Positions 1 through 64,000 are shown, numbered from the stretch's first letter. The stretch: 64,000 nt of DNA from Planctomycetota bacterium (GCA_965223505.1 CBDCWP010000042.1:32001-96000); one strand, 5' to 3'. Program-made: numbers and translations. The notes: generated by a model from the sequence alone, not told the origin.

Positions 1-2
1 TC

Positions 3-3000
3 GGCGGCGGCGCCGGCGGCTCGTTCGGCGGACGCGGCGGCGGCCGCGCCGGAAGTCGTGGACGCAGTCTCGGCTCCAACTTGGAGGACCTCGAGAAGAA
101 GAGCGAGGATGCGTGGGGCGCCGACGACGCCGAGGATCGCCAGCGTGGGGAACCGAATTCCATGCCGGCGCGCGACGGTCTGGAGCAGCCCAGCGCGGGT
201 GGTCCGAAACCGAAGTCCAGGGCCGCGTCGCCGGCCGAGTCGCCCGCGAACGAGCTCGACAGCATCGAAGAGTTCGAGGAGGAGCTCGCGGACAAGCGCT
301 TCGACCGGGAGGCTCGGCGCAGTCGGAGCAAGGGTTACATGGGCCGGCCCGAGAACGTCTACGGCGGCGGTATGTCGCTCCAGCAGTTCGGCGGCAGGCT
401 CGTGTATCCGCGGCCGCCGCACGTATTGACCCTGTCCAACCTCGGCTTCCCGCACATTCCCGAGCCGCCGAAGAAGGACGACGACGAAACGCCGGATCCC
501 GACTTCGACCCCGCGATCGCGAAACTCTTCAGCGAGCTCTGGATGCGCCCGAAGCTCGGTGAGCTCGGCAAGGCGCTGCACCTGACCTCGCTCAGCGAAT
601 CGCTGCACACGACGCGGCAATCCGTGACGGGCTTCTCGCAGGCCGAGCTCCGGCTCGCGCCCTCCGCCTGGGTCTTCGAAACGGCGGGCTTGCACGCGCA
701 GCCCGCCGCGCAGTGGGTGCACGCCGGCAAGCGCGCCGGGCTGGCCAAGGGCAAGCGGCTCGCCCGCTCGCGCGACGCCGAACCCGAAGATGCGCGCGCG
801 TGGCACTTCCCGCTCTGGAACCTGCACGTGCAGCCGTTGGCGAAGTCGTGGCGCGGTTGGCGCGGCACCCTGGTTCGGGGCGAGGACGGGATGGTCGAGA
901 TCCACCTCCGTCGCATCGACGCGCCGGACGACATCGCCATCCTCGTGATCGACGAGAGCCGCAAGGTGCTGCTCGAGCAGCGACGCGTTCACGACGGCAA
1001 GGTGACCGGTCGAACCACGTATGACGACTACGTGCAGATCGCCGGTCTCTGGTGGCCGCGGCGCGTCGAGACCCGCGACGACGACGACGCCGTCACGCAG
1101 CGCCGTACGTTGACGGTCGAGGAGATCGAGGTCGAAAACGTCGCCGAGAACGCGACGCGGCTGACCGCGAGCCTGTCGGACGCGATCGTGGTCGACGGAA
1201 AGCTGCCGACGATCACAGAGTCGAAGGAGCGCGTACACGAGCGCAAGGCGGGATTCATCGAGCTGTTGACACTGGCGCTTCATCACGCCGCGACACAGCA
1301 GTGGGACCCGACCTGGGAGCGCTGGGACGCCGCGGAGGCGCTCGAGGCCAAGAAGATCGGGAGCCGCTGGATCCGCGCGAGCTTCATGCACCGCGCGCGC
1401 ATCGGCGAAGCGTTCAAGCAGCACGTCCAGTCGATGGTGGCGCCCGTCGTGGCGACGTCGGGGCTCGAGGGCGCGTACGCCGCCCCGGAGCTCTACGGCG
1501 TCGCGTCCCGGGTGCTCGGACCGAACGAGCGCCTCGACCTGCTCACCGAGCTCAAGACGGGCTGGATCGAGGCCGGCGTGACCGGCGCGGAGCTGCGGGA
1601 GAAGCGCTGGCACTGGGCCATGGTGAACGCGCTCCAAGGCATCGACGATCAGGCCGGCGCGCGCGCGCTCGTCGCGACGATGTTCGAGCGCTGGCCGACG
1701 GACCTGGACATCGTCCTGCGGTTCGAAGCCGATCGCTTCAACGTGGGCCACCGCGACGACGCCGTCGCGACCCTGGCGACGTCCGTTTCGCAACGCGAGC
1801 CGTGGACCGACCGGGAACGCCACTCGCTTTACGTGCGCTACACCGACCGGCTCTGGGCGCTGCGACGTCTGGACAAGCTGGCCGCCGTCCTCGACGAGTG
1901 GGTCAAGCGCCGGCCGGAGTACTCCGCGCCCTATCAACGGCGGATCGCCACCCGCTACCTGCGCGGCGACACCGACGCGGGCGATGCGCACGTCGAGCGG
2001 ATCCTGACGTCGAGCTTCGGCGCCGACGCACAGGAAGACGTGTGGGCGGAGCTCTCGGCCGCCATCATGGTCGCGCTCGGCGACGGATGGGCCTTCCGGG
2101 TCAGCCACGTCGATTCGAGGTGGCATGCGCCGCTGCGCGACGTCGTCCTGCGCCTCGCGCGCATGGACCTGGACCGGCGACGCTCCGACGCAGACCGCAT
2201 CATGCGCGAGTATCGCTTCCGACGCACCGACGCGTACAAGCAGGTGCATGCCGCGCTGCGCGAAGACCTCGCGGCCGACGGCGCCGTCGAATCGATGGCC
2301 CGCAACCGGCTGGGGTGGTACGTGCGCCAGCTGTCCTGGCACCGCAACAACGTCGACCAGGACGTGTTCGATTCGATGGTCGCCCGATTGACGACGCGCT
2401 GGGAGAAGACGGAGGACCGGCACGAGATCGACGCCGCGGCGGCCAACGTGCTGCACGTGCTCGATCAACACGGCGACAAGGACGCGGCGATCGTGTTCGT
2501 TCGCAAGCGTCTCGAGCGCGAGCCCGACGACCGCAAGCACACGATCGCCCGCGACCTGGTCAACCGCCTCGTCGCCGGCAAGCACAGCGAAGCCGTCGAG
2601 GCCGAGCTGTTCTCGTTGCTGCAATACCTGCCCGCGCCCGAAGACGGCGAGGAGATGATCCGCAGTCGTCTCGCGAAGGCCGTGCGTAGCATCGGCGACC
2701 GGCTGTACCGCTGGCGCTACGAGAAGGCGCTGGGCACGCCCGAGGAGCGCAAGGCGCTCACCCGTGCCGAGCAGAAGTTGCGCCGCAAGGAGTCGCGCGC
2801 GACCGCGCGCCGCGAGCTCGTGACCGTGCTCGCCGCCGCGACGCCGTCCGTGCCGGAGCCGGCTCGCCCCTGGATGGACATCGAGCGGCTCTGTTACGCG
2901 ATCGAGGCCGGCGACGACATTCCGGCGGTCGCGACGGAAGCGCGCGGGGTCCTGCGCGCCGACTGGGAGCCGAACGGCAACCCGCTCGACCGCGTCCTGC

Positions 3001-6000
3001 GCGAGCGCGCGGCGGCCGTCCTCGCGTACGGCTGCACGCGGCGCAACGCGCCGGAGACGCTGCCGCAGGAGGTGCTCGGCGACTTCAGCCTCGCCTTGAC
3101 CGCGCAAGCGGAGGTTCTCGTGAACGACGAGAAAGCCGTGGAGCTGATGGACTGGCACTACCAGATCTACCGGCTGCTGATCGCGCTCGACCGCCCGGAC
3201 GATCTCGAGAAGCGGCTGACGAGCTGGATCATCCCCGCCAAGGTCGAGAGCCGCTGGCGCATCGCGCTCGGCTACCTCTACGCCGAGACGAGCCGTCTCG
3301 CGCCCGCCGCCGAGCAGTTCGAGACCGTGCGGGCGCAGGACGAGCTCGGCGCCGCCCAGTACGAAGCGCTTGCGACCTGGTATCTCGTGCTCGACGACGA
3401 TGCGCGCCGCAACGCCGCGCTGCTCGGGCGCTATCAGTCGATGGGCGAATGGCAGCTCGGCAACCTGCTGTACGAGCACCAGCGCAAGGTCGCGCCGCGC
3501 CGCCGCGGCGGCATGCCGGAAGACCTCGACCCCGAGGCGCTGCTCGTCATGCAGGCGCTCATGCGCAAGTCGTCGTACCCGGGCAATCAGCTGTACCGCG
3601 TGCGCAACATCTACCGCGCCGTCAAGGACCACCGCCTGTTGGAGAGCATGGTCGACGGTCTGCCGGGCCACACGAAGGAAGGCATCTACAGCTTCTTGCG
3701 TTCGGCGCAGACCATCACGAACGAAATTCACGAAGAAGCGACGTGCGATGCGCTGGTCGCGCGGATCGAGGCGGTCGCCGCCGAGTCCGACAGCCCGCTG
3801 GACCGCCGTGCCCTCATGTTGTTCCGGGCGGCCGTCGAGCACCGCGCCGCACAGGTGCAGGACGCGGACCCGGTCCACGCCGATCGCGCGTACGAGGCGC
3901 TACGCGGCGCGCTCGACAACGAGTGGCAGCCGGGCGAAAAGCGCTTGCTGGCCCAATACCTGAGCGGCTTGCGCTTCCCCCAGGCGGGACGTCTGGAGAC
4001 CGTGCAGATGTCGCACTTCCAGGCGATGTACCGCGGTGAGCCGGCCGACTCGAAGCAGCGCTTCTGGATCGCCTTCTACCACGCGCAGGCGGAGTGGGGC
4101 TACGGACGCGGTGATCGCGCCATCGACCGGCTCACGACGGCGCTGGACGACGAACGCGAGCGTGCCGGTCTCGGGTGGCTTCCCCACGAGGCCAACCACG
4201 GCTTCCAGACGTTGGTCAGCTGGCACACGCAGCGCTCGCAGTTCCTCCGCGCGGAGCGGTTGATCCTCGAAGAGCGCGCGCGCCGCAAGCTGCCGATCCA
4301 CGTCGAGCAGCTCGACGGCCAGCTCTACAACGTCTACATCCAGGCGCTTCGCAAGGGCGGCAGCGTGTCCCTCGGGCGCGGGAATGCGCTGTTCGACGCC
4401 GCGACGAGTCAGCTCGCGGCCGTGCTGCAGCGCGCCCCGTTCCGCATGAACCAGCTCTTCTCGACGTACTGCCAGCTGCACCAGACCGACCGCGGTCGTC
4501 CGATCGTGAACGGCGCCGACGACCGGCTGCACGCCTACGGCAAGCAGACGCTCCCGGGCCTTCTCGAGCGGCTTCCGCTGCAGGCGACGAACCTCGCGGG
4601 CACGATGGCGGGCGCGCTCAGGCGTCTGACCGGCCCGCGCTCGGGAATCCGGTATCTGCTGGACCGCCGCGACATCGAGCCGACGTGGCTCCGGCGCATC
4701 AGCTACGACGTCTGGTATCGCCACAACCGCTCGCTCGCGCAGTGGCGCTACGACGCGGGCAATCTCGGTGACCTCGAGCCGCGCCTGTTGAAGGTCGTGA
4801 TCGCGGCGCTGGAGCGGCGTCTGGAGACCGGGTCGAGCCGCGGCGGCTACTTCTGGAACCGGAACAACAAGTGGTACTGGGGCGCACAGGCGACCGAGTT
4901 CGCCGCGACCGCCACACGCATTCTGGAGCGGCACGAATCGTCGCCGGCGATCATCTGGCGCGTCGCCCACTTCCAGCGCAACGATCTGGGGCTGCGGCGT
5001 GAAGCCGTCGCCACACTCATGGCCGCACACAAGCGGGAGCTCCTCGACATCAATCGGCGCTGGACGCTCGGCAGCTGGCTGCGCGACGACAAGCGCTTCG
5101 AAGAGGCGCTTCCGATCGCGTTGGCCTTGCGCGAGGAGAAGCCGCGGTCCCTGCCGTACCGGCAGCTCGTGATCGACGCGTACGGCGGGCTGGACCTGAA
5201 GAAGGAGGCGCTCGCCGCGCTGCTCGACACCGAGACCACCTTCCGCGAGCTGAAGATCTGGACCGAATCGGCCGCTGCCGGTCTGGCCCAGCAGGCCGTC
5301 ACGTACCGCTTCGCCGAGCACGGCGTGCGGCTGTACGAAGAGGCGATTCGCCTGCGCACGGACACCCGTGGTTATCGAGGCGGCCGCGACAACACGATCG
5401 CGAACTACAACTTGCACCTCGCCAAGGGTCGCGCGCAGCTCGGACGCATCGAAGAGGCGGTGCAGGCCGCATCGGCCGCGCTGGTCGCCATCGACCGTTC
5501 GCAGCGAAGCCAGGACCGCGCCCTCGGGGCGCTGCGAGAGGTGCTGCGCGAAGCCGAGGACCTGAGCGCCTACGTCGCGACGTACGACGCGGAGGTCGCG
5601 AAGACGGGGCTCGATGCACCGCTCCTGCGCCGTGAGCTGGGCGCCATCTTCCTGGACAAGGAGGAATACGACGCAGCGGTCACGCAGCTGCGCGCCGCCC
5701 GAGAGCTCGACGGCACGGACGCGAGGGTTCACCAGCTGCTGGTGAAGGCCTACGACGGCAAGAACGACGCCGAGGGCGCCATCGACGCGCTGTTCGGATC
5801 GATCCGCATGTCGCCGCACAACCTGGACGCGTACGAATCGCTGGCGGGGCGATACGAGCGCACCAACCCGGGTGCGAGCGACGTCGAGCGCGCGCTCACG
5901 ACCATGGTCGAGAACACGCCGCACGACGCGGACGGGCACCGCAAGCTCGCGCAGATTCGCGAGACGCAGGGACGTCTGGAGGACGCGGTCGTTCAGTGGG

Positions 6001-6188
6001 AGCAGGTCGTGCGCACGCGCAGCCTGGAACCCGACGGCTACCTCGCGCTGGTGCGCCTCCTGATCCGGCTCGAACGCACGGACGAGGCCCGCAAGCACAT
6101 CCGGCATCTCATGACGTCGAAGTGGGAACAGCGCTTCGGGGACGTCGCGGCGAAGGCGAGCGCGCTGCTCGAGACCATCAACAACTGA
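3..6188 (+). CDS. Very large (>2000 aa) alpha-helical/TPR-repeat protein, 5'-truncated by the window edge
   Basis: ORF 81..6188 stays open upstream to position 3 (GGGAGGSFGGRGGG...). It has GC3-biased codons and TPR-like repeats near the C-terminus (e.g. LGAIFLDKEEYDAAVTQLRAARELDG, HRKLAQIRETQGRLEDAVVQWEQV). Confidence 0.75.
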   Translation, partial: GGGAGGSFGGRGGGRAGSRGRSLGSNLEDLEKKSEDAWGADDAEDRQRGEPNSMPARDGLEQPSAGGPKPKSRAASPAESPANELDSIEEFEEELADKRFDREARRSRSKGYMGRPENVYGGGMSLQQFGGRLVYPRPPHVLTLSNLGFPHIPEPPKKDDDETPDPDFDPAIAKLFSELWMRPKLGELGKALHLTSLSESLHTTRQSVTGFSQAELRLAPSAWVFETAGLHAQPAAQWVHAGKRAGLAKGKRLARSRDAEPEDARAWHFPLWNLHVQPLAKSWRGWRGTLVRGEDGMVEIHLRRIDAPDDIAILVIDESRKVLLEQRRVHDGKVTGRTTYDDYVQIAGLWWPRRVETRDDDDAVTQRRTLTVEEIEVENVAENATRLTASLSDAIVVDGKLPTITESKERVHERKAGFIELLTLALHHAATQQWDPTWERWDAAEALEAKKIGSRWIRASFMHRARIGEAFKQHVQSMVAPVVATSGLEGAYAAPELYGVASRVLGPNERLDLLTELKTGWIEAGVTGAELREKRWHWAMVNALQGIDDQAGARALVATMFERWPTDLDIVLRFEADRFNVGHRDDAVATLATSVSQREPWTDRERHSLYVRYTDRLWALRRLDKLAAVLDEWVKRRPEYSAPYQRRIATRYLRGDTDAGDAHVERILTSSFGADAQEDVWAELSAAIMVALGDGWAFRVSHVDSRWHAPLRDVVLRLARMDLDRRRSDADRIMREYRFRRTDAYKQVHAALREDLAADGAVESMARNRLGWYVRQLSWHRNNVDQDVFDSMVARLTTRWEKTEDRHEIDAAAANVLHVLDQHGDKDAAIVFVRKRLEREPDDRKHTIARDLVNRLVAGKHSEAVEAELFSLLQYLPAPEDGEEMIRSRLAKAVRSIGDRLYRWRYEKALGTPEERKALTRAEQKLRRKESRATARRELVTVLAAATPSVPEPARPWMDIERLCYAIEAGDDIPAVATEARGVLRADWEPNGNPLDRVLRERAAAVLAYGCTRRNAPETLPQEVLGDFSLALTAQAEVLVNDEKAVELMDWHYQIYRLLIALDRPDDLEKRLTSWIIPAKVESRWRIALGYLYAETSRLAPAAEQFETVRAQDELGAAQYEALATWYLVLDDDARRNAALLGRYQSMGEWQLGNLLYEHQRKVAPRRRGGMPEDLDPEALLVMQALMRKSSYPGNQLYRVRNIYRAVKDHRLLESMVDGLPGHTKEGIYSFLRSAQTITNEIHEEATCDALVARIEAVAAESDSPLDRRALMLFRAAVEHRAAQVQDADPVHADRAYEALRGALDNEWQPGEKRLLAQYLSGLRFPQAGRLETVQMSHFQAMYRGEPADSKQRFWIAFYHAQAEWGYGRGDRAIDRLTTALDDERERAGLGWLPHEANHGFQTLVSWHTQRSQFLRAERLILEERARRKLPIHVEQLDGQLYNVYIQALRKGGSVSLGRGNALFDAATSQLAAVLQRAPFRMNQLFSTYCQLHQTDRGRPIVNGADDRLHAYGKQTLPGLLERLPLQATNLAGTMAGALRRLTGPRSGIRYLLDRRDIEPTWLRRISYDVWYRHNRSLAQWRYDAGNLGDLEPRLLKVVIAALERRLETGSSRGGYFWNRNNKWYWGAQATEFAATATRILERHESSPAIIWRVAHFQRNDLGLRREAVATLMAAHKRELLDINRRWTLGSWLRDDKRFEEALPIALALREEKPRSLPYRQLVIDAYGGLDLKKEALAALLDTETTFRELKIWTESAAAGLAQQAVTYRFAEHGVRLYEEAIRLRTDTRGYRGGRDNTIANYNLHLAKGRAQLGRIEEAVQAASAALVAIDRSQRSQDRALGALREVLREAEDLSAYVATYDAEVAKTGLDAPLLRRELGAIFLDKEEYDAAVTQLRAARELDGTDARVHQLLVKAYDGKNDAEGAIDALFGSIRMSPHNLDAYESLAGRYERTNPGASDVERALTTMVENTPHDADGHRKLAQIRETQGRLEDAVVQWEQVVRTRSLEPDGYLALVRLLIRLERTDEARKHIRHLMTSKWEQRFGDVAAKASALLETINN

Positions 6189-6268
6189 TCGGCGCCGAAA
6201 CAGGGGACTGACAGCCGTGAACGGCTCGCTGTTGACGCGCGCCATCGATCCCAGCCACCATTTCCGCC

Positions 6269-6574
6269 ATGCCGGAAGCGCCGGTCCAAACCCCCGAGGC
6301 CGAAACCTCGGAGCACACCGAGCTCGCGCCGCAGTGGAAGGTCTTGCTGCTCAACGACGACGTCACGACCGTCGAGTTCGTGATCTGGCTGCTCAAGAAG
6401 GTCTTCCACAAGCCGCACACCGAGGCCGTTCGGCTGACGTGGGAGGTGCACGACACCGGCGCCGCGCTGATCACGGTCACGAACCTCGAGCGGGCCGAGC
6501 TGTACGTCGAGCAGGTTCGTTCGCTGGCACGGCCGCGCGGCTTCCCGCTCACGGCGACGATCGAACCGGCGTGA
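6269..6574 (+). CDS. clpS: ATP-dependent Clp protease adaptor ClpS
   Basis: WKVLLLNDDVTTVEFV...EVH..G.A...FPLTATIEP ClpS signature. Confidence 0.95.
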   Translation: MPEAPVQTPEAETSEHTELAPQWKVLLLNDDVTTVEFVIWLLKKVFHKPHTEAVRLTWEVHDTGAALITVTNLERAELYVEQVRSLARPRGFPLTATIEPA

Positions 6575-6691
6575 CGCGCGCGAACTGAATACGAATTCAC
6601 CGGTGACGATCGCGGAAAAGAACTCTGGCATCCCGCGGATCGGCCTTGCACAATTGTCGCGACGACCTCGGGAGGGACGTCGGCGGGAGGG

Positions 6692-6976
6692 TTGTTCGTG
6701 ACGGGACCGATCTCAGGGCATCGGCGCCGCTGGCGCGCCCAGCTCATCCTCTACATCGCGCTGGCATTCGTACTGGGTCTCACCGCCTGCAGCACGCGCG
6801 CGTCCTGCACCGAGGTCTTCGACTGCGACAGCTGCTGCTGGCCGCGGGGTCAGATCGGTCCGTTCCTGCCGTGCCTGTGCGAGGACTACGTCGAAGACCC
6901 GTGCCGTTGCTTCCCCGAGAAGAACCCGCCCATCAAGGCCTACGACGCTCCGGTGCCGGGCAAGTCGATCAGCTGA
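6692..6976 (+). CDS. Small cysteine-rich predicted lipoprotein
   Basis: Basic N-region, hydrophobic stretch, lipobox-like LTAC, then 8 further Cys; GGGAGG just upstream; exact start uncertain (6692 or 6698). Confidence 0.6.
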   Translation: MFVTGPISGHRRRWRAQLILYIALAFVLGLTACSTRASCTEVFDCDSCCWPRGQIGPFLPCLCEDYVEDPCRCFPEKNPPIKAYDAPVPGKSIS

Positions 6977-7173
6977 CCCCATCGCCGGGTCGGCGCGTGT
7001 CCCCCTGGCAGTCGCCCGTCGTGTCACCGTTGTGCCACGACCGCACCCACTCGGGCTTCACGGCGTGCTCAAGGCGCGCACTTTTGAACCCGATCCCACA
7101 TGAAGAATCCCCCGCCCCACGGGGCGAACTCGTATGCTACGAACTCGCACGTAGGGCACGCGCGGAGGAACCC

Positions 7174-7479
7174 ATGAAGAACTTTGTCCTGCTCCTGGCC
7201 TTGGTCGGGCTGGCTTTCGCCGTCGGTGGCTGCTCGTCGAACATGGCGTGCGGCGGCATGTCGGCCAACTGCTGTCAGACCTGGGACTTCTACGAGAAGT
7301 GCGACCTGATCGAAGGCCGTCGCGCGATGTGCTGCGGCGCCGAGCTCGGCTGCGAGCCGGGTGTGATCGTCACGCGCGAGGTCCGGGCGCCTGCGGACGT
7401 CGAAGTCGTCATCGAAGACGAGGTCATCCAGGAGATGCCGGCGCCCGAGGTATCGACGCCGGACGCCTCCGACGGCTAG
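7174..7479 (+). CDS. Small cysteine-rich predicted lipoprotein
   Basis: GGAGG RBS at 7164-7168 and ATG at 7174. MKNFVLLLALVGLAFAVGGC lipoprotein signal, 7 further Cys and an acidic tail. Confidence 0.7.
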   Translation: MKNFVLLLALVGLAFAVGGCSSNMACGGMSANCCQTWDFYEKCDLIEGRRAMCCGAELGCEPGVIVTREVRAPADVEVVIEDEVIQEMPAPEVSTPDASDG

Positions 7480-7536
7480 CCACCGCTCGACATGCCACCG
7501 GTGGCGCGCGCCGCTGGATGCGACAATCGTGAATTG

Positions 7537-7576
7537 AACCGGGGCGCGGCCTTGCAAAGGGCCGCGCCCCGGTTTC
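7537..7576. terminator. Probable bidirectional intrinsic terminator hairpin
   Basis: AACCGGGGCGCGGCCTT-GCAA-AGGGCCGCGCCCCGGTT stem-loop between convergent genes. Confidence 0.7.
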
Positions 7577-7590
7577 GTGTCTGCTGGGTC

Positions 7591-8052
7591 CTACGCCGCC
7601 GCGACCGCAGCCCCTTCCTTGCCACGCGAGCGGCTGCGCCGCGCGATGAGCCACCGGAGGACGAACAGGCCCAATGCCGTTCCCGCCCCGCCGAGGCTGA
7701 CGAGCAACGTGAGTGACCGCAGGCGGTCCGTCTGGAACGTGTCTTCGCCCTTCGCGCGATCGACGAGCAACAGCGTCAGCGACTCGTCTTCCTTCGGCCG
7801 GACGATCTTGTCTTCGTCCGCGAAGATGACGGACGTGGGTTTGCCGAACGGCGTGCCGTACAGCTCCGCGACCGAGTAGCCTTCCGGATCGAGCGCGTAG
7901 AGGTCGCGCTTCGCGCCCAGCGAAGCTTCGTCACCCGGCTCCACGTACTGCACTTCGATGGCGGTGGATTCCAACGCCCACGCCACGGGCCACGCGAGCA
8001 CGGCGACCGCGACCGCGCCGATCGCCCCGACCTTGAGAAGACGCATGATCAT
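7591..8052 (-). CDS. Hypothetical membrane protein (N- and C-terminal hydrophobic segments)
   Basis: MIMRLLKVGAIGAVAVAVLAWPVAW... and a C-terminal TM; lies directly downstream of the YceI gene. Confidence 0.6.
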   Translation of the reverse strand: MIMRLLKVGAIGAVAVAVLAWPVAWALESTAIEVQYVEPGDEASLGAKRDLYALDPEGYSVAELYGTPFGKPTSVIFADEDKIVRPKEDESLTLLLVDRAKGEDTFQTDRLRSLTLLVSLGGAGTALGLFVLRWLIARRSRSRGKEGAAVAAA

Positions 8053-8069
8053 CGAATCCGCCCTTCGCC

Positions 8070-8711
8070 CTAGTTGCGTCGTGCCGGGCGGGCCGTGGTG
8101 CCGAACAGGTCGACCTTCACGTCCCACTCGTCGCTGACCTTGCCCTTCAGATCCTTGTCCACGTTCACGCCGTGGTCCGAGAGCTTGACCTTGAACGTCG
8201 CGCGCACGTGCACCCAGTCGCCGGCGCCAAGGCGGTTCTTCTCGGCGATCTCCTTCGGAATCGCGATGACGCGCCCCGTTCCCGAGACGTCCCGGACGAC
8301 GCCCTTGATCTTCAGCTTGCCCTTGTAGGACCAGGTCTTGCCGTCCTTGCCCTCGGTCGCGATCAAGTCGTCGAGCTCGATGTACGGGAACCTCGCCGCG
8401 TCGAGCCAGTCACTGCTCTGAAGATGCGTGTCGCGAAGCGGAATCCCCGTTTTGAGCGTGCGCACCCCCACCTTCAAGCTGCCGCTCGCCTTGGTCCCCG
8501 AGGCATCCACCGACACGCTGCCTTGAATGGCGTTGGAGGTGCCGTTGATGGTCTCGAAGTCCGCTTCGCTGACGAAGCTGATGTTGGTCCGTGCGGGGTG
8601 CGTTCCGAAGTGGAAGGTCTTCGACTTCAGCTTCTCGTTGCCGAGCGCGGGCGCCGCGAGCAACAGGAGAAGTGAAGATACGATCAAGAGGCCGAAGGCG
8701 GAAAAGCGCAT
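8070..8711 (-). CDS. YceI family secreted lipid/polyisoprenoid-binding protein
   Basis: Signal peptide; TGIPLRDTHLQSSDWLDAARFPYI and GKLKIKGVVR YceI motifs. Confidence 0.9.
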   Translation of the reverse strand: MRFSAFGLLIVSSLLLLLAAPALGNEKLKSKTFHFGTHPARTNISFVSEADFETINGTSNAIQGSVSVDASGTKASGSLKVGVRTLKTGIPLRDTHLQSSDWLDAARFPYIELDDLIATEGKDGKTWSYKGKLKIKGVVRDVSGTGRVIAIPKEIAEKNRLGAGDWVHVRATFKVKLSDHGVNVDKDLKGKVSDEWDVKVDLFGTTARPARRN

Positions 8712-8844
8712 GGTTTCGTGACTCCACTGGCTGGTTCATCGAGGTTGACGGCGTTGTCGCTCGTTCAGTTTCAAGAAAACCGCCGCGAGCCCCAGAACCT
8801 GGACACTCGAGCGCGCACGTCCTGCGTCGCCGACGTTCCAGACC

Positions 8845-10620
8845 GTGAACGTCGGCGTCGCCGCAGTTCGCCGGACTGCGGATGGCTTGCCGCGTCTCGG
8901 CGAATCGAGGAAACTCCGTCTCTTGAATACGACGTCCCTCACCGCCCGTTTGTTCCGGCATGCGGCCGCGTTGCTCGTCGCCTGCATCGCGGTGCTCGGC
9001 ACGACGCCGCGCACCGACGCGGATCCGAAGGCGATCAAGGCCCAGCTCGAGCGAATCCGCAAGAATGCACGCGACGCGTTCGCGCAGCGCGAGCGCGAGG
9101 CCGCGATCCGTGAGATCGCCAGGATCGGCGGACCCGACGCCGCCGCCGCGCTCGTACCGTTGTTCGAAGACCCGTTCGTACACCTGCGCGATCACGTGGT
9201 GAGCGCGTGGATCACGATGCTGCGCGGGACGTTCGCGGGCGAAACACAGACCTGGTTGTCCGGCAAGGCCGTCAGGGACCGCAACCCCGAGGTGCGGGCG
9301 GCAGCCGCGACCGCCATGAGCGTCAACGGCGGCGCCGAGCTGGCCGAGGTGTTCACCAACGTCGTCAAGAGCGAGAAGGACGGCCGCGTCTTGAAGGCGC
9401 TCGGCGTCGGCGCGCTGCGCATCGCGGACCGCGCCTCCATTCCCGATGTGTTCCTGAAGAAGCTCAACCACAGAGACGGCGAGGCGGTCCTCTACGCCGC
9501 ACAGTGCGCCGCGAGATTCGACGGCGACGACGCCCGCGCCGCGCTGCGCAAGACCCTCAAGCACAGGCATCCGCTCGGACGGGCGGGAGCGGTGCTCGCG
9601 TTGCAGTCGCTCGACGCGCTTCCCGAGAGCGCGGTCGCGGCGGTTCTGTCCGACAAGTCGCACGAGCCGGCGATCGCGCTCGCCGAGAGCTTGTCGCTTC
9701 GAACGAAGGTCCTGCCGTGGCCGGGCGCGGGCTTCGAGATCTGGAAAGCGCTGCTCGAGCATCCGAGCTGGCGCGTCCGCGCCGCCGCGATTCAGGCAGG
9801 CCTGCACGTGTGGGAGATGGAGATCGTCGAGCCCCTGATCCAGCGAATGGAGAAGGAGCCCGGCCGGCTCGCGGACGACGCGCACAGGGCGCTGCGCACC
9901 TTCACGGGGCAGCAGATCACGAACGATCCGGAACTCTGGCGCAAGTGGTGGATCGTGCGACGTGCGGAGTTCGACCCCGGCGAACGGCCGGAGCCCGGAG
10001 GCAGTGGACGCATCGAGCGCGACGCCACCGCGGACGCCGACATCGAGGGCTCGGTGGCGTTCTTCGACATGCCCCTGCGTTCGCAGCGCATCGCCTTCGT
10101 CTTCGACCTCTCCGGTTCGATGCGCGATCCGGCGACCGACGCGGACGGCGCGCCCACGAAGCTCGAGCTGCTGCGAGCGGAGTTCGCCAAGACGCTCGAT
10201 GCCTTGCCGCCGGAGACCGAGTTCGACGTGCTCGTCTACCGCTATCCGAGCAAGTATCCGCCGAAGCCGGTCCTCACACGCGCAGCGAAGAAGCTGCAGC
10301 CCGCGACGCCGGGCAATCGCCGGCGTGCCCGCGAGTGGCTCGAGCGGCAGGAAGCGCGAGGATGGGGCGCGTTCATGGAACCGCTCGAAGCGGCGTTCCA
10401 AGAGGACGTCGACACGGTCATCCTGCTGTCGGACGGGCGGCCGAGCCGTGGTCGCTACGACCGCGACTTCCGCATCCTGCAGGAGCTGCCCGCGGTCAAC
10501 CGGTTCCGGCAGGTGGCGGTGAATACGGTGTTGATCGGCACGAAGGGAGCGGATCGCGAGTTCATGCAGTCGCTGGCGGAGCAGACGGGCGGCCGCTTCC
10601 GCGAGGTCGGCGGCGAGTAG
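8845..10620 (+). CDS. Secreted HEAT-repeat protein with C-terminal vWA domain
   Basis: HEAT-like repeats (HPSWRVRAAAIQA); FVFDLSGSM MIDAS and ILLSDGRPS. The true start is probably downstream of 8845. Confidence 0.8.
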   Translation: MNVGVAAVRRTADGLPRLGESRKLRLLNTTSLTARLFRHAAALLVACIAVLGTTPRTDADPKAIKAQLERIRKNARDAFAQREREAAIREIARIGGPDAAAALVPLFEDPFVHLRDHVVSAWITMLRGTFAGETQTWLSGKAVRDRNPEVRAAAATAMSVNGGAELAEVFTNVVKSEKDGRVLKALGVGALRIADRASIPDVFLKKLNHRDGEAVLYAAQCAARFDGDDARAALRKTLKHRHPLGRAGAVLALQSLDALPESAVAAVLSDKSHEPAIALAESLSLRTKVLPWPGAGFEIWKALLEHPSWRVRAAAIQAGLHVWEMEIVEPLIQRMEKEPGRLADDAHRALRTFTGQQITNDPELWRKWWIVRRAEFDPGERPEPGGSGRIERDATADADIEGSVAFFDMPLRSQRIAFVFDLSGSMRDPATDADGAPTKLELLRAEFAKTLDALPPETEFDVLVYRYPSKYPPKPVLTRAAKKLQPATPGNRRRAREWLERQEARGWGAFMEPLEAAFQEDVDTVILLSDGRPSRGRYDRDFRILQELPAVNRFRQVAVNTVLIGTKGADREFMQSLAEQTGGRFREVGGE

Positions 10621-10709
10621 CGGGGACACCGCGCCGACCGACCGGCTTCCGCGCTCGCAGTCGTCGGACCTCCGGTTAGCCTCCGTGGCCCCACTCGCGA
10701 GGACACGTC

Positions 10710-11798
<1,089 letters not shown>

Positions 11799-11898
11799 CC
11801 GCTCGAGCGTCGGACGGGCCGCGCGGGACCGGCCCCAAGACTCGTCTTCCCCGCCCCTCTGTGCCATCATCCGGCCCGAGTTTCAGGAGACCGTTTCC

Positions 11899-12288
11899 AT
11901 GCCCGACCGCCCCAGCGACATCAAGTACAGCGCCACCCACGAGTGGGTGCGCATCGAGGGAGACGAGGCCACCGTCGGAATCACCGACTTCGCCATCGAG
12001 CACCTGGGTGACCTGGTGTTCGTCGACCTGCCCGACGAGGGACAGGAGGTCGAGCAAGAGGCCCCGATGGCCGAGGTCGAGAGCGTCAAGGCGGTCGGCG
12101 AGGTTTATGCCCCGGTCAACGGCGAGGTGATCGCCGTGAACGCGGATCTCGCGGACGATCAGAGTCCGATGGCGGAGGACCCGTACGGCGCCGGCTGGCT
12201 GGTCAAGATCAAGATCTCCGGCGGCGGCGACCATCTGATGGATCTGGCCGCGTACGAGGCGAAACTGGCCAGCGAAGCGGCGGGCTGA
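11899..12288 (+). CDS. gcvH: Glycine cleavage system H protein
   Basis: HEWV, GITDFA, lipoyl motif VESVKAVGEV, DPYGAGWL. Confidence 0.97.
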   Translation: MPDRPSDIKYSATHEWVRIEGDEATVGITDFAIEHLGDLVFVDLPDEGQEVEQEAPMAEVESVKAVGEVYAPVNGEVIAVNADLADDQSPMAEDPYGAGWLVKIKISGGGDHLMDLAAYEAKLASEAAG

Positions 12289-12355
12289 GCCGCCGGCGCT
12301 GCGCGCCGCATATGCTCGTACGACCTGCGGCCGCGACCTTGGGAGGGCGCACCCC

Positions 12356-13141
12356 GTGTATCCGGTTCTCTTCGAACTTGGCAGCGTCAAGATCTACTCG
12401 TTCGGAACGCTCATCGTCATCGCGTTCCTCGTGTCGTCCTGGTACACGAAGCGCCGGGCGAGCAAGCTGCTGGAGCTCGACTCGGAGCGCGTGTTCAACA
12501 TCTGCTTCGCGCTCCTCTTCATCGGGCTGGCAGGCGCGCGGTTGCTCTACGTGCTCGTCGAGTACGAGAAACACGCAGCCGAACCGTTGTCGTTTCTCTA
12601 CGTCTGGCGCGGCGGACTCGTCTTCTACGGCGGGCTGATCGCCGGGCTGCTGTGGCTCGCGTGGTATCTCCCCCGCCACGCCGACCTGAAGGGCTGGTCG
12701 CTCATGGACTGCCTCGCGCTCGGCGGCTGCTTGGCGATCTTCATCGGCCGCTGGGCGTCGTTCCTGTCGGGCGAGAACTACGGCAAGGAGGCGCCGGACC
12801 TGGCGTGGGCCGTGAAGTTCCCGTTCCACGAAGCGACCCAGGCGCCGCCCAACATCGCGCTCCATCCGACGCAGCTCTATCACAGCTTGCACGGACTCAT
12901 TTTGTTCGGGCTTCTGCTGTGGTTCCTCAAGCGCAAACCAGAGCCCGGGCGCGCGTTCGGCCTGTTCCTGATGCTGTACGCCGTCGGCCGCGTCGTCATC
13001 GAGATGTTCCGCGGCGACAATCAGGAACGCGGCATGATCATCGACGGCGAGTTTTTCCTGTCGACGAGCCAGCTGATCTCGATTCCGATCCTGTTCGTCG
13101 GGATCGCCGTCTATCTCATCCGCCGTCCGGCGGACGCGTAG
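12356..13141 (+). CDS. lgt: Prolipoprotein diacylglyceryl transferase
   Basis: GARLLYV, GGLVFYGG, IGRW..F..GE.YG, HPTQLY motifs. Confidence 0.93.
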   Translation: MYPVLFELGSVKIYSFGTLIVIAFLVSSWYTKRRASKLLELDSERVFNICFALLFIGLAGARLLYVLVEYEKHAAEPLSFLYVWRGGLVFYGGLIAGLLWLAWYLPRHADLKGWSLMDCLALGGCLAIFIGRWASFLSGENYGKEAPDLAWAVKFPFHEATQAPPNIALHPTQLYHSLHGLILFGLLLWFLKRKPEPGRAFGLFLMLYAVGRVVIEMFRGDNQERGMIIDGEFFLSTSQLISIPILFVGIAVYLIRRPADA

Positions 13142-13631
13142 GCTCGAACGGCGCGGTGTTGACGGCCTGCGGCAGGAGCTTCGCCGCCTGTCGTTGCACG
13201 AGCAGGTGGTACACGATCAGCACGCTGTAGCCGACGATCGCGATCGCCAGGCACGCACGGCCGAGCGGCCAGTTCTTGTGCAAGCACAGGAAGCCGACGG
13301 CGACGATGGTCAAGATCGTCTTGATGAAGATGAAGTGCGGCACCCCCAGGTGCAGCGCCGCGCGCATGATCGGGTTCGCCTCCTCGGCCTTGCCCTGCTC
13401 CAGCAGCTCGAGCGTGTAGAACGCGTCGAGGGACGAGAGACCGACGACGACGACGAACCCGGCCAGCGTCCACAAGCCCGGTCGATCGACGTACACGAAG
13501 TCCCGTTCGCCGTCTCTGCGACCGCCCCGGCGCCGGCCGAACAGGAGCCAGCGCGAGAGCATCGGCGTGGGCCGGTCTCGGCGGTCGCCGAAACCGCGCT
13601 GCTCACCGTTCGAGGATTCGTCGGAACGCAC
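13116..13631 (-). CDS. DUF5658-like membrane protein
   Basis: GRRRGGRR, LSSLDAFYTL, EANPIM motif and 3 TM segments. Confidence 0.7.
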   Translation of the reverse strand: MRSDESSNGEQRGFGDRRDRPTPMLSRWLLFGRRRGGRRDGERDFVYVDRPGLWTLAGFVVVVGLSSLDAFYTLELLEQGKAEEANPIMRAALHLGVPHFIFIKTILTIVAVGFLCLHKNWPLGRACLAIAIVGYSVLIVYHLLVQRQAAKLLPQAVNTAPFEPTRPPDGG

Positions 13632-13670
13632 CGCGGGAGGATATCCGCCCCCGCTGGGCCGACAAGCGGA

Positions 13671-15620
13671 TCAGCGTAGGTCCGCGCGGTGGCGCACGCG
13701 GTTCAACGCGACGTCGACGGCGGAACGCGCGTCCTTCGGCATGCGGGCGCGCAGAGAGGCGAGATCGTTCGCGGCCGACGCCGGAAACGTGAGATAGGCA
13801 ATTCGAAGCACCGTCGCGATCTCGCCCGGGTCCGAACCGCGTTCGATCGGCTCGACCAGGGCTTGCGCGACCTCGAGCGGCAGCACGCGATCCAGCGTCG
13901 AGAGCGCGGCCAGGAACAGCGGCCGTCGCTCGCCGCGAAGCTCCTCGGACATCGCGCGGGCGCCCGCCTCCTCGAAGTCGAGTAGTGCAGTCGCGAGTCC
14001 CGCCACTTCGCGTTCGGGCAATGCGCGCAGCCAACTGCGGAACCGCTCGACGAAGGCGAGATAGCGTTCCGGTTCGATGCCGGCGCCGCGCGAGTAGAGA
14101 AACACAAGGAGCTGTCGCAGCTCGCGCGTTCCGTCCGTTCCGGCTTCCTCGAAGAGCCGTTCGACGATCGGGATCGCGTTGGTCGCGCGTGACCGTCGAA
14201 TGAGGTTCAGCACCAGCGCGCGCGACTCCTCGTCGCCGCTGAACGCCAGCTCCTCCAGCGCTCCCAGCAGATCCTTCTGCCATGGTGAGAGGCGGTCGAA
14301 CGCGCCTTCGATCGCGTCCTTGTACAGGTGCGTCGGCCGCGCTTCGTAGAGGACGCGGAACAGCAGGGCACGCGACACGAGATCGGCCGCAGGATCGGGG
14401 AGCGTGCGCACCCACGTGTTGACGTCCTCGCCCGAGACGGCCTCACCCTTCCCGATCGCTTCGAGCGCTTTCTCGAGCTTGCCGAGCGCCGCGAGCGAGT
14501 CTCCCGCGGTGTTCATCTCGCTCGTGCAGTGAAGTGCGGTGTAGTAGATCGCCGGATCCACCTCCTCGAGCGCGAGGTCCGCCTCTCGAGCGCGCACGAA
14601 AGGAGCGAAACCGCGCATCGCGAGGGAGCACCTCGCTTCGGCGGCCGACACGCGTCCGGTCACGTAGTAGCTCTGCGCGGGCACGACGCATTGATCGATC
14701 AGCGTCGACGCGAACGCGCCGCTGCCGAGGGACATCGCCGAGGGCAGTGCGCCTTGCGCGGTGTAGACGATCTCGTTGCCGTCTTCGTCCGCAAGCGTGT
14801 AGCGGGCGACCGACGGGTCCAACCACGCGCGCACGTTGCAGAACGCGAAACGCTTGTCCCGGGGGAGATCCGACGAAAGCTCGGGACCGCTGGCTTCGAC
14901 GGCGGCGTTCCACCAGGCCATGGCGCTGGCGAGTCGTGACTCGTCGGCGTCCGGTCGCTGGGACGTTCGCAACAGCTGAGGCACCTGCCCCCACAACCGC
15001 GGAGACCCGCGCCGGTAGGCGAACGTGAGTGCGCGTTCGATGTAGGGCGTTCCGTAGAACGCCATGGCCCGAAACGCCAGGGGGCCGATCATCCGGTCGC
15101 GCGCGTCGCGCTCGAGAAACCGCAGGAGGAGATCGGCGGCGCGGGGATCCTCGACCGTGGTCAGACAACGGACGGCGCGGCGGCGAAGCTGCACGTCGTT
15201 GCGATCGACGGCGGGCTCGGTCCAGCGCAGGACGACGTCGGGCCCCTTGTCACGGATGGCGGTCAGCGCGGAGAGCACGCCGTGCCAGGGGTTGGCGTCG
15301 GGCGATCCGGTCAGACGCTCGACGAGCGCTGAATCGTCGAGCAGGCGAAGGGTGACGGGTCCAAGGGCGACGAGGTCCCGGTGTGCGAGGTCGAGGTTCT
15401 TGAGGTGGGCCTTGGGAATGCGCAGGACGCGTTGCGCTTCGGGGCCGGTGGCGAGTCGTTCGAGGGCGTAGCGGGCGCGTGTTTCGTCGGGAAGGGGATC
15501 GAGGACGATGACGGGGCGAACGGGTGTGTCGTCGGAGGCGTCGTCCGGCTCGTCCCCGCAGGCGGCGAGGGCAAGGCACAGGAGCGGGAGCGCGGTGCGA
15601 AGGAGTTGTCGAATCAACAT
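13671..15620 (-). CDS. Hypothetical lipoprotein with HEAT-like helical repeats
   Basis: Lipobox LAAC after a hydrophobic signal; long helical ORF; start could be 15620 or 15650. Confidence 0.65.
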   Translation of the reverse strand: MLIRQLLRTALPLLCLALAACGDEPDDASDDTPVRPVIVLDPLPDETRARYALERLATGPEAQRVLRIPKAHLKNLDLAHRDLVALGPVTLRLLDDSALVERLTGSPDANPWHGVLSALTAIRDKGPDVVLRWTEPAVDRNDVQLRRRAVRCLTTVEDPRAADLLLRFLERDARDRMIGPLAFRAMAFYGTPYIERALTFAYRRGSPRLWGQVPQLLRTSQRPDADESRLASAMAWWNAAVEASGPELSSDLPRDKRFAFCNVRAWLDPSVARYTLADEDGNEIVYTAQGALPSAMSLGSGAFASTLIDQCVVPAQSYYVTGRVSAAEARCSLAMRGFAPFVRAREADLALEEVDPAIYYTALHCTSEMNTAGDSLAALGKLEKALEAIGKGEAVSGEDVNTWVRTLPDPAADLVSRALLFRVLYEARPTHLYKDAIEGAFDRLSPWQKDLLGALEELAFSGDEESRALVLNLIRRSRATNAIPIVERLFEEAGTDGTRELRQLLVFLYSRGAGIEPERYLAFVERFRSWLRALPEREVAGLATALLDFEEAGARAMSEELRGERRPLFLAALSTLDRVLPLEVAQALVEPIERGSDPGEIATVLRIAYLTFPASAANDLASLRARMPKDARSAVDVALNRVRHRADLR

Positions 15621-15810
15621 GGAGTCGCCTGCCGCCGTGCCCGCGGTCATTGAACCATGCCGACGGGCCTACCTCCCGTCTCCAGGGCCCTCCCCCGCCC
15701 TGCTCTCCCGGGTGACGTCACGGGGCGAGGTCAGCGCGCGGCCATCTCCGAGGACGCGTGGTCTGCCACGCGACGAGGAAATGGCAACGTGATGGCGCGC
15801 GTCCGTCGTG

Positions 15811-17379
15811 TCACCGGCAGCAGGCGGGCCAGGAGGGAGGCGCAACATTCAGGTTCTGCCCGAGCGCGCCGGCGGCGCGCCAGAGCCGGCTCTCGGCGAT
15901 GCGCAGGTCGGCGGCGGCGCGTCCGAGACGGGTGCGCGCGCTCGTCAGGTCGTCTTCCTTCTGCAGGACGCGAAACGGCGTCGACTGACCGGTGTCCTTC
16001 TTGTCCTGTTCGCCCTCGACGGCTTCCTGGGCGGCAGCCACCTCGGCCTGGGCCGCGATCAGCTGCGCGCGCGCGGTCTCCATGTCGCGCAGCGCCGCGC
16101 GCACCTCGACGACGATCCCGTTCTCCGTTTCCTTGTACCGCAGGATCGCCTGACGGCGGGCCCACCCGGCGGCTCGCCAGTTCGCCTTCGCGGCACGTTG
16201 TCCCACGTACACCGAGAAGGTGAGACCGATGCTCGCGGAGAACGCTCGACCGGTCACGACCTCTTCCAGGGACGCGCCGAAGGCGTCGTCCAGCCCGTCC
16301 GTCGCGACGCGTCCCACGACGTTGAGCTGGGGCTTGATCGCATCGTGGGCTTCGACCATGTCCAGTCCGCGCGTCGCGATGTCCGCGCGGCGGCTGCGTA
16401 GCTCCGGGCGCCCGCGCAGCGCCAGCTGCACGAAGCGCTCCTGATCGCTCCAACCCAGATTGTCATCGCTGTCTTTGTGCGACGAGTCGGTCGGGACGAT
16501 GCGCACGCGCTTGAGCACCGCGCCGAACGGCATGATCAAGCTACGGAGGACGTCCTCCGTCGCGCCGCGCAGGTTCTCGGCCTGCAGACGTTCGCTCTTG
16601 CGGCGTTCCAGGCCCGCGCGCGCCTCGGACACGGCGAGCGACGTACCGATGTCGGTCTCGAGCTTCGCCTGCTCGTCGGCGAGCAGCTCCCGCGCGACCT
16701 CCTCGGACTTCAGGCGCGCGTCGAGGTTGTCGTCGGAGAACACGAGCTCCCAGTAGCCCTCCGCGATGCCGAGCAGAAGCGACTCGAACTGCGTCGCGTA
16801 GTTCGCGCGCGCCGCCTGCATGCCGACCTGGGCCCGCCGCACCTCGGTGACCGCGACGCTGCCCGCGCCGCGTAGCAGGGGCTGTGTCGCCTCGACAGCG
16901 AAGCCGGAGCGCCATGACGGGTTGATGGAGGTGATGGCGGAGTTCGTGTCGACTCGGTCCGCCTGATAGAGCACGGCGACGTTGCCGCCCTGGCGCAGCC
17001 GCCGCGACACGCCCGTCTCGAGCTTGAAGGAGTCCTCGGTGACGTTGCCGGTGCCGGTGAAGATGCTCGCGGAGCGTTGCTCGTTCTGCGCGACGTCGAA
17101 ACCGGCCGTCAGCAGGCGGTCGAACGCCGCGTCCGCGGCCTGAAACAGCGCGTGCGCGATCGGTTCGTCGTACCGCGCCTCGCGCAACGTCAGGTTCGCT
17201 TCGATCCCCATGCGAACGCAGTCACGCAGGCTGAGGTGAAGCACCTCCATCTCCGCGGCGCCGCTCGGCGCCGGCGCCGGAGCCTCTGCGGGGGCTTCGT
17301 CGTCGGGTCGGGCCGAGGCGGCGGCCCCGGTCACCAACGTCACGACGGTCAAGCACGCGATGACGCGCAGAGTTCCCAT
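15811..17379 (-). CDS. TolC family outer membrane efflux protein
   Basis: Signal peptide; LSLRDCV...N, ATQPLLRGAG, ALRGRPEL, G.ST.F.VLQ OEP repeats; GGAGGAG RBS. Confidence 0.88.
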   Translation of the reverse strand: MGTLRVIACLTVVTLVTGAAASARPDDEAPAEAPAPAPSGAAEMEVLHLSLRDCVRMGIEANLTLREARYDEPIAHALFQAADAAFDRLLTAGFDVAQNEQRSASIFTGTGNVTEDSFKLETGVSRRLRQGGNVAVLYQADRVDTNSAITSINPSWRSGFAVEATQPLLRGAGSVAVTEVRRAQVGMQAARANYATQFESLLLGIAEGYWELVFSDDNLDARLKSEEVARELLADEQAKLETDIGTSLAVSEARAGLERRKSERLQAENLRGATEDVLRSLIMPFGAVLKRVRIVPTDSSHKDSDDNLGWSDQERFVQLALRGRPELRSRRADIATRGLDMVEAHDAIKPQLNVVGRVATDGLDDAFGASLEEVVTGRAFSASIGLTFSVYVGQRAAKANWRAAGWARRQAILRYKETENGIVVEVRAALRDMETARAQLIAAQAEVAAAQEAVEGEQDKKDTGQSTPFRVLQKEDDLTSARTRLGRAAADLRIAESRLWRAAGALGQNLNVAPPSWPACCR

Positions 17380-17434
17380 GCGGCGCCCTCCTCCTCCGTC
17401 CTGGGGACGTCAGATCATACGCGGTCAGCCGCGA

Positions 17435-18664
17435 TCACCGCGCGTCGGAGCGGGGAAAGTCGTCACTCAGCAGAAAGGCAACCCAGTCGGCGCTGGGGCG
17501 CAAGACGTCGTCCGAACCGGTCAACGCCTCGTGCACGCGCCGCAAGTGCGCGAGCGCCGACGTCGTGCGGATGCGCGCCAGTGCCAACAACGCGGCTCGC
17601 TCCATGCGCGGACTCTCGCACCGGTCCATGAGCCACGGCACCTGCTTCTCGCCGCCCAGCAGACCCGCGGCCCGAACGAGCGCGGTGCGCACCTCGATCG
17701 CGTCCTCGTTGGCGTACGCCCGCAGGAGCCGCTCCACCTGGTCTCTGGCATCGAGCGCGACGAAACCGTGCACGGCGGCCTCGCGCGCCGCCGGCTTGCC
17801 GTTCGCGAGAACCCAGAACGCGCGCTCGCGATCGACCCCCGTGGGCATCGCGAAGAGCGCTTCGACGATCGCCAGCTGCCGCGGGGAGGCGGCATCGAGG
17901 AAGGCCCGCTTCCACGGGTCTTTCTCGACCGTCGTCGGCGCCGGTCGGTCGTCCTTCGGCGCCGCCGGAACGGGCTGACGATCGAGCAGGCCGACCAGCT
18001 GCTGCAGCACGCCACGTTGCTCGCGCGGAATCCGCTTGCGCAGCAGGCCCTTCAGCTCTCGCCTGACCTCGGCGTCGAACAGGTCGGGCCGGACGAACGC
18101 CAGATGATGGAGCTCACGCGCCGCGTGGACGCGCGTCCATCGACCCGCCGCACGTAGTGTGTTCAGCTGGTGCGCGAGGGTCTTGCGCGCGCGCTCGTTC
18201 ACGTCCTCGATCTGGAAGAGCTTCACCTCCGCCGCGATCGAATCGATCTTCTCCTCGCCGACGAGCCCGTTCGCCAACATGCGGTCGACGAACCGGAATG
18301 CGACGCCGTCCGGCCGCTTCGCGAGGAAGAAGACATGACGCTGCTCGCCCGACGTGGGCAGCACGGGCGCCGACGGGGCATCGGGGTCGAGGGTCGGCTT
18401 CGGACCCCGCACCATCACGGTGAGGGGACCTGCGGGCGCGGCGCCGAAGAGCACGCGCTCGACCTCGAGCCTTGCGATCTGCTGGGTGCGGACCTGCTTC
18501 ACGCCCGCGCTGCGTCCGACCACGACGAGGTCGCTGCGTTTCAGGATGCCGTCCGCGAGGGTCGTGAAGCCGCGCTCGGGCTCGTCGGCCAAGGCGGACC
18601 CGGCGCCGGCGAGCGCGAACCAGGTGCACGCGGTGACGAGAAGAAGGCGTCGGAGGGAGGTCAC
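17435..18664 (-). CDS. Secreted HEAT-repeat protein
   Basis: Signal-like TSLRRLLLVTACTWFALAGAGSALA; C-terminal HEAT-like repeats; start approximate. Confidence 0.6.
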   Translation of the reverse strand: MTSLRRLLLVTACTWFALAGAGSALADEPERGFTTLADGILKRSDLVVVGRSAGVKQVRTQQIARLEVERVLFGAAPAGPLTVMVRGPKPTLDPDAPSAPVLPTSGEQRHVFFLAKRPDGVAFRFVDRMLANGLVGEEKIDSIAAEVKLFQIEDVNERARKTLAHQLNTLRAAGRWTRVHAARELHHLAFVRPDLFDAEVRRELKGLLRKRIPREQRGVLQQLVGLLDRQPVPAAPKDDRPAPTTVEKDPWKRAFLDAASPRQLAIVEALFAMPTGVDRERAFWVLANGKPAAREAAVHGFVALDARDQVERLLRAYANEDAIEVRTALVRAAGLLGGEKQVPWLMDRCESPRMERAALLALARIRTTSALAHLRRVHEALTGSDDVLRPSADWVAFLLSDDFPRSDAR

Positions 18665-18741
18665 AGCCCCAGAGTTTGCGCGACGTCCGTCACCGCGGGG
18701 CAACCCCACCCAGAAACCACCTGGGCCCGCTCGCTGTCGGG

Positions 18742-18957
18742 CTACGCGTGGGCGCGCGCCTGTCGATAGGTGCGAATCGAGACGGGGCGGCTGCGCGGCG
18801 TTCTCCGGTCGTCGATCTGGGCCTGAGCGACCTTGGCGTTGTGGATCTCGATGAAGCGCTCACACTCACCGGACGTGCCGACGAAGATCTGCTCGCCGTT
18901 GAGGCGAACACCGTAATACTTCGACCCACCCTGAATGCACTTGAAGACGACTTCCAT
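18742..18957 (-). CDS. Small (71 aa) hypothetical protein
   Basis: AGAAAGG RBS; MEVVFKCIQGGSKYYGVRLNGEQIFVGTSGECERFIEIHN... reads as a compact domain, unlike the shadow ORFs. Confidence 0.65.
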   Translation of the reverse strand: MEVVFKCIQGGSKYYGVRLNGEQIFVGTSGECERFIEIHNAKVAQAQIDDRRTPRSRPVSIRTYRQARAHA

Positions 18958-19097
18958 GACCGGCCTTTCTTCAGGCCCCCCCACCACAGGGCGACCCAGT
19001 CCTCCTGGGGTCTGCCGCGGGGTCGAACGCTGCCCATCCGAACGGATGAGCGGCGGCCCACCATGCGACCAACCGCACGCAGTCCCTATCGGCACAA

Positions 19098-19114
19098 AGC
19101 AACTCGCGTACCGA
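19098..19114 (-). promoter_or_regulatory. Putative sigma-54 (-24/-12) promoter for the 71-aa gene
   Basis: Minus strand TCGGTACGCGAGTTGCT has GG-N10-GC spacing and resembles the consensus YTGGCACG-N4-TTGCW. Confidence 0.5.
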
Positions 19115-19342
19115 GCGAACTTCGCTTTCCGATCGCCGGACCGGGCTCCGAATCCGGCGCCGCGGGACCCGCTGGGACCGCTATGTATGTCAACGTAAGA
19201 CAGCGTTACGGACAGCGAGAATCCGTAAACGTCCCCTGAGAAGTGCATCGGCGTCCTCGGATGGGGACATGAGCGCGCATCCCGGAAAACCCCCATTCAT
19301 AGGTTCTTGCGGCGAATTCCTGATTTCGCGTCCAAGCAGCGG

Positions 19343-19358
19343 TGTGCGATCTCGCACA
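19343..19358. promoter_or_regulatory. Palindromic putative transcription-factor site
   Basis: TGTGCGA-TC-TCGCACA inverted repeat in the 550-bp intergenic region. Confidence 0.35.
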
Positions 19359-19512
19359 ACGAATCTGTAAGAATTGCTTAACACCATCTTCAACGGCGCG
19401 ATTGCAAAGCGGGCCGTCGCCGTCCGGGTTGCCGGTTTCCGGCGGTGGCAATCCGGATCACCGCCGGGTGCCGTTCGTCACAACGTGGATACGAACGAGT
19501 TTCTCTCGAAAC

Positions 19513-20959
19513 CTAGAAACCGCGATACGCCACCTGCAAGGCGAGCAGCACGAGCGCCGTGTCGCCGACCTTCTCGCTCGTCTTGGCCTGGCCGTTGGGC
19601 AGCAGGCGCCCGATCAGCGCGTCCGTCGTGTCGTCCATCCAGCTACGCAGACGCGGTTTCGCCGCGCCTCGCTCGAGGTAGCGCAATGCGGAGCCGCGCG
19701 CCAGCTCGCCACCGACCGTCCCGTCCGACGCCTCGTCCGACGCGCTCGCGACCCAGGAGCCGAACCGCGCGCTCTCCTTGGCCGTCGCCTCGATCACCCC
19801 CGTGCGTGCCGCGGCGTCCAGCGCCCACGCGGCCCACACGTGCTCGGTCGCCGCGGCGTCGCGGTCGCGGATGTGTCGCGTCAGCGCCTCGATCTCGCGG
19901 GCGCGGTCCTCGGCCTCCGCTGCCGGCAGGCGTCCGTAGCTGAGCGTGTAGTCCTCGGACAGTGCGATGAGCGCAACGTCCACGCTATCGGCGTCGAGAC
20001 TCGTGCGCACGGCGCCGTCGCTCGCGAACGCATTCTGCCGCAGCCATCCGATGCCGCTGCGAACGACACGCTTGCTGGACGCGTCACCGCGGTCTTGCGA
20101 GCTCGTCCCTTCGCCCAGGAACGGCAGGAGCGCGCGCGCCGTCTGCTCGACCTCCGAACGGCCGCCCTCGGAAGCGAAGTGGCCGTCGGGCCGCTGGCGC
20201 GTGGCCAGGTACGCCAGTCCGCGGCGCACCGCGTCCAGCGTGCTCTCCGAGTCGCGACCGAGGCCGGCGAGGCGTCGCCGCTTGAACGACTCGGCCTTCA
20301 CCAGGATCGCGCGGCTGCGCGGGTGATGTACGAGGCCGCCGGCATCCGGCAGATCGAGATCGGCGACGGTCGGCCCGCCGCTCACGGCCGGCTCACCGTC
20401 GTCGAAGAGCCCTTCCTCCAGCAAGCGCGCGAACTCGCTCGGCTCCTCCATCTGCAATCGCTGCAGACGCTGCTCGGGGGCTGTCCCACGGCAGATCGGA
20501 GATCGGGCTGTAGTCCGTCATGAACGAACGCGAGCGCGCGATATCGCCCTCGTCGGCGTCCGGCATGGTGTAGATGATGAAACCCAACGCGAGCGCGTTG
20601 ATCGCCAAGGACGTCATGATGGCCGCACGCCAGCTCAGGCGCCGTGAGCGGACCGTCCGGCCGGACGCCGCGCGCGCGGCGCGGGCTTCGCTCGCCTTCA
20701 CGTGATCGATGATCCGGGCCGCGATCCGCGTCGCGTGCTCCGCGTCGCGGCGCACGCCGCGCGCCTGCTCGAACGCGAACAGCGCCCCGAGGCGGTCGTG
20801 CGCGGCGGCCAGCGCCGGCTCCGCGGCGATGCGCTCGCGCACGCTCCGGGCCGCGTCCGCGTCCAGCTCCCCGCGGAGGAGGTCGACCAGGAGCGCCTCG
20901 TCGGCGTCCGGCAGCTCGCCCGCGGGTCGGGCGCCTCGGTTCGGGTCGTCGCGGGTCAT
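19513..20959 (-). pseudogene. Membrane-anchored anti-sigma factor with C-terminal prenyltransferase/squalene-cyclase-like repeat domain, split by a 1-bp frameshift (real lesion or sequencing error)
   Basis: ORF 20393..20959 (anti-sigma-like N-terminus plus TM) and ORF 19513..20457 (AVRRGLAYLATRQRPDGHF) join into one frame (WDSP-EQRLQRLQMEE) if one G is removed from the G5 run at 20476-20480. Confidence 0.7.
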
Positions 20960-21029
20960 CGGGAGAGGCCTGTTTCTCGGGGGTTGGGACGGAATTGGAC
21001 GGCTTGCCTACTCAAGGAACGAGAGGGGG

Positions 21030-21614
21030 TCATTGCGGTTCGATTCCTTCCCGTTCCAGGGCCCGCCGCACCTGGCGCACGGCGGCGTGCATACGGGACT
21101 TCACGGTCCCCACGGGGATGTCCAAGATGCGCCCGATCTCCTGGTAGCGGAGTCCCTCGACCTGCGAGAGGACGAACACCTCCCGGTGCTCGGCGCCCAG
21201 CGCCTCCACCGCGCGCTCGAGCGCCGCGGTGATCTCCTGCCCGCGAAGGGTCTCTTCGGGCGCCGCGTCGGGACCGGGCAGATCGCCCGCCCCGCGCCGA
21301 TCGCCGTCGTCGCCGCCCCGATCCACGGGCACGGTCGGCGGCTGCGCCTTGCGATGCCGGTAGACGTCGATCCAGTGATTGCGCGCGATGTGGAACAGGT
21401 ACGTGGTGAACTTCGCCCGCGCGACGTAGGACGCACGGGCCTTGTACACCTTTACGAAGACCTCCTGCGCACAGTCTTCCGCGAGGGTGGGATCGGCGCC
21501 CATGCGGCGAAAGTAGCCCTCGAGCCGCGGCAGAATGCGCACGACGAGCGTCTCGTAGGCGGCATCGTCTCCGGCCGCCACGCGCAACATGAGTTCGGTT
21601 TCGTCGTCGGCCAA
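21030..21614 (-). CDS. ECF RNA polymerase sigma factor (sigma-70 family)
   Basis: AEDCAQEVFVKVY, FTTYLFHIARN, EGLRYQEIGRILDIPVGTVKSRM; TTG start inferred. Confidence 0.93.
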   Translation of the reverse strand: MADDETELMLRVAAGDDAAYETLVVRILPRLEGYFRRMGADPTLAEDCAQEVFVKVYKARASYVARAKFTTYLFHIARNHWIDVYRHRKAQPPTVPVDRGGDDGDRRGAGDLPGPDAAPEETLRGQEITAALERAVEALGAEHREVFVLSQVEGLRYQEIGRILDIPVGTVKSRMHAAVRQVRRALEREGIEPQ

Positions 21615-21709
21615 GGAGGCCCTCGAGTCGGAGGGTCGGAGACGTCCGGTCCGTCGAACGCCTTCCCGAGCATACGGGCGGGACGGCCGAAGTTCCTGGA
21701 ATCGGCCCG

Positions 21710-24700
21710 TCAGCGCGGCCGCGGACGCAGTGCGACGTCTGCCTCGGTGGTCGCGCCCGCGTCGATCGAGATCAGTACGCGCTCGACGTTGTAGGTGTCG
21801 CCGGCGTCGATGACGACCTCGTAGGTGTCGGGCTCGAGCTCCCCCACATCCAACACGCCCGTCTTCGGAAGGAAGCCCCACCGAGGATTCAACGTCAAGC
21901 GCGCGAGCGGCCGGCGGCGCGCGACGACCTCTTCCGTCCCGGCACGCAGGATGTCGATGCGTGCGCGCGTGACCGGGTCGCGGCCCGCGCCCGTCACGTA
22001 CAGCCGCAACGCCCCGGCGCGGCCCAGCGCGATCTCGAGCGGAAACGTCCCTCCCTCCGAGACGCGCACGCGTCGAAGCGTCGGACGGCCGTACCCGCGC
22101 GCCTCGACGCGGACGAAGACGTCCTGCGACGGTACGCCGGGAATCAGCAGCTTGCCGCGCGGTCCGGTCGAATAGGCATTGACGTGCAGCGGGACGCCGT
22201 AGTCGTCTTCGATCCAAACGCGCGCGCCGCTGACGCCGCGGCCCACCTCGTCGATCACTGCCAGGTCGATCTCGCCGCCGCGCCCGAGGACCACGGTGAC
22301 CTCTTGCGCCGCCGCGCCGACCTCGGCCTGGACGGACTCGAGCACGCCCGGCGGAAGTCCCGGCGCGGACACGTCGAGGGCGTACCACCCCGCCGGGAGG
22401 CCGGTCAGCCGGAAGCGGCCGCCGGGGTCGCTGCGCCCGCGCGCCACGACGGCGTCGTCGGACGGCAGCCCCTCCTCGTCGAGTGACCGCGCGAGCACCT
22501 CGGCGCCGGCGACCGCGTCGCCGAACGAGGTTTCGACGCGCCCCACGATCTGCGCCTCCCACGCCTCGAGATCCAGCACGACCCGATCGCCGTCGCCGAC
22601 GTAGACGTCGTGGTGAATGCGCGTCGAGCCGTCGCCGAGATACACGTGATACGAGCCCGGCAGGAGGTCGTCCCAACGGAAGGCGCCGCTCGCATCGCTG
22701 CGCGTCTGCATCCGTCGCATCGGTCCGTCGACCTCGACGCCGTCGGAGATCAGCTCGAGCAATGCGTCGGCCACGCGCTTGCCGCGCCGCTGCACGGTGC
22801 CTTCGACGGTCCCGCGCCCCTTGACCGCGAAGTCGACGGTGGCCGTCTCGTCTTCGATGACCTCGATCAGCGCCTCCGGCCGGTTGCCCATGCTGCGCCA
22901 GGTCTCGAGCGCCACGACGCACGCGCCCGGACGCACGTGCAGCAGCTCGAACGTCCCGTCGGCGCGCGTTCGCGTCTCGCGCGCCACCGCGGATTCCTCC
23001 AACCGGCGCAACGTGACGCGCGCACCGTCCATCGGACGACCGTCGGGCAGTACGGCCTTGCCGTTCACCGTTCCGCCGCGGCCGAGCACGAGCTCCGGCG
23101 TGACGAGGAACTCGTTCTCGACGACACGCACCTCCTGCATGTCCTCCGCGAACCCGTCGTCCGTCGCGTACACGCGCCACACGCCCGGCGCGACGTCTTC
23201 GAAGATGAACCCGCCGTCGGCGTCGGTGCTACGCACGTGCCGGTTGGTCGACGCCCCCGCCGGCATGTCTCCGGCGCCGTTGACGCGAACCAGCCGCACC
23301 TTCGCACCCAACACGGGAAGGTCGGCGGCATCCAGAACGGTCCCGGCGATGCGCGCGCCGACCGGAATCGGAAGCTCGATCTCGCGGACGTCCTCGTCGT
23401 GAATCAGCAACGAGAGCGCGCTGGAGTCGCGCAACCCTTGCACGGCGCGCAACCCGTACGGGCCCGGCGGCAACCCTTCGATGACGAACGCGGCGTCGGT
23501 GCTGCCGCCGGGCTTCGTATCGACCGCCAGCACCGACACCCAGCGATGGCGCTCGAGCCGCGGGTCGTAGCGGGGCGTCTCGACCTCGACGCGAACGGCG
23601 CCGCCGTCCGGGTCGATGCCCGTGACCGTCCCCTCGACCGCCAGCAAGGTGGGCAGCACGATCTCGACGTGCGTCTCGTCGCCCGGCATGACGCTGTCTC
23701 GGCGAGCGACGACGACGTCCGGACGCGAGGTCGGCGCCACCTCGATGTCGATGGCCACGGAACGCAGTGACGTCAGCTCGAACCGCCCGTCTTCATCGGT
23801 CTGCGCGCGCACGACGCCGCGGCCGTCGCGCGGCCGCGCCGCGACGTCGAACGTCGTCCCGCGCTTGCCGTCCGCCGTGAGCACCTGGCCGGTCACGGTG
23901 AGCGCCGGCGTGAGCGTGACGTCCCAGCGTTTGTGGGTCGCGGCGGCGGGCGCACTGAACGTGCGGGTCAACTCGATCCAGCCGTCGCCCCGAACGATGC
24001 AGGTCACGTCTTCCTCGGGCAGGTCGCGCATGGACGCCACGCCGTTCGTGTCCGTGAGCTCGGTGCGCCGGAGCGTCGCCCAGCCCTTGTGACCGCTCGA
24101 CGCCGCGTAGCGCGTCGGCAGTGCGTGCACGTGAACCCCCGACACGGGGCGGCCGCCGGAGTCCCGCGCGCGCACGACCAGCTCCCAGCCGGGGTTCATG
24201 CGAATCGGCGCCACGACGGTATCGCGCCGGCGCACGGCTTCGAACGGCTCCGAGGACGCCGGCGCGTACCCGCCGGCGGACGCGAGCACGCGGTACCCTT
24301 CGCCGGGTGAGACGCCGCGCAGGCGATACCGCCCGGACGCATCCGTCTTCACGGCGCGCACGACGGCGGCCTGCTCACCGTCGGGATCGTCGCTCGTCGC
24401 GTCGCGCACAAGTCGGACGTCGACACCGGCGAGCGGCTTCTTGTCCGCGTTCTCGACGACGCCGCGCACGTCGTAGCGGCGATACGCGAACCAAGGAGGA
24501 ATGCGAATCGGCTTGCGCAAGTTCAGCTCGATGCGCGGAGGCGCGGGATCGAACTCCCACTCCGCGCTCAGCAGCGCGATCTGGTAGATGCCCAGCGGGA
24601 GGTCCGAAGCGACGAACCGCCCCGTCTCGTCGCACGCGACCTCGCGCATCACGTCGGGCGCGCCCGGCAACGACTGAAAGCGGAGCGCGAGCCGCGACAC

Positions 24701-25348
24701 GCCGGCATCCCCGCCGCGGTCGGCGTCGAGCAGCCGGCCGCTGATCGACGCGCCGGTGGGCAGCTCCACATCCGGCGCCGGCGTCCCTGCGTCGACCTCG
24801 CCCAACGACTGGTACCGACCTTTCGCCCGCTTGAGCAACAGCTCCCAGCGACCTGCATGCAGCGAGTCGAAGCGATACGTGCCGCTCGCGCTGGTGCGCG
24901 TGCGGTGAACGAGGTCGGCATGCTCGTCGACCGGAACGGCGAGCACCTCGACGCGCGCGGCGGGCTCGCCGCGCGCGTATCGGATCCGCCCGGTGATCAC
25001 CTCCGCGAGAGAGAGGCGCACGGTCGCGCGATATGGATGCGCCGGAACGAGCACCGCCGCATGCCCGGGCGACCACACGACGAGCCGACCGGGCTGCGGC
25101 GTGCCGTCCCCGACGTCCTCCGCACGCCCGTCCGCCGGGGTCGTCGCGAGGGCCTCGAGATCGGCGGCGAAGACCGCGCGGTCACGCACCTTGTCGGTCG
25201 TGACGACGATCTGCGCGTTCGGAAACGGCCGTCCGTCGGGACCGAAAACCTGAATGCGCTGGGGTCGGACCGCTTCGTCCTCCGCGCCGGCGCGATGGGT
25301 ACAGACCAGCACGGCCAGGCACGCGACGAAAACGACGCTGCGGCGCAT
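21710..25348 (-). CDS. Large secreted protein with tandem carboxypeptidase-regulatory-like (Cna-B/transthyretin-like) repeats
   Basis: Signal MRRSVVFVACLAVL; repeated G.V.D..G.P..GA.V / TD..G.F...L.PG.Y units; ATG overlaps the tsaE stop (TGATG). Confidence 0.85.
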   Translation of the reverse strand: MRRSVVFVACLAVLVCTHRAGAEDEAVRPQRIQVFGPDGRPFPNAQIVVTTDKVRDRAVFAADLEALATTPADGRAEDVGDGTPQPGRLVVWSPGHAAVLVPAHPYRATVRLSLAEVITGRIRYARGEPAARVEVLAVPVDEHADLVHRTRTSASGTYRFDSLHAGRWELLLKRAKGRYQSLGEVDAGTPAPDVELPTGASISGRLLDADRGGDAGVSRLALRFQSLPGAPDVMREVACDETGRFVASDLPLGIYQIALLSAEWEFDPAPPRIELNLRKPIRIPPWFAYRRYDVRGVVENADKKPLAGVDVRLVRDATSDDPDGEQAAVVRAVKTDASGRYRLRGVSPGEGYRVLASAGGYAPASSEPFEAVRRRDTVVAPIRMNPGWELVVRARDSGGRPVSGVHVHALPTRYAASSGHKGWATLRRTELTDTNGVASMRDLPEEDVTCIVRGDGWIELTRTFSAPAAATHKRWDVTLTPALTVTGQVLTADGKRGTTFDVAARPRDGRGVVRAQTDEDGRFELTSLRSVAIDIEVAPTSRPDVVVARRDSVMPGDETHVEIVLPTLLAVEGTVTGIDPDGGAVRVEVETPRYDPRLERHRWVSVLAVDTKPGGSTDAAFVIEGLPPGPYGLRAVQGLRDSSALSLLIHDEDVREIELPIPVGARIAGTVLDAADLPVLGAKVRLVRVNGAGDMPAGASTNRHVRSTDADGGFIFEDVAPGVWRVYATDDGFAEDMQEVRVVENEFLVTPELVLGRGGTVNGKAVLPDGRPMDGARVTLRRLEESAVARETRTRADGTFELLHVRPGACVVALETWRSMGNRPEALIEVIEDETATVDFAVKGRGTVEGTVQRRGKRVADALLELISDGVEVDGPMRRMQTRSDASGAFRWDDLLPGSYHVYLGDGSTRIHHDVYVGDGDRVVLDLEAWEAQIVGRVETSFGDAVAGAEVLARSLDEEGLPSDDAVVARGRSDPGGRFRLTGLPAGWYALDVSAPGLPPGVLESVQAEVGAAAQEVTVVLGRGGEIDLAVIDEVGRGVSGARVWIEDDYGVPLHVNAYSTGPRGKLLIPGVPSQDVFVRVEARGYGRPTLRRVRVSEGGTFPLEIALGRAGALRLYVTGAGRDPVTRARIDILRAGTEEVVARRRPLARLTLNPRWGFLPKTGVLDVGELEPDTYEVVIDAGDTYNVERVLISIDAGATTEADVALRPRPR

Positions 25349-25917
25349 CAATCGAACACTCCCTGCGTCGCGGCCTCGAGCTTGCGCAGGACGGCACGCG
25401 CGTTCGGGCCGCGCGCCGTCAAGCGCACGGTGCGGCCGCACTCGGGGATCGCGCCGGGTTCCGGGGGCGGCGCCCCGTCCGCATCGTCCATCGCCAACGT
25501 GACCTCCAGCCGGTCGTCGGGGAGCGCGGCCGGCACGCGCTCACCCCATTCGACGCACGTCAGGCACCCTTTCCCGCACATCTCTTCGAAACCGGCCGCG
25601 TCGAGGTCCTCGGCCCCCTCGAGCCGATAGGCGTCTACGTGGTGGAGCTCGATCTGGGCGCCGGGCACCGGATACGAGCGCGCGATCGTGAACGTCGGGC
25701 TCACGATCGCCGTCTCCGCGGGAATGCCGATCCCGCGCGCGAGGCCGCGGACGAAGACGGTCTTGCCGACGCCCAGATCACCCGAGAGGCAGAGCACGAG
25801 GCCCGCGTCCGGCAGCGGCAGGCACGCCGCGCCCACGCAGCGTCCGAGCGCGAGCGTGTCCTCGGTCGTCGCGGTGCGAAGCGACAGCACGGGTTCGGTC
25901 TGGGTCACTTGACCCAC
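25348..25917 (-). CDS. tsaE: tRNA threonylcarbamoyladenosine biosynthesis ATPase TsaE
   Basis: LSGDLGVGKT, VSPTFTI, HVDAYRL, VEWG. Confidence 0.95.
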   Translation of the reverse strand: MGQVTQTEPVLSLRTATTEDTLALGRCVGAACLPLPDAGLVLCLSGDLGVGKTVFVRGLARGIGIPAETAIVSPTFTIARSYPVPGAQIELHHVDAYRLEGAEDLDAAGFEEMCGKGCLTCVEWGERVPAALPDDRLEVTLAMDDADGAPPPEPGAIPECGRTVRLTARGPNARAVLRKLEAATQGVFD

Positions 25918-25918
25918 T

Positions 25919-26845
25919 CTACGCCTCGAAGTGGTCGTATCCGAGCGCGGGGAGCGGTTCCGTCCCGCTCGCGCGCCGAAGCGAGATCCGAGGCGCTTTC
26001 GTCACGCGCCCGATCGCGTGCAGGGGGACACCGCGATCGGCAAGCGCGTCGAGCGCGCCGGCGTCGAGGTCGTCGTGCGCGAGCAACAGCTCGAAGTCCT
26101 CGCCGTCGTGCAGGGCGTGCCAAAGCGGTTCGTGCTCGTCGTCCCGGACATCGGGATGGATCGGCACGGCCTCGGCATCGATGACGGCGCCCACCCCGGA
26201 CATGGCGCACAAACGGGGCACGTCGCGGCTCAGGCCGTCCGAGAGGTCCATCATCGCCGACGCGATCTCCTCGTCGGCAAGCACCTTGCCTTCCGCAACG
26301 CGCGGGTGGAAACGCAGGTGACGCCCGAAGATCGACCCACCGAGCGGTCCGGTGACGCTCAGCACCTGGCCGGGCTTCGCGCCCGCCCGGCCCACGACGC
26401 CGCCCGGTCCGGGCCGGCCGAACGCGGTGACCGACAGGACGAGCGGACCGCGCGCGACGTTCGTGTCGCCGCCGACGCACGGGCAGTCGAACTCCTTCGC
26501 GGCTCGGTCGAAGCCCGACATGAGCGCGTCGAACAGGTCCTCCGACGCCGGGCGCGGCATGACCCCGCCGACCAGGAAGCCCATCGGCGTCGCGCCGGCG
26601 GCGGCCAGGTCCGACAGGTTCACCGCCAGTGCCTTTCGGGCGGCCATCGCCGCGCCGCACCCGTCGAGCTCGAAGTGAACGCCGTCGACGAGCACGTCGT
26701 TGGTGAGCACCACCGTCTCGCTCCCGACGTCGATCGCGGCCGTGTCGTGACCGAGATCGAGCAGCACGTGGGACCGGTCGGGTCCGCTGCCGAATCGCGC
26801 GAGCGCTTCGGCGAGCAGCGCGTCTTCGCCGCGGCCGGGGCTCAT
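25919..26845 (-). CDS. thiL: Thiamine-monophosphate kinase
   Basis: DVLVDGVHF, AVNLSDLAAAGA, GGDT, MDLSDGL, GEDFELL. Confidence 0.95.
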   Translation of the reverse strand: MSPGRGEDALLAEALARFGSGPDRSHVLLDLGHDTAAIDVGSETVVLTNDVLVDGVHFELDGCGAAMAARKALAVNLSDLAAAGATPMGFLVGGVMPRPASEDLFDALMSGFDRAAKEFDCPCVGGDTNVARGPLVLSVTAFGRPGPGGVVGRAGAKPGQVLSVTGPLGGSIFGRHLRFHPRVAEGKVLADEEIASAMMDLSDGLSRDVPRLCAMSGVGAVIDAEAVPIHPDVRDDEHEPLWHALHDGEDFELLLAHDDLDAGALDALADRGVPLHAIGRVTKAPRISLRRASGTEPLPALGYDHFEA

Positions 26846-29379
26846 CGAACGTCCCGCGCGACGGTCTTGCCGTGGTCACTTCGCTTCTTGGCGTCGATCC
26901 ACAGCTGCGCCGCGCGCACCATCGCCCGCAGCTCCGAGCGCGGCATCTCGGGGTAGTAGCCGAGATCGGTCTCGCTGATGCGTTGGAAGATCAACACCCA
27001 TCGAACGACGACCTCGGAGCGCGGCTGCCGCACCTGCGACGCGCGGCGCAGTGCACGGGTCACGGCCTCCGCCACAGGAATCGCCGGCAGGGAGGTCAGA
27101 CGGTTGGCGATCACGTCACGCACGCGGACGTCGCGGTCCTTCTGGGTCGCAACCAGCGCGTCGAGCACCACTGGATCCCGGGGACCCACCTGCGCGAGCG
27201 CCTGCGCCGCGGCGAGTCGAACGCCCGCATCTTGCTCGGTCCGAAGCACCGTCATGAGCCGATCCTGGGCGCGGCGCCCCGACGCGCGGGCAACGGCGAA
27301 GCAGGCGGCCTGCCGAACGACGCCTTGGGGATCGTCCAGCCCCCGCGCCGCCAGCGCCTCGTGGCCGAACCGCCCCGCGACGAGCACGCCCTCCTTGCGA
27401 AGCAGCGACGCCGGATCGCGAATCACCCGCCCGAGCACCTCGGGGGTCACCTGCCCGTCTGCGACGAGCCGGTCGAAGGCCGCCCGGCGCACGCCGTACG
27501 CCCCGGATCGGATGTCGCGCAAGAAGCCGGGATTGGTGTTCAGCCACTGCGGGGCGATCGCGAACGCCGTCGCGCGCCAATGCGCCTTGGCCTGCGCATC
27601 ACCGACGGCGTCGGGAAGCGACGTCGCGAAAACGAAGCGCAGCTGCCCCAACGCGAGCGAGGCCGCCAACGCGTCGAGATCCCAACGCACGAACACCTCG
27701 GACGCGTCGCGCCACGTTTTCGAGAGGACCGCGCCGGTGCGTTTCGCGCCGCCGGTCTCGGCGATGAGCTTCACCGACCGGTGCCGCTCGGGCCCTCGCT
27801 CGGGCGGCAGCCGCTCGACGAGAATGTCGAACGCCGCGCGGCCCCCTTCGCGCACGTCCCGCGCGTTCTCCTCGGACGGATCCTCCAACCACGCGTCGAC
27901 GCGCAGCGCATTCGCGGCCCGGGCGGCCGCGGTGGACTCGGCCTGCGCGTCGTCGACGGCCGCCACGATGGACACGAGCTCGGGCGCCCGCGCTCGCTTG
28001 CCGAGCCGCTCGAGAAACCGAGCGGCCGCCCCGGGCCGGTGGTCCAGCAGCAGCAGGCGGATGTAGCGCTCCGTCGTCATCAGATCGAGCGCGTCGGCCC
28101 CGTCGCGCTCGATGCGCGCGCGCGTCATTCGCAACCAAGCGAGCGGATCCTCGTCGAAGCCGAGCAGAGGGTTGCGTGCGCGCAGCTGTCGTCGCGCGTC
28201 GCTCGCGGGGTAGTCGACGTCGAGCCGTCGCGTCCACTCGTGCGCGACGTTGGAGTCTCCGCCCGGGCGCGCCTCGGCCTGAATGCGCAACGCGATCGCC
28301 GCTGCCGGGTCGCGCAGGCGCCCGAGCTCTTCCTCCGGGAGGAAGCGCAACAAGGCGCGCGCCGCGTTCCAATCGCCTTCGTCCACCGCGCCGCGCGCGT
28401 TGAGCACCGTGACCTCGGCCTGGATCGACGGCGGCAGCGGCTCGGGCAACGACGCCAACATGCCCGCCCGTCCCGTATCCGCGAGCGCCTGCTCCGCGTC
28501 GAGCAGCGCGCGCCAGGGTCGCGCATCGAGCGGGAGGAAGCGTTCGCGCAGGGCCTCCCGGGCGGGACCGACCCAGGACGCGTCGGGCTCCTTGATGAGG
28601 CGCCGCAGAATCCAGTCGGGATCGTCGCCCTCGGCGGCGAAGGCGAGCAGCCGCGCCGCGTCGCCGGGTCGCCCGCGCGACGCGAGCAGCAACAGCACCG
28701 CGACGCCGGTGGCTTCGGCGGCCGCGGGCTCGTCGGCGGATACGATCGACGCCGTTCGGTCACCCAGCGAGCCGCGGCGATGAAGGCGCTCGATCCGCGC
28801 GTCGGTGTCGCTGACCGCCAGGGCGGCGGCGAGCGACGTCACCCACGCGGGCACGGGCTGATGACGCCATGCCGTCACCTCGAACACGCCGGCCGTCAGC
28901 GCGTCGATCAGCGTGACGTACGGCGTGCGCGTGCCCGCGACCAACGTGCGCGCGTTGACGGTGATCACGGGCCGCCGCAGCCCGTCGACGACCTCCGGCT
29001 TGATCTCGAACGGGCGGCGCTCGTCCGCGAGCGCGGCGAGCACGACCTTCGGCTGCGGCCCGTCGCCGAATCCGAGACCGGTCCGCTCGGCCATGCGTGT
29101 GAACGCCTCGCGCACGCGTACGTCCCATTGCGCCGCCAACACGTCGAAGCGCTCGTCGCCCAGGTACGGACCGGCGATCACGTTCGTCTCGACGCCGCCG
29201 AGCGCGCGCCTCGCCATGCGCGCGAGCGCGCTGTCGCCGCCCTCGGCTTCACCGTTGGGATCACCGGTGGCCGCGTCCGTGGCACCGGCCCCATCCGGCG
29301 CAGGCACCCCGCCCTGGCAGCCCGCCAACCCAACGGTCGTTAGGGTCAGGAAGACGGCGAGGGCGCAACGGACGCACAT
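26842..29379 (-). CDS. Lipoprotein with C-terminal HEAT repeats
   Basis: Lipobox LAGC; HEAT repeats (DPQGVVRQAAC, DAGVRLAAAQALA); stop overlaps the thiL start. Confidence 0.7.
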   Translation of the reverse strand: MCVRCALAVFLTLTTVGLAGCQGGVPAPDGAGATDAATGDPNGEAEGGDSALARMARRALGGVETNVIAGPYLGDERFDVLAAQWDVRVREAFTRMAERTGLGFGDGPQPKVVLAALADERRPFEIKPEVVDGLRRPVITVNARTLVAGTRTPYVTLIDALTAGVFEVTAWRHQPVPAWVTSLAAALAVSDTDARIERLHRRGSLGDRTASIVSADEPAAAEATGVAVLLLLASRGRPGDAARLLAFAAEGDDPDWILRRLIKEPDASWVGPAREALRERFLPLDARPWRALLDAEQALADTGRAGMLASLPEPLPPSIQAEVTVLNARGAVDEGDWNAARALLRFLPEEELGRLRDPAAAIALRIQAEARPGGDSNVAHEWTRRLDVDYPASDARRQLRARNPLLGFDEDPLAWLRMTRARIERDGADALDLMTTERYIRLLLLDHRPGAAARFLERLGKRARAPELVSIVAAVDDAQAESTAAARAANALRVDAWLEDPSEENARDVREGGRAAFDILVERLPPERGPERHRSVKLIAETGGAKRTGAVLSKTWRDASEVFVRWDLDALAASLALGQLRFVFATSLPDAVGDAQAKAHWRATAFAIAPQWLNTNPGFLRDIRSGAYGVRRAAFDRLVADGQVTPEVLGRVIRDPASLLRKEGVLVAGRFGHEALAARGLDDPQGVVRQAACFAVARASGRRAQDRLMTVLRTEQDAGVRLAAAQALAQVGPRDPVVLDALVATQKDRDVRVRDVIANRLTSLPAIPVAEAVTRALRRASQVRQPRSEVVVRWVLIFQRISETDLGYYPEMPRSELRAMVRAAQLWIDAKKRSDHGKTVARDVR

Positions 29380-29414
29380 GGTTCCAATTGTGCCCCGCCG
29401 GCTTCACAAGGGGG

Positions 29415-30035
29415 TCATACGGCGGGTGTGTGTTCGCGCAGCGCCCGTGCGGTCGCGACCGGGTCCGCCGCCTCGCGCAGGGCACGAATGACCGCCACGC
29501 CGTCGGCGCCCGCGCCCCGCACCGCCGCCGCGTTCGACGGGTCGATGCCGCCGAGCGCCACGACCGGAAGCTGCACCGTCCCGCGCAGCCGCTCGAATTG
29601 CGACACACCGATCGGCGCGCCTTTGCCCGGCACGTCGTAGACCGGTGAGAGCGTGACGTAGTCGGCGCCGGCGCGCTGGGCGCGACGAAGCTCGCGCTCG
29701 TCGTGGCAGCTGACCCCCATCCACCCCGGAAACCAGGACCGGACGCGGTCCGCGGGCGGCGAGTACGAGCCCAGGTGGACCCCGTCCGCGGCGACGGCGC
29801 ACGCAACATCGGCCCGCCCGCCCACCATCAGCCTGACGTCGTGAGCGTGACAACGATCGCGCAGTTGCTGCGCCACGCGGAAGAGTTGGGCGCCGTCGAG
29901 CGCGTGATCGCGCAACCAGACCGCGGTGACGCCCGCCTCGAGCACGTCGCGGATGTGGCGTTCGTCGGCGCCGGCGCGCTCGTCGACGATGTAGACCAGA
30001 TCGATCGCGCGCCGAACGGGGTCGGAGACGGTCAT
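29415..30035 (-). CDS. thiE: Thiamine-phosphate synthase (ThiE/TenI family)
   Basis: ADGVHLG, GVSCH, ADYVTLSPV, LPVVALGGID, GADGVAVI; start overlaps the dapB stop. Confidence 0.85.
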   Translation of the reverse strand: MTVSDPVRRAIDLVYIVDERAGADERHIRDVLEAGVTAVWLRDHALDGAQLFRVAQQLRDRCHAHDVRLMVGGRADVACAVAADGVHLGSYSPPADRVRSWFPGWMGVSCHDERELRRAQRAGADYVTLSPVYDVPGKGAPIGVSQFERLRGTVQLPVVALGGIDPSNAAAVRGAGADGVAVIRALREAADPVATARALREHTPAV

Positions 30036-30763
30036 GCGTCGCCGAAGACGACGGGCTCCAGGCCGCGCGTTACGCCGGAGCGCTGGCCGGCCGCGCGAAT
30101 CGCCGCGATGACGCCGGGCAGGTAGCACGCGCGGGAATTGGCTTCGTGCTGCAACATCAGCCCTTCGTCAGCGCCGCCGAAGTGCACGGTCTGACGCGCC
30201 TCGACGTTGGCGAGTCGCATGCTGTGCACGCGTACGCCGTCGACGTCGAGCCCGCGCGCGGCGTCGCTACTGTCGGGTCCGGAGCGGGCGCCGCGCGCAG
30301 CGAGGCGCTCCGCGGTTCGCTGCGCGGTGCCGGACGGCGCATCGAGCTTGCCCTCGTGATGCGTCTCCACGATCTCGACGCGCGGGAAGTAGCGAACGGC
30401 CTCGTCGGCGAACCGCTGCAACAGCAGCATGCCGAGGGAGAAGTTCGGCGCGATGATCAGGTTGCGCTCCGCGGCCTGCGCCTCCCGGTCGAGGGCGTCG
30501 AGATCCTCCGTCGTGAACCCGGTGGTGCCGATCACGCCGTGCGCGCCGGCTTCGATGATCTTGCGCGCGTTGGCGACCGCGGCGGCGGGGGTCGTGAAGT
30601 CGACCACGACCGTGGCGTCGTTGTCGCGCACGGCGCCGACGAGGTCGTCGTCGACGTCGACGCGGGCGACGAGGGCGATGCCTTCGGCGGCATCGAGGCC
30701 CGGGCACAGGGCCCGGCCCATGCGCCCGTGGGCGCCGGAAAAGACGACGCGGATGTCGCTCAT
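30032..30763 (-). CDS. dapB: 4-hydroxy-tetrahydrodipicolinate reductase
   Basis: GAHGRMG, VDFT, IGTTG, APNFSLG, ETHHEGKLDAPSGTA. Confidence 0.96.
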   Translation of the reverse strand: MSDIRVVFSGAHGRMGRALCPGLDAAEGIALVARVDVDDDLVGAVRDNDATVVVDFTTPAAAVANARKIIEAGAHGVIGTTGFTTEDLDALDREAQAAERNLIIAPNFSLGMLLLQRFADEAVRYFPRVEIVETHHEGKLDAPSGTAQRTAERLAARGARSGPDSSDAARGLDVDGVRVHSMRLANVEARQTVHFGGADEGLMLQHEANSRACYLPGVIAAIRAAGQRSGVTRGLEPVVFGDA

Positions 30764-30787
30764 GCGAGGTTCCTTTCGGCCGACACC

Positions 30788-31222
30788 CTACGCTTCCGCC
30801 GCGAACTGTCGAATCGCGGCGATCTGGCCGCGGGTCTCGATGGATCCGGGACGCCGCGACCGAACGTGCTCGATGGCCTCGTCGGCGCTGTTGCCCTGGG
30901 CGACCAGCCATGCCGCGAGGACGGTGCCCGTGCGGCCCTGGCCGGCGAAGCAGTGGACCGCGACGGCGCGCTCGGCCTCGACTTGCTCGTCGATCCAGTC
31001 GACCGCACGTCGCAAATCCTCCATGGACGGCGTACCGAAGTCGATCAAGGGGACGTGGAAGACGACGAGCCCGTGCTTCTCGGGCTCGCCGAACGCGGGC
31101 CGCTCGGTGAGCGTGAGGACGGCGTCAACGCCCGCTTCGCGGAGCCGGGGCCAGGCGTCGGGCGCAGGCATGGCCATGCCCGCGACGCGTCCGCGCTCGA
31201 TCCAGCTGAAGTTAGGCAGCAT
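30788..31222 (-). CDS. Dual-specificity protein phosphatase family protein
   Basis: VHCFAGQGRTG CX5R active site; RPGSIET..Q. Confidence 0.92.
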   Translation of the reverse strand: MLPNFSWIERGRVAGMAMPAPDAWPRLREAGVDAVLTLTERPAFGEPEKHGLVVFHVPLIDFGTPSMEDLRRAVDWIDEQVEAERAVAVHCFAGQGRTGTVLAAWLVAQGNSADEAIEHVRSRRPGSIETRGQIAAIRQFAAEA

Positions 31223-31407
31223 GGAGGCATGGTTACGCAGGAACGGCCAGCGCGCATCGAAAATCGGACGTGCGGCGAGGTGCGCGTAACCGGCGACCGC
31301 GCCCGGACGATGTCGGTCTGGGGGGCCCGCCGCACTCCACGTGGAAACCAGGGCCGAAGACGGGTTGTGTTGCGGCTGGGACTGAGGCGCCCGTAGCTTC
31401 TTGGGCC

Positions 31408-33267
31408 GTGGGCCCGGAACTTCTCACCATCCTCGCGATCGCCGTCGTCATGGCCAGCGCCATGATCCCCGCGCTCTCCATCGACATGGCGGCCATCGTC
31501 GCCCTGGGGATGCTCGTCATCGGCGGCGTCATCGGCCCGACGGAAGCGGCGAGGGGCTTCGGCAACACCACCCTTCTCACCGTGGCCGGCATGTTCGTCG
31601 TCGCCGAGGCCTTGCACCGCACGGGCGCCGCCGACGGCATTACCAAGCTCGTGCGCCGAAGCGCCGAGAAGGGCCAGCGCTGGCTGCTGTTGGCGCTGCT
31701 GCCGGTCGTGATGGTGCTGTCCGGCATCATGAACAACACGGGCGTCGTCGTCCTGCTGCTGCCCGCGCTCATCACCGCCGCGCAGCAGATGAAGATGAGC
31801 CCCAGCCGCCTGCTCCTGCCGCTCTCCTACGCGTCGATCACCGGCGGGACGCTCACGCTCATCGGCACCACGACCACCCTCCTGGTGAACGGCATCGTCC
31901 AACAGCAGTGGATGAACGCCCGGGACGCCGCCGGCGCCGCTACCGACGCGGAGGAACGCGCGGCTGCGGTCGCCGACATGGACTTCCTCAGCGAGTTCAG
32001 CGACGGCCTGGGCCTGCTCGAGATCCTGCCGATGGGCGCCGTCTTCTGCGTCATCTGCCTCCTGTATCTCGTGTTCGTCGGCCCGAAACTGCTCCCGGAG
32101 CGCAAGGCCTACGCGACCGCCATCACGCCCGGCGGCACGCGTCAATTCCTCACCGAGGTCGTCATCGAGCCGGGCTCGCGCCTCGTCGGCAAGACCCTCG
32201 CCGAGCTCGGCGACCTGACCAAACGCATGCGACTCCTCGAGCTGGTCCGTGGCGAGGAAACCCACTGGCCCCCCTTCCACAAGAAGCCCCTGCAGGAAAA
32301 CGACCTGCTCCTGGTGAAGGGCAGTCCCGACGAGATCGTCAATCTGCTGCAACAGCCCGGCGTCGCGGGCCCGCAGGACCACAGCACGGGCGAACGCGTC
32401 ACCGGCGTCGACATGGCGCTGGCCGAGGTGATGGTCCCACCCGGCTCGAAGCTGGAAGACGCCACCGTCGGCGAAGCCGGCTTGCGCGACACCTACGGAG
32501 TCGTCGTGATCGCGGTGCTGCGCAAGGGCGAACACCTGCGCAAGAACCTGTCTTCGGTCCTGCTGCGCGTGGGCGACATCCTGCTCGTCCAAGGCGGTGT
32601 GAAGGCGATCGACCGACTCGCGCACCAGGAGGGCAACCTCATCTTGCTCGGCGGCAGCGTGCCCGAGGCGCCGCAGCGGGCGAAGGCGCCGCTCGCCATG
32701 CTGGTCGGCGCATCCGCGCTGGTCGCGTCGGCGCTGAATCTCGTGCCGCTCTCCATGGCCGTGCTGCTCGCCGCCGTCTGCCTCGTCGTCGGCGGTTGTC
32801 TGAACAGCACCCAGGCGTACCGCTCGATCAACCTGCGCATCATCGTCGTGCTCGGCTGCATGCTGGGCCTGGGCACGGCGGTCCAGAAGACGGGCCTGGC
32901 GACCGACGTCGCGCACGGCCTCGTGGTCCTGGGCGGCGACTTCGGCGCGATCGGCGTCCTGGCGATGATCTACCTGGCGACGCTGATCGTGACGGAGCTC
33001 GTCACCAACGTCGCGACGGCCGGCATCATGATCCCGATCGCCCTTTCGACGGCGAAGGAGCTGCACGTCTCGCCGACGCCGTTCGTCTTCGCGATCGCCT
33101 TGGCGGCGTCGTGTTCGTTCCTCACGCCGGTCGGATACCAGACGAACCTGCTCGTCTACGGCCCGGGCGGCTACCGCCTCCAGGACTATCTCCGTCTGGG
33201 ATCTCCGCTCTCGCTGCTGCTCTGGGTCACCGCGATTCTGCTGCTTCCGGTGGTGTTCCCGTTCTGA
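31408..33267 (+). CDS. SLC13/DASS family permease with two TrkA-C domains
   Basis: MNNTGVV, GGTLTLIGTTTTLLV, TNVATA, FLTPVGYQTNLLVYGPGGY; start approximate. Confidence 0.9.
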   Translation: MGPELLTILAIAVVMASAMIPALSIDMAAIVALGMLVIGGVIGPTEAARGFGNTTLLTVAGMFVVAEALHRTGAADGITKLVRRSAEKGQRWLLLALLPVVMVLSGIMNNTGVVVLLLPALITAAQQMKMSPSRLLLPLSYASITGGTLTLIGTTTTLLVNGIVQQQWMNARDAAGAATDAEERAAAVADMDFLSEFSDGLGLLEILPMGAVFCVICLLYLVFVGPKLLPERKAYATAITPGGTRQFLTEVVIEPGSRLVGKTLAELGDLTKRMRLLELVRGEETHWPPFHKKPLQENDLLLVKGSPDEIVNLLQQPGVAGPQDHSTGERVTGVDMALAEVMVPPGSKLEDATVGEAGLRDTYGVVVIAVLRKGEHLRKNLSSVLLRVGDILLVQGGVKAIDRLAHQEGNLILLGGSVPEAPQRAKAPLAMLVGASALVASALNLVPLSMAVLLAAVCLVVGGCLNSTQAYRSINLRIIVVLGCMLGLGTAVQKTGLATDVAHGLVVLGGDFGAIGVLAMIYLATLIVTELVTNVATAGIMIPIALSTAKELHVSPTPFVFAIALAASCSFLTPVGYQTNLLVYGPGGYRLQDYLRLGSPLSLLLWVTAILLLPVVFPF

Positions 33268-34303
33268 ACACCAGCGGCACGTCGCGGGTCGCTCTGCGCG
33301 CCTGCGCGACGTGGGCCACGATCACGAGGAACGCGACGCCGCACGTCGCCGCGAGTCCAAGCCGGTTCGAAACCAAGATCACGGCGACGGCCGTCAGCGA
33401 CAGCAGGCCGTAGCGAAGCGCGACGGCAACGTGCGAGGCGCCGGCCTTCGTCAATCGTTGGTGGAGGTGGTTGTTGTGCGCCTGCGTCAACGACACGCCG
33501 TTGCGGAGCTTGTCCCACAGGCCGCCGGCGACGTCGCCGACGCAGATCAACAGCGGCGCACTGGCCAGCGCCCACGGCAACGAGGCCGGTTGCACGCTTC
33601 CGCCCTGGTACCGCAGCGCGAGCGTCGCGGCGAGAAAACCCAGTACGTGCGTCGCAGCGTCGCCCGGGAACACCCGCGCCGGGCTGACGTTCCAGAACGC
33701 CATGCCGGTGAGCGCGGCCGCGGTGACCGCATAGAGCCCTCCGCTCGACGGCCCCGTGCCGCCCCCCGCGCCGACGCCCAACAGCACGACGCAAACGCTC
33801 GCGGTGATCAGATCGATCCCGTCCATGAAGTTGATCAACGTCACGACGGCGAAGATCCACAGCCACGTCATGAAGGGCGTCGCCTCCACGCCGAAGTCCA
33901 ACGCGCCGAACGGACCGATCGCGTCACCGGACCATTCGAGACCCAGGAAGACCGGTATCGCCGCCACCACCGCCTGTGCGCCGAACTTGGCGCGAGTTCG
34001 CAGGAGGCCTCGATCATCCAAGAGGCCGATGAAGAAGAACAACATGCAGGGGACGAGGTAGGCGTCCCACGGCACGCAATCCGGTTCCAAGCCCGCCCCG
34101 GCGCCCCGCGCCACGAACGCTCCGGCCAGCAAGCCGACCAACAGCCCTATGCCCCCGACGCGCGGCACGGGTTGGTCATGGCTCTTGCGAGCATCGGGTT
34201 CGTCGACGAGCCCCCAACGACCGGCATACCTGACTGCGATCCCCGTCGCGCCCCACGCGCAGATCAGCGCGCATCCCATGGCTAGCGCGATCGTGGCCGG
34301 CAT
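33227..34303 (-). CDS. MraY/WecA family (glycosyl transferase family 4) polyprenyl-phosphate HexNAc-1-P transferase
   Basis: RKSH..PVPRVGG, GLLDD, NFMDGID, WNVSPARVFPGD, HLHQRL; GAGGAGG RBS. Confidence 0.9.
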   Translation of the reverse strand: MPATIALAMGCALICAWGATGIAVRYAGRWGLVDEPDARKSHDQPVPRVGGIGLLVGLLAGAFVARGAGAGLEPDCVPWDAYLVPCMLFFFIGLLDDRGLLRTRAKFGAQAVVAAIPVFLGLEWSGDAIGPFGALDFGVEATPFMTWLWIFAVVTLINFMDGIDLITASVCVVLLGVGAGGGTGPSSGGLYAVTAAALTGMAFWNVSPARVFPGDAATHVLGFLAATLALRYQGGSVQPASLPWALASAPLLICVGDVAGGLWDKLRNGVSLTQAHNNHLHQRLTKAGASHVAVALRYGLLSLTAVAVILVSNRLGLAATCGVAFLVIVAHVAQARRATRDVPLVFRTGTPPEAAESR

Positions 34304-34399
34304 CGAACCTCCTCGTGTTGTTCTACCTGCATGGAAGGTCGCTCCGTCCGTATCCTTCCCCGGAAAGGCACGTGGCGCGGACGGCGTCCAGGACGGTGC

Positions 34400-35230
34400 A
34401 TGACCCGATCGACGGCACAGAGCTACGTGGTGGTGGGCGGACGGCCGGACGCCGGACGCCTGCGCACGTTGTGGCGGTACCGCGGACTGGTCCTGAGCTT
34501 CACGCTGCGGGAGCTGCAAGTCCGCTACCGGCAGGCCGTGCTCGGGTTCGCTTGGGCGATCCTGCAACCGGCGGCCTTGACGCTGGTCAGCACGCTGATC
34601 TTCGTACACGTGCTGAGGCTCGACACGGGAGCGACGCCGTATCACCTCGTCGCGTTCACCGCGCTCGTGCCGTGGGCCTTCTTCCAGACCGCGGTCATGG
34701 GCGCCGTACCGGTGCTCGTCAACAACGCGAACCTCGTGCGCAAGATCTGGTTTCCCCGGGAGGCGCTGCCGCTGGCCACGGTCTTCGCCGTGCTCACCGA
34801 TCTCGGCGCCGGACTCGGCGTGTGGATCGTTCTCCTGCTCTGCCACGGTGTCTCGCTCGGGGCGCCCTTGCTCTGGGTGCCGGTGCTGCTGCTGATCCTC
34901 CTCGTGTTCACCGCGGCGTGCGCGCTGCTCGGCGCCGCCGTCAACGTGCGGTTCCGCGACGTGAAGCATGCGCTCCCGTTGTTGTTGCAGCTCTTGTTCC
35001 TCGCGACGCCGATCGTCTACCCGCTCGCGACCGTCCCGGCTGCCTGGCAGGCGATGTTCGAGCTCAACCCGCTGGTCGCCGTCGTCGAAGGACTGCGCGA
35101 CGTCGGTCTCGACGGCGCGCATCCCGACCCGGCTCGCACGATGATCGGCGCGGGCGTCGCGCTCGTCTGCCTCGTCGCCGCCTACGTCATCTACACGCGC
35201 GTCGACCAACGCTTCGCGGACGTCGTGTGA
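34400..35230 (+). CDS. ABC-2 type polysaccharide export permease (Wzm/RfbA-like)
   Basis: RYRQAVLGFAWAILQP, FPRE.LP, FRDV, ATPIVYP, LNP, FADVV. Confidence 0.92.
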   Translation: MTRSTAQSYVVVGGRPDAGRLRTLWRYRGLVLSFTLRELQVRYRQAVLGFAWAILQPAALTLVSTLIFVHVLRLDTGATPYHLVAFTALVPWAFFQTAVMGAVPVLVNNANLVRKIWFPREALPLATVFAVLTDLGAGLGVWIVLLLCHGVSLGAPLLWVPVLLLILLVFTAACALLGAAVNVRFRDVKHALPLLLQLLFLATPIVYPLATVPAAWQAMFELNPLVAVVEGLRDVGLDGAHPDPARTMIGAGVALVCLVAAYVIYTRVDQRFADVV

Positions 35231-35979
35231 TGGGCGCCGTCGACGTCAAGGACTGCAGCAAGTCGTACAGGCGCGGCATCGCGGCGTACGGCACCTTTCG
35301 GGACACCCTCGCTCGCATCGCCGGGGCATCGAAACGAAACGGCACGGTCGTCCGCGCACTCGACGACGTGACGGTCGCCGTCGAGCCCGGCGAGATGCTC
35401 GGCATCGTCGGCGACAACGGCGCCGGCAAGAGCACGCTGCTCAAGGTCATCGCCCGAATCACGCCGCCCGATCAGGGTCGCGTGGAAGTGCGAGGCCGGC
35501 TCTCCGCGTTGATCGAGGTCGGCGCGGGGTTTCATCCGGAGCTGACCGCGGCGGAAAACGTGATGCTGCACGGCTCCATTCTCGGTCTCTCGCGCAGCAC
35601 GCTCCGTGCGGCGATGCGCGAGATCGCCGCGTTCGCCGGGCTCGAGGACGGCATGGACACGCCCGTGAAGTTCTTCAGCACGGGCATGTACGCGCGACTG
35701 GGCTTTGCCGTCGCGGTCCACGCGCAACCGGGCGTCCTGCTGGTGGACGAGGTGCTCTCCGTCGGCGACGTGTCGTTTCGCGAAAAGTGCTACGAGCGCA
35801 TCGGCGAGCTGAAGCGGGGCGGCACCGCGATCCTCTTCGTGAGCCACGATCTGCCTGCGGTGTCGTCGCTCACGGACCGGGCCCTGTGGCTGGATCGCGG
35901 CCGGATCGTCGAGCAGGGCGCGGCCGAGCGCGTCGTCGCGGCCTATGCCGCAGGGCGGAAGGGCGTCGAACCGGCCTGA
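35230..35979 (+). CDS. Polysaccharide ABC transporter ATP-binding protein (Wzt-like, no C-terminal carbohydrate-binding domain)
   Basis: GDNGAGKST, GAGFHPELT, FSTGMYARLGFA, DEVLSVGD, VSH; TGATG coupling with wzm. Confidence 0.92.
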   Translation: MGAVDVKDCSKSYRRGIAAYGTFRDTLARIAGASKRNGTVVRALDDVTVAVEPGEMLGIVGDNGAGKSTLLKVIARITPPDQGRVEVRGRLSALIEVGAGFHPELTAAENVMLHGSILGLSRSTLRAAMREIAAFAGLEDGMDTPVKFFSTGMYARLGFAVAVHAQPGVLLVDEVLSVGDVSFREKCYERIGELKRGGTAILFVSHDLPAVSSLTDRALWLDRGRIVEQGAAERVVAAYAAGRKGVEPA

Positions 35980-36073
35980 AACCGGCGCACCCGGACGGGG
36001 TATAAGAGAGCAAGCGGCGTCCCGGGGGTTCGTCTCGGGGACGGTACGGGCACGCCGGCGCGGAGGATCTCGG

Positions 36074-37291
36074 ATGGACGAGCTGCTCGAAGGGCCGTTG
36101 GCCGTCGCCCACCTGCTTCGGCGCGCCGGATTCGGGCCCGATCCCGCGACCTGGGCATCGCTCTCCAAGCTCGAGTACGAAGACGTCGTCGACAAGCTCA
36201 TCGCGGGTCTCGACACGCCCGTCGCGGCGGATCCCGACGGCTTCGACGCCTACGTGCCGGGCGCGATCGGGCAGCTCTGGCTCGAGCGCATGCTCGGCGG
36301 GCGCGGCGTCCTCGCCGAGAAGCTCGCGCTGTTCTGGCACGGCCACTTCGCCACGTCGCAGACGAAGATCAAGGACCCGCAGCTGATGTGGACGCAGTAC
36401 AAGCTGTTCCGCGAGAAGGGTGCCGGTCCGTTCGACGAGCTCGTGCTGGGTGTCGCGAAGGACGTCGCGATGATTCGCTGGCTCGACGGCAACGCGAACC
36501 GCAAGGGTCACGCCAACGAGAACTGGGCGCGCGAGCTGCAAGAGCTCTTCACCCTCGGCATCGGCAACTACACCGAAGAGGACATTCGCGAGATCGCCCG
36601 CGCGTTCACGGGTTGGGGGAGCCGGCACCACGACTTCGTGTTCCGCGCGCAATTCCACGACGACGGGCCCAAGACGTTCCACGGCAAGACCGGCAACTTC
36701 GACGGCGACGACGTCGTCGAGATCATCACCGAGCTGCCGGCGTGCGCGACGTTCATCTGCCGCAAGCTGCTCGTGTTCTTCTCCCATCCCGAGCCGACCG
36801 ATCACGAGGTCGAAGCGCTGGCGAAGGTGATGCGCGAACAGAAGAGCACCAAGGCGGTGCTGCGGGCGATGTTCCTCTCGCCGTCGTTCCGCTCGACGGC
36901 GAACTACCGCGTGCTCGTGCGCAGTCCGGTCGAGTTCTGCATCGGCGGCCTGCTCGCCGCCGGCGTGAAGAGCGTGCCGCCGTGGATCCACGGCGGGCTC
37001 GACCGCATGGGCCAGATTCCGTTCCACCCGCCGTCGGTCAAGGGCTGGACGTCGGGCACCGGGTGGCTGAGCAGCGGCGCTGTGGTCGAGCGCCTCCGCA
37101 TCGCCGACCGGATCGCCGGTTTCACGACGAAGGGGCTGTCCGAAGCCGAGGTCGAAGCCGCCGCGAAGCGCGTCATCGACACCGCCTTCCAGGGCGACGT
37201 CCCCCCCAAGTTGCAGGCCGCGCTTCAGAGCGCGACCGGCAAGGACCGCATCGCCACGGCGCTCGGAAGCCCCGAGTTCCAGTTGTCCTGA
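36074..37291 (+). CDS. DUF1800 family protein
   Basis: HLLRRAGFG, LFWHGHFATS, NENWARELQELFTLG, ARAFTGW, PPSVKGW, SPEFQ. Confidence 0.92.
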   Translation: MDELLEGPLAVAHLLRRAGFGPDPATWASLSKLEYEDVVDKLIAGLDTPVAADPDGFDAYVPGAIGQLWLERMLGGRGVLAEKLALFWHGHFATSQTKIKDPQLMWTQYKLFREKGAGPFDELVLGVAKDVAMIRWLDGNANRKGHANENWARELQELFTLGIGNYTEEDIREIARAFTGWGSRHHDFVFRAQFHDDGPKTFHGKTGNFDGDDVVEIITELPACATFICRKLLVFFSHPEPTDHEVEALAKVMREQKSTKAVLRAMFLSPSFRSTANYRVLVRSPVEFCIGGLLAAGVKSVPPWIHGGLDRMGQIPFHPPSVKGWTSGTGWLSSGAVVERLRIADRIAGFTTKGLSEAEVEAAAKRVIDTAFQGDVPPKLQAALQSATGKDRIATALGSPEFQLS

Positions 37292-37348
37292 GGTCCGCAG
37301 GAGGCCTCCCCATAGAATTCCCCGCGTAGCCGCGGAAAGGAGTGTTCG

Positions 37349-38512
37349 ATGTTTCTGGATCGCCGCGAATTCATGGCCGCCGTCGCAGCGGGTGGGTCCG
37401 TGCTGGCCCTCCCCCGCCTCGGCTTCGCCGACGAGGCAGGGAAGTCGACGACGGGCAAGACCATCGTGCTGTTGCACCTCAACGGCGGCAACGACGGCCT
37501 GAACACCGTCATCCCCTACAAGGATTCGAACTACCGCCGCCTGCGGCCCGCGCTTGCGATCGACCGCGGCCAGGTGCGCAAGATCTCCGACGACCTCGGC
37601 CTGCACCCGGCCCTACAGGGTCTCGAGACGCAGTTCAAGAAGGACCGGCTCGCCATCGTCAACGGCGTCGGCTATCCGAACCACAACTACAGCCACTTCC
37701 GGTCGACGGAGATCTGGTTCACCGCCGAGCCCGACAAGACGCCGACCTACGGTTGGATGGGCCGCGCCCTCGACACGCGCCCGTCCGAGAAGCCGCTGCG
37801 TGCGGTGGCCCTGCAGAAGGAGCAGCCGCTCAGCCTCGCTTCGGGATCGCCGGGCGTCGTCACGATGACGGACTTCTCCAAGTTCCGCGTGCCGAGCAAT
37901 CTGCAAGGCGTCGCGAAGCTGTACGGCGACTACGCGGCAATGGACGGCGCGCGCAAGGACGTCGGTGACGCCGGCGCCGAGGCGATTCGCGTCGCGAAAC
38001 GGATCGCACGCCTGAAGCCGGCCGGAGGTCCGTTCTACGGACGCATCGGCCAAGACGTTCGGAAGGTCATCGCCCTGCTGCAGGCGGACCTCGGCATCGA
38101 GTGCATTCAGTTCTCGATGGGAGGCTACGACACGCACGCCAACCAGTCGGGCTCGCACAACCAGCTGCTCGCACAGCTCGGCAACAACCTGAACGCGTAC
38201 CAGGATGAGCTCGAGCGGCTCGGCCTGGCGGATCGCGTGGTCACGGTCGTCTTCAGCGAGTTCGGCCGCCGCGTGACCGAGAATCTCTCGGGCGGCACCG
38301 ACCACGGGTCGGCCGGTCCGGTCTTCGTGCTCGGCAAGGGCATCAACGCGGGGTTCCACGGCGCGTATCCGTCGCTGGAGGACCTCGACCGCGAGAACTT
38401 CAAGTACACGACCGACTTCCGCCGCATCTACGCGGCGTTGTTGCAAAACGCGTTCGACCAGGATCCCAAGCCCGTCGTCGGGTCCTTCGAACCTCTGGAG
38501 CTGTTCGCATGA
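37349..38512 (+). CDS. DUF1501 family protein (Tat-exported)
   Basis: DRREFM twin-arginine motif; GGNDGLNTVIP, GGYDTHANQ, SEFGRR, GTDHG. Confidence 0.92.
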   Translation: MFLDRREFMAAVAAGGSVLALPRLGFADEAGKSTTGKTIVLLHLNGGNDGLNTVIPYKDSNYRRLRPALAIDRGQVRKISDDLGLHPALQGLETQFKKDRLAIVNGVGYPNHNYSHFRSTEIWFTAEPDKTPTYGWMGRALDTRPSEKPLRAVALQKEQPLSLASGSPGVVTMTDFSKFRVPSNLQGVAKLYGDYAAMDGARKDVGDAGAEAIRVAKRIARLKPAGGPFYGRIGQDVRKVIALLQADLGIECIQFSMGGYDTHANQSGSHNQLLAQLGNNLNAYQDELERLGLADRVVTVVFSEFGRRVTENLSGGTDHGSAGPVFVLGKGINAGFHGAYPSLEDLDRENFKYTTDFRRIYAALLQNAFDQDPKPVVGSFEPLELFA

Positions 38513-39873
38513 TGCGCACGCACGTCTTCCGTCTGTGTCTCCCGGTTCTCCTTTGCGCGCTCGCGGCGGCAGGCCCCGCGTTCGCGGACGGCGACGCGGC
38601 GCCCGAGCCCAAGGCCGCCCCGGCGGTGAGCTTCGATCCGAAGAACTTCGAGCTTCTGCCGTTGAATGACATCGAGCGCGCGAAGCTCAATCGCGAGCAT
38701 CCGACGATCGTTCAGCGCCTGCAGTATCTCGGCAAGCGCTCCGCGAAGCTCGACAAGCAGTACCAGGACCGCAAGAACAAGCGCGACGACGGATCCAAGA
38801 AGCTCTTGAAGGAGCGCGATCGCGTGCGCGCGCAGGTCGGCAAGCTGATGGCCACGGCGCTGGAGACCCTGGAGCCGTACGGCGTGAATACCCACGTGCT
38901 CGAGCTCATCGAGCAGGCGCCGCAAGGACCCGCGCGCGTCGAGCGCTATGCGCAGCGACTCGTGTTGGCCCTACCGTCGCTCGACGACGTGCAACGCGAG
39001 ATGTTCGAGGAGATCGTCGCTCAGGTCGACGGCGCGTACCTCGCGCTGCAAGCAGAGCGCAATCGACTGGATCTGGCGCTCAAACAGTCCGGCCTCGACC
39101 GCGGTCAGATCAACGCGCTCGTGCGGACGACGGACCAGCAGCGCCGCGTGATCGAGAAGCGCTTCTGGCGCCTGGTGGACTACTGCCTCACGACCGAGCA
39201 GCGCGTGGCCCTCAAGGATCTGCTGCCGACGCGCTACGCCCGCGTCGAGAACGGCATCGAGCACATGTACGGCCTGCCCGGGCTTTCCCCGTCGCAAGGC
39301 ACACGGTTGCGCGCCCTCGTGACGGAGGTGCAGGCCGAGAACGCGCCGGACCAGGCGCTCGTTCGCGCACACGGCGCGGCGTTGAACAAGCGCGACCTCT
39401 CCAAGGAGGAGCGCGCAACGCTCAACCGAGAGCGCGGTGAAGCCTACCGCCGCATGCAAACGCTCAACATCTTCCTGAATGACTCCGTTCGCGAGGTTCT
39501 CACCGAGGAGCAGTACCTCGCCTACAAGGCGATCCCTCCGCGCGTTTCCACCAACGATCGCCGCGAGGCGTTGAACCGCATGCTCCAGGGCATGCCGATC
39601 AGCGCCGCGCAACGCGACGACATCCGCAAGCTGCAGCGCGAGTTCAGCCAGGAGCGCAGGGAGATCAACCAGCGCATGAACGAGATCCGCCGCAAGGGCG
39701 CGGACTACGGACCGGACTCGCCGCAGCAGGGCATGATGCAGATGATGATGGCGGGCGCGCAGGCCGAGTCGCAGGCCGCGATGCGGCGGCTCATCGGGCG
39801 GGTCTTCCTCGACGTCTTCACCCCCGACCAGGTCAGCGGTTGGGTGCTCGGGCTGTACGGCCGGAGGAAGTAG
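38509..39873 (+). CDS. Hypothetical secreted helical protein
   Basis: Signal peptide ending AFA; Spy/CpxP-like LT.EQ motifs; overlaps the DUF1501 stop (ATGA). Confidence 0.7.
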   Translation: MMRTHVFRLCLPVLLCALAAAGPAFADGDAAPEPKAAPAVSFDPKNFELLPLNDIERAKLNREHPTIVQRLQYLGKRSAKLDKQYQDRKNKRDDGSKKLLKERDRVRAQVGKLMATALETLEPYGVNTHVLELIEQAPQGPARVERYAQRLVLALPSLDDVQREMFEEIVAQVDGAYLALQAERNRLDLALKQSGLDRGQINALVRTTDQQRRVIEKRFWRLVDYCLTTEQRVALKDLLPTRYARVENGIEHMYGLPGLSPSQGTRLRALVTEVQAENAPDQALVRAHGAALNKRDLSKEERATLNRERGEAYRRMQTLNIFLNDSVREVLTEEQYLAYKAIPPRVSTNDRREALNRMLQGMPISAAQRDDIRKLQREFSQERREINQRMNEIRRKGADYGPDSPQQGMMQMMMAGAQAESQAAMRRLIGRVFLDVFTPDQVSGWVLGLYGRRK

Positions 39874-39901
39874 ACCGTTGCGCCCGTGGTAAGAAGCGGG
39901 C

Positions 39902-40909
39902 GTGACGAAGACCGCGCTACGCCGACGTTTCGTGATCGTCGGCGCCGGACTGGCCGGCGCCGCGACGGCGTATCACCTGCGCACGCGCGGCGTGCGCGAC
40001 ATGGTGATCCTCGAGCGCGAGCCCGCCGCGGGCGTCCACTCGTCCGGGCGCAATGCGGCCATCGTGCGCGAATCGATGGAGAAGCCTGCGCTTCAGGCGT
40101 TGGCGTCGGAGAGCGCCGCCGTACTGCGCTCGGGCGTGCTGGCCGACTTTCGTGCGTGCGGCGGTCTGCTGCTGGACGGGCGCGGCGACGACGCAAGCGC
40201 GCACGTACCCGTCGCGGTCGGAACGGGCCGCCATGTGGCCACGGACGGCGTCGTCGACGTGGCCGCGCTGCTGTCCGCGTACCTCGCCGAGGCCGACGTT
40301 CGGTACGGATGCGCACTCGAGCGCTTCGACACCGGCGACCACGGGGGCGTCACGCTGATCACGTCCGACGGCGAGCTACGCGCCGACGTTCTCGTGAACG
40401 CAGCGGGCGCGTGGGCGGGCGACGTCGGGCGCATCGACGTCCAGCCGACGAACCGCCACCTGCACGTGAGCGAGCCCGACCCGGGCGTCGAGCCGACGTG
40501 GCCTTACATCTGGGACTTGGAGCACGAGTACTACCTGCGCCCCGAGTCGGGCGGATGGTTGCTGTGCGCGTGCGACGAGACGCCGGCGGCGCCGGGGGAC
40601 TATGCGTTCGACGACGCGGCCGTCGAGATCCTCGCAGCGAAGCTCGAGGCGCATCAGCCTGGACTTCGCAGCCTGCGCATTGCGAGCAGCTGGGTCGGGC
40701 AGCGCACCTTCGGACCGGACCGATTGCCGATCGTCGGGTTCGACGTGAAGCGACCGGGGCTCTACCACGTCGCCGGCCTGGGCGGCCACGGCGTGACGTT
40801 GTCGTGGTCGGTCGGGCGGCACGCGGCGCGCGAGCTGTTGGGCGAGGCCGAGGCGCACCCGGTGCTGTCGCCGAGCGCCAACGCGCCGTCGTTCGCGGGG
40901 GATCCGTAG
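39902..40909 (+). CDS. FAD-dependent oxidoreductase (DAO/DadA family)
   Basis: IVGAGLAG, SSGRNA, VNAAGAWA, PDRLPIVG, GLGGHG. Confidence 0.88.
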   Translation: MTKTALRRRFVIVGAGLAGAATAYHLRTRGVRDMVILEREPAAGVHSSGRNAAIVRESMEKPALQALASESAAVLRSGVLADFRACGGLLLDGRGDDASAHVPVAVGTGRHVATDGVVDVAALLSAYLAEADVRYGCALERFDTGDHGGVTLITSDGELRADVLVNAAGAWAGDVGRIDVQPTNRHLHVSEPDPGVEPTWPYIWDLEHEYYLRPESGGWLLCACDETPAAPGDYAFDDAAVEILAAKLEAHQPGLRSLRIASSWVGQRTFGPDRLPIVGFDVKRPGLYHVAGLGGHGVTLSWSVGRHAARELLGEAEAHPVLSPSANAPSFAGDP

Positions 40910-40959
40910 GGGCGACCCTCGTGGTCGCCCAACTGGGCAGCCACAAGGGCTGCCCCTAC
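40906..40959. repeat. GTAG-family REP doublet (inverted pair)
   Basis: GTAGGGGCGACCCTCGTGGTCGCCC-aact-GGGCAGCCACAAGGGCTGCCCCTAC; same units recur at 54089-54259. Confidence 0.85.
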
Positions 40960-40960
40960 A

Positions 40961-41997
40961 TCTCAGTGCTGAGCACGTTGTTTACACCGCAGCCTGAAGC
41001 CGCTCGAAGGGGGTCTTGCCTCCAAGGCTAGCGTGAGGCTTGCGTCGGTTGTAGTGCTCGAGCCAAGGCCCGAGGGCCTTGGCTCGAGCGCGGCTGCTGC
41101 GGTAGGGCTTCACGTGGGCCCACTTGCGCAGCGTCGTTTGGATGAACCGCTCGGCCTTGCCATTCGTCTGGGGCCGATACGGCCGTGTGCGTACGTGGCG
41201 AGCTCCCAGCTCCTTGAGCGCGGCCTGGAAGGCGAAGCCGCGGTACGACGCGGCGTTGTCCGTCATGACGCGCTCCACGCGCACGCCGTGAACGTGTAGC
41301 CAGTGCGCAACTCGCTGTAGGAAACCCACCGCCGACTCCGCGCGCTCGTTGGGCAAGATCTCTGCGTATGCCAGGCGCGTGTGATCGTCCACGCAAACGT
41401 GCAGGTACTCCCAGCCCAGGCCTCGGTTGCGGCAACGCGGATCCGGGTCCACACGCCTGCCCGGATGCTTGAAGCGCCCCAGTTTCTTCACGTCCAGGTG
41501 GATCAGCTCGCCCGGACGCTCGCGCTCATAGCGCACCACAGGCTCCTTGGGCTCCAGTGCGCTCAGCCGCCCTAGTCCCAGCCGCCGCAAGATGCCACCC
41601 ACGGTGGAAAGCGCCATCCGCAGCCGCGTTGCGATCGCCCAGCCGATCAGCTTCCTGCGGCGTAGCTGCTCGATTCGCCGTACCAATCGCGCCGGCGTTC
41701 GGTTCCACACTCGACTCGGCGCCGAACTGCGATCCGACAGACCCCCTTCGCCCTCTGCCTCGTAGCGCCCAAGCCACTTGTAGGCCGTGCCTCGGCTGAT
41801 TCCCATCGCCTCGGCAGCGTCCGAAACGCGCCATCCTTCCTCCAAAACCCGCTGCACAAGCAGCAGTCGAGTTCGCGGCGTCGTTCGAGCGTTAGAGTGC
41901 AGGTTCATCCTGGGAGCCTCCCGGTGACTTGGGTTGGGTTTCGCAACCCCCAAGTTCCGGGATTCCCGGGATGTCTACAACCTGCTCAGCAATGACA
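40961..41997 (-). mobile_element. IS481-family insertion sequence (1037 bp) with 26-bp imperfect terminal inverted repeats and 6-bp target duplication CCTACA
   Basis: Ends TCTCAGTGCTGAGCACGTTGTTTACA (40961-40986) and TGTCTACAACCTGCTCAGCAATGACA (41972-41997); CCTACA at 40955-40960 and 41998-42003. Confidence 0.92.
40982..41908 (-). CDS. IS481-family DDE transposase
   Basis: MNLHSNARTTP.., PGELIHLDVKKLGR, MTDN, RPQTNGKAERF, YNRRKPHASLGG. Confidence 0.95.
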   Translation of the reverse strand: MNLHSNARTTPRTRLLLVQRVLEEGWRVSDAAEAMGISRGTAYKWLGRYEAEGEGGLSDRSSAPSRVWNRTPARLVRRIEQLRRRKLIGWAIATRLRMALSTVGGILRRLGLGRLSALEPKEPVVRYERERPGELIHLDVKKLGRFKHPGRRVDPDPRCRNRGLGWEYLHVCVDDHTRLAYAEILPNERAESAVGFLQRVAHWLHVHGVRVERVMTDNAASYRGFAFQAALKELGARHVRTRPYRPQTNGKAERFIQTTLRKWAHVKPYRSSRARAKALGPWLEHYNRRKPHASLGGKTPFERLQAAV

Positions 41998-42003
41998 CCT
42001 ACA

Positions 42004-42053
42004 GGTCGCCCAATTGGGCAGCCACAAGACGAAGTCCCTGAGCCTGTCGAAGG
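42004..42053. repeat. Partial GTAG-REP doublet plus a second palindromic-repeat-like unit
   Basis: 42004-42028 copies 40923-40947 with 1 mismatch; followed by GTCCCTGAGCCTGTCGAAGG (42034-42053). Confidence 0.6.
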
Positions 42054-42061
42054 AGGCCCCC

Positions 42062-43960
42062 CTACCGCAGCTCCTGCCGCAGCTGCGTCACACGTTGCTT
42101 CACGTACTTCGCCAGTGGATCCAACGCCACGTAGCGCTCGTACGCCGCCAACGCACCCCGCTTGTCGCCCGACACGTCGCGCGCAGCGCCCAGTCGGAAC
42201 CAGCGCATCTCCTGGTCCGGCGCCGCCGCGACGTCCTCCTCCAGCGCCTCGATCGTCGCCGCGAGCAACGGCCGGTTCTTGCCGAGCCGGGTCCAGTCCG
42301 TCGTCGCCGCCCGCGCGGCCGCGGCCCGCACGCCCGCAGACGGATCCTTCAGCGCGCGCAGGAGCGCTTCGTCAACGGCCTTGCCCGACAGCGCCGCCAG
42401 GGACTCCACCGCCGAACGCCGCACCAGACTGTCGTCATCCCGGGTCAGAACCAGCAACGCGAGCGGATGCTCCTTCGCGTAACGCTCCAGAAGCCGCGCG
42501 GCGGACGCCCGCACGACGCGCGGGTTGCTCTTGCGCCGCGCCGTTTCCACCAGTCCGCGTCCGGCCCCCTTCTCGCCGGCCCGCGCTGCCGCGAGCGCCT
42601 GCTGCCAGGCGTGCGGTCTGGCTTCGGGCCACCACTCCGCGTACGCGCTGCGCAGCTGCTCGGGACCGAGCTTGGGACCGTCATCGGGCGCCCAGAGCGA
42701 ATGCGTGTGGCACCACGTGCAGGCGTCCTGCGCCATGCGGTCGCTCTTCTGATCCAGGAACGGAATGCTGATGGAGTGGTCCGCGACGACGCCGTGCCCG
42801 CGCTCGATCGTCAGGAACGGCATGTGGCACGAAACGCAACGCGCGCCGTCGCCCGCGAGATCGTGATGCGTGTGCGCCTTGCCCATGCGCTTGATCGCCT
42901 CGTGGCACTCCGTGCACATCTCGTCGTTGTCGGGCGAGGTGCGCAGCTGCGAGCGCTCCGCGCTGCCGTGCGGATCGTGACAGGTGATGCACGTCTGCTC
43001 TCCCATCGCGACGCAGCGGCTGGTCGAGAACGGCAGGCCGTCGTAGACCAGCTCCAGCGGTCTTCCGAACGCGTCGATGCGCTCGGGGTCGATCAACAGC
43101 GTCGGGGTCACGAATTCGAAGATGTCGTCCCCGATGGCGAAGTTCGGATCGTCGACCTCGGCCTCCATGTGGCACTGCAGGCAGACACTGACCGCGCGGT
43201 CGCGGGCCAGCTGGTGGTAGAGCGGCATCGGATCGCCGCCCTCGTGCGTCTCGTGGTAGCGGACGTGGCCGGCGCCCGGCCCGTGACAGGACTCGCAGTC
43301 GATGCCGAGCCGGCGATGTTCGGACCGCGAGCCGATCTGGCCGGGCTGCGGCTCGAGCAAGCGCCTGCCGCTGACGTGGCACCGTGCGCACTTCGCGTCC
43401 CATGCGCGCACGGGCCCGGTCCAGAACGACGCCTCGCCCGGCTTCACCACGGGCGGCACGTCCCAGCCGTTCTCGGGCGCGCCGAACAGCAGGTGCGTGT
43501 AGTCGAACCACTGTTGCGTGGGCTCCTCGAGCATGCCGGGCAGCACCTGGGTGCGTCCGTCCGGCAACGTCGCGATGTACATGCGAACGCGCATGCGCCC
43601 GACGACGTGCGAGAGGTGGTACTGCGTCGGTGTCCCGTCCGGCCCGAGCGTCTCGACGAAGAACTTGCCGTCCTTCTTCGAGAAGGTGCTCTTCCCGGGC
43701 GGATGCTCGGCGGTCTCGCCCGCCAACACGGCGGCCGGCATGTTGTCTTCGGACGCGACCTCGACGGTGTTGGCGTGACTGGAGCCCGACCAGAGATCGT
43801 GCGCCGCCTCGTGACAGCGTTTGCAGGTGTCGGCGCCGACGTAGGCGTCGCGGGACGGCACCTTGTCCGGCGCATCCTCGTCCTCTGCGAACACGCGCGA
43901 CGCCCCGAGCCAAAGGCCCGCACAGAGAAGGACGAGGAGGGTGCGACGCAACGCGGTCAT
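42062..43960 (-). CDS. Secreted multiheme c-type cytochrome (8 CxxCH) with C-terminal HEAT/TPR region
   Basis: CKRCH, CARCH, CESCH, CLQCH, CITCH, CTECH, CVSCH, CTWCH; signal peptide. Confidence 0.92.
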   Translation of the reverse strand: MTALRRTLLVLLCAGLWLGASRVFAEDEDAPDKVPSRDAYVGADTCKRCHEAAHDLWSGSSHANTVEVASEDNMPAAVLAGETAEHPPGKSTFSKKDGKFFVETLGPDGTPTQYHLSHVVGRMRVRMYIATLPDGRTQVLPGMLEEPTQQWFDYTHLLFGAPENGWDVPPVVKPGEASFWTGPVRAWDAKCARCHVSGRRLLEPQPGQIGSRSEHRRLGIDCESCHGPGAGHVRYHETHEGGDPMPLYHQLARDRAVSVCLQCHMEAEVDDPNFAIGDDIFEFVTPTLLIDPERIDAFGRPLELVYDGLPFSTSRCVAMGEQTCITCHDPHGSAERSQLRTSPDNDEMCTECHEAIKRMGKAHTHHDLAGDGARCVSCHMPFLTIERGHGVVADHSISIPFLDQKSDRMAQDACTWCHTHSLWAPDDGPKLGPEQLRSAYAEWWPEARPHAWQQALAAARAGEKGAGRGLVETARRKSNPRVVRASAARLLERYAKEHPLALLVLTRDDDSLVRRSAVESLAALSGKAVDEALLRALKDPSAGVRAAAARAATTDWTRLGKNRPLLAATIEALEEDVAAAPDQEMRWFRLGAARDVSGDKRGALAAYERYVALDPLAKYVKQRVTQLRQELR

Positions 43961-44018
43961 GGGCGCTGCAGCATACTCGGTTCGCGCGCGCCGAGGCACG
44001 GCAGTCCCACGACGAACG

Positions 44019-44723
44019 TCATCGATGCAAGACGCCGTACTTCCAAATGCACCACAGCGCCTTCAGGCCGTCGCGCCAGCCGATCTTCTTCCCCTCCGCG
44101 TACGTACGCCCTTGGTAGGAGATCGGTACCTCGTAAATTCTCGCACCGGCGCGCGCCAGCTTGGACGTGAGCTCGGGCTCGAAGCCGAAGCGATCCTGTG
44201 TGAGGTGCAACGACTGGAAGAGCTCCCGACGGACGGCCTTGTAGCAGGTCTCCATGTCCGTCAGGTTCAGGTCCGTCGCGAAGTTGCTGAGCACCGTCAG
44301 GAAGCCGTTCCCGAGCCGGTGCCAGTAGTACAGCACGCGCGCACCGCCCCCGAGGAAGCGGCTGCCGAACACGGCGTCCGCCTGTCCGTTGAGGATCGGC
44401 GCGAGCAGACGCGGATACTCGGCCGGGTCGTACTCGAGGTCGGCATCCTGGATGACGACGATCCGCCCGCGCGCGTACTGGAGCCCGGTGCGCACGGCCG
44501 CGCCCTTGCCGCGGTTCTTGTCGTGGAAGTGAACCTGGAGGTCGTCCGCCTCGAGCGAGGGCAGGTGCTCCCGGGTCCCGTCGGTGGAGAAGTCGTCGAC
44601 GAGGATGAGCTCCTTCTCGACCGGTGATGCGCGCACGCGACGAACCAGCTCGTCGATCGTGGCCGCCTCGTTGAACACGGGGATCACGACGCTCAGCACG
44701 GGGGGGTCGGTTCGTTCGGTCAT
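44019..44723 (-). CDS. Glycosyltransferase family 2 (polyprenol-phosphate glycosyltransferase, DPM1-like)
   Basis: [52 protein letters not shown]. Confidence 0.93.
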
Positions 44724-44729
44724 GTTCGT

Positions 44730-46184
44730 TCAGTCGTTGGACTGCATGCGCAGCACGAGATATCTCCCGACGCGTGTCACGAGCTCCTGCCGAAAGATGC
44801 CCGCGCCCTCCAAAGTCGCGATCTCGCTGATCTTACTCGCCTCTCCTTTGCGTGGCGCGGCCGCGACGAGGGCAAACGGCTTTCCGGCCGGGTACTGGCC
44901 CGCCGGAAAGGTGAAGAGACGCCGCAGGTCGTCTGCGGTTCGTTCGGAAGGGTAGCGGCGAAGCGTCCAGACTCGCGCGCTTGGAATCACGTCCGCCATC
45001 GAGCACTGCAGCGCCGGCTCGTCGTGATGAACGTCGAGGACGATCCAGGCCGAGTCCCCGACGGCGGCGCGCGCGGTCGTCATGACGTCGCGCGACCAGC
45101 GCAGGTGCGTGTTGCGGTCGGCGTCGAGACCGAAAAGGCGCGACCCTTCGGGCACGAACGCGAGGACGACGAACACGACTGCGACGGCCCGCGGCATGAG
45201 ACGCAGCCACTCCCACCGAAGGCGACGTACGCCGGTCAGCCCCGCCGCCAGGAGCAGCGGAACGAGGGCGATGCCCGATGCCCGTCCCGGCTCCCAGTCG
45301 AAGTGAAGCCACCCGGCCGCCGCCAACAGGGCGACATGCAGGCCGCCCCCCACGATCCACGCCCGCGTCAAACCCTGTTCGTCGCCGCGCCAGCGCCGCG
45401 ACGCTCCGCTCGGAATCGCCGGCGTGAAAACGTACGCGGCCGCCATGAGCAGCCAAAGGACCGTTGCCATGCCCCACTGCGCGGCGCTCTCGCCGTGAAG
45501 GAGCAGCGCGCGGAAGGCGAGGATGTGCAGCACGGCGCCGATGGCGGCCAAGGCCCACCCCACGCGCCGTCGCGGCTCGTGCAGCAGGAAGAAGAGGAAC
45601 AGCAGCGGCGCGTACGGCGCGACGCCCGCGTGCACGTACGGCAGGACCCAGCTCAGAACGGCGCCGCCCCTTCGCGCGACGGCGCCGTGTGCGAGCAACC
45701 ACAGCACGAGCAGGAGCCACACGACGCCCACGCCCGCCGTTCCCGGCGCGGCGCCGCCGACGTGCCACAGCACCGCCGGATGGAGCGCGGTGAGCAGGCC
45801 GGTCCAGCGTGCGGTCGCGGCGTGCGCGCCGACGCGGAAGAGCACGGCCATCGTCAGGAGCCCGATGAGGATGCCGCAGATCGCGTCGATCCAACGCAGG
45901 GCGCCGGTCGGCGACGCGCCCATCTCGATCGCGATCGCCACGAGCACCGGTACGACGGGGCGATCTGCCGACGGGACGCCGCCCTGCTCCGACGCGAGAC
46001 GGTCGCCGAGCGAAGCCACGCGCGCCGCGGCGCCGTCGACGGGCAGATCGACGGACATCGTTCGCGCGAGGAACCCGATCGCGACGATGACGGCGACCGT
46101 GGCCCAGGTCAGACCGCGGCTCGGCAGCCGCACGCGCAGAAGGAAGTCCTTCTCGCTCTCCTCGCTGTCGCGGCGTTCGTTCAC
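44730..46184 (-). CDS. Polytopic membrane protein, possibly a GT-C fold glycosyltransferase
   Basis: About 10 hydrophobic segments; sits between the epimerase and the DPM1-like GT2. Confidence 0.55.
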   Translation of the reverse strand: MNERRDSEESEKDFLLRVRLPSRGLTWATVAVIVAIGFLARTMSVDLPVDGAAARVASLGDRLASEQGGVPSADRPVVPVLVAIAIEMGASPTGALRWIDAICGILIGLLTMAVLFRVGAHAATARWTGLLTALHPAVLWHVGGAAPGTAGVGVVWLLLVLWLLAHGAVARRGGAVLSWVLPYVHAGVAPYAPLLFLFFLLHEPRRRVGWALAAIGAVLHILAFRALLLHGESAAQWGMATVLWLLMAAAYVFTPAIPSGASRRWRGDEQGLTRAWIVGGGLHVALLAAAGWLHFDWEPGRASGIALVPLLLAAGLTGVRRLRWEWLRLMPRAVAVVFVVLAFVPEGSRLFGLDADRNTHLRWSRDVMTTARAAVGDSAWIVLDVHHDEPALQCSMADVIPSARVWTLRRYPSERTADDLRRLFTFPAGQYPAGKPFALVAAAPRKGEASKISEIATLEGAGIFRQELVTRVGRYLVLRMQSND

Positions 46185-46205
46185 AACCGAAGAATCGGTG
46201 CGTCG

Positions 46206-47177
46206 CTACGTGTACTTCTTCGGAACCTTCACGCCCTTGCCGAGATTCTTGCGGTACCACAGCAGACACTTCGCGAGGCCCTCGGCCAGACTCACGCGCG
46301 GCCGGTACCCGAGCACCTCCTGCGCCTTGATGGTCTCCGCGAGGCTGTGCCGCACGTCGGCGGGACGCGCGTCCTCGAAGTCGGGCGTGATTTCCTCGTC
46401 GAGCAACGTGCTCAGGTACGTGAGAAGGCCGACGACGCTCATGCGGCTGCCGGATGCGATGTTGAAGACCTCGCCCTCGGCTTTCGGCGCCGTGCACGCG
46501 AGTCGAAACGCCTCGACGACGTCGCTCACGTGGACGAAGTCACGCGACTGCTTGCCGTCGCCGTACACCTTCGGGTTCTGTCCCTTGAGCGCGGCCGCAC
46601 AGAAGCGCGCGATGACGCCGCCGTAAGGTCCTTCGTGACTCTGGCGCGGGCCGTAGACGTTGAAGAGCCGCAGGCACACCGTCTCCAGCCGGTACGTCAT
46701 GTAGAAGACGCGTGACAGCTCCTCGCCCATGAGCGCCGCGGCGCCGTACGGGCTGTACGGAGCGGCGAGCATGGTCTCTTCCTTCGGCAGCACGGGGCTC
46801 TCCCCGTAGACGGCGCAGGACGAGGCGTAGATGAAGCGCTTGACCTTGAGATCGCGGGCCGCGCTGAGCGCGTTGAGCGTGCCGCGAAACGACACGTCCA
46901 GCGTCGGCTCCGGGTTCTTGACCGACAGTTCCACGCTGGGGAGCGCCGCCAGGTGCAGCACGAAGTCGCACCCGCGCATCGCCTTGCGCAGCGCCTTCTC
47001 GTCGCGGACGTCGCCCTCGACGAGGCGTACCTCGGTCTGCTTGTAGTCCTGAACGTTCTTCTTCGACCCCGACGAAAGGTCGTCGTAGACGACGACTTTG
47101 TCCCCGCTGGCCACCAACCCCTCGACAAGGTTGCTGCCGACGAAGCCGGCGCCACCGGTCACGAGGTACTTCGCCAT
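46206..47177 (-). CDS. NAD-dependent nucleotide-sugar epimerase/dehydratase (extended SDR)
   Basis: LVTGGAGFVGS, FNVYGPRQ, GDGKQSRDF; the catalytic YxxxK reads YGAAA. Confidence 0.9.
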   Translation of the reverse strand: MAKYLVTGGAGFVGSNLVEGLVASGDKVVVYDDLSSGSKKNVQDYKQTEVRLVEGDVRDEKALRKAMRGCDFVLHLAALPSVELSVKNPEPTLDVSFRGTLNALSAARDLKVKRFIYASSCAVYGESPVLPKEETMLAAPYSPYGAAALMGEELSRVFYMTYRLETVCLRLFNVYGPRQSHEGPYGGVIARFCAAALKGQNPKVYGDGKQSRDFVHVSDVVEAFRLACTAPKAEGEVFNIASGSRMSVVGLLTYLSTLLDEEITPDFEDARPADVRHSLAETIKAQEVLGYRPRVSLAEGLAKCLLWYRKNLGKGVKVPKKYT

Positions 47178-47325
47178 GGGTGCTCCCGAACGTGAGGAAA
47201 TGCGGCGTCCCGCAGGGGCCCTCCGGCCGCGTTTGGGCCGCGGAAGGCAAATGGGTGCCGCAAGGTAGTCGGCAGGGCCCCTTTCGAACAAGCAATTGCC
47301 CGATCCGAAACGCGCTGTCGGGGCC

Positions 47326-48468
47326 CTACAGCAAGCCCCGCACCTCGTCCCAAACCGCAGAACGGCGCGGCTCGTGCGCGCCGTGGGCAATTCCGCCGAG
47401 CCAGTCCCGGACGATCCGCTCGGCGGCGTGCCCGTCCCACGCGCGGGGCCGCCGCCGCAGGCGCAGCGGCTGATCGAGGGCCCGGCGAACGGTGGCGGCC
47501 AGCTTGCGCGGATCGTTGCCGGCGAGGCGATTGCCTCCATGGCTCAAGGTGAGCCGGTGCTCGGTGCGGTCGCGCGCCGTGACGCAGGGCACCCCGAGCA
47601 GCGCCGCCTCGACCTGAAGACCGCCCGAGTCGGTCACCACCGCAGCGGCGTTCGCGACGGTCGCCAGGAAGGTCAGGTACGGAGCGGGTGCGGTCCGCAG
47701 CAGCCCGGACGCGCTCGCGCCGGCGCGCGGCAGCTGCTTGGCGGTGCGCGGATGCACCGGAAACACGACCGGGATGCGCCGCGAGACCGTTTCGAGGGCG
47801 CGCACGTAGGCGGCGAGCCGTCGGGGATCGTCGACGTTGGCTTGGCGGTGGAGCGTCGCGACCACGTATCCGCCCAGGCCGAACCGACGTTCCGCCTGCA
47901 CGCGCATGGCGGCGAGCGCCGGCCGCACGGCGTGCAGCGCGTCCGCCATCACGTTGCCGGGCTTGCGGATCCTGCGCAGCGCGATGCCCTCGCGACGGCA
48001 GTTTGGCTCCGCCTGGGGCTCGCTCAGATGCAGACGGTCGCTCAGCGCGTCGACGAGCACGCGATTGCGCTCCTCGGGCATCGACCGGTCCCGCGCGCGC
48101 AGTCCCGCCTCCACGTGCGCGAGCGGCGCGCGCAGCCGCCGCGCGGCCAGCGCCCCGGCGACCGTCGTGTCGACGTCGCCCACCACGACGACCAGGCCGG
48201 GCTTCAGTTCCGCCAGGGTCGTCGTCAATCGATCGGTCAACGTGGCGATACGGCGTGGCCCCGGTGCAGGCGATCGAAGCGTGGCGACCGGCGGCGGCAG
48301 CGCGAGGTCGTCCGTCATGTTCGCGCTCATCGCGCGCGCGGTGTGTTGGCCGCTGTGGATCCACTTCAACGCGCGCCCACGGGCACGAGAGGCACGGACG
48401 AGCGGCGCGAGCTTGACGAAGTTGGGTCGCGCCCCGCAGACGGCGATCCACGGGCCGCGGCGCGTCAA
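47326..48468 (-). CDS. wecB: UDP-N-acetylglucosamine 2-epimerase (non-hydrolysing)
   Basis: GARPNFVKLAP, HSGQH, VGDV, HVEAGLR, MPEERNR, TDSGGLQ.EA. Confidence 0.93.
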   Translation of the reverse strand: MTRRGPWIAVCGARPNFVKLAPLVRASRARGRALKWIHSGQHTARAMSANMTDDLALPPPVATLRSPAPGPRRIATLTDRLTTTLAELKPGLVVVVGDVDTTVAGALAARRLRAPLAHVEAGLRARDRSMPEERNRVLVDALSDRLHLSEPQAEPNCRREGIALRRIRKPGNVMADALHAVRPALAAMRVQAERRFGLGGYVVATLHRQANVDDPRRLAAYVRALETVSRRIPVVFPVHPRTAKQLPRAGASASGLLRTAPAPYLTFLATVANAAAVVTDSGGLQVEAALLGVPCVTARDRTEHRLTLSHGGNRLAGNDPRKLAATVRRALDQPLRLRRRPRAWDGHAAERIVRDWLGGIAHGAHEPRRSAVWDEVRGLL

Positions 48469-49412
48469 GGCTGCGCGCTCGCCGCTGCGCCGCTACGGAA
48501 CCATTCGACCGTGCGCTCGAGCCCCTCGCGCAACGACGTTCGCGGCGCCCACCCGAGCGCGCGCAGGCGCGTCAGGTCGGGCTCCCGCCGCTTCGGGTCG
48601 TCGGGGTTCGGATCTGCGTAGGTGACGTGCGAACTGGTGCCGCACACGTCGATGAGCGTGTGCGCGAAGTCCAGAATGGTCATCTCGCCCTCGCCGCCGA
48701 CGTTGTAGGGCATGTGGTCGCCGTGATCGAGCACCGCCAGCACGCCCCGGACCGTGTCGTCCACGTAGCTGAACGTACGTGTCTGCGAGCCGTCGCCGTG
48801 GACGGGCAGCGGCTCCCCGCGCTCGACCGCGTCGACGAATGCCGGAATCACCCGACCGTCGTTCAGTCGCATGCGCGGTCCGTACGTGTTGAAGAGCCGC
48901 ACGATCTTGGTCTGGACGCCGTGGATCTTGCGATACGCCATCGTCATCGCCTCGGCGAAGCGCTTCGACTCGTCGTAGCAGCTGCGCTCGCCGATCGGGT
49001 TGACCCTGCCCCAGTACGACTCGGGCTGCGGGGTGACCTCCGGATCCCCGTAGACCTCGCTCGTGCTCGCCAGCATGTAGATCGCGCCGTTCGCCCGCGC
49101 CAGCTCCAGACTGTTCACGGTGCCGGCCGACCCGACCAGCAGCGTCTCGATCGGATACTTGAAGTAGTCCACGGGCGACGCGGGGCTCGCAAAGTGGAGC
49201 ACGGCGTCCACCGGCCCCTCGACATCGAGGCCCTCGGAGACGTCCTGTTCGACGAGATGAAAGTCGCCGCGATCGATCAGGTGCGCGACGTTGCGGTGGT
49301 GCCCGGTGATGAAGTTGTCGACGGCGGTCACCCGGTCGCCGCGGGCCAGCAGCGCATCGATCAGGTGCGATCCGACGAATCCAGCCCCGCCGGTGACTAC
49401 GACATGCGTCAC
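48465..49412 (-). CDS. UDP-glucuronic acid decarboxylase (UDP-xylose synthase) family
   Basis: HFASPASP, ASTSEVYGDP, YWGRVNPIG.RSCYDESKR, FNTYGPRM, DDPKRR.PD. Confidence 0.92.
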   Translation of the reverse strand: MTHVVVTGGAGFVGSHLIDALLARGDRVTAVDNFITGHHRNVAHLIDRGDFHLVEQDVSEGLDVEGPVDAVLHFASPASPVDYFKYPIETLLVGSAGTVNSLELARANGAIYMLASTSEVYGDPEVTPQPESYWGRVNPIGERSCYDESKRFAEAMTMAYRKIHGVQTKIVRLFNTYGPRMRLNDGRVIPAFVDAVERGEPLPVHGDGSQTRTFSYVDDTVRGVLAVLDHGDHMPYNVGGEGEMTILDFAHTLIDVCGTSSHVTYADPNPDDPKRREPDLTRLRALGWAPRTSLREGLERTVEWFRSGAAASAQP

Positions 49413-49422
49413 GCGCCCCTCC

Positions 49423-50763
<1,341 letters not shown>

Positions 50764-50771
50764 GAGGCGAC

Positions 50772-51242
50772 TCAGGCAACCTTGACGCGGAACAGCGGTT
50801 GGTCGAACTCGACCGGCTCCCCGTCTTCGACCAGGATCTCGACGATCTCACCGTCCATCTCGGCCTTGATCTCGTTGTTGACCTTCATCGCCTCCACGAT
50901 GCAGACGATGGTCTCGCCGTTGACGTGCTCGCCGATGTTGGTGTACGGGTCGGCGTCGGGGCTGGGCCGACGGTAGAACGTGCCGACCATCGGAGAGACG
51001 ATCTCGCGTGTGCCCGCCGGCGGCCCGGCCGGCTCCGCCGGTTCCGGTACGCTCGGGGCATCGGCCGGGGCCGGGGCCGGGTGCACGGCATGCGGCAACG
51101 CGTATTGCGGCGGCGCGGCCGGGGCGACGCCCCCACCGTCCTTGCGCAGGGTCACGCGCTTGCCCTCTTCTTCGATCTCGAGCTCGAGGAGATCGTTGTC
51201 GTTCATCAGCTGAACGAGCTTCTTGAGCTCTCGAAAGTCCAT
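50772..51242 (-). CDS. accB: Acetyl-CoA carboxylase biotin carboxyl carrier protein
   Basis: SPMVGTFY, EAMK biotinylation motif, Pro/Ala linker. Confidence 0.97.
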   Translation of the reverse strand: MDFRELKKLVQLMNDNDLLELEIEEEGKRVTLRKDGGGVAPAAPPQYALPHAVHPAPAPADAPSVPEPAEPAGPPAGTREIVSPMVGTFYRRPSPDADPYTNIGEHVNGETIVCIVEAMKVNNEIKAEMDGEIVEILVEDGEPVEFDQPLFRVKVA

Positions 51243-51407
51243 CTAGGCTCCCGGTGACGTGCCCGCCTCACGCGCGACCCATGATTGTGCGCGTCCTGCC
51301 TGGCGAGCGCAACTCCTGCCGCGTAGGTCCAGCGCGCCGCGCGTGGACACGACGCGTTTCGTAAGGCTATGTCGGGCCAGATCTTACGTGGAACGAGCCG
51401 CGGCGCT

Positions 51408-52424
51408 TCACGTCGTCGCGGCGCGCTGCGTTCGAAAGACGTGTTCGGCGATCTCCACCGCGTTCAGCGCCGCCCCCTTGCGGAGTTGGTCGCCGGTCAG
51501 CCACAGGTCGATGGCCCGCTCGTGTCCCGGGTCGCGGCGCACCCGCCCCACCAGGACGGCGTCGCGGTCCGAGGCATCACGGGGCGTGGGGAACGCCATC
51601 GATGCCGGATCGTCCACGACCTCCACCCCCGGCGCCCTCGCCAGGATCTCGCGAACCTCGTCCGGCGAGACCGGACGCTCGAACTCGATGTTCACGGCCT
51701 CGCTGTGCGCCCGCCGCACCGGAACGCGGACGCACGTGCAGCTCACGGCGAGATCGGGACGTTCCAGGATCCGGCGCGTCTCGCGCACCATCTTCCACTC
51801 CTCCGTCGTGAGGCCGCCCTCGGCGAAGGCCTGCACGAACGGGATCGCGTTGGCGTGAATCGGGACCGGGTACGCCTCCGTCACGAGCGGCTCGCCGCTT
51901 CGATCCGCTTCGATCTGCTCTTCCAGCTCGCGAAGCCCGGCGGCGCCCGAACCGGAGACCGCCTGGTAGGTCGAGACGACGACGCGCTTCACGGGCACGG
52001 CCCGTTCGAGCGGTCCGAGCACCATCACCATGATGATCGTCGAGCAGTTCGGATTCGCAATGATGCCCTTGTGCCGCATCGCGGCATCGCCGTTCACCTG
52101 CGGCACCACCAACGGAACGTCGGGATCCATTCGAAACGCGGACGAGTTGTCGATGACGAGCGCGCCTTCGCTCGCCGCGCGGCGCGCCTGGTCCTTTTGG
52201 GACGACCCGGCCGAGAAGAACGCGACGTCGACGCCGTCAAAGCTCGCGGTGGCCAGGTCCTCGACGACGATCGACGCGCCGTCGAAGTCGATCGTCTTGC
52301 CGGCGGATCGCGCGGAGGCCATCAGGCGCAGCGACGTCATCGGGAACGCGCGTTCCTTCAGGATGCGTAGGAACTCCTGCCCGACGACCCCGGTGGCTCC
52401 GGCAACGGCGACGTGAAACGACAT
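51408..52424 (-). CDS. asd: Aspartate-semialdehyde dehydrogenase
   Basis: GATGVVG, DNSSAFRM, ANPNCST, TYQAVSGSG, CVRVPV, DQLRKGAALNAV. Confidence 0.97.
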   Translation of the reverse strand: MSFHVAVAGATGVVGQEFLRILKERAFPMTSLRLMASARSAGKTIDFDGASIVVEDLATASFDGVDVAFFSAGSSQKDQARRAASEGALVIDNSSAFRMDPDVPLVVPQVNGDAAMRHKGIIANPNCSTIIMVMVLGPLERAVPVKRVVVSTYQAVSGSGAAGLRELEEQIEADRSGEPLVTEAYPVPIHANAIPFVQAFAEGGLTTEEWKMVRETRRILERPDLAVSCTCVRVPVRRAHSEAVNIEFERPVSPDEVREILARAPGVEVVDDPASMAFPTPRDASDRDAVLVGRVRRDPGHERAIDLWLTGDQLRKGAALNAVEIAEHVFRTQRAATT

Positions 52425-52435
52425 GACTCTACACC

Positions 52436-52936
52436 TCAGCTGTCTTCGTTGGGTGCAACCGCGTCACGTTGCCAGTGACCGGACTTGCCGCCCACCTTTT
52501 CCACGAGCCGAATCGACGCGATGGACGCGGAACGGTCCACGCCCTTGACCATGTCGTACAGCGCAAGCGCCGCGACCGCGGCAGCCGTGAGCGCTTCCAT
52601 CTCGACGCCGGTTCGGTCGATGGCGCGCACCTCGGTACGAATCTCGACGCGATCGCTCGCCGGCGTCAGGTCCACGCGCACGTCCTGGATCCGAAGCGGG
52701 TGGCAGAGCGGAATCAGGTCGGCGGTCTTCTTCGCGCCCTGGATGCCGGCGATGCGGGCCACGGCGAGCGCGTCCCCCTTGGTCAGCGTTCCCCCGTCGA
52801 CGGCTGCGACGGTCTCGGGCCGCATGTGCACCGCGGCCTTCGCCACGGCGCGCCTGGCCGTCTCCGGTTTCGCGGAGACGTCGACCATGGACGCGCGGCC
52901 TTCGTCGTCGAGATGGGTCAGCTTGGGCTCGGACAT
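52436..52936 (-). CDS. moaC: Cyclic pyranopterin monophosphate synthase MoaC
   Basis: LTHLD..G.ASMVDVSAK, LIPLCHP, TGVEMEALT, LYDMVK, K.GGKSG. Confidence 0.97.
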   Translation of the reverse strand: MSEPKLTHLDDEGRASMVDVSAKPETARRAVAKAAVHMRPETVAAVDGGTLTKGDALAVARIAGIQGAKKTADLIPLCHPLRIQDVRVDLTPASDRVEIRTEVRAIDRTGVEMEALTAAAVAALALYDMVKGVDRSASIASIRLVEKVGGKSGHWQRDAVAPNEDS

Positions 52937-53006
52937 CGGGCCCATGGTACCGCCGCGGCCTCGCCGCCGCCGCTAACGCGCGCCCGTGGCAGGCGTCTGT
53001 CTGGTC

Positions 53007-54092
53007 ATGCTGCGACCGCTCATCACCCTGGGTCTGGTTTTGTCGTGCGCCCCGGCGGCCTGGAGCAAGGCCTCCCATCCGGCCTTCGATCTCGGCGCGT
53101 GCACCCACCGCGCGACGCACGTCTTCGCTGCGAACAGCAATGCGAGGGGCGACCGGTTACGGGTCGTCGAGAGCTGGCAGGGTGACCTGGCGCCGGGTGA
53201 CGAGCTCGAGCTGACGGAGCTTCGCCCGCTGGAAGCGGCGCGCGGCAAGCGGGTCATCGCCTTCCTCGTGCGCGAGGGCGGCGTCTGGCGCCACGCGTCG
53301 GAGGGCTTCTACAAGGTGCCCGCGACGACGCCTGGACTCGTACGGACGAGCGTCGTCTGGATCGACGGCGGCGTGGTCAAGGGCCTGCAGTCGGGCGAGC
53401 GCGGCTCCGTCGTAGGCGTGGTTGCTCACTACGACGCGCGCACGAAGACGTTCACGCCGTACACGGAAGCGACGCTTCGCCGGGAATGGACGCGGCTACG
53501 GGGCTGGCGAACACGCTTCGAGCGGGCGAAGGCGCTCGCCGACCCGTCGAAGCGCGGGGAAGCGCTGTGCGAGCTCGTCACCACCTCGCCGTTGTCGCGC
53601 TACTGGTACGCCTCGTACCCCCTGATTCGCGATTGCGGCGAGGCCGCGTGGCCGCACGTGCAGACGGCGCTGGACACCCTCTTGAAAGACGGGCACCGCG
53701 GTTGGGGCTGGAAGTTCGTCGAGATCGTCGAGTCCGCCGCGCCGCCGGAGGCCAAGGACCGGCTTGCCGCGTTCCTTCACGACCGGCTGCGTGCGGAGCT
53801 TGCGTACTGGAAGAGGAGCGCGGCCAAGCTCGAGGCGCTACCCGACGGCGCGCTCTACGGCATCCAGCGGGCGTGGCGCGACGGCGAGACGCAGGGGGCG
53901 GTTGACGTCGAGATCGCCGTGCGTTACTTCGCGACGTTCCACCTCGTCGAAGCGCTGCGACGCACGGACGCATCGCGTGGGAAGGCGACGTTCGGCGCAC
54001 TCGAAGCGTTCTGGATGCGGCACCAGGACCTCCACAAGGGCTACGTCGACGAGGTCCGTGTGCTCGACGCGATCCGCCGTGCGTCGGTGTAG
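53007..54092 (+). CDS. Hypothetical secreted protein
   Basis: Signal-like MLRPLITLGLVLSCAPAAWS; coding-like codon usage; no family recognised. Confidence 0.6.
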   Translation: MLRPLITLGLVLSCAPAAWSKASHPAFDLGACTHRATHVFAANSNARGDRLRVVESWQGDLAPGDELELTELRPLEAARGKRVIAFLVREGGVWRHASEGFYKVPATTPGLVRTSVVWIDGGVVKGLQSGERGSVVGVVAHYDARTKTFTPYTEATLRREWTRLRGWRTRFERAKALADPSKRGEALCELVTTSPLSRYWYASYPLIRDCGEAAWPHVQTALDTLLKDGHRGWGWKFVEIVESAAPPEAKDRLAAFLHDRLRAELAYWKRSAAKLEALPDGALYGIQRAWRDGETQGAVDVEIAVRYFATFHLVEALRRTDASRGKATFGALEAFWMRHQDLHKGYVDEVRVLDAIRRASV

Positions 54093-54259
54093 GGGCGACC
54101 CTCGTGGTCGCCCAACCGTTCGTCGATCAGGTCCCGACACATCAACGGTCCGGGAGCGGGAGCGGGATGGATGTAGGGGCGACCCTCGTGGTCGCCCAAT
54201 CATTCGTCGATCAGGTCCCGACACACGCACGGTTGGGCAGCCACAAGGGCTGCCCCTAC
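54089..54259. repeat. GTAG-family REP cluster (two direct copies plus one inverted; REPIN/BIME-like)
   Basis: GTAGGGGCGACCCTCGTGGTCGCCC at 54089-54113 and 54173-54197, each followed by the shared linker TTCGTCGATCAGGTCCCGACACA; inverted unit at 54235-54259. Confidence 0.88.
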
Positions 54260-57069
54260 TACCTCCGCACGTACTTGCCGCCGTTGGCTGCGGCCAGGCG
54301 CTCGAGCAGATCCGAGTCTCGGCCGATCGAGACGCAGTGGATCGCGATCCGCCGTGACTGGTTCAAGCGGCGCACGCCACGCAGGATGTCCGGGGTCGTC
54401 ACGAACTTCCCCGATCCCGGCGCGCCGTCGGACAGGACGAAGATCGTGTCGACGTCGTCCATGAGCAGCGCGAGCTCGACACCGTCGTAGAGATTCGTTC
54501 CGCCCGTCGGCTTCATGTCCAGCAGGTGCTTCTTCAAGATCCCACGGTTGCGGGACGACAGCTTCTGCAGCTTGTCCTTCCACGGGTGGATCGTGGTGTG
54601 GAACATCACCACGTTCACGCGCGCGCGGTCGTTGAGCTTGCCGATGGCGCCGAGCACCTCCCGGACGGCGACGTCGAGCTGATTGAGCCGCTCCTTCTCC
54701 TCGTCGTCGAGAGACGCCGCCGGCGAGCTCATCGAGCCGGACTGGTCGATGACGAACACGACGCGCTCCGTCTTCACCGGAATGCCGTAGAAGCCCGCAC
54801 CCGTGCCGCCGACGTCCGAGTCCACCCGCTCGGGAATCTCGACCGGCACCTCGAACGTCGCCTGGTTCTTGTTCCACCAGTCGCGCCAGATGCGCGGATT
54901 GTCGTACAGCGGCTGCCCGGTCAACCGGAACAGCGCGTCCGCGATCGCGTCGCGAATCCGCGGCACGTCTTCGTTCTCGAGCCGGTCGATGAGCGGCTCG
55001 ATGCCCGACTTGCAACGCAACGCCTCGATCGCTTGGATCGCCGCTAGGCGGACCTGCCACTCGTCGTGACGGAGACTCGGCGCGACCTTCTTGCACAGCT
55101 GTGTCTGGCCCGACGCCCGGGCGGCATCGAGCGCCAGGATGCGATCGATACGCCGCTTGGACGTGAGCAGCTTGAGCAAGAACGCGCGCGCCTTGTCGTC
55201 GCCCATGCCCACCCGTGCGAGCGCGCGAATGGCGGCCTGACGCGGGGCGTCCTTGACGGGATCCTTGCTCGCCTTCTTCTTCGCGAATTTCAGCAGCAGA
55301 GGGACCGCCGCCGGGTCGTCGTGATCGCCCAGGGCTTCGAGCTGCGCCGCGCGCGCGTCCGGGTCCTTTTCCTTCTTCGCGCGCTTGAGCAACGCCTTGG
55401 TCACGTCCCGGTGCGGGATCCCGGCCAGCACCTCCGCCGCGACGGCCCGCAACGCCGGCGACTTGGCGTCGACGGCCTTCACGATCGCGGCGACGCTCTT
55501 CGGCGCGCGAATGAACCGAAGCGCGTCCAGCGCGTTCGACCGGATCTCCTCGTCGAGCCCCTCGCGCTCCAACATGGCCAGCAGCGCTTCCACGCTCTTG
55601 GGATCGCCCTGCATGCCGAGAATCGTGACCACCTCCCGGGCCTCGAATCGCGTGAGCTCGGGATCCTCGGCGAGCCCGATCGCGACGTCGCGCGTCAAGG
55701 GGTGCCGCAGGTCGTGCAGGTCCTCCAGGACCTCCAGGCGCAACCGGCGGTCGTTTGAACGCGCGGCTTCCAGCATGAGCTCCATCGGCGGGCCGCCCTT
55801 CAGGTACCGCAGGCCGTATCCGTAGAGCGCTTCGCGAACGTCCTTGCGCGACTTGTACGCGTCGAGAATCGCCTTGCGGGACCCGTCGGTGCGCATCCCG
55901 GCGAGGTACATCGCGGCTGAGCGAACGGCCGTCGCCTCGCCCTTCGCCACGATCTTCTCGTAGACCCTCGCGCGATCCGGGTGCCCCATGCCTTGGAGCG
56001 CGTAGACGGCGGCGTTCTGGATGTTCGCGTCGCTCTGGCCGGCATAGCCCATGACGGCGCTGCCGCCGATCTTCAGGTAGCAGGCGTAACCCATGGCCTG
56101 GATCGCCTGCTGCCGGATGTACTTCTCGGCGTCCGCGTCCGCGATCCTCTTCAGCACACGAAACGCGTCGTCCGTGCCCACGCGGCCGATCTCCCGCACG
56201 GTGTCGTAGCGGTCCACGAACGACTTCGACGTCTTCTTCTCCTTCTCGAAGAGCTGCTTGAGCTCGGCCAGCGACTTGTCGGGTGGCGACGTCTTGCGAC
56301 CGCTCGACATGACGCCCCTGTTTTGCCACTTGCGCGGCTTCGCGTCGGGCACGGCCGCGGCTCGAACGAAGGTGAGCGTGCGACCCGAAGCGTCGGTTCG
56401 TTTCGCGATCCAGCCCTCGTCGCCGACGCGGAACGCGACATCGGGCTTGACCTGCTCGTCGTCGGCGCCGTACGTGTCGAACGTGCCGTTGCCGTTCAGG
56501 TCGACGAAGACCGTGTCGCGCGCGTGGTCGAAGCGAAGATCCGAGGTGTTGTCGCACAGCGCGACGAGGCGCAGACGGCCGCCCAGCACGGCACGACCGC
56601 GACGGTGCACGTTCGGACGCACCATCAGGGAGTCGATCGCGAGTTTCGGCCTGTACGTGAAGTGCAGCGAGACGGGCGTCGGCCGCTCGTCCCCCTCATA
56701 CGAGATCAAGACGGTCTGATCGCGTTCGTACTCGTTGCCCTCCTTGCGCATCCAGACGCGCTTCTCGTCGCGGAGCTGTCCGTCCATGTTGTGATCGACC
56801 CACAGCCGCGGCCCCTCCGGGCGCGCGTCCATGGCGATCAACAGCCCCCTGGTGCCGGCCATGACGATGCGGCTGTAGCGCGGCGTGCGAACGGCCGGAA
56901 GCGCGGCCAGGCCCTTGGGCGGGTCCGGTTTCAGCGGGACGCGGTTGGCGCCCAGCGAATCGATGCGGCCCGGCTCGAACGCCAGGTGCGCGACGATCGT
57001 CTCCACATCCTCGCCGTCGGCGCGCGCGGGCAGCGCGACGACGAGGCACGACAGGGCGAGGAGCAGCAT
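54259..57069 (-). CDS. Secreted HEAT-repeat protein with C-terminal vWA domain
   Basis: Signal MLLLALSCLVVALPARA; many HEAT repeats; FVIDQSGSM, GGTNLYD, FVLSDGAP. Confidence 0.85.
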   Translation of the reverse strand: MLLLALSCLVVALPARADGEDVETIVAHLAFEPGRIDSLGANRVPLKPDPPKGLAALPAVRTPRYSRIVMAGTRGLLIAMDARPEGPRLWVDHNMDGQLRDEKRVWMRKEGNEYERDQTVLISYEGDERPTPVSLHFTYRPKLAIDSLMVRPNVHRRGRAVLGGRLRLVALCDNTSDLRFDHARDTVFVDLNGNGTFDTYGADDEQVKPDVAFRVGDEGWIAKRTDASGRTLTFVRAAAVPDAKPRKWQNRGVMSSGRKTSPPDKSLAELKQLFEKEKKTSKSFVDRYDTVREIGRVGTDDAFRVLKRIADADAEKYIRQQAIQAMGYACYLKIGGSAVMGYAGQSDANIQNAAVYALQGMGHPDRARVYEKIVAKGEATAVRSAAMYLAGMRTDGSRKAILDAYKSRKDVREALYGYGLRYLKGGPPMELMLEAARSNDRRLRLEVLEDLHDLRHPLTRDVAIGLAEDPELTRFEAREVVTILGMQGDPKSVEALLAMLEREGLDEEIRSNALDALRFIRAPKSVAAIVKAVDAKSPALRAVAAEVLAGIPHRDVTKALLKRAKKEKDPDARAAQLEALGDHDDPAAVPLLLKFAKKKASKDPVKDAPRQAAIRALARVGMGDDKARAFLLKLLTSKRRIDRILALDAARASGQTQLCKKVAPSLRHDEWQVRLAAIQAIEALRCKSGIEPLIDRLENEDVPRIRDAIADALFRLTGQPLYDNPRIWRDWWNKNQATFEVPVEIPERVDSDVGGTGAGFYGIPVKTERVVFVIDQSGSMSSPAASLDDEEKERLNQLDVAVREVLGAIGKLNDRARVNVVMFHTTIHPWKDKLQKLSSRNRGILKKHLLDMKPTGGTNLYDGVELALLMDDVDTIFVLSDGAPGSGKFVTTPDILRGVRRLNQSRRIAIHCVSIGRDSDLLERLAAANGGKYVRR

Positions 57070-57168
57070 CTGCTTCAAGGGCCCGGATTCTAGCCGTCGG
57101 AGCGCCGCGGCGCTGCACACGGGTCCCGTCGGACGGGTGGCGGAGAATCCGGAGCACCCGGAGGCTCC

Positions 57169-58866
57169 GTGCTCGCAACGCTGCTCTTTGAACCCGAGCC
57201 TCTCCTGGTCCTGGCGTTGGTCCTCGTCGTCGGCGTCGCCTCGGGCGCGATCGCGCGGCGTCTGGGCCTGCCCTCCGTCACGGGACAGATCCTCGCCGGC
57301 ATCTGCCTCGGCCCGATCTTCCACGTGTTCGAGCACGCGACGATCACGGGCTTCGCCCCCGTCATCGACTTCGCCCTGGGCCTCATGGCGGTCGCGGTCG
57401 GCAGCCACCTCCAGATCGCCCGGCTCAAGTCGGCGGCGCGCCGGCTCTCGCTGCTCATCCTGGCGGAGGCCCTTCTGACGCCGGCATTGGTGTTCGGGGG
57501 CGTCATGATCGTCGGCGGTGTGGAGTGGGATGCCGGATTGATCCTGGCGACGATCGCCGTCTCGACGGCGCCGGCCACGATCCTGGCGATCGTGAAAGAG
57601 ACGCGCTCGAAGGGGGTCTTCGTCAAGACGCTCGTCGCGGCGGTCGCGCTGAACAACATCGTGTGCATCGCGCTTTTCGAGTTTGCGCACACCGCGGCGC
57701 TGCAAGCCGTCGGCGGAACGAACGGCGTCTCGACCTGGGCGCTCTTGCTGGCGCCGCTCGAACAGCTTCTCTTCGCGGTCGTCCTGGGCAGCGGCGTCGC
57801 GATCCTGCTCGTCGTCGCGACGCGCCACGTGGTGCGCACCGATCAGATGACGACGCTCTCGTTCATCACCATCCTGCTGACGGCGGGACTCGCCGCGCAG
57901 CTGGGCGTCTCGTCGCTCTTGGCCTGTCTCGTCTTGGGCGTCGTCCTCGCCAACCTCACGCCGGACAAGGAAGAGATCGGTCACAGCGTCTTCGAGAGCT
58001 TCGAGACGGCGATCTTCGCGATCTTCTTCACGTTGGCCGGCATGGAGCTGAACTTCGACTACGCGCTGGAGGCCGGCGTGCTGGCGCTGGTCGTCGTCAG
58101 CATGCGCGGCGCCGGCAAGCTGCTGGCCGGACGATTCGCCATGGGCTTGGCCGACACGACCGACCGGGTGCGCAAGAACCTCGGGCTTGCGCTCCTTCCG
58201 CAGGCGGGCCTGGCGGTGGGCCTGATGCTGCTCGTCACGGAAGACACGCGCTTCCCGGAGGAGATGCGCGCGGTCATCCTCGCGACGGTGCTCACGGTCG
58301 TGACGATCAACGAGATCATCGGACCGGTCTGCACGCGCATCGCGCTCGCGCGCTCGGGCGACATCGGCCGCGACCGATCGCGCCTCATCGACTTCATCCA
58401 CGAAGAGCACATCGTGACGGACCTGGAGGCCGAAAGCGTCGAGGAGGCGCTCGAGAAGCTCACGGATGTGCTCGTGCGGACGAACGATCTGCAGGCGAAC
58501 CGCGACGCCATTCTCGCCTCGGCGCTCGAGCGGGAGTCACGCGGCTCGACGTGCCTCGGCGACGGCCTTGCGGTTCCGCATGCCGATCTCGAGGAAGGCG
58601 ACGAGATCGTGGGCGCGGTCGGCATCAGCAGCGAAGGACTTCACTTCGAAACGCCCGACGGCGCGCCTGTGCACTGCATGGTGCTGATCGCGACGCCGCC
58701 GTCCCAGCGCGACCACCGGCTGGAGGTCATCACGGCGTTTTCGCGCGCGATCTTCAGCGACCGCGGCATCGAGCAACAGCTCTACCACGCCCGGACGCCG
58801 GCGCACGCGTACGAGCTCCTTCATCACGAGGAGTCGGAGGACTTCAACCACTTCCTCGAAGACTGA
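57169..58866 (+). CDS. Cation:proton antiporter (CPA2-like) fused to a PTS EIIA type-2 domain
   Basis: LPSVTGQILAG, STAPAT, FFTLAG, LLPQAG; C-terminal RE..GST.LG.G.AVPHA EIIA motif. Confidence 0.88.
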   Translation: MLATLLFEPEPLLVLALVLVVGVASGAIARRLGLPSVTGQILAGICLGPIFHVFEHATITGFAPVIDFALGLMAVAVGSHLQIARLKSAARRLSLLILAEALLTPALVFGGVMIVGGVEWDAGLILATIAVSTAPATILAIVKETRSKGVFVKTLVAAVALNNIVCIALFEFAHTAALQAVGGTNGVSTWALLLAPLEQLLFAVVLGSGVAILLVVATRHVVRTDQMTTLSFITILLTAGLAAQLGVSSLLACLVLGVVLANLTPDKEEIGHSVFESFETAIFAIFFTLAGMELNFDYALEAGVLALVVVSMRGAGKLLAGRFAMGLADTTDRVRKNLGLALLPQAGLAVGLMLLVTEDTRFPEEMRAVILATVLTVVTINEIIGPVCTRIALARSGDIGRDRSRLIDFIHEEHIVTDLEAESVEEALEKLTDVLVRTNDLQANRDAILASALERESRGSTCLGDGLAVPHADLEEGDEIVGAVGISSEGLHFETPDGAPVHCMVLIATPPSQRDHRLEVITAFSRAIFSDRGIEQQLYHARTPAHAYELLHHEESEDFNHFLED

Positions 58867-58875
58867 TCTCGCGCG

Positions 58876-61800
58876 CTAGCGGAAGTACCAGGGCTGACAG
58901 AGGCCGGTTTGCTCACATGCGTAGCCGAGGCGCTGGATCAACGTCAGGGCCTTGTCGCGGATCGGATGCGAGACGATGCCGCTTTCGCACGTGCCGTAGG
59001 TCGACCAGGGACCACCGCAATCGGTACCTGTCAGGTTGGGATACGGCATCGGAACCGGCGACGGCGCCGCCGGGGTCACGCACGCACCGAGGCTCGTCGT
59101 CAGTCCCTGACCGATCGCCTGGTTGAGCAACGACTGTGACAACGCGTTGTCGTGCATCACATATGCGTCGATCGGCGTGGATGCGCCGGCGTACGGGCTG
59201 TCGTAGGCGTGGGTGGCGTACGAAGGGGTACTCCCTGGGCGGTGCGTCGGATCCACCACCAACGGTGCCATCTCGAACGGACTCATGTGTGCGTTCGTCA
59301 CGAACGCGTCGGACGACGTCGACGTGCCGCGCGTGGCGTTCATCAGGTTGCTGCCCGCGTCGTGCCGGGTCCCGCGGCCGACGTACAGGGCGGCCCCGAC
59401 ACTGCCTCCGATCTTGAGCTTGCCGTCCTCGTACCCGATGACCGAGTGGTTCAAAGGCCTTTCGCCCGCGAATGACTCGACCGTCGTCGACGCTTCGTCG
59501 CGGAGCTGGAGCTCGAATTCGAGGCGATTGTCGTGGCACGCGTAGAAGATGCCTTCCTCTTCCATGAGCCGGTTCACGAAGTTCAGGTCGCTCTCGTTGT
59601 ACCGCGCGTTGTAGACCCGGCCCGTGATCACCGGCCGATCGGGATCGCCTTCCACGAACATCGTCGCCAGCACCTCGCTCTCGCGCAGGATCAACCCCAG
59701 CCCCGCGCCCTGCGCGCCGTTCCCGGAGCCGGAGACGGCGTACGAGCTGACGCGCGCCTTCTCGAGCTTGATGGTGTAGCGCCCCATCGGATCGGCGGCG
59801 TTGATGGGGTCGTTGCCCGCGAAGGCGAGCGGGTTGCCGTCGGATGCGGCGTCGCCGTACTTCCCCAGGGGATCGCGACAGGCGAACTCCGCGTCTCGGG
59901 GGTCGCGGTACCGGGCGCGGTGGTGGTAGAGCGCGGTGAACGTGTCCCAGCGCCGGCCGTGCTGCAGGAACGGGTTTTCCAGCGGGCTGCCGGCGGTTGC
60001 GGCGAGCGTCGTCGCGTCGTGCACGGAGGGGAAGTCGAGCACGCCGTAGGCGTTGAACTCCACCGGCGCGCCTTGCTCGTTCACGAGGTGCGTGACGTTG
60101 CCCGACGGTCCGCGCAGATGGAAGAAGTAGGCGTCCGGCGTGATGTCCCTGCCGGAGTCGGCGAACATCGCGTGGATCGAGTCGGTGCCCTCGCCGTAGA
60201 CGAATTCCCGCGTCAAGGTCTCCGGCAACGCGGCGGTCGAGACGCGCTCCTCGACGACGTGTTCGCCGTCGTACACGTAGTGCTCCGTGCGCAGGCCCTT
60301 GCCGCCGCCGCTGAACTCCTTGGACACGCGCCGTCCGAGCGCGTCGTAGGTGTTGACGCCGACAACCGCGTTGGGGTTGACCGCGAGCCGAACGGCGCGT
60401 AGACGGCCGAACCCGTCCCACTGCAGCAAACGCACGGGGTCCTCCGAGCGCATGCCGCAGCCCGTGCCGCCGCCGTCAGCCTGATACGGCGCATCGGCGA
60501 TCGCGTGCAGCGGCGTGCGATTGATCGCCCGGTTGGTGGTCCCGCCCGCGCCCAAGTCCTCGAAGACATTCTTGATCGCCTGCGCGCCGTCATACGTGAC
60601 GTCGACGTTTCGTTGCGCGGCGCCGCCGAGGCTCGTGGTCTCCATCGCGTCTTCGGTCGTGAGCCGGCCACGCGAGTCGTAGCTCCAGGCGAACGCCCGC
60701 GACATCTGCGGACCTCCGGGTGTGACATAGGCGTACGCCGCCGTGGTCATCTGGTCCGTGCGATTGCGCGCCGAGATCTGTACGCCGCCGACGCCGGCGC
60801 CCGGCTGATCGATGTGCGCCACGCTCGCGATCAACAGCTTGCCGTCGAACGTCGCGGTCGTTCGGCTGCGTTGCGTCCCGCCGATGAGCCTCTCGACGCG
60901 CAGCACCTGCGCCGTCCCCAGTCGTCGCAGCAGGATCTCGAGACGGTTCGGGGTCGCGGCGGGTTCGACGATGCCGGTCAGCTGATTGTGATCGTCGTAC
61001 TCGTACCGCAGCACGCGTCCCTCGGGGAAGTGCAGCGTGCTGCGCCGATCCGCGTCGTAGCTCGTTCCGGTCGCGACGCCGTTTTGCACCTCCTCGACGC
61101 GGCGGGAGAGCGAGTCGTACAGGAAGCGCACCGTCGCGTCGTCGCCCGCGTCGCCGGGCTCGTTGTTGTCCGTGCAGACGATCTTGCGGGAGAGCCCGTC
61201 GTAGTCGTAGGTGAGCTCCGTCGAGCCGACGTAGAGCGGCAGCGTCCCGCCGGCGATGGTCCGCGTCGGGTCGGGCGCGACGGTGTGACTGCGCAGCCGG
61301 TCGAGAGCGTCGTACGTGAACGTGTGGACGGTGCCGTTTTCGTCCGTCGACGACGTGACGCGGTGGTCGCGGTCGAACGTCCAGGTGCACACGCCGCCGT
61401 CGGGGTTCGTGCGCGAAACGCGCCGGTCGATCGCGTCGTAGGCGTACTGCGTCGTGTTGCCGGCGTCGTCTGTGCGCTCGGCGACGCGCCCGTTGGGATC
61501 CCACTCGCTCAGGAGCCGAATCAGACCGTCGTTGTTGTGGCTGTTCGTAGTGTCGAGCGCGTTGGCGCCCTCGCCGCCGACGCGTAGCTCGCGCGTGACG
61601 AGCCACGGGCGATCCACCCCGTCGTAGTCCACGAACAGACCGTTGCCGTGGCCGTTGATCGGTCCCGGAAACAGCGCGAGCGGGTCGCTGATCAGCACCC
61701 CGCGCGCGTCGTACTGCGCGGTCAGGTTCCCGCGGCTGTCGTACTCGAAGCGCGTGGTCTGTCCCTTCGGATCCGTGACGCGGGTGACGCGGTTCAGGAC

Positions 61801-63999
61801 GTCGTAGACGTAGTGCGTCGTGAGCGTCACCGGCGCGACGATCGACATCTCGCTCACGTGCACGGCTTCGGTGCGAACGACGTTGTCGTTCGGATCGTAG
61901 AGAAACCGTGTCTCGGTCGGCGTGGGCCCGGCGGGATCCACGATCGGCAAGCGCCGTGTGATCAGTCGGTCGGCGCCGTCGTAGACCTGCGCGTAGGTCG
62001 CGTCCCGGTCCTCGTGACGAAACGTCATGCGCCCGTTCGCGTCGTACTCCAGGATCGTGTTGATCTTGCCGTCGCCGGGGACCAGCGGCCCTTCCGTGAC
62101 CGTTGCACCGCTCGAGGGCGTCACGCCGGTCGCCAGGAACAGATCGCGATCGATGCGGAAGAGTCGGCTGTGCTCGTCGTACAGGAAGTCGCTCCCCGCA
62201 AGCAGAGTGTGGGCGCCGCCGCCCACGGCCGGACCGCGCGCCTCGTAGCGCACGCGGTTCCCCACCGGGTCGTACGCGCAAGTCTCGACGTTGCCTTCGC
62301 GGTCGGTGACGGCGATGCGCCGGTCGAAGCCGTCGTAGTCGTAGCGCGTGACGTCGCCGCCCTCCGCGTCGATGACCTGGACCCGGTTGCGGTTGTCGTC
62401 GTACAGGAAGGTTGCCGTCGAAGCATCGTTGCCTTGCCCGCCGAGCGTTCGGGCGTCGCACAGGTCGCGCGCGTCGTAGCGGAACAGACGGCGGTTCTCG
62501 CTCTGTTGGCCGGAGGTGGACGCGGGGGTGGCCACCTCGACGACGTTCTGGCTCGCGTCGTAGACGTACCGCGTCTCGAGTGCGGTCGGCTGCGCCGACG
62601 CGGGCACGGCCGGATCGCGCCGCGCATCGTGGGTCGCGGCGATGCGATCGTCGAGGATGTCGTACGCAAAGACGTGCGTGAAGACCGCGAGCCCGGGCAC
62701 GACCCCACTCTGGTGCGTGGTTCGGTCGGTCTTCTGATTCTCGACCTCGACACGGACCACGTTGTCGTTGGCGTCGTAGATGACGTCGCGCCGGTAGCCG
62801 TGCGACTGACCTGCGTCCACGACCGGCGCCTCGACGCGCACGATCTGATCGAGGGCGTTGTAGATCGTGATGAACTCGCTGCCGCGAGCGTCGTCGAATC
62901 GAATCTCGTTCCCTCGGCGGTCGCGCGTGAACGTGTGCGTTAGCGCCAGCGCCGGGCCCGGGTCCTGTCGGCGCGGTCCGATCGACGCGTCTTCGACGAC
63001 CTGCCGCAGGTATCCGCCGGTCGTGCCGTTGCGGCCCGGCGTGACGTCCTGGCCGTCGCCGTCGGGGTCGTTCTCGGGGAAGTAGGCAAACGTGTCCTGG
63101 TTGCCGCGCGGGTCCTCGAGCAACGTCAGCTGACCCAGGTCGTTCCAGACACAAAGCACCACGATGCCCTGCAGGTTGTCACCCTCGGTCGCCGCCTGCT
63201 CGGACGTGATGTCCAGGTGCACCGTCGGCGTGTCGACGCGTACGGGATTGCCCATCGACTGGTCGATACGACCGTCGAAGTTCAGGTCGCCCTGGTTGAG
63301 CAGGCCGGGCGGGATCGTGATGCCGAACTGGGCGGCCTGCGGCGGCGCGACCGTGTTCTCCATCCAGTCGTAGTGGTAGGTCGTGGTGTACCGCGCGGCC
63401 GACTGCGGTCCCCCGTTCTGGGGTAGATACGTGGCGTCGTTACCGCGCGGGTCCGTGACGGTGCGCACGAGGTTGTAGAGCGGCTCGTACGTGTAGGTCG
63501 TTCGCAGCTGCAGCTGATCGCCGCCGCGCCCGTCCGGGACGCAGGTGCGCGAGAGGAGGTTGCCGTGCCGGCAGCGGTCGGGGCTCGTGCTGTCGTACAC
63601 GAAGTCGACGCGGTTCCCGAGGGGCGTGGTGATGCGCGTCGGCAACCCGTCGCCGTTGTAGGTCACGTCGGTCGTGAAGCCGCCGCCGGACGGGGACTCG
63701 ACGGCGCGCAGACAGTGGCCGTCGCCGTCGTGGAAGTACTGGGTGGTGTTGCCGTTGCGGTCCACGACGGTCGTCATGGACGTCGATCCGGGCGGGCCGG
63801 CGACGGCGCCGAAGTCGTAGGTGTACGACAACGCGCCGCCCGCGGGCTGACCGGACGCGTTCGTCCCGCCGATCGTCTGCGAGACGACGCGGTCGAACCC
63901 GAACCCCGCGGCGCCGTACGTCACCTGGCGCGCCGGCGTGAGACTGGCATTCGCGACCTCGTTGGGTCGGATGACGCGCAGGAGGTTGCCGTTGAGACG
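58876..63999 (-). CDS. RHS/YD-repeat protein (5' part outside the window) with RHS core and unusual mosaic C-terminal tip
   Basis: Many YD repeats; RHS core NPFLQHGRRWD...LYHHRARYRDP...RDPLG...NDPINAADPMG; frame stays open to the window end. Confidence 0.93.
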   Translation of the reverse strand, partial: RLNGNLLRVIRPNEVANASLTPARQVTYGAAGFGFDRVVSQTIGGTNASGQPAGGALSYTYDFGAVAGPPGSTSMTTVVDRNGNTTQYFHDGDGHCLRAVESPSGGGFTTDVTYNGDGLPTRITTPLGNRVDFVYDSTSPDRCRHGNLLSRTCVPDGRGGDQLQLRTTYTYEPLYNLVRTVTDPRGNDATYLPQNGGPQSAARYTTTYHYDWMENTVAPPQAAQFGITIPPGLLNQGDLNFDGRIDQSMGNPVRVDTPTVHLDITSEQAATEGDNLQGIVVLCVWNDLGQLTLLEDPRGNQDTFAYFPENDPDGDGQDVTPGRNGTTGGYLRQVVEDASIGPRRQDPGPALALTHTFTRDRRGNEIRFDDARGSEFITIYNALDQIVRVEAPVVDAGQSHGYRRDVIYDANDNVVRVEVENQKTDRTTHQSGVVPGLAVFTHVFAYDILDDRIAATHDARRDPAVPASAQPTALETRYVYDASQNVVEVATPASTSGQQSENRRLFRYDARDLCDARTLGGQGNDASTATFLYDDNRNRVQVIDAEGGDVTRYDYDGFDRRIAVTDREGNVETCAYDPVGNRVRYEARGPAVGGGAHTLLAGSDFLYDEHSRLFRIDRDLFLATGVTPSSGATVTEGPLVPGDGKINTILEYDANGRMTFRHEDRDATYAQVYDGADRLITRRLPIVDPAGPTPTETRFLYDPNDNVVRTEAVHVSEMSIVAPVTLTTHYVYDVLNRVTRVTDPKGQTTRFEYDSRGNLTAQYDARGVLISDPLALFPGPINGHGNGLFVDYDGVDRPWLVTRELRVGGEGANALDTTNSHNNDGLIRLLSEWDPNGRVAERTDDAGNTTQYAYDAIDRRVSRTNPDGGVCTWTFDRDHRVTSSTDENGTVHTFTYDALDRLRSHTVAPDPTRTIAGGTLPLYVGSTELTYDYDGLSRKIVCTDNNEPGDAGDDATVRFLYDSLSRRVEEVQNGVATGTSYDADRRSTLHFPEGRVLRYEYDDHNQLTGIVEPAATPNRLEILLRRLGTAQVLRVERLIGGTQRSRTTATFDGKLLIASVAHIDQPGAGVGGVQISARNRTDQMTTAAYAYVTPGGPQMSRAFAWSYDSRGRLTTEDAMETTSLGGAAQRNVDVTYDGAQAIKNVFEDLGAGGTTNRAINRTPLHAIADAPYQADGGGTGCGMRSEDPVRLLQWDGFGRLRAVRLAVNPNAVVGVNTYDALGRRVSKEFSGGGKGLRTEHYVYDGEHVVEERVSTAALPETLTREFVYGEGTDSIHAMFADSGRDITPDAYFFHLRGPSGNVTHLVNEQGAPVEFNAYGVLDFPSVHDATTLAATAGSPLENPFLQHGRRWDTFTALYHHRARYRDPRDAEFACRDPLGKYGDAASDGNPLAFAGNDPINAADPMGRYTIKLEKARVSSYAVSGSGNGAQGAGLGLILRESEVLATMFVEGDPDRPVITGRVYNARYNESDLNFVNRLMEEEGIFYACHDNRLEFELQLRDEASTTVESFAGERPLNHSVIGYEDGKLKIGGSVGAALYVGRGTRHDAGSNLMNATRGTSTSSDAFVTNAHMSPFEMAPLVVDPTHRPGSTPSYATHAYDSPYAGASTPIDAYVMHDNALSQSLLNQAIGQGLTTSLGACVTPAAPSPVPMPYPNLTGTDCGGPWSTYGTCESGIVSHPIRDKALTLIQRLGYACEQTGLCQPWYFR

Positions 64000-64000
64000 G

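Follow-up and report, generated by a model that had tools for sequence, protein, structure and literature searches.

An RHS C-terminal tip that reads as an in-frame mosaic of short T6SS structural-protein pieces in a Planctomycetota bacterium

Rhs/YD-repeat polymorphic toxins, whose tips can be replaced (C-terminal displacement, orphan tips), combine a YD shell, a DPxG-type motif at the border between core and tip, and unrelated tips on related cores. Rhs tips are said to change by recombination at the core end, reportedly in the work of Jackson in 2009 and Koskiniemi in 2014. Kirchberger et al. 2017 (PMC5361080) present such recombination as the accepted route of tip change. For T6SS effector modules and Rhs loci they propose homology-facilitated illegitimate recombination, in which one end of the exchange is anchored by a conserved region, the opposite end undergoes an illegitimate join, and remnants of displaced genes stay behind. 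Evolved Hcp/VgrG/PAAR effectors and VgrG-Rhs fusions (for example PDB 8qja) likewise combine T6SS structural domains with Rhs or toxin modules in one polypeptide; their structural domain is intact, sits at the N-terminus and works within a T6SS.

We analyzed an RHS gene that lies at one end of a 64,000-nt stretch of Planctomycetota DNA, here called the window. The gene resembles the Rhs/YD-repeat polymorphic toxins in its shell, in its DPxG-type motif, and in the unrelated tips found on related cores, but its own tip is a patchwork of T6SS structural pieces, with no toxin domain and no immunity gene. Unlike T6SS-delivered Rhs effectors, the protein begins with a signal and a DUF6531 region rather than with a PAAR, DUF4150 or VgrG N-terminus, and T6SS genes were not found in the genome. 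In contrast to the evolved effectors and VgrG-Rhs fusions, the structural pieces are 22-50 aa long, lie C-terminal to the RHS core and stand in reversed order. A conserved anchor combined with an illegitimate join, as proposed by Kirchberger et al. 2017 (PMC5361080), would explain why motif stretches survive; what that work reports, however, is the displacement of entire genes or 3' ends into arrays, not several pieces of 20-50 aa joined in frame within a tip.

The RHS reading frame ends in a stop codon at 58876-58878 on the minus strand and is cut by the window; in the genome the full frame encodes 1990 aa (L002:4877-10849). The protein runs from an N-terminal signal with a lipobox-like LSLGC (read by eye) through DUF6531 and the RHS repeats to the tip, and is predicted to be exported via a Sec/lipoprotein-type leader. 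Pfam recognized RHS_repeat in seven stretches (E 2.8e-62) and DUF6531 (E 5e-9). The first-pass annotation had placed the aspartate of an autocleavage motif at 59791-59793, followed by a tip of ~300 aa; the coordinates and peptides held, and the tip after DPMG is 301 aa long. When related RHS ends were aligned, a DPxG-type motif preceded the variable tail in 49 of 49, and the RHS shell presumably encapsulates and cleaves the tip. The convergent neighbor stops 10 bp away from the RHS stop, which leaves no place for a downstream immunity gene. Synteny around the neighbor gene was not conserved in three relatives. Features and coordinates are collected in Table 1.

Table 1. The RHS gene, the parts of its tip and the neighboring gene, with positions in the window.
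Feature	Position	Strand	Extent and correspondence	Evidence
Na+/H+ exchanger fused to PTS EIIA-2, convergent neighbor	57169..58866	(+)		E 1.6e-25 and 1.3e-22
RHS/YD-repeat protein gene	58876..64000, extends beyond window	(-)		Pfam
Tail with no match	58879..59028	(-)	50 aa, 4 Cys; low-confidence predicted helix	AF2, profile tests
DUF4150 (Tox-PAAR-like) N-terminal piece	59029..59094	(-)	~22 aa (tip aa 230-251)	Pfam and 24-sequence profile
Stretch with no match	59095..59475	(-)	127 aa (tip aa 103-229); coding-like in-frame GC3	Profile tests without signal
VgrG gp27/Phage_GPD piece	59476..59604	(-)	43-50 aa (tip aa 60-102), VgrG ~146-192	Pfam, NCBIfam, profiles, hhalign, PDB
VgrG gp5-OB-fold end piece	59605..59712	(-)	26-36 aa (tip aa 24-59), VgrG ~415-456; with GDPDRP...YN motif	Profiles, BLASTP, PDB
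Hcp-like piece	59713..59778	(-)	22 aa (tip aa 2-23), Hcp profile positions 100-121	30-Hcp profile
DPMG of putative P-x4-D-P-x-G autoproteolysis-type motif	59782..59793	(-)		Read in the sequence

The tip holds four short T6SS pieces, in the order Hcp-like, VgrG OB, VgrG gp27 and PAAR-like. Evidence for the two VgrG pieces came from several searches. Pfam Phage_GPD matched the tip above its cut-off (E 1.4e-8; 34.8 bits against 30.1), with tip residues 55-82 covering 28 residues of the profile (117-144 of 305). A 70-VgrG profile, drawn from the library matches to the tip, detected the gp27 piece with an i-E of 1.2e-15 and the OB piece with an i-E of 9.7e-13. A second profile was built from 10 VgrGs picked by Pfam score within the phylum, independent of their likeness to the tip, and it found both pieces in the same reversed order (E 1.6e-9 for the OB piece). 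The gp27 piece aligned to VgrG in hhalign with a probability of 97.9, BLASTP paired tip residues 24-59 with VgrG 415-450, and VgrG1 chains in the PDB matched the tip at VgrG1 positions 426-454 and 143-173. The NCBIfam VgrG model (VI_Rhs_Vgr) matched in two stretches (E 8.4e-15; 54 bits against a cut-off of 186), and Pfam DUF6484, which represents the OB-fold end, gave E 0.0087.

The arrangement of these pieces is the reverse of VgrG order: positions ~432-456 are followed immediately by ~150-192. A complete VgrG, which runs from a gp27-like hub through the gp5 OB fold to a beta-helix, was not found in the tip, only the two reversed pieces. Near-invariant VgrG residues upstream of the OB piece (W392, D393, R394, S403, C404, R407 and V408) are missing from the tip. 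In the profile test the VgrG signal stops after the gp27 piece, and at the sequence level the borders of the pieces are abrupt.

The PAAR-like piece was below the cut-off in Pfam (Tox-PAAR-like, DUF4150; E 0.026, 15 bits against 31; profile positions 10-27 of 108). A 24-sequence DUF4150 profile from the phylum, applied to the whole tip, gave 19.7 bits (E 3.5e-8) at profile positions 12-33. On a 50-aa segment, the same-phylum DUF4150 profile (24 regions) gave 23.6 bits, a score that none of 2000 shuffles reached (maximum 9.7). The full PAAR-like domain of ~108 positions is not present; the match is a short N-terminal stretch only.

The Hcp assignment is the least secure of the four and, taken alone, could be chance. 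A profile of 30 Hcp proteins from the phylum scored 9.6 bits on a 38-aa segment (E 4e-5; 0/2000 shuffles reached this score, maximum 2.2), and a semi-global alignment of the piece to Hcp gave a z of 2.9 (3/300 shuffles). Neither Pfam nor NCBIfam listed an Hcp family for the tip at E <= 10. The match is confined to the profile positions given in Table 1, and the full ~160-aa Hcp (TssD) fold was not found. We also considered whether this piece is a diverged upstream half of the VgrG OB fold. That reading originated from 52 of 299 BLAST HSPs, which begin at DPMG and run through the OB motif as though the first 60 aa were colinear with VgrG, and from hhalign posteriors of 0.4-0.6. It was set aside as the poorer reading: the OB-fold score was 0.1 bits, reached by 72 of 2000 shuffles, the semi-global z was 1.3 (-1.2 without DPMGR), and the Hcp profile fits better.

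Outside the four pieces, profiles were silent. Tip residues 103-233 (131 aa) and the 50-aa tail scored no higher than shuffles against VgrG, Hcp and DUF4150 profiles, and a colinear continuation of the gp27 or PAAR-like piece into these parts was rejected, with zero signal by profiles. Pfam and NCBIfam reported no toxin family in the tip, and no folded toxin domain was seen; the PDB held no relatives of the tip besides those of the VgrG pieces. An AF2 model made without an alignment had a mean pLDDT of 31 and was unstructured save for low-confidence helices. We note that a fifth Cys, in addition to those of the tail, sits in the PAAR-like piece.

We found no colinear alignment of the tip to any single family, the outcome that would have counted against the first-pass annotation. 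Its assignment of the pieces to Hcp, the VgrG OB fold, the VgrG gp27 region and DUF4150 was likewise upheld, each profile test beating its shuffles. On sequence grounds, we regard it as confirmed that short, non-colinear pieces of T6SS structural proteins form a genuine in-frame mosaic in the tip. Details of the earlier description needed revision. The pieces had been put at ~50-70 bp and measure 54-150 nt. They had also been described as separated by low-complexity linkers; 131 aa do separate the gp27 piece from the PAAR-like piece, but that stretch was not demonstrated to be low-complexity filler, and the first three pieces adjoin directly, with zero linkers.

We searched for relatives of the tip and for donors of its pieces. 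A phmmer search against 1,835,955,588 protein representatives returned 1461 matches at E <= 0.001 and none at E <= 1e-10; the lowest library-wide E for the VgrG pieces was 1.4e-9. The best 150 of the 1461 have VgrG-like lengths and match only tip residues ~20-60 (VgrG ~415-470) and ~55-105 (VgrG ~145-195). A search confined to proteins of 1094-3483 aa gave no homologue for the tip region at E <= 0.001. The best 80 metagenome loci and the best 80 genome-contig loci encode ordinary VgrGs, in which the pieces lie ~900 nt apart in normal order. Donor DNA, which the first-pass annotation had suggested looking for in this genome and the metagenome, turned up neither in the organism's own genome nor among 256 fetched loci; the top DNA matches in those loci were motif-coding and reached 80-89% identity over 54-73 nt.

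The first-pass annotation had proposed checking whether related RHS proteins carry other assortments of fragments, and they did not: by Pfam, 0/49 related tips hold an Hcp, VgrG or PAAR-like match. A few of the 49 carry toxin-type families (M35 peptidase, Tle1-like phospholipase and a weak ribonuclease match), 39 have no Pfam match at E <= 0.01, and the closest ortholog, 40% identical at the core end, bears an unrelated tail. Among the matches listed for 401 phylum genomes, a Phage_GPD match restricted to profile positions 117-144 occurs in the organism's own genome only. This survey left 43 matches outside the listing, and 10 genomes with weak matches were re-examined; none of their 15 matches was confined to the motif, 7 spanning most of the profile (18-38 to ~300) and 8 covering 59-149 positions in ordinary-sized frames. 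With no relative, no similar tip among the 49 and no motif-confined match, the mosaic is therefore a one-off. The repeated in-frame capture that had been proposed thus stands as far as the in-frame mosaic is concerned, but not as a capture system, for which the related tips, the homologue search and the donor search offered nothing. The decoy, the docking array and the coding record of captured DNA that it had put forward are speculative.

T6SS genes are scarce around this organism. In its own genome (92.5% complete), no VipB/TssC, Hcp or Tox-PAAR-like gene scored over cut-off, though a T6SS cluster may be unbinned; Phage_base_V gave sub-threshold matches only, and the tip itself is the sole Phage_GPD match. 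Across the phylum sample, Hcp was found in 43/201 genomes and Phage_GPD in 123/401, with 0/16 in the family of the source organism. T6SS-bearing, high-GC organisms occur in the same samples.

The tip also has the look of coding sequence: none of its 30-codon windows leaves an in-frame GC3 range of 0.73-1.00, and GC3 averages 0.867 versus 0.905 in the core. GC3 is coding-like throughout, and therefore all of the tip, including the parts without a match, looks like native coding sequence. The four recognized pieces share one frame, for which random chance is at most ~4% given at least three joints, a figure weakened by the look-elsewhere effect. Judged from the reading frame, this hints at selection for translation.

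We consider it somewhat better than an even bet that the tip is a single chimeric product of an hcp-vgrG(-vgrG)-PAAR-like module, formed via illegitimate recombination, and that it is a recombination scar rather than a dedicated system. The starting point would be an exported RHS shell without a toxin domain, whose tail was stitched together by illegitimate or homology-facilitated recombination plus deletion. The source DNA would be an hcp-vgrG(-vgrG)-PAAR-like T6SS module, and serial events anchored on conserved motif DNA would leave motif-centered remnants. The surviving pieces would be the most conserved stretches because these remain similar enough across species at the nucleotide level for recombination to be anchored on them; in high-GC genomes it is the motif-coding DNA that stays alike. 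Such stretches are also over-represented because only conserved pieces are recognizable, so that no function is needed as an explanation.

Gene order in the phylum is consistent with such a source. In 11 of the 17 phylum genomes with a PAAR-like match, hcp, vgrG and PAAR-like genes are co-directional on one contig (7 of the 11 belong to one family), and the order of the pieces in the tip, Hcp, VgrG and PAAR-like, is the operon order in those 11 genomes. In one genome the order is vgrG, vgrG, PAAR-like; relative to such an arrangement the reversed VgrG pieces would be colinear. The motif residues are near the family consensus, which implies either a recent event or constrained pieces. As no donor or intermediate was found, we can only infer this recombination history. 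The tip probably has no enzymatic activity and is a largely inert cargo. As a scar, it would represent an unusually legible in-frame collapse of a whole hcp-vgrG-PAAR-like module into an RHS tip, would document the building of RHS tips from non-toxin DNA, and would hint at a lost or foreign T6SS in a lineage otherwise poor in T6SS genes (Phage_GPD being absent from the 16 family genomes).

A second reading, which we judge rather unlikely, is that a small functional module is hidden in the 131-aa stretch or in the Cys-bearing tail, with the T6SS pieces serving as an inert recombinational spacer at its N-terminal side. Roughly 180 of the tip's 301 aa have no match but retain coding-like GC3, and the 39 of 49 related tips without a Pfam match indicate that a lack of matches is normal for functional tips in this clade. 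The absence of a downstream immunity gene argues against such a payload, as do the AF2 model, unstructured besides its low-confidence helices, and the protein representatives and best metagenome and genome loci, among which the no-match parts had no homologue.

We also weighed whether the pieces were selected, as an array released by the RHS protein that imitates conserved T6SS assembly elements and disturbs the T6SS of competitors. The imitated elements would be an Hcp strand, the VgrG OB/beta-helix junction, a gp27 helix and the N-terminal strand of the PAAR-like cap. Each piece comes from the best-conserved part of its family, lies near consensus and is in frame, which would suit this purpose, and so would the T6SS-bearing high-GC organisms in the same samples. 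The organism's own genome, at 92.5% completeness, yielded no gene for Hcp, VgrG, TssC or a PAAR-like protein, and a producer without a T6SS target would need no immunity, in keeping with the missing downstream gene. These missing T6SS and immunity genes, however, fit a decoy and an inert relic equally. Moreover, the tip is a singleton without conservation in the searched libraries, and 0/49 related tips are of this kind. It is unlikely that cuts of 22-45 aa from beta-rich folds would fold or rival native subunits, and a Sec-type RHS protein has no known route into a competitor's cytoplasm. At the level of abstracts, a full-text literature search returned neither such a tip nor a secreted T6SS mimic. 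We therefore regard a selected array as very unlikely; if it were true, the tip would be without precedent as a secreted anti-T6SS mimic and would act as a broad-spectrum poison or decoy against the T6SS of neighbors. Between a scar and selected pieces, present evidence favors the scar.

We give an equally small chance to a metagenome assembly chimera, in which shared motif-coding k-mers joined unrelated reads. Depth is only ~5x, and our check was made at the level of contigs. In run X1, a 10,850-nt contig from a second assembler covers 58600-60200 without a single difference; its independence is partial, since X1 may be the source sample. In run X2, made from the sample of X1, contigs break at 59632-59646, within the GDPDRP codons, as a chimera might. 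The contigs on either side nevertheless retain the odd joints: one holds the core with the Hcp-like and OB pieces, and the other runs from the OB end and the gp27 piece to the neighbor gene. In run X3, from a second sample, pieces of the tip recur unchanged, with parts of the tip lacking cover. Run X5 held just 224 nt of RHS core. Contigs of other organisms in these runs match only 59606-59649, over 41-43 nt with 3-4 mismatches. The joints, however, fall at the edges of the pieces, where conservation is lacking, rather than within the motifs that organisms share, the opposite of what a k-mer chimera would leave; frame and GC3 are also continuous. The best reading is that the tip is real DNA encoding a chimeric RHS C-terminal region.

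Chance resemblance of short peptides is scarcely credible as an account of the tip: the pieces are all short, and for the Hcp piece Pfam and NCBIfam list nothing, but the VgrG pieces reach E 1.4e-9 among 1.84 billion proteins, Phage_GPD scores above its curated cut-off and 0/2000 shuffles attain the Hcp or PAAR-like score, so that chance is effectively refuted for three of the pieces.

The tip's GDPDRP...YN motif is encoded by DNA that is nearly identical among co-resident high-GC species: 41-43 nt of window 59606-59649 are common to contigs of other organisms from the same sequencing runs, with 3-4 mismatches. In X2, one of these runs, the contigs of the window organism end inside this stretch, at 59632-59646. 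One genome of the phylum, G209, carries two tandem vgrG genes followed by a PAAR-like gene; with this arrangement the two VgrG pieces, which are reversed in the window tip, would become colinear.

Coordinates of the features described here
Feature	Location	Strand	Description
RHS paralogue	L221:74-6019, own-genome contig C5	(-)	1981 aa; DUF6531, RHS repeats, C-terminal Secretin
Closest RHS ortholog of window protein	L010 (G026:C62), ORF ending at 3801		
Dense series of RHS core-end matches	G009:C1:2017-64041; G020:C5:151332-185597; G020:C8:688832-702211		short open frames, 420-1300 aa
vgrG, vgrG, PAAR-like gene	G209:C955:167-12573	all one strand	two vgrG in tandem, then PAAR-like
Large exported protein	window 54259-~57015	(-)	HEAT repeats; vWA domain at C-terminus
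Weak Phage_base_V match	window 23522-23635 = C42:55522-55635	(-)	within 1276-aa open frame

The closest ortholog of the window RHS protein ends its core with SPAG instead of DPxG, preceded by an extra inserted stretch, and its Arg-rich tail is unrelated to the window tip. The gene downstream is convergent and has a PEP-CTERM-like end; as at the window RHS gene, an immunity gene is absent there. The paralogue in the own genome is 36% identical to the window protein at the core end, and inspection by eye found no clear DPxG motif in it. It ends in a complete Secretin domain (PF00263, E 1.3e-22, profile positions 1-168 of 169); the joining of a secretin to an RHS protein is unusual in its own right.

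The match series in G009 and G020, members of the window's own family, look like classic orphan-tip arrays. Another relative's RHS tip (L303, G019:C117) has a 21-aa match to VWA7_N at residues 131-151 (E 1.7e-6, profile positions 81-101 of 230), significant despite its very small length; it could be a common catalytic motif or a further snippet.

Elsewhere in the window, the Phage_base_V match (E 0.32, 13.9 bits) lies under the cut-off and is probably due to chance. As listed, the ORF of the HEAT/vWA protein reaches too far in the 5' direction and runs over the convergent transporter gene.
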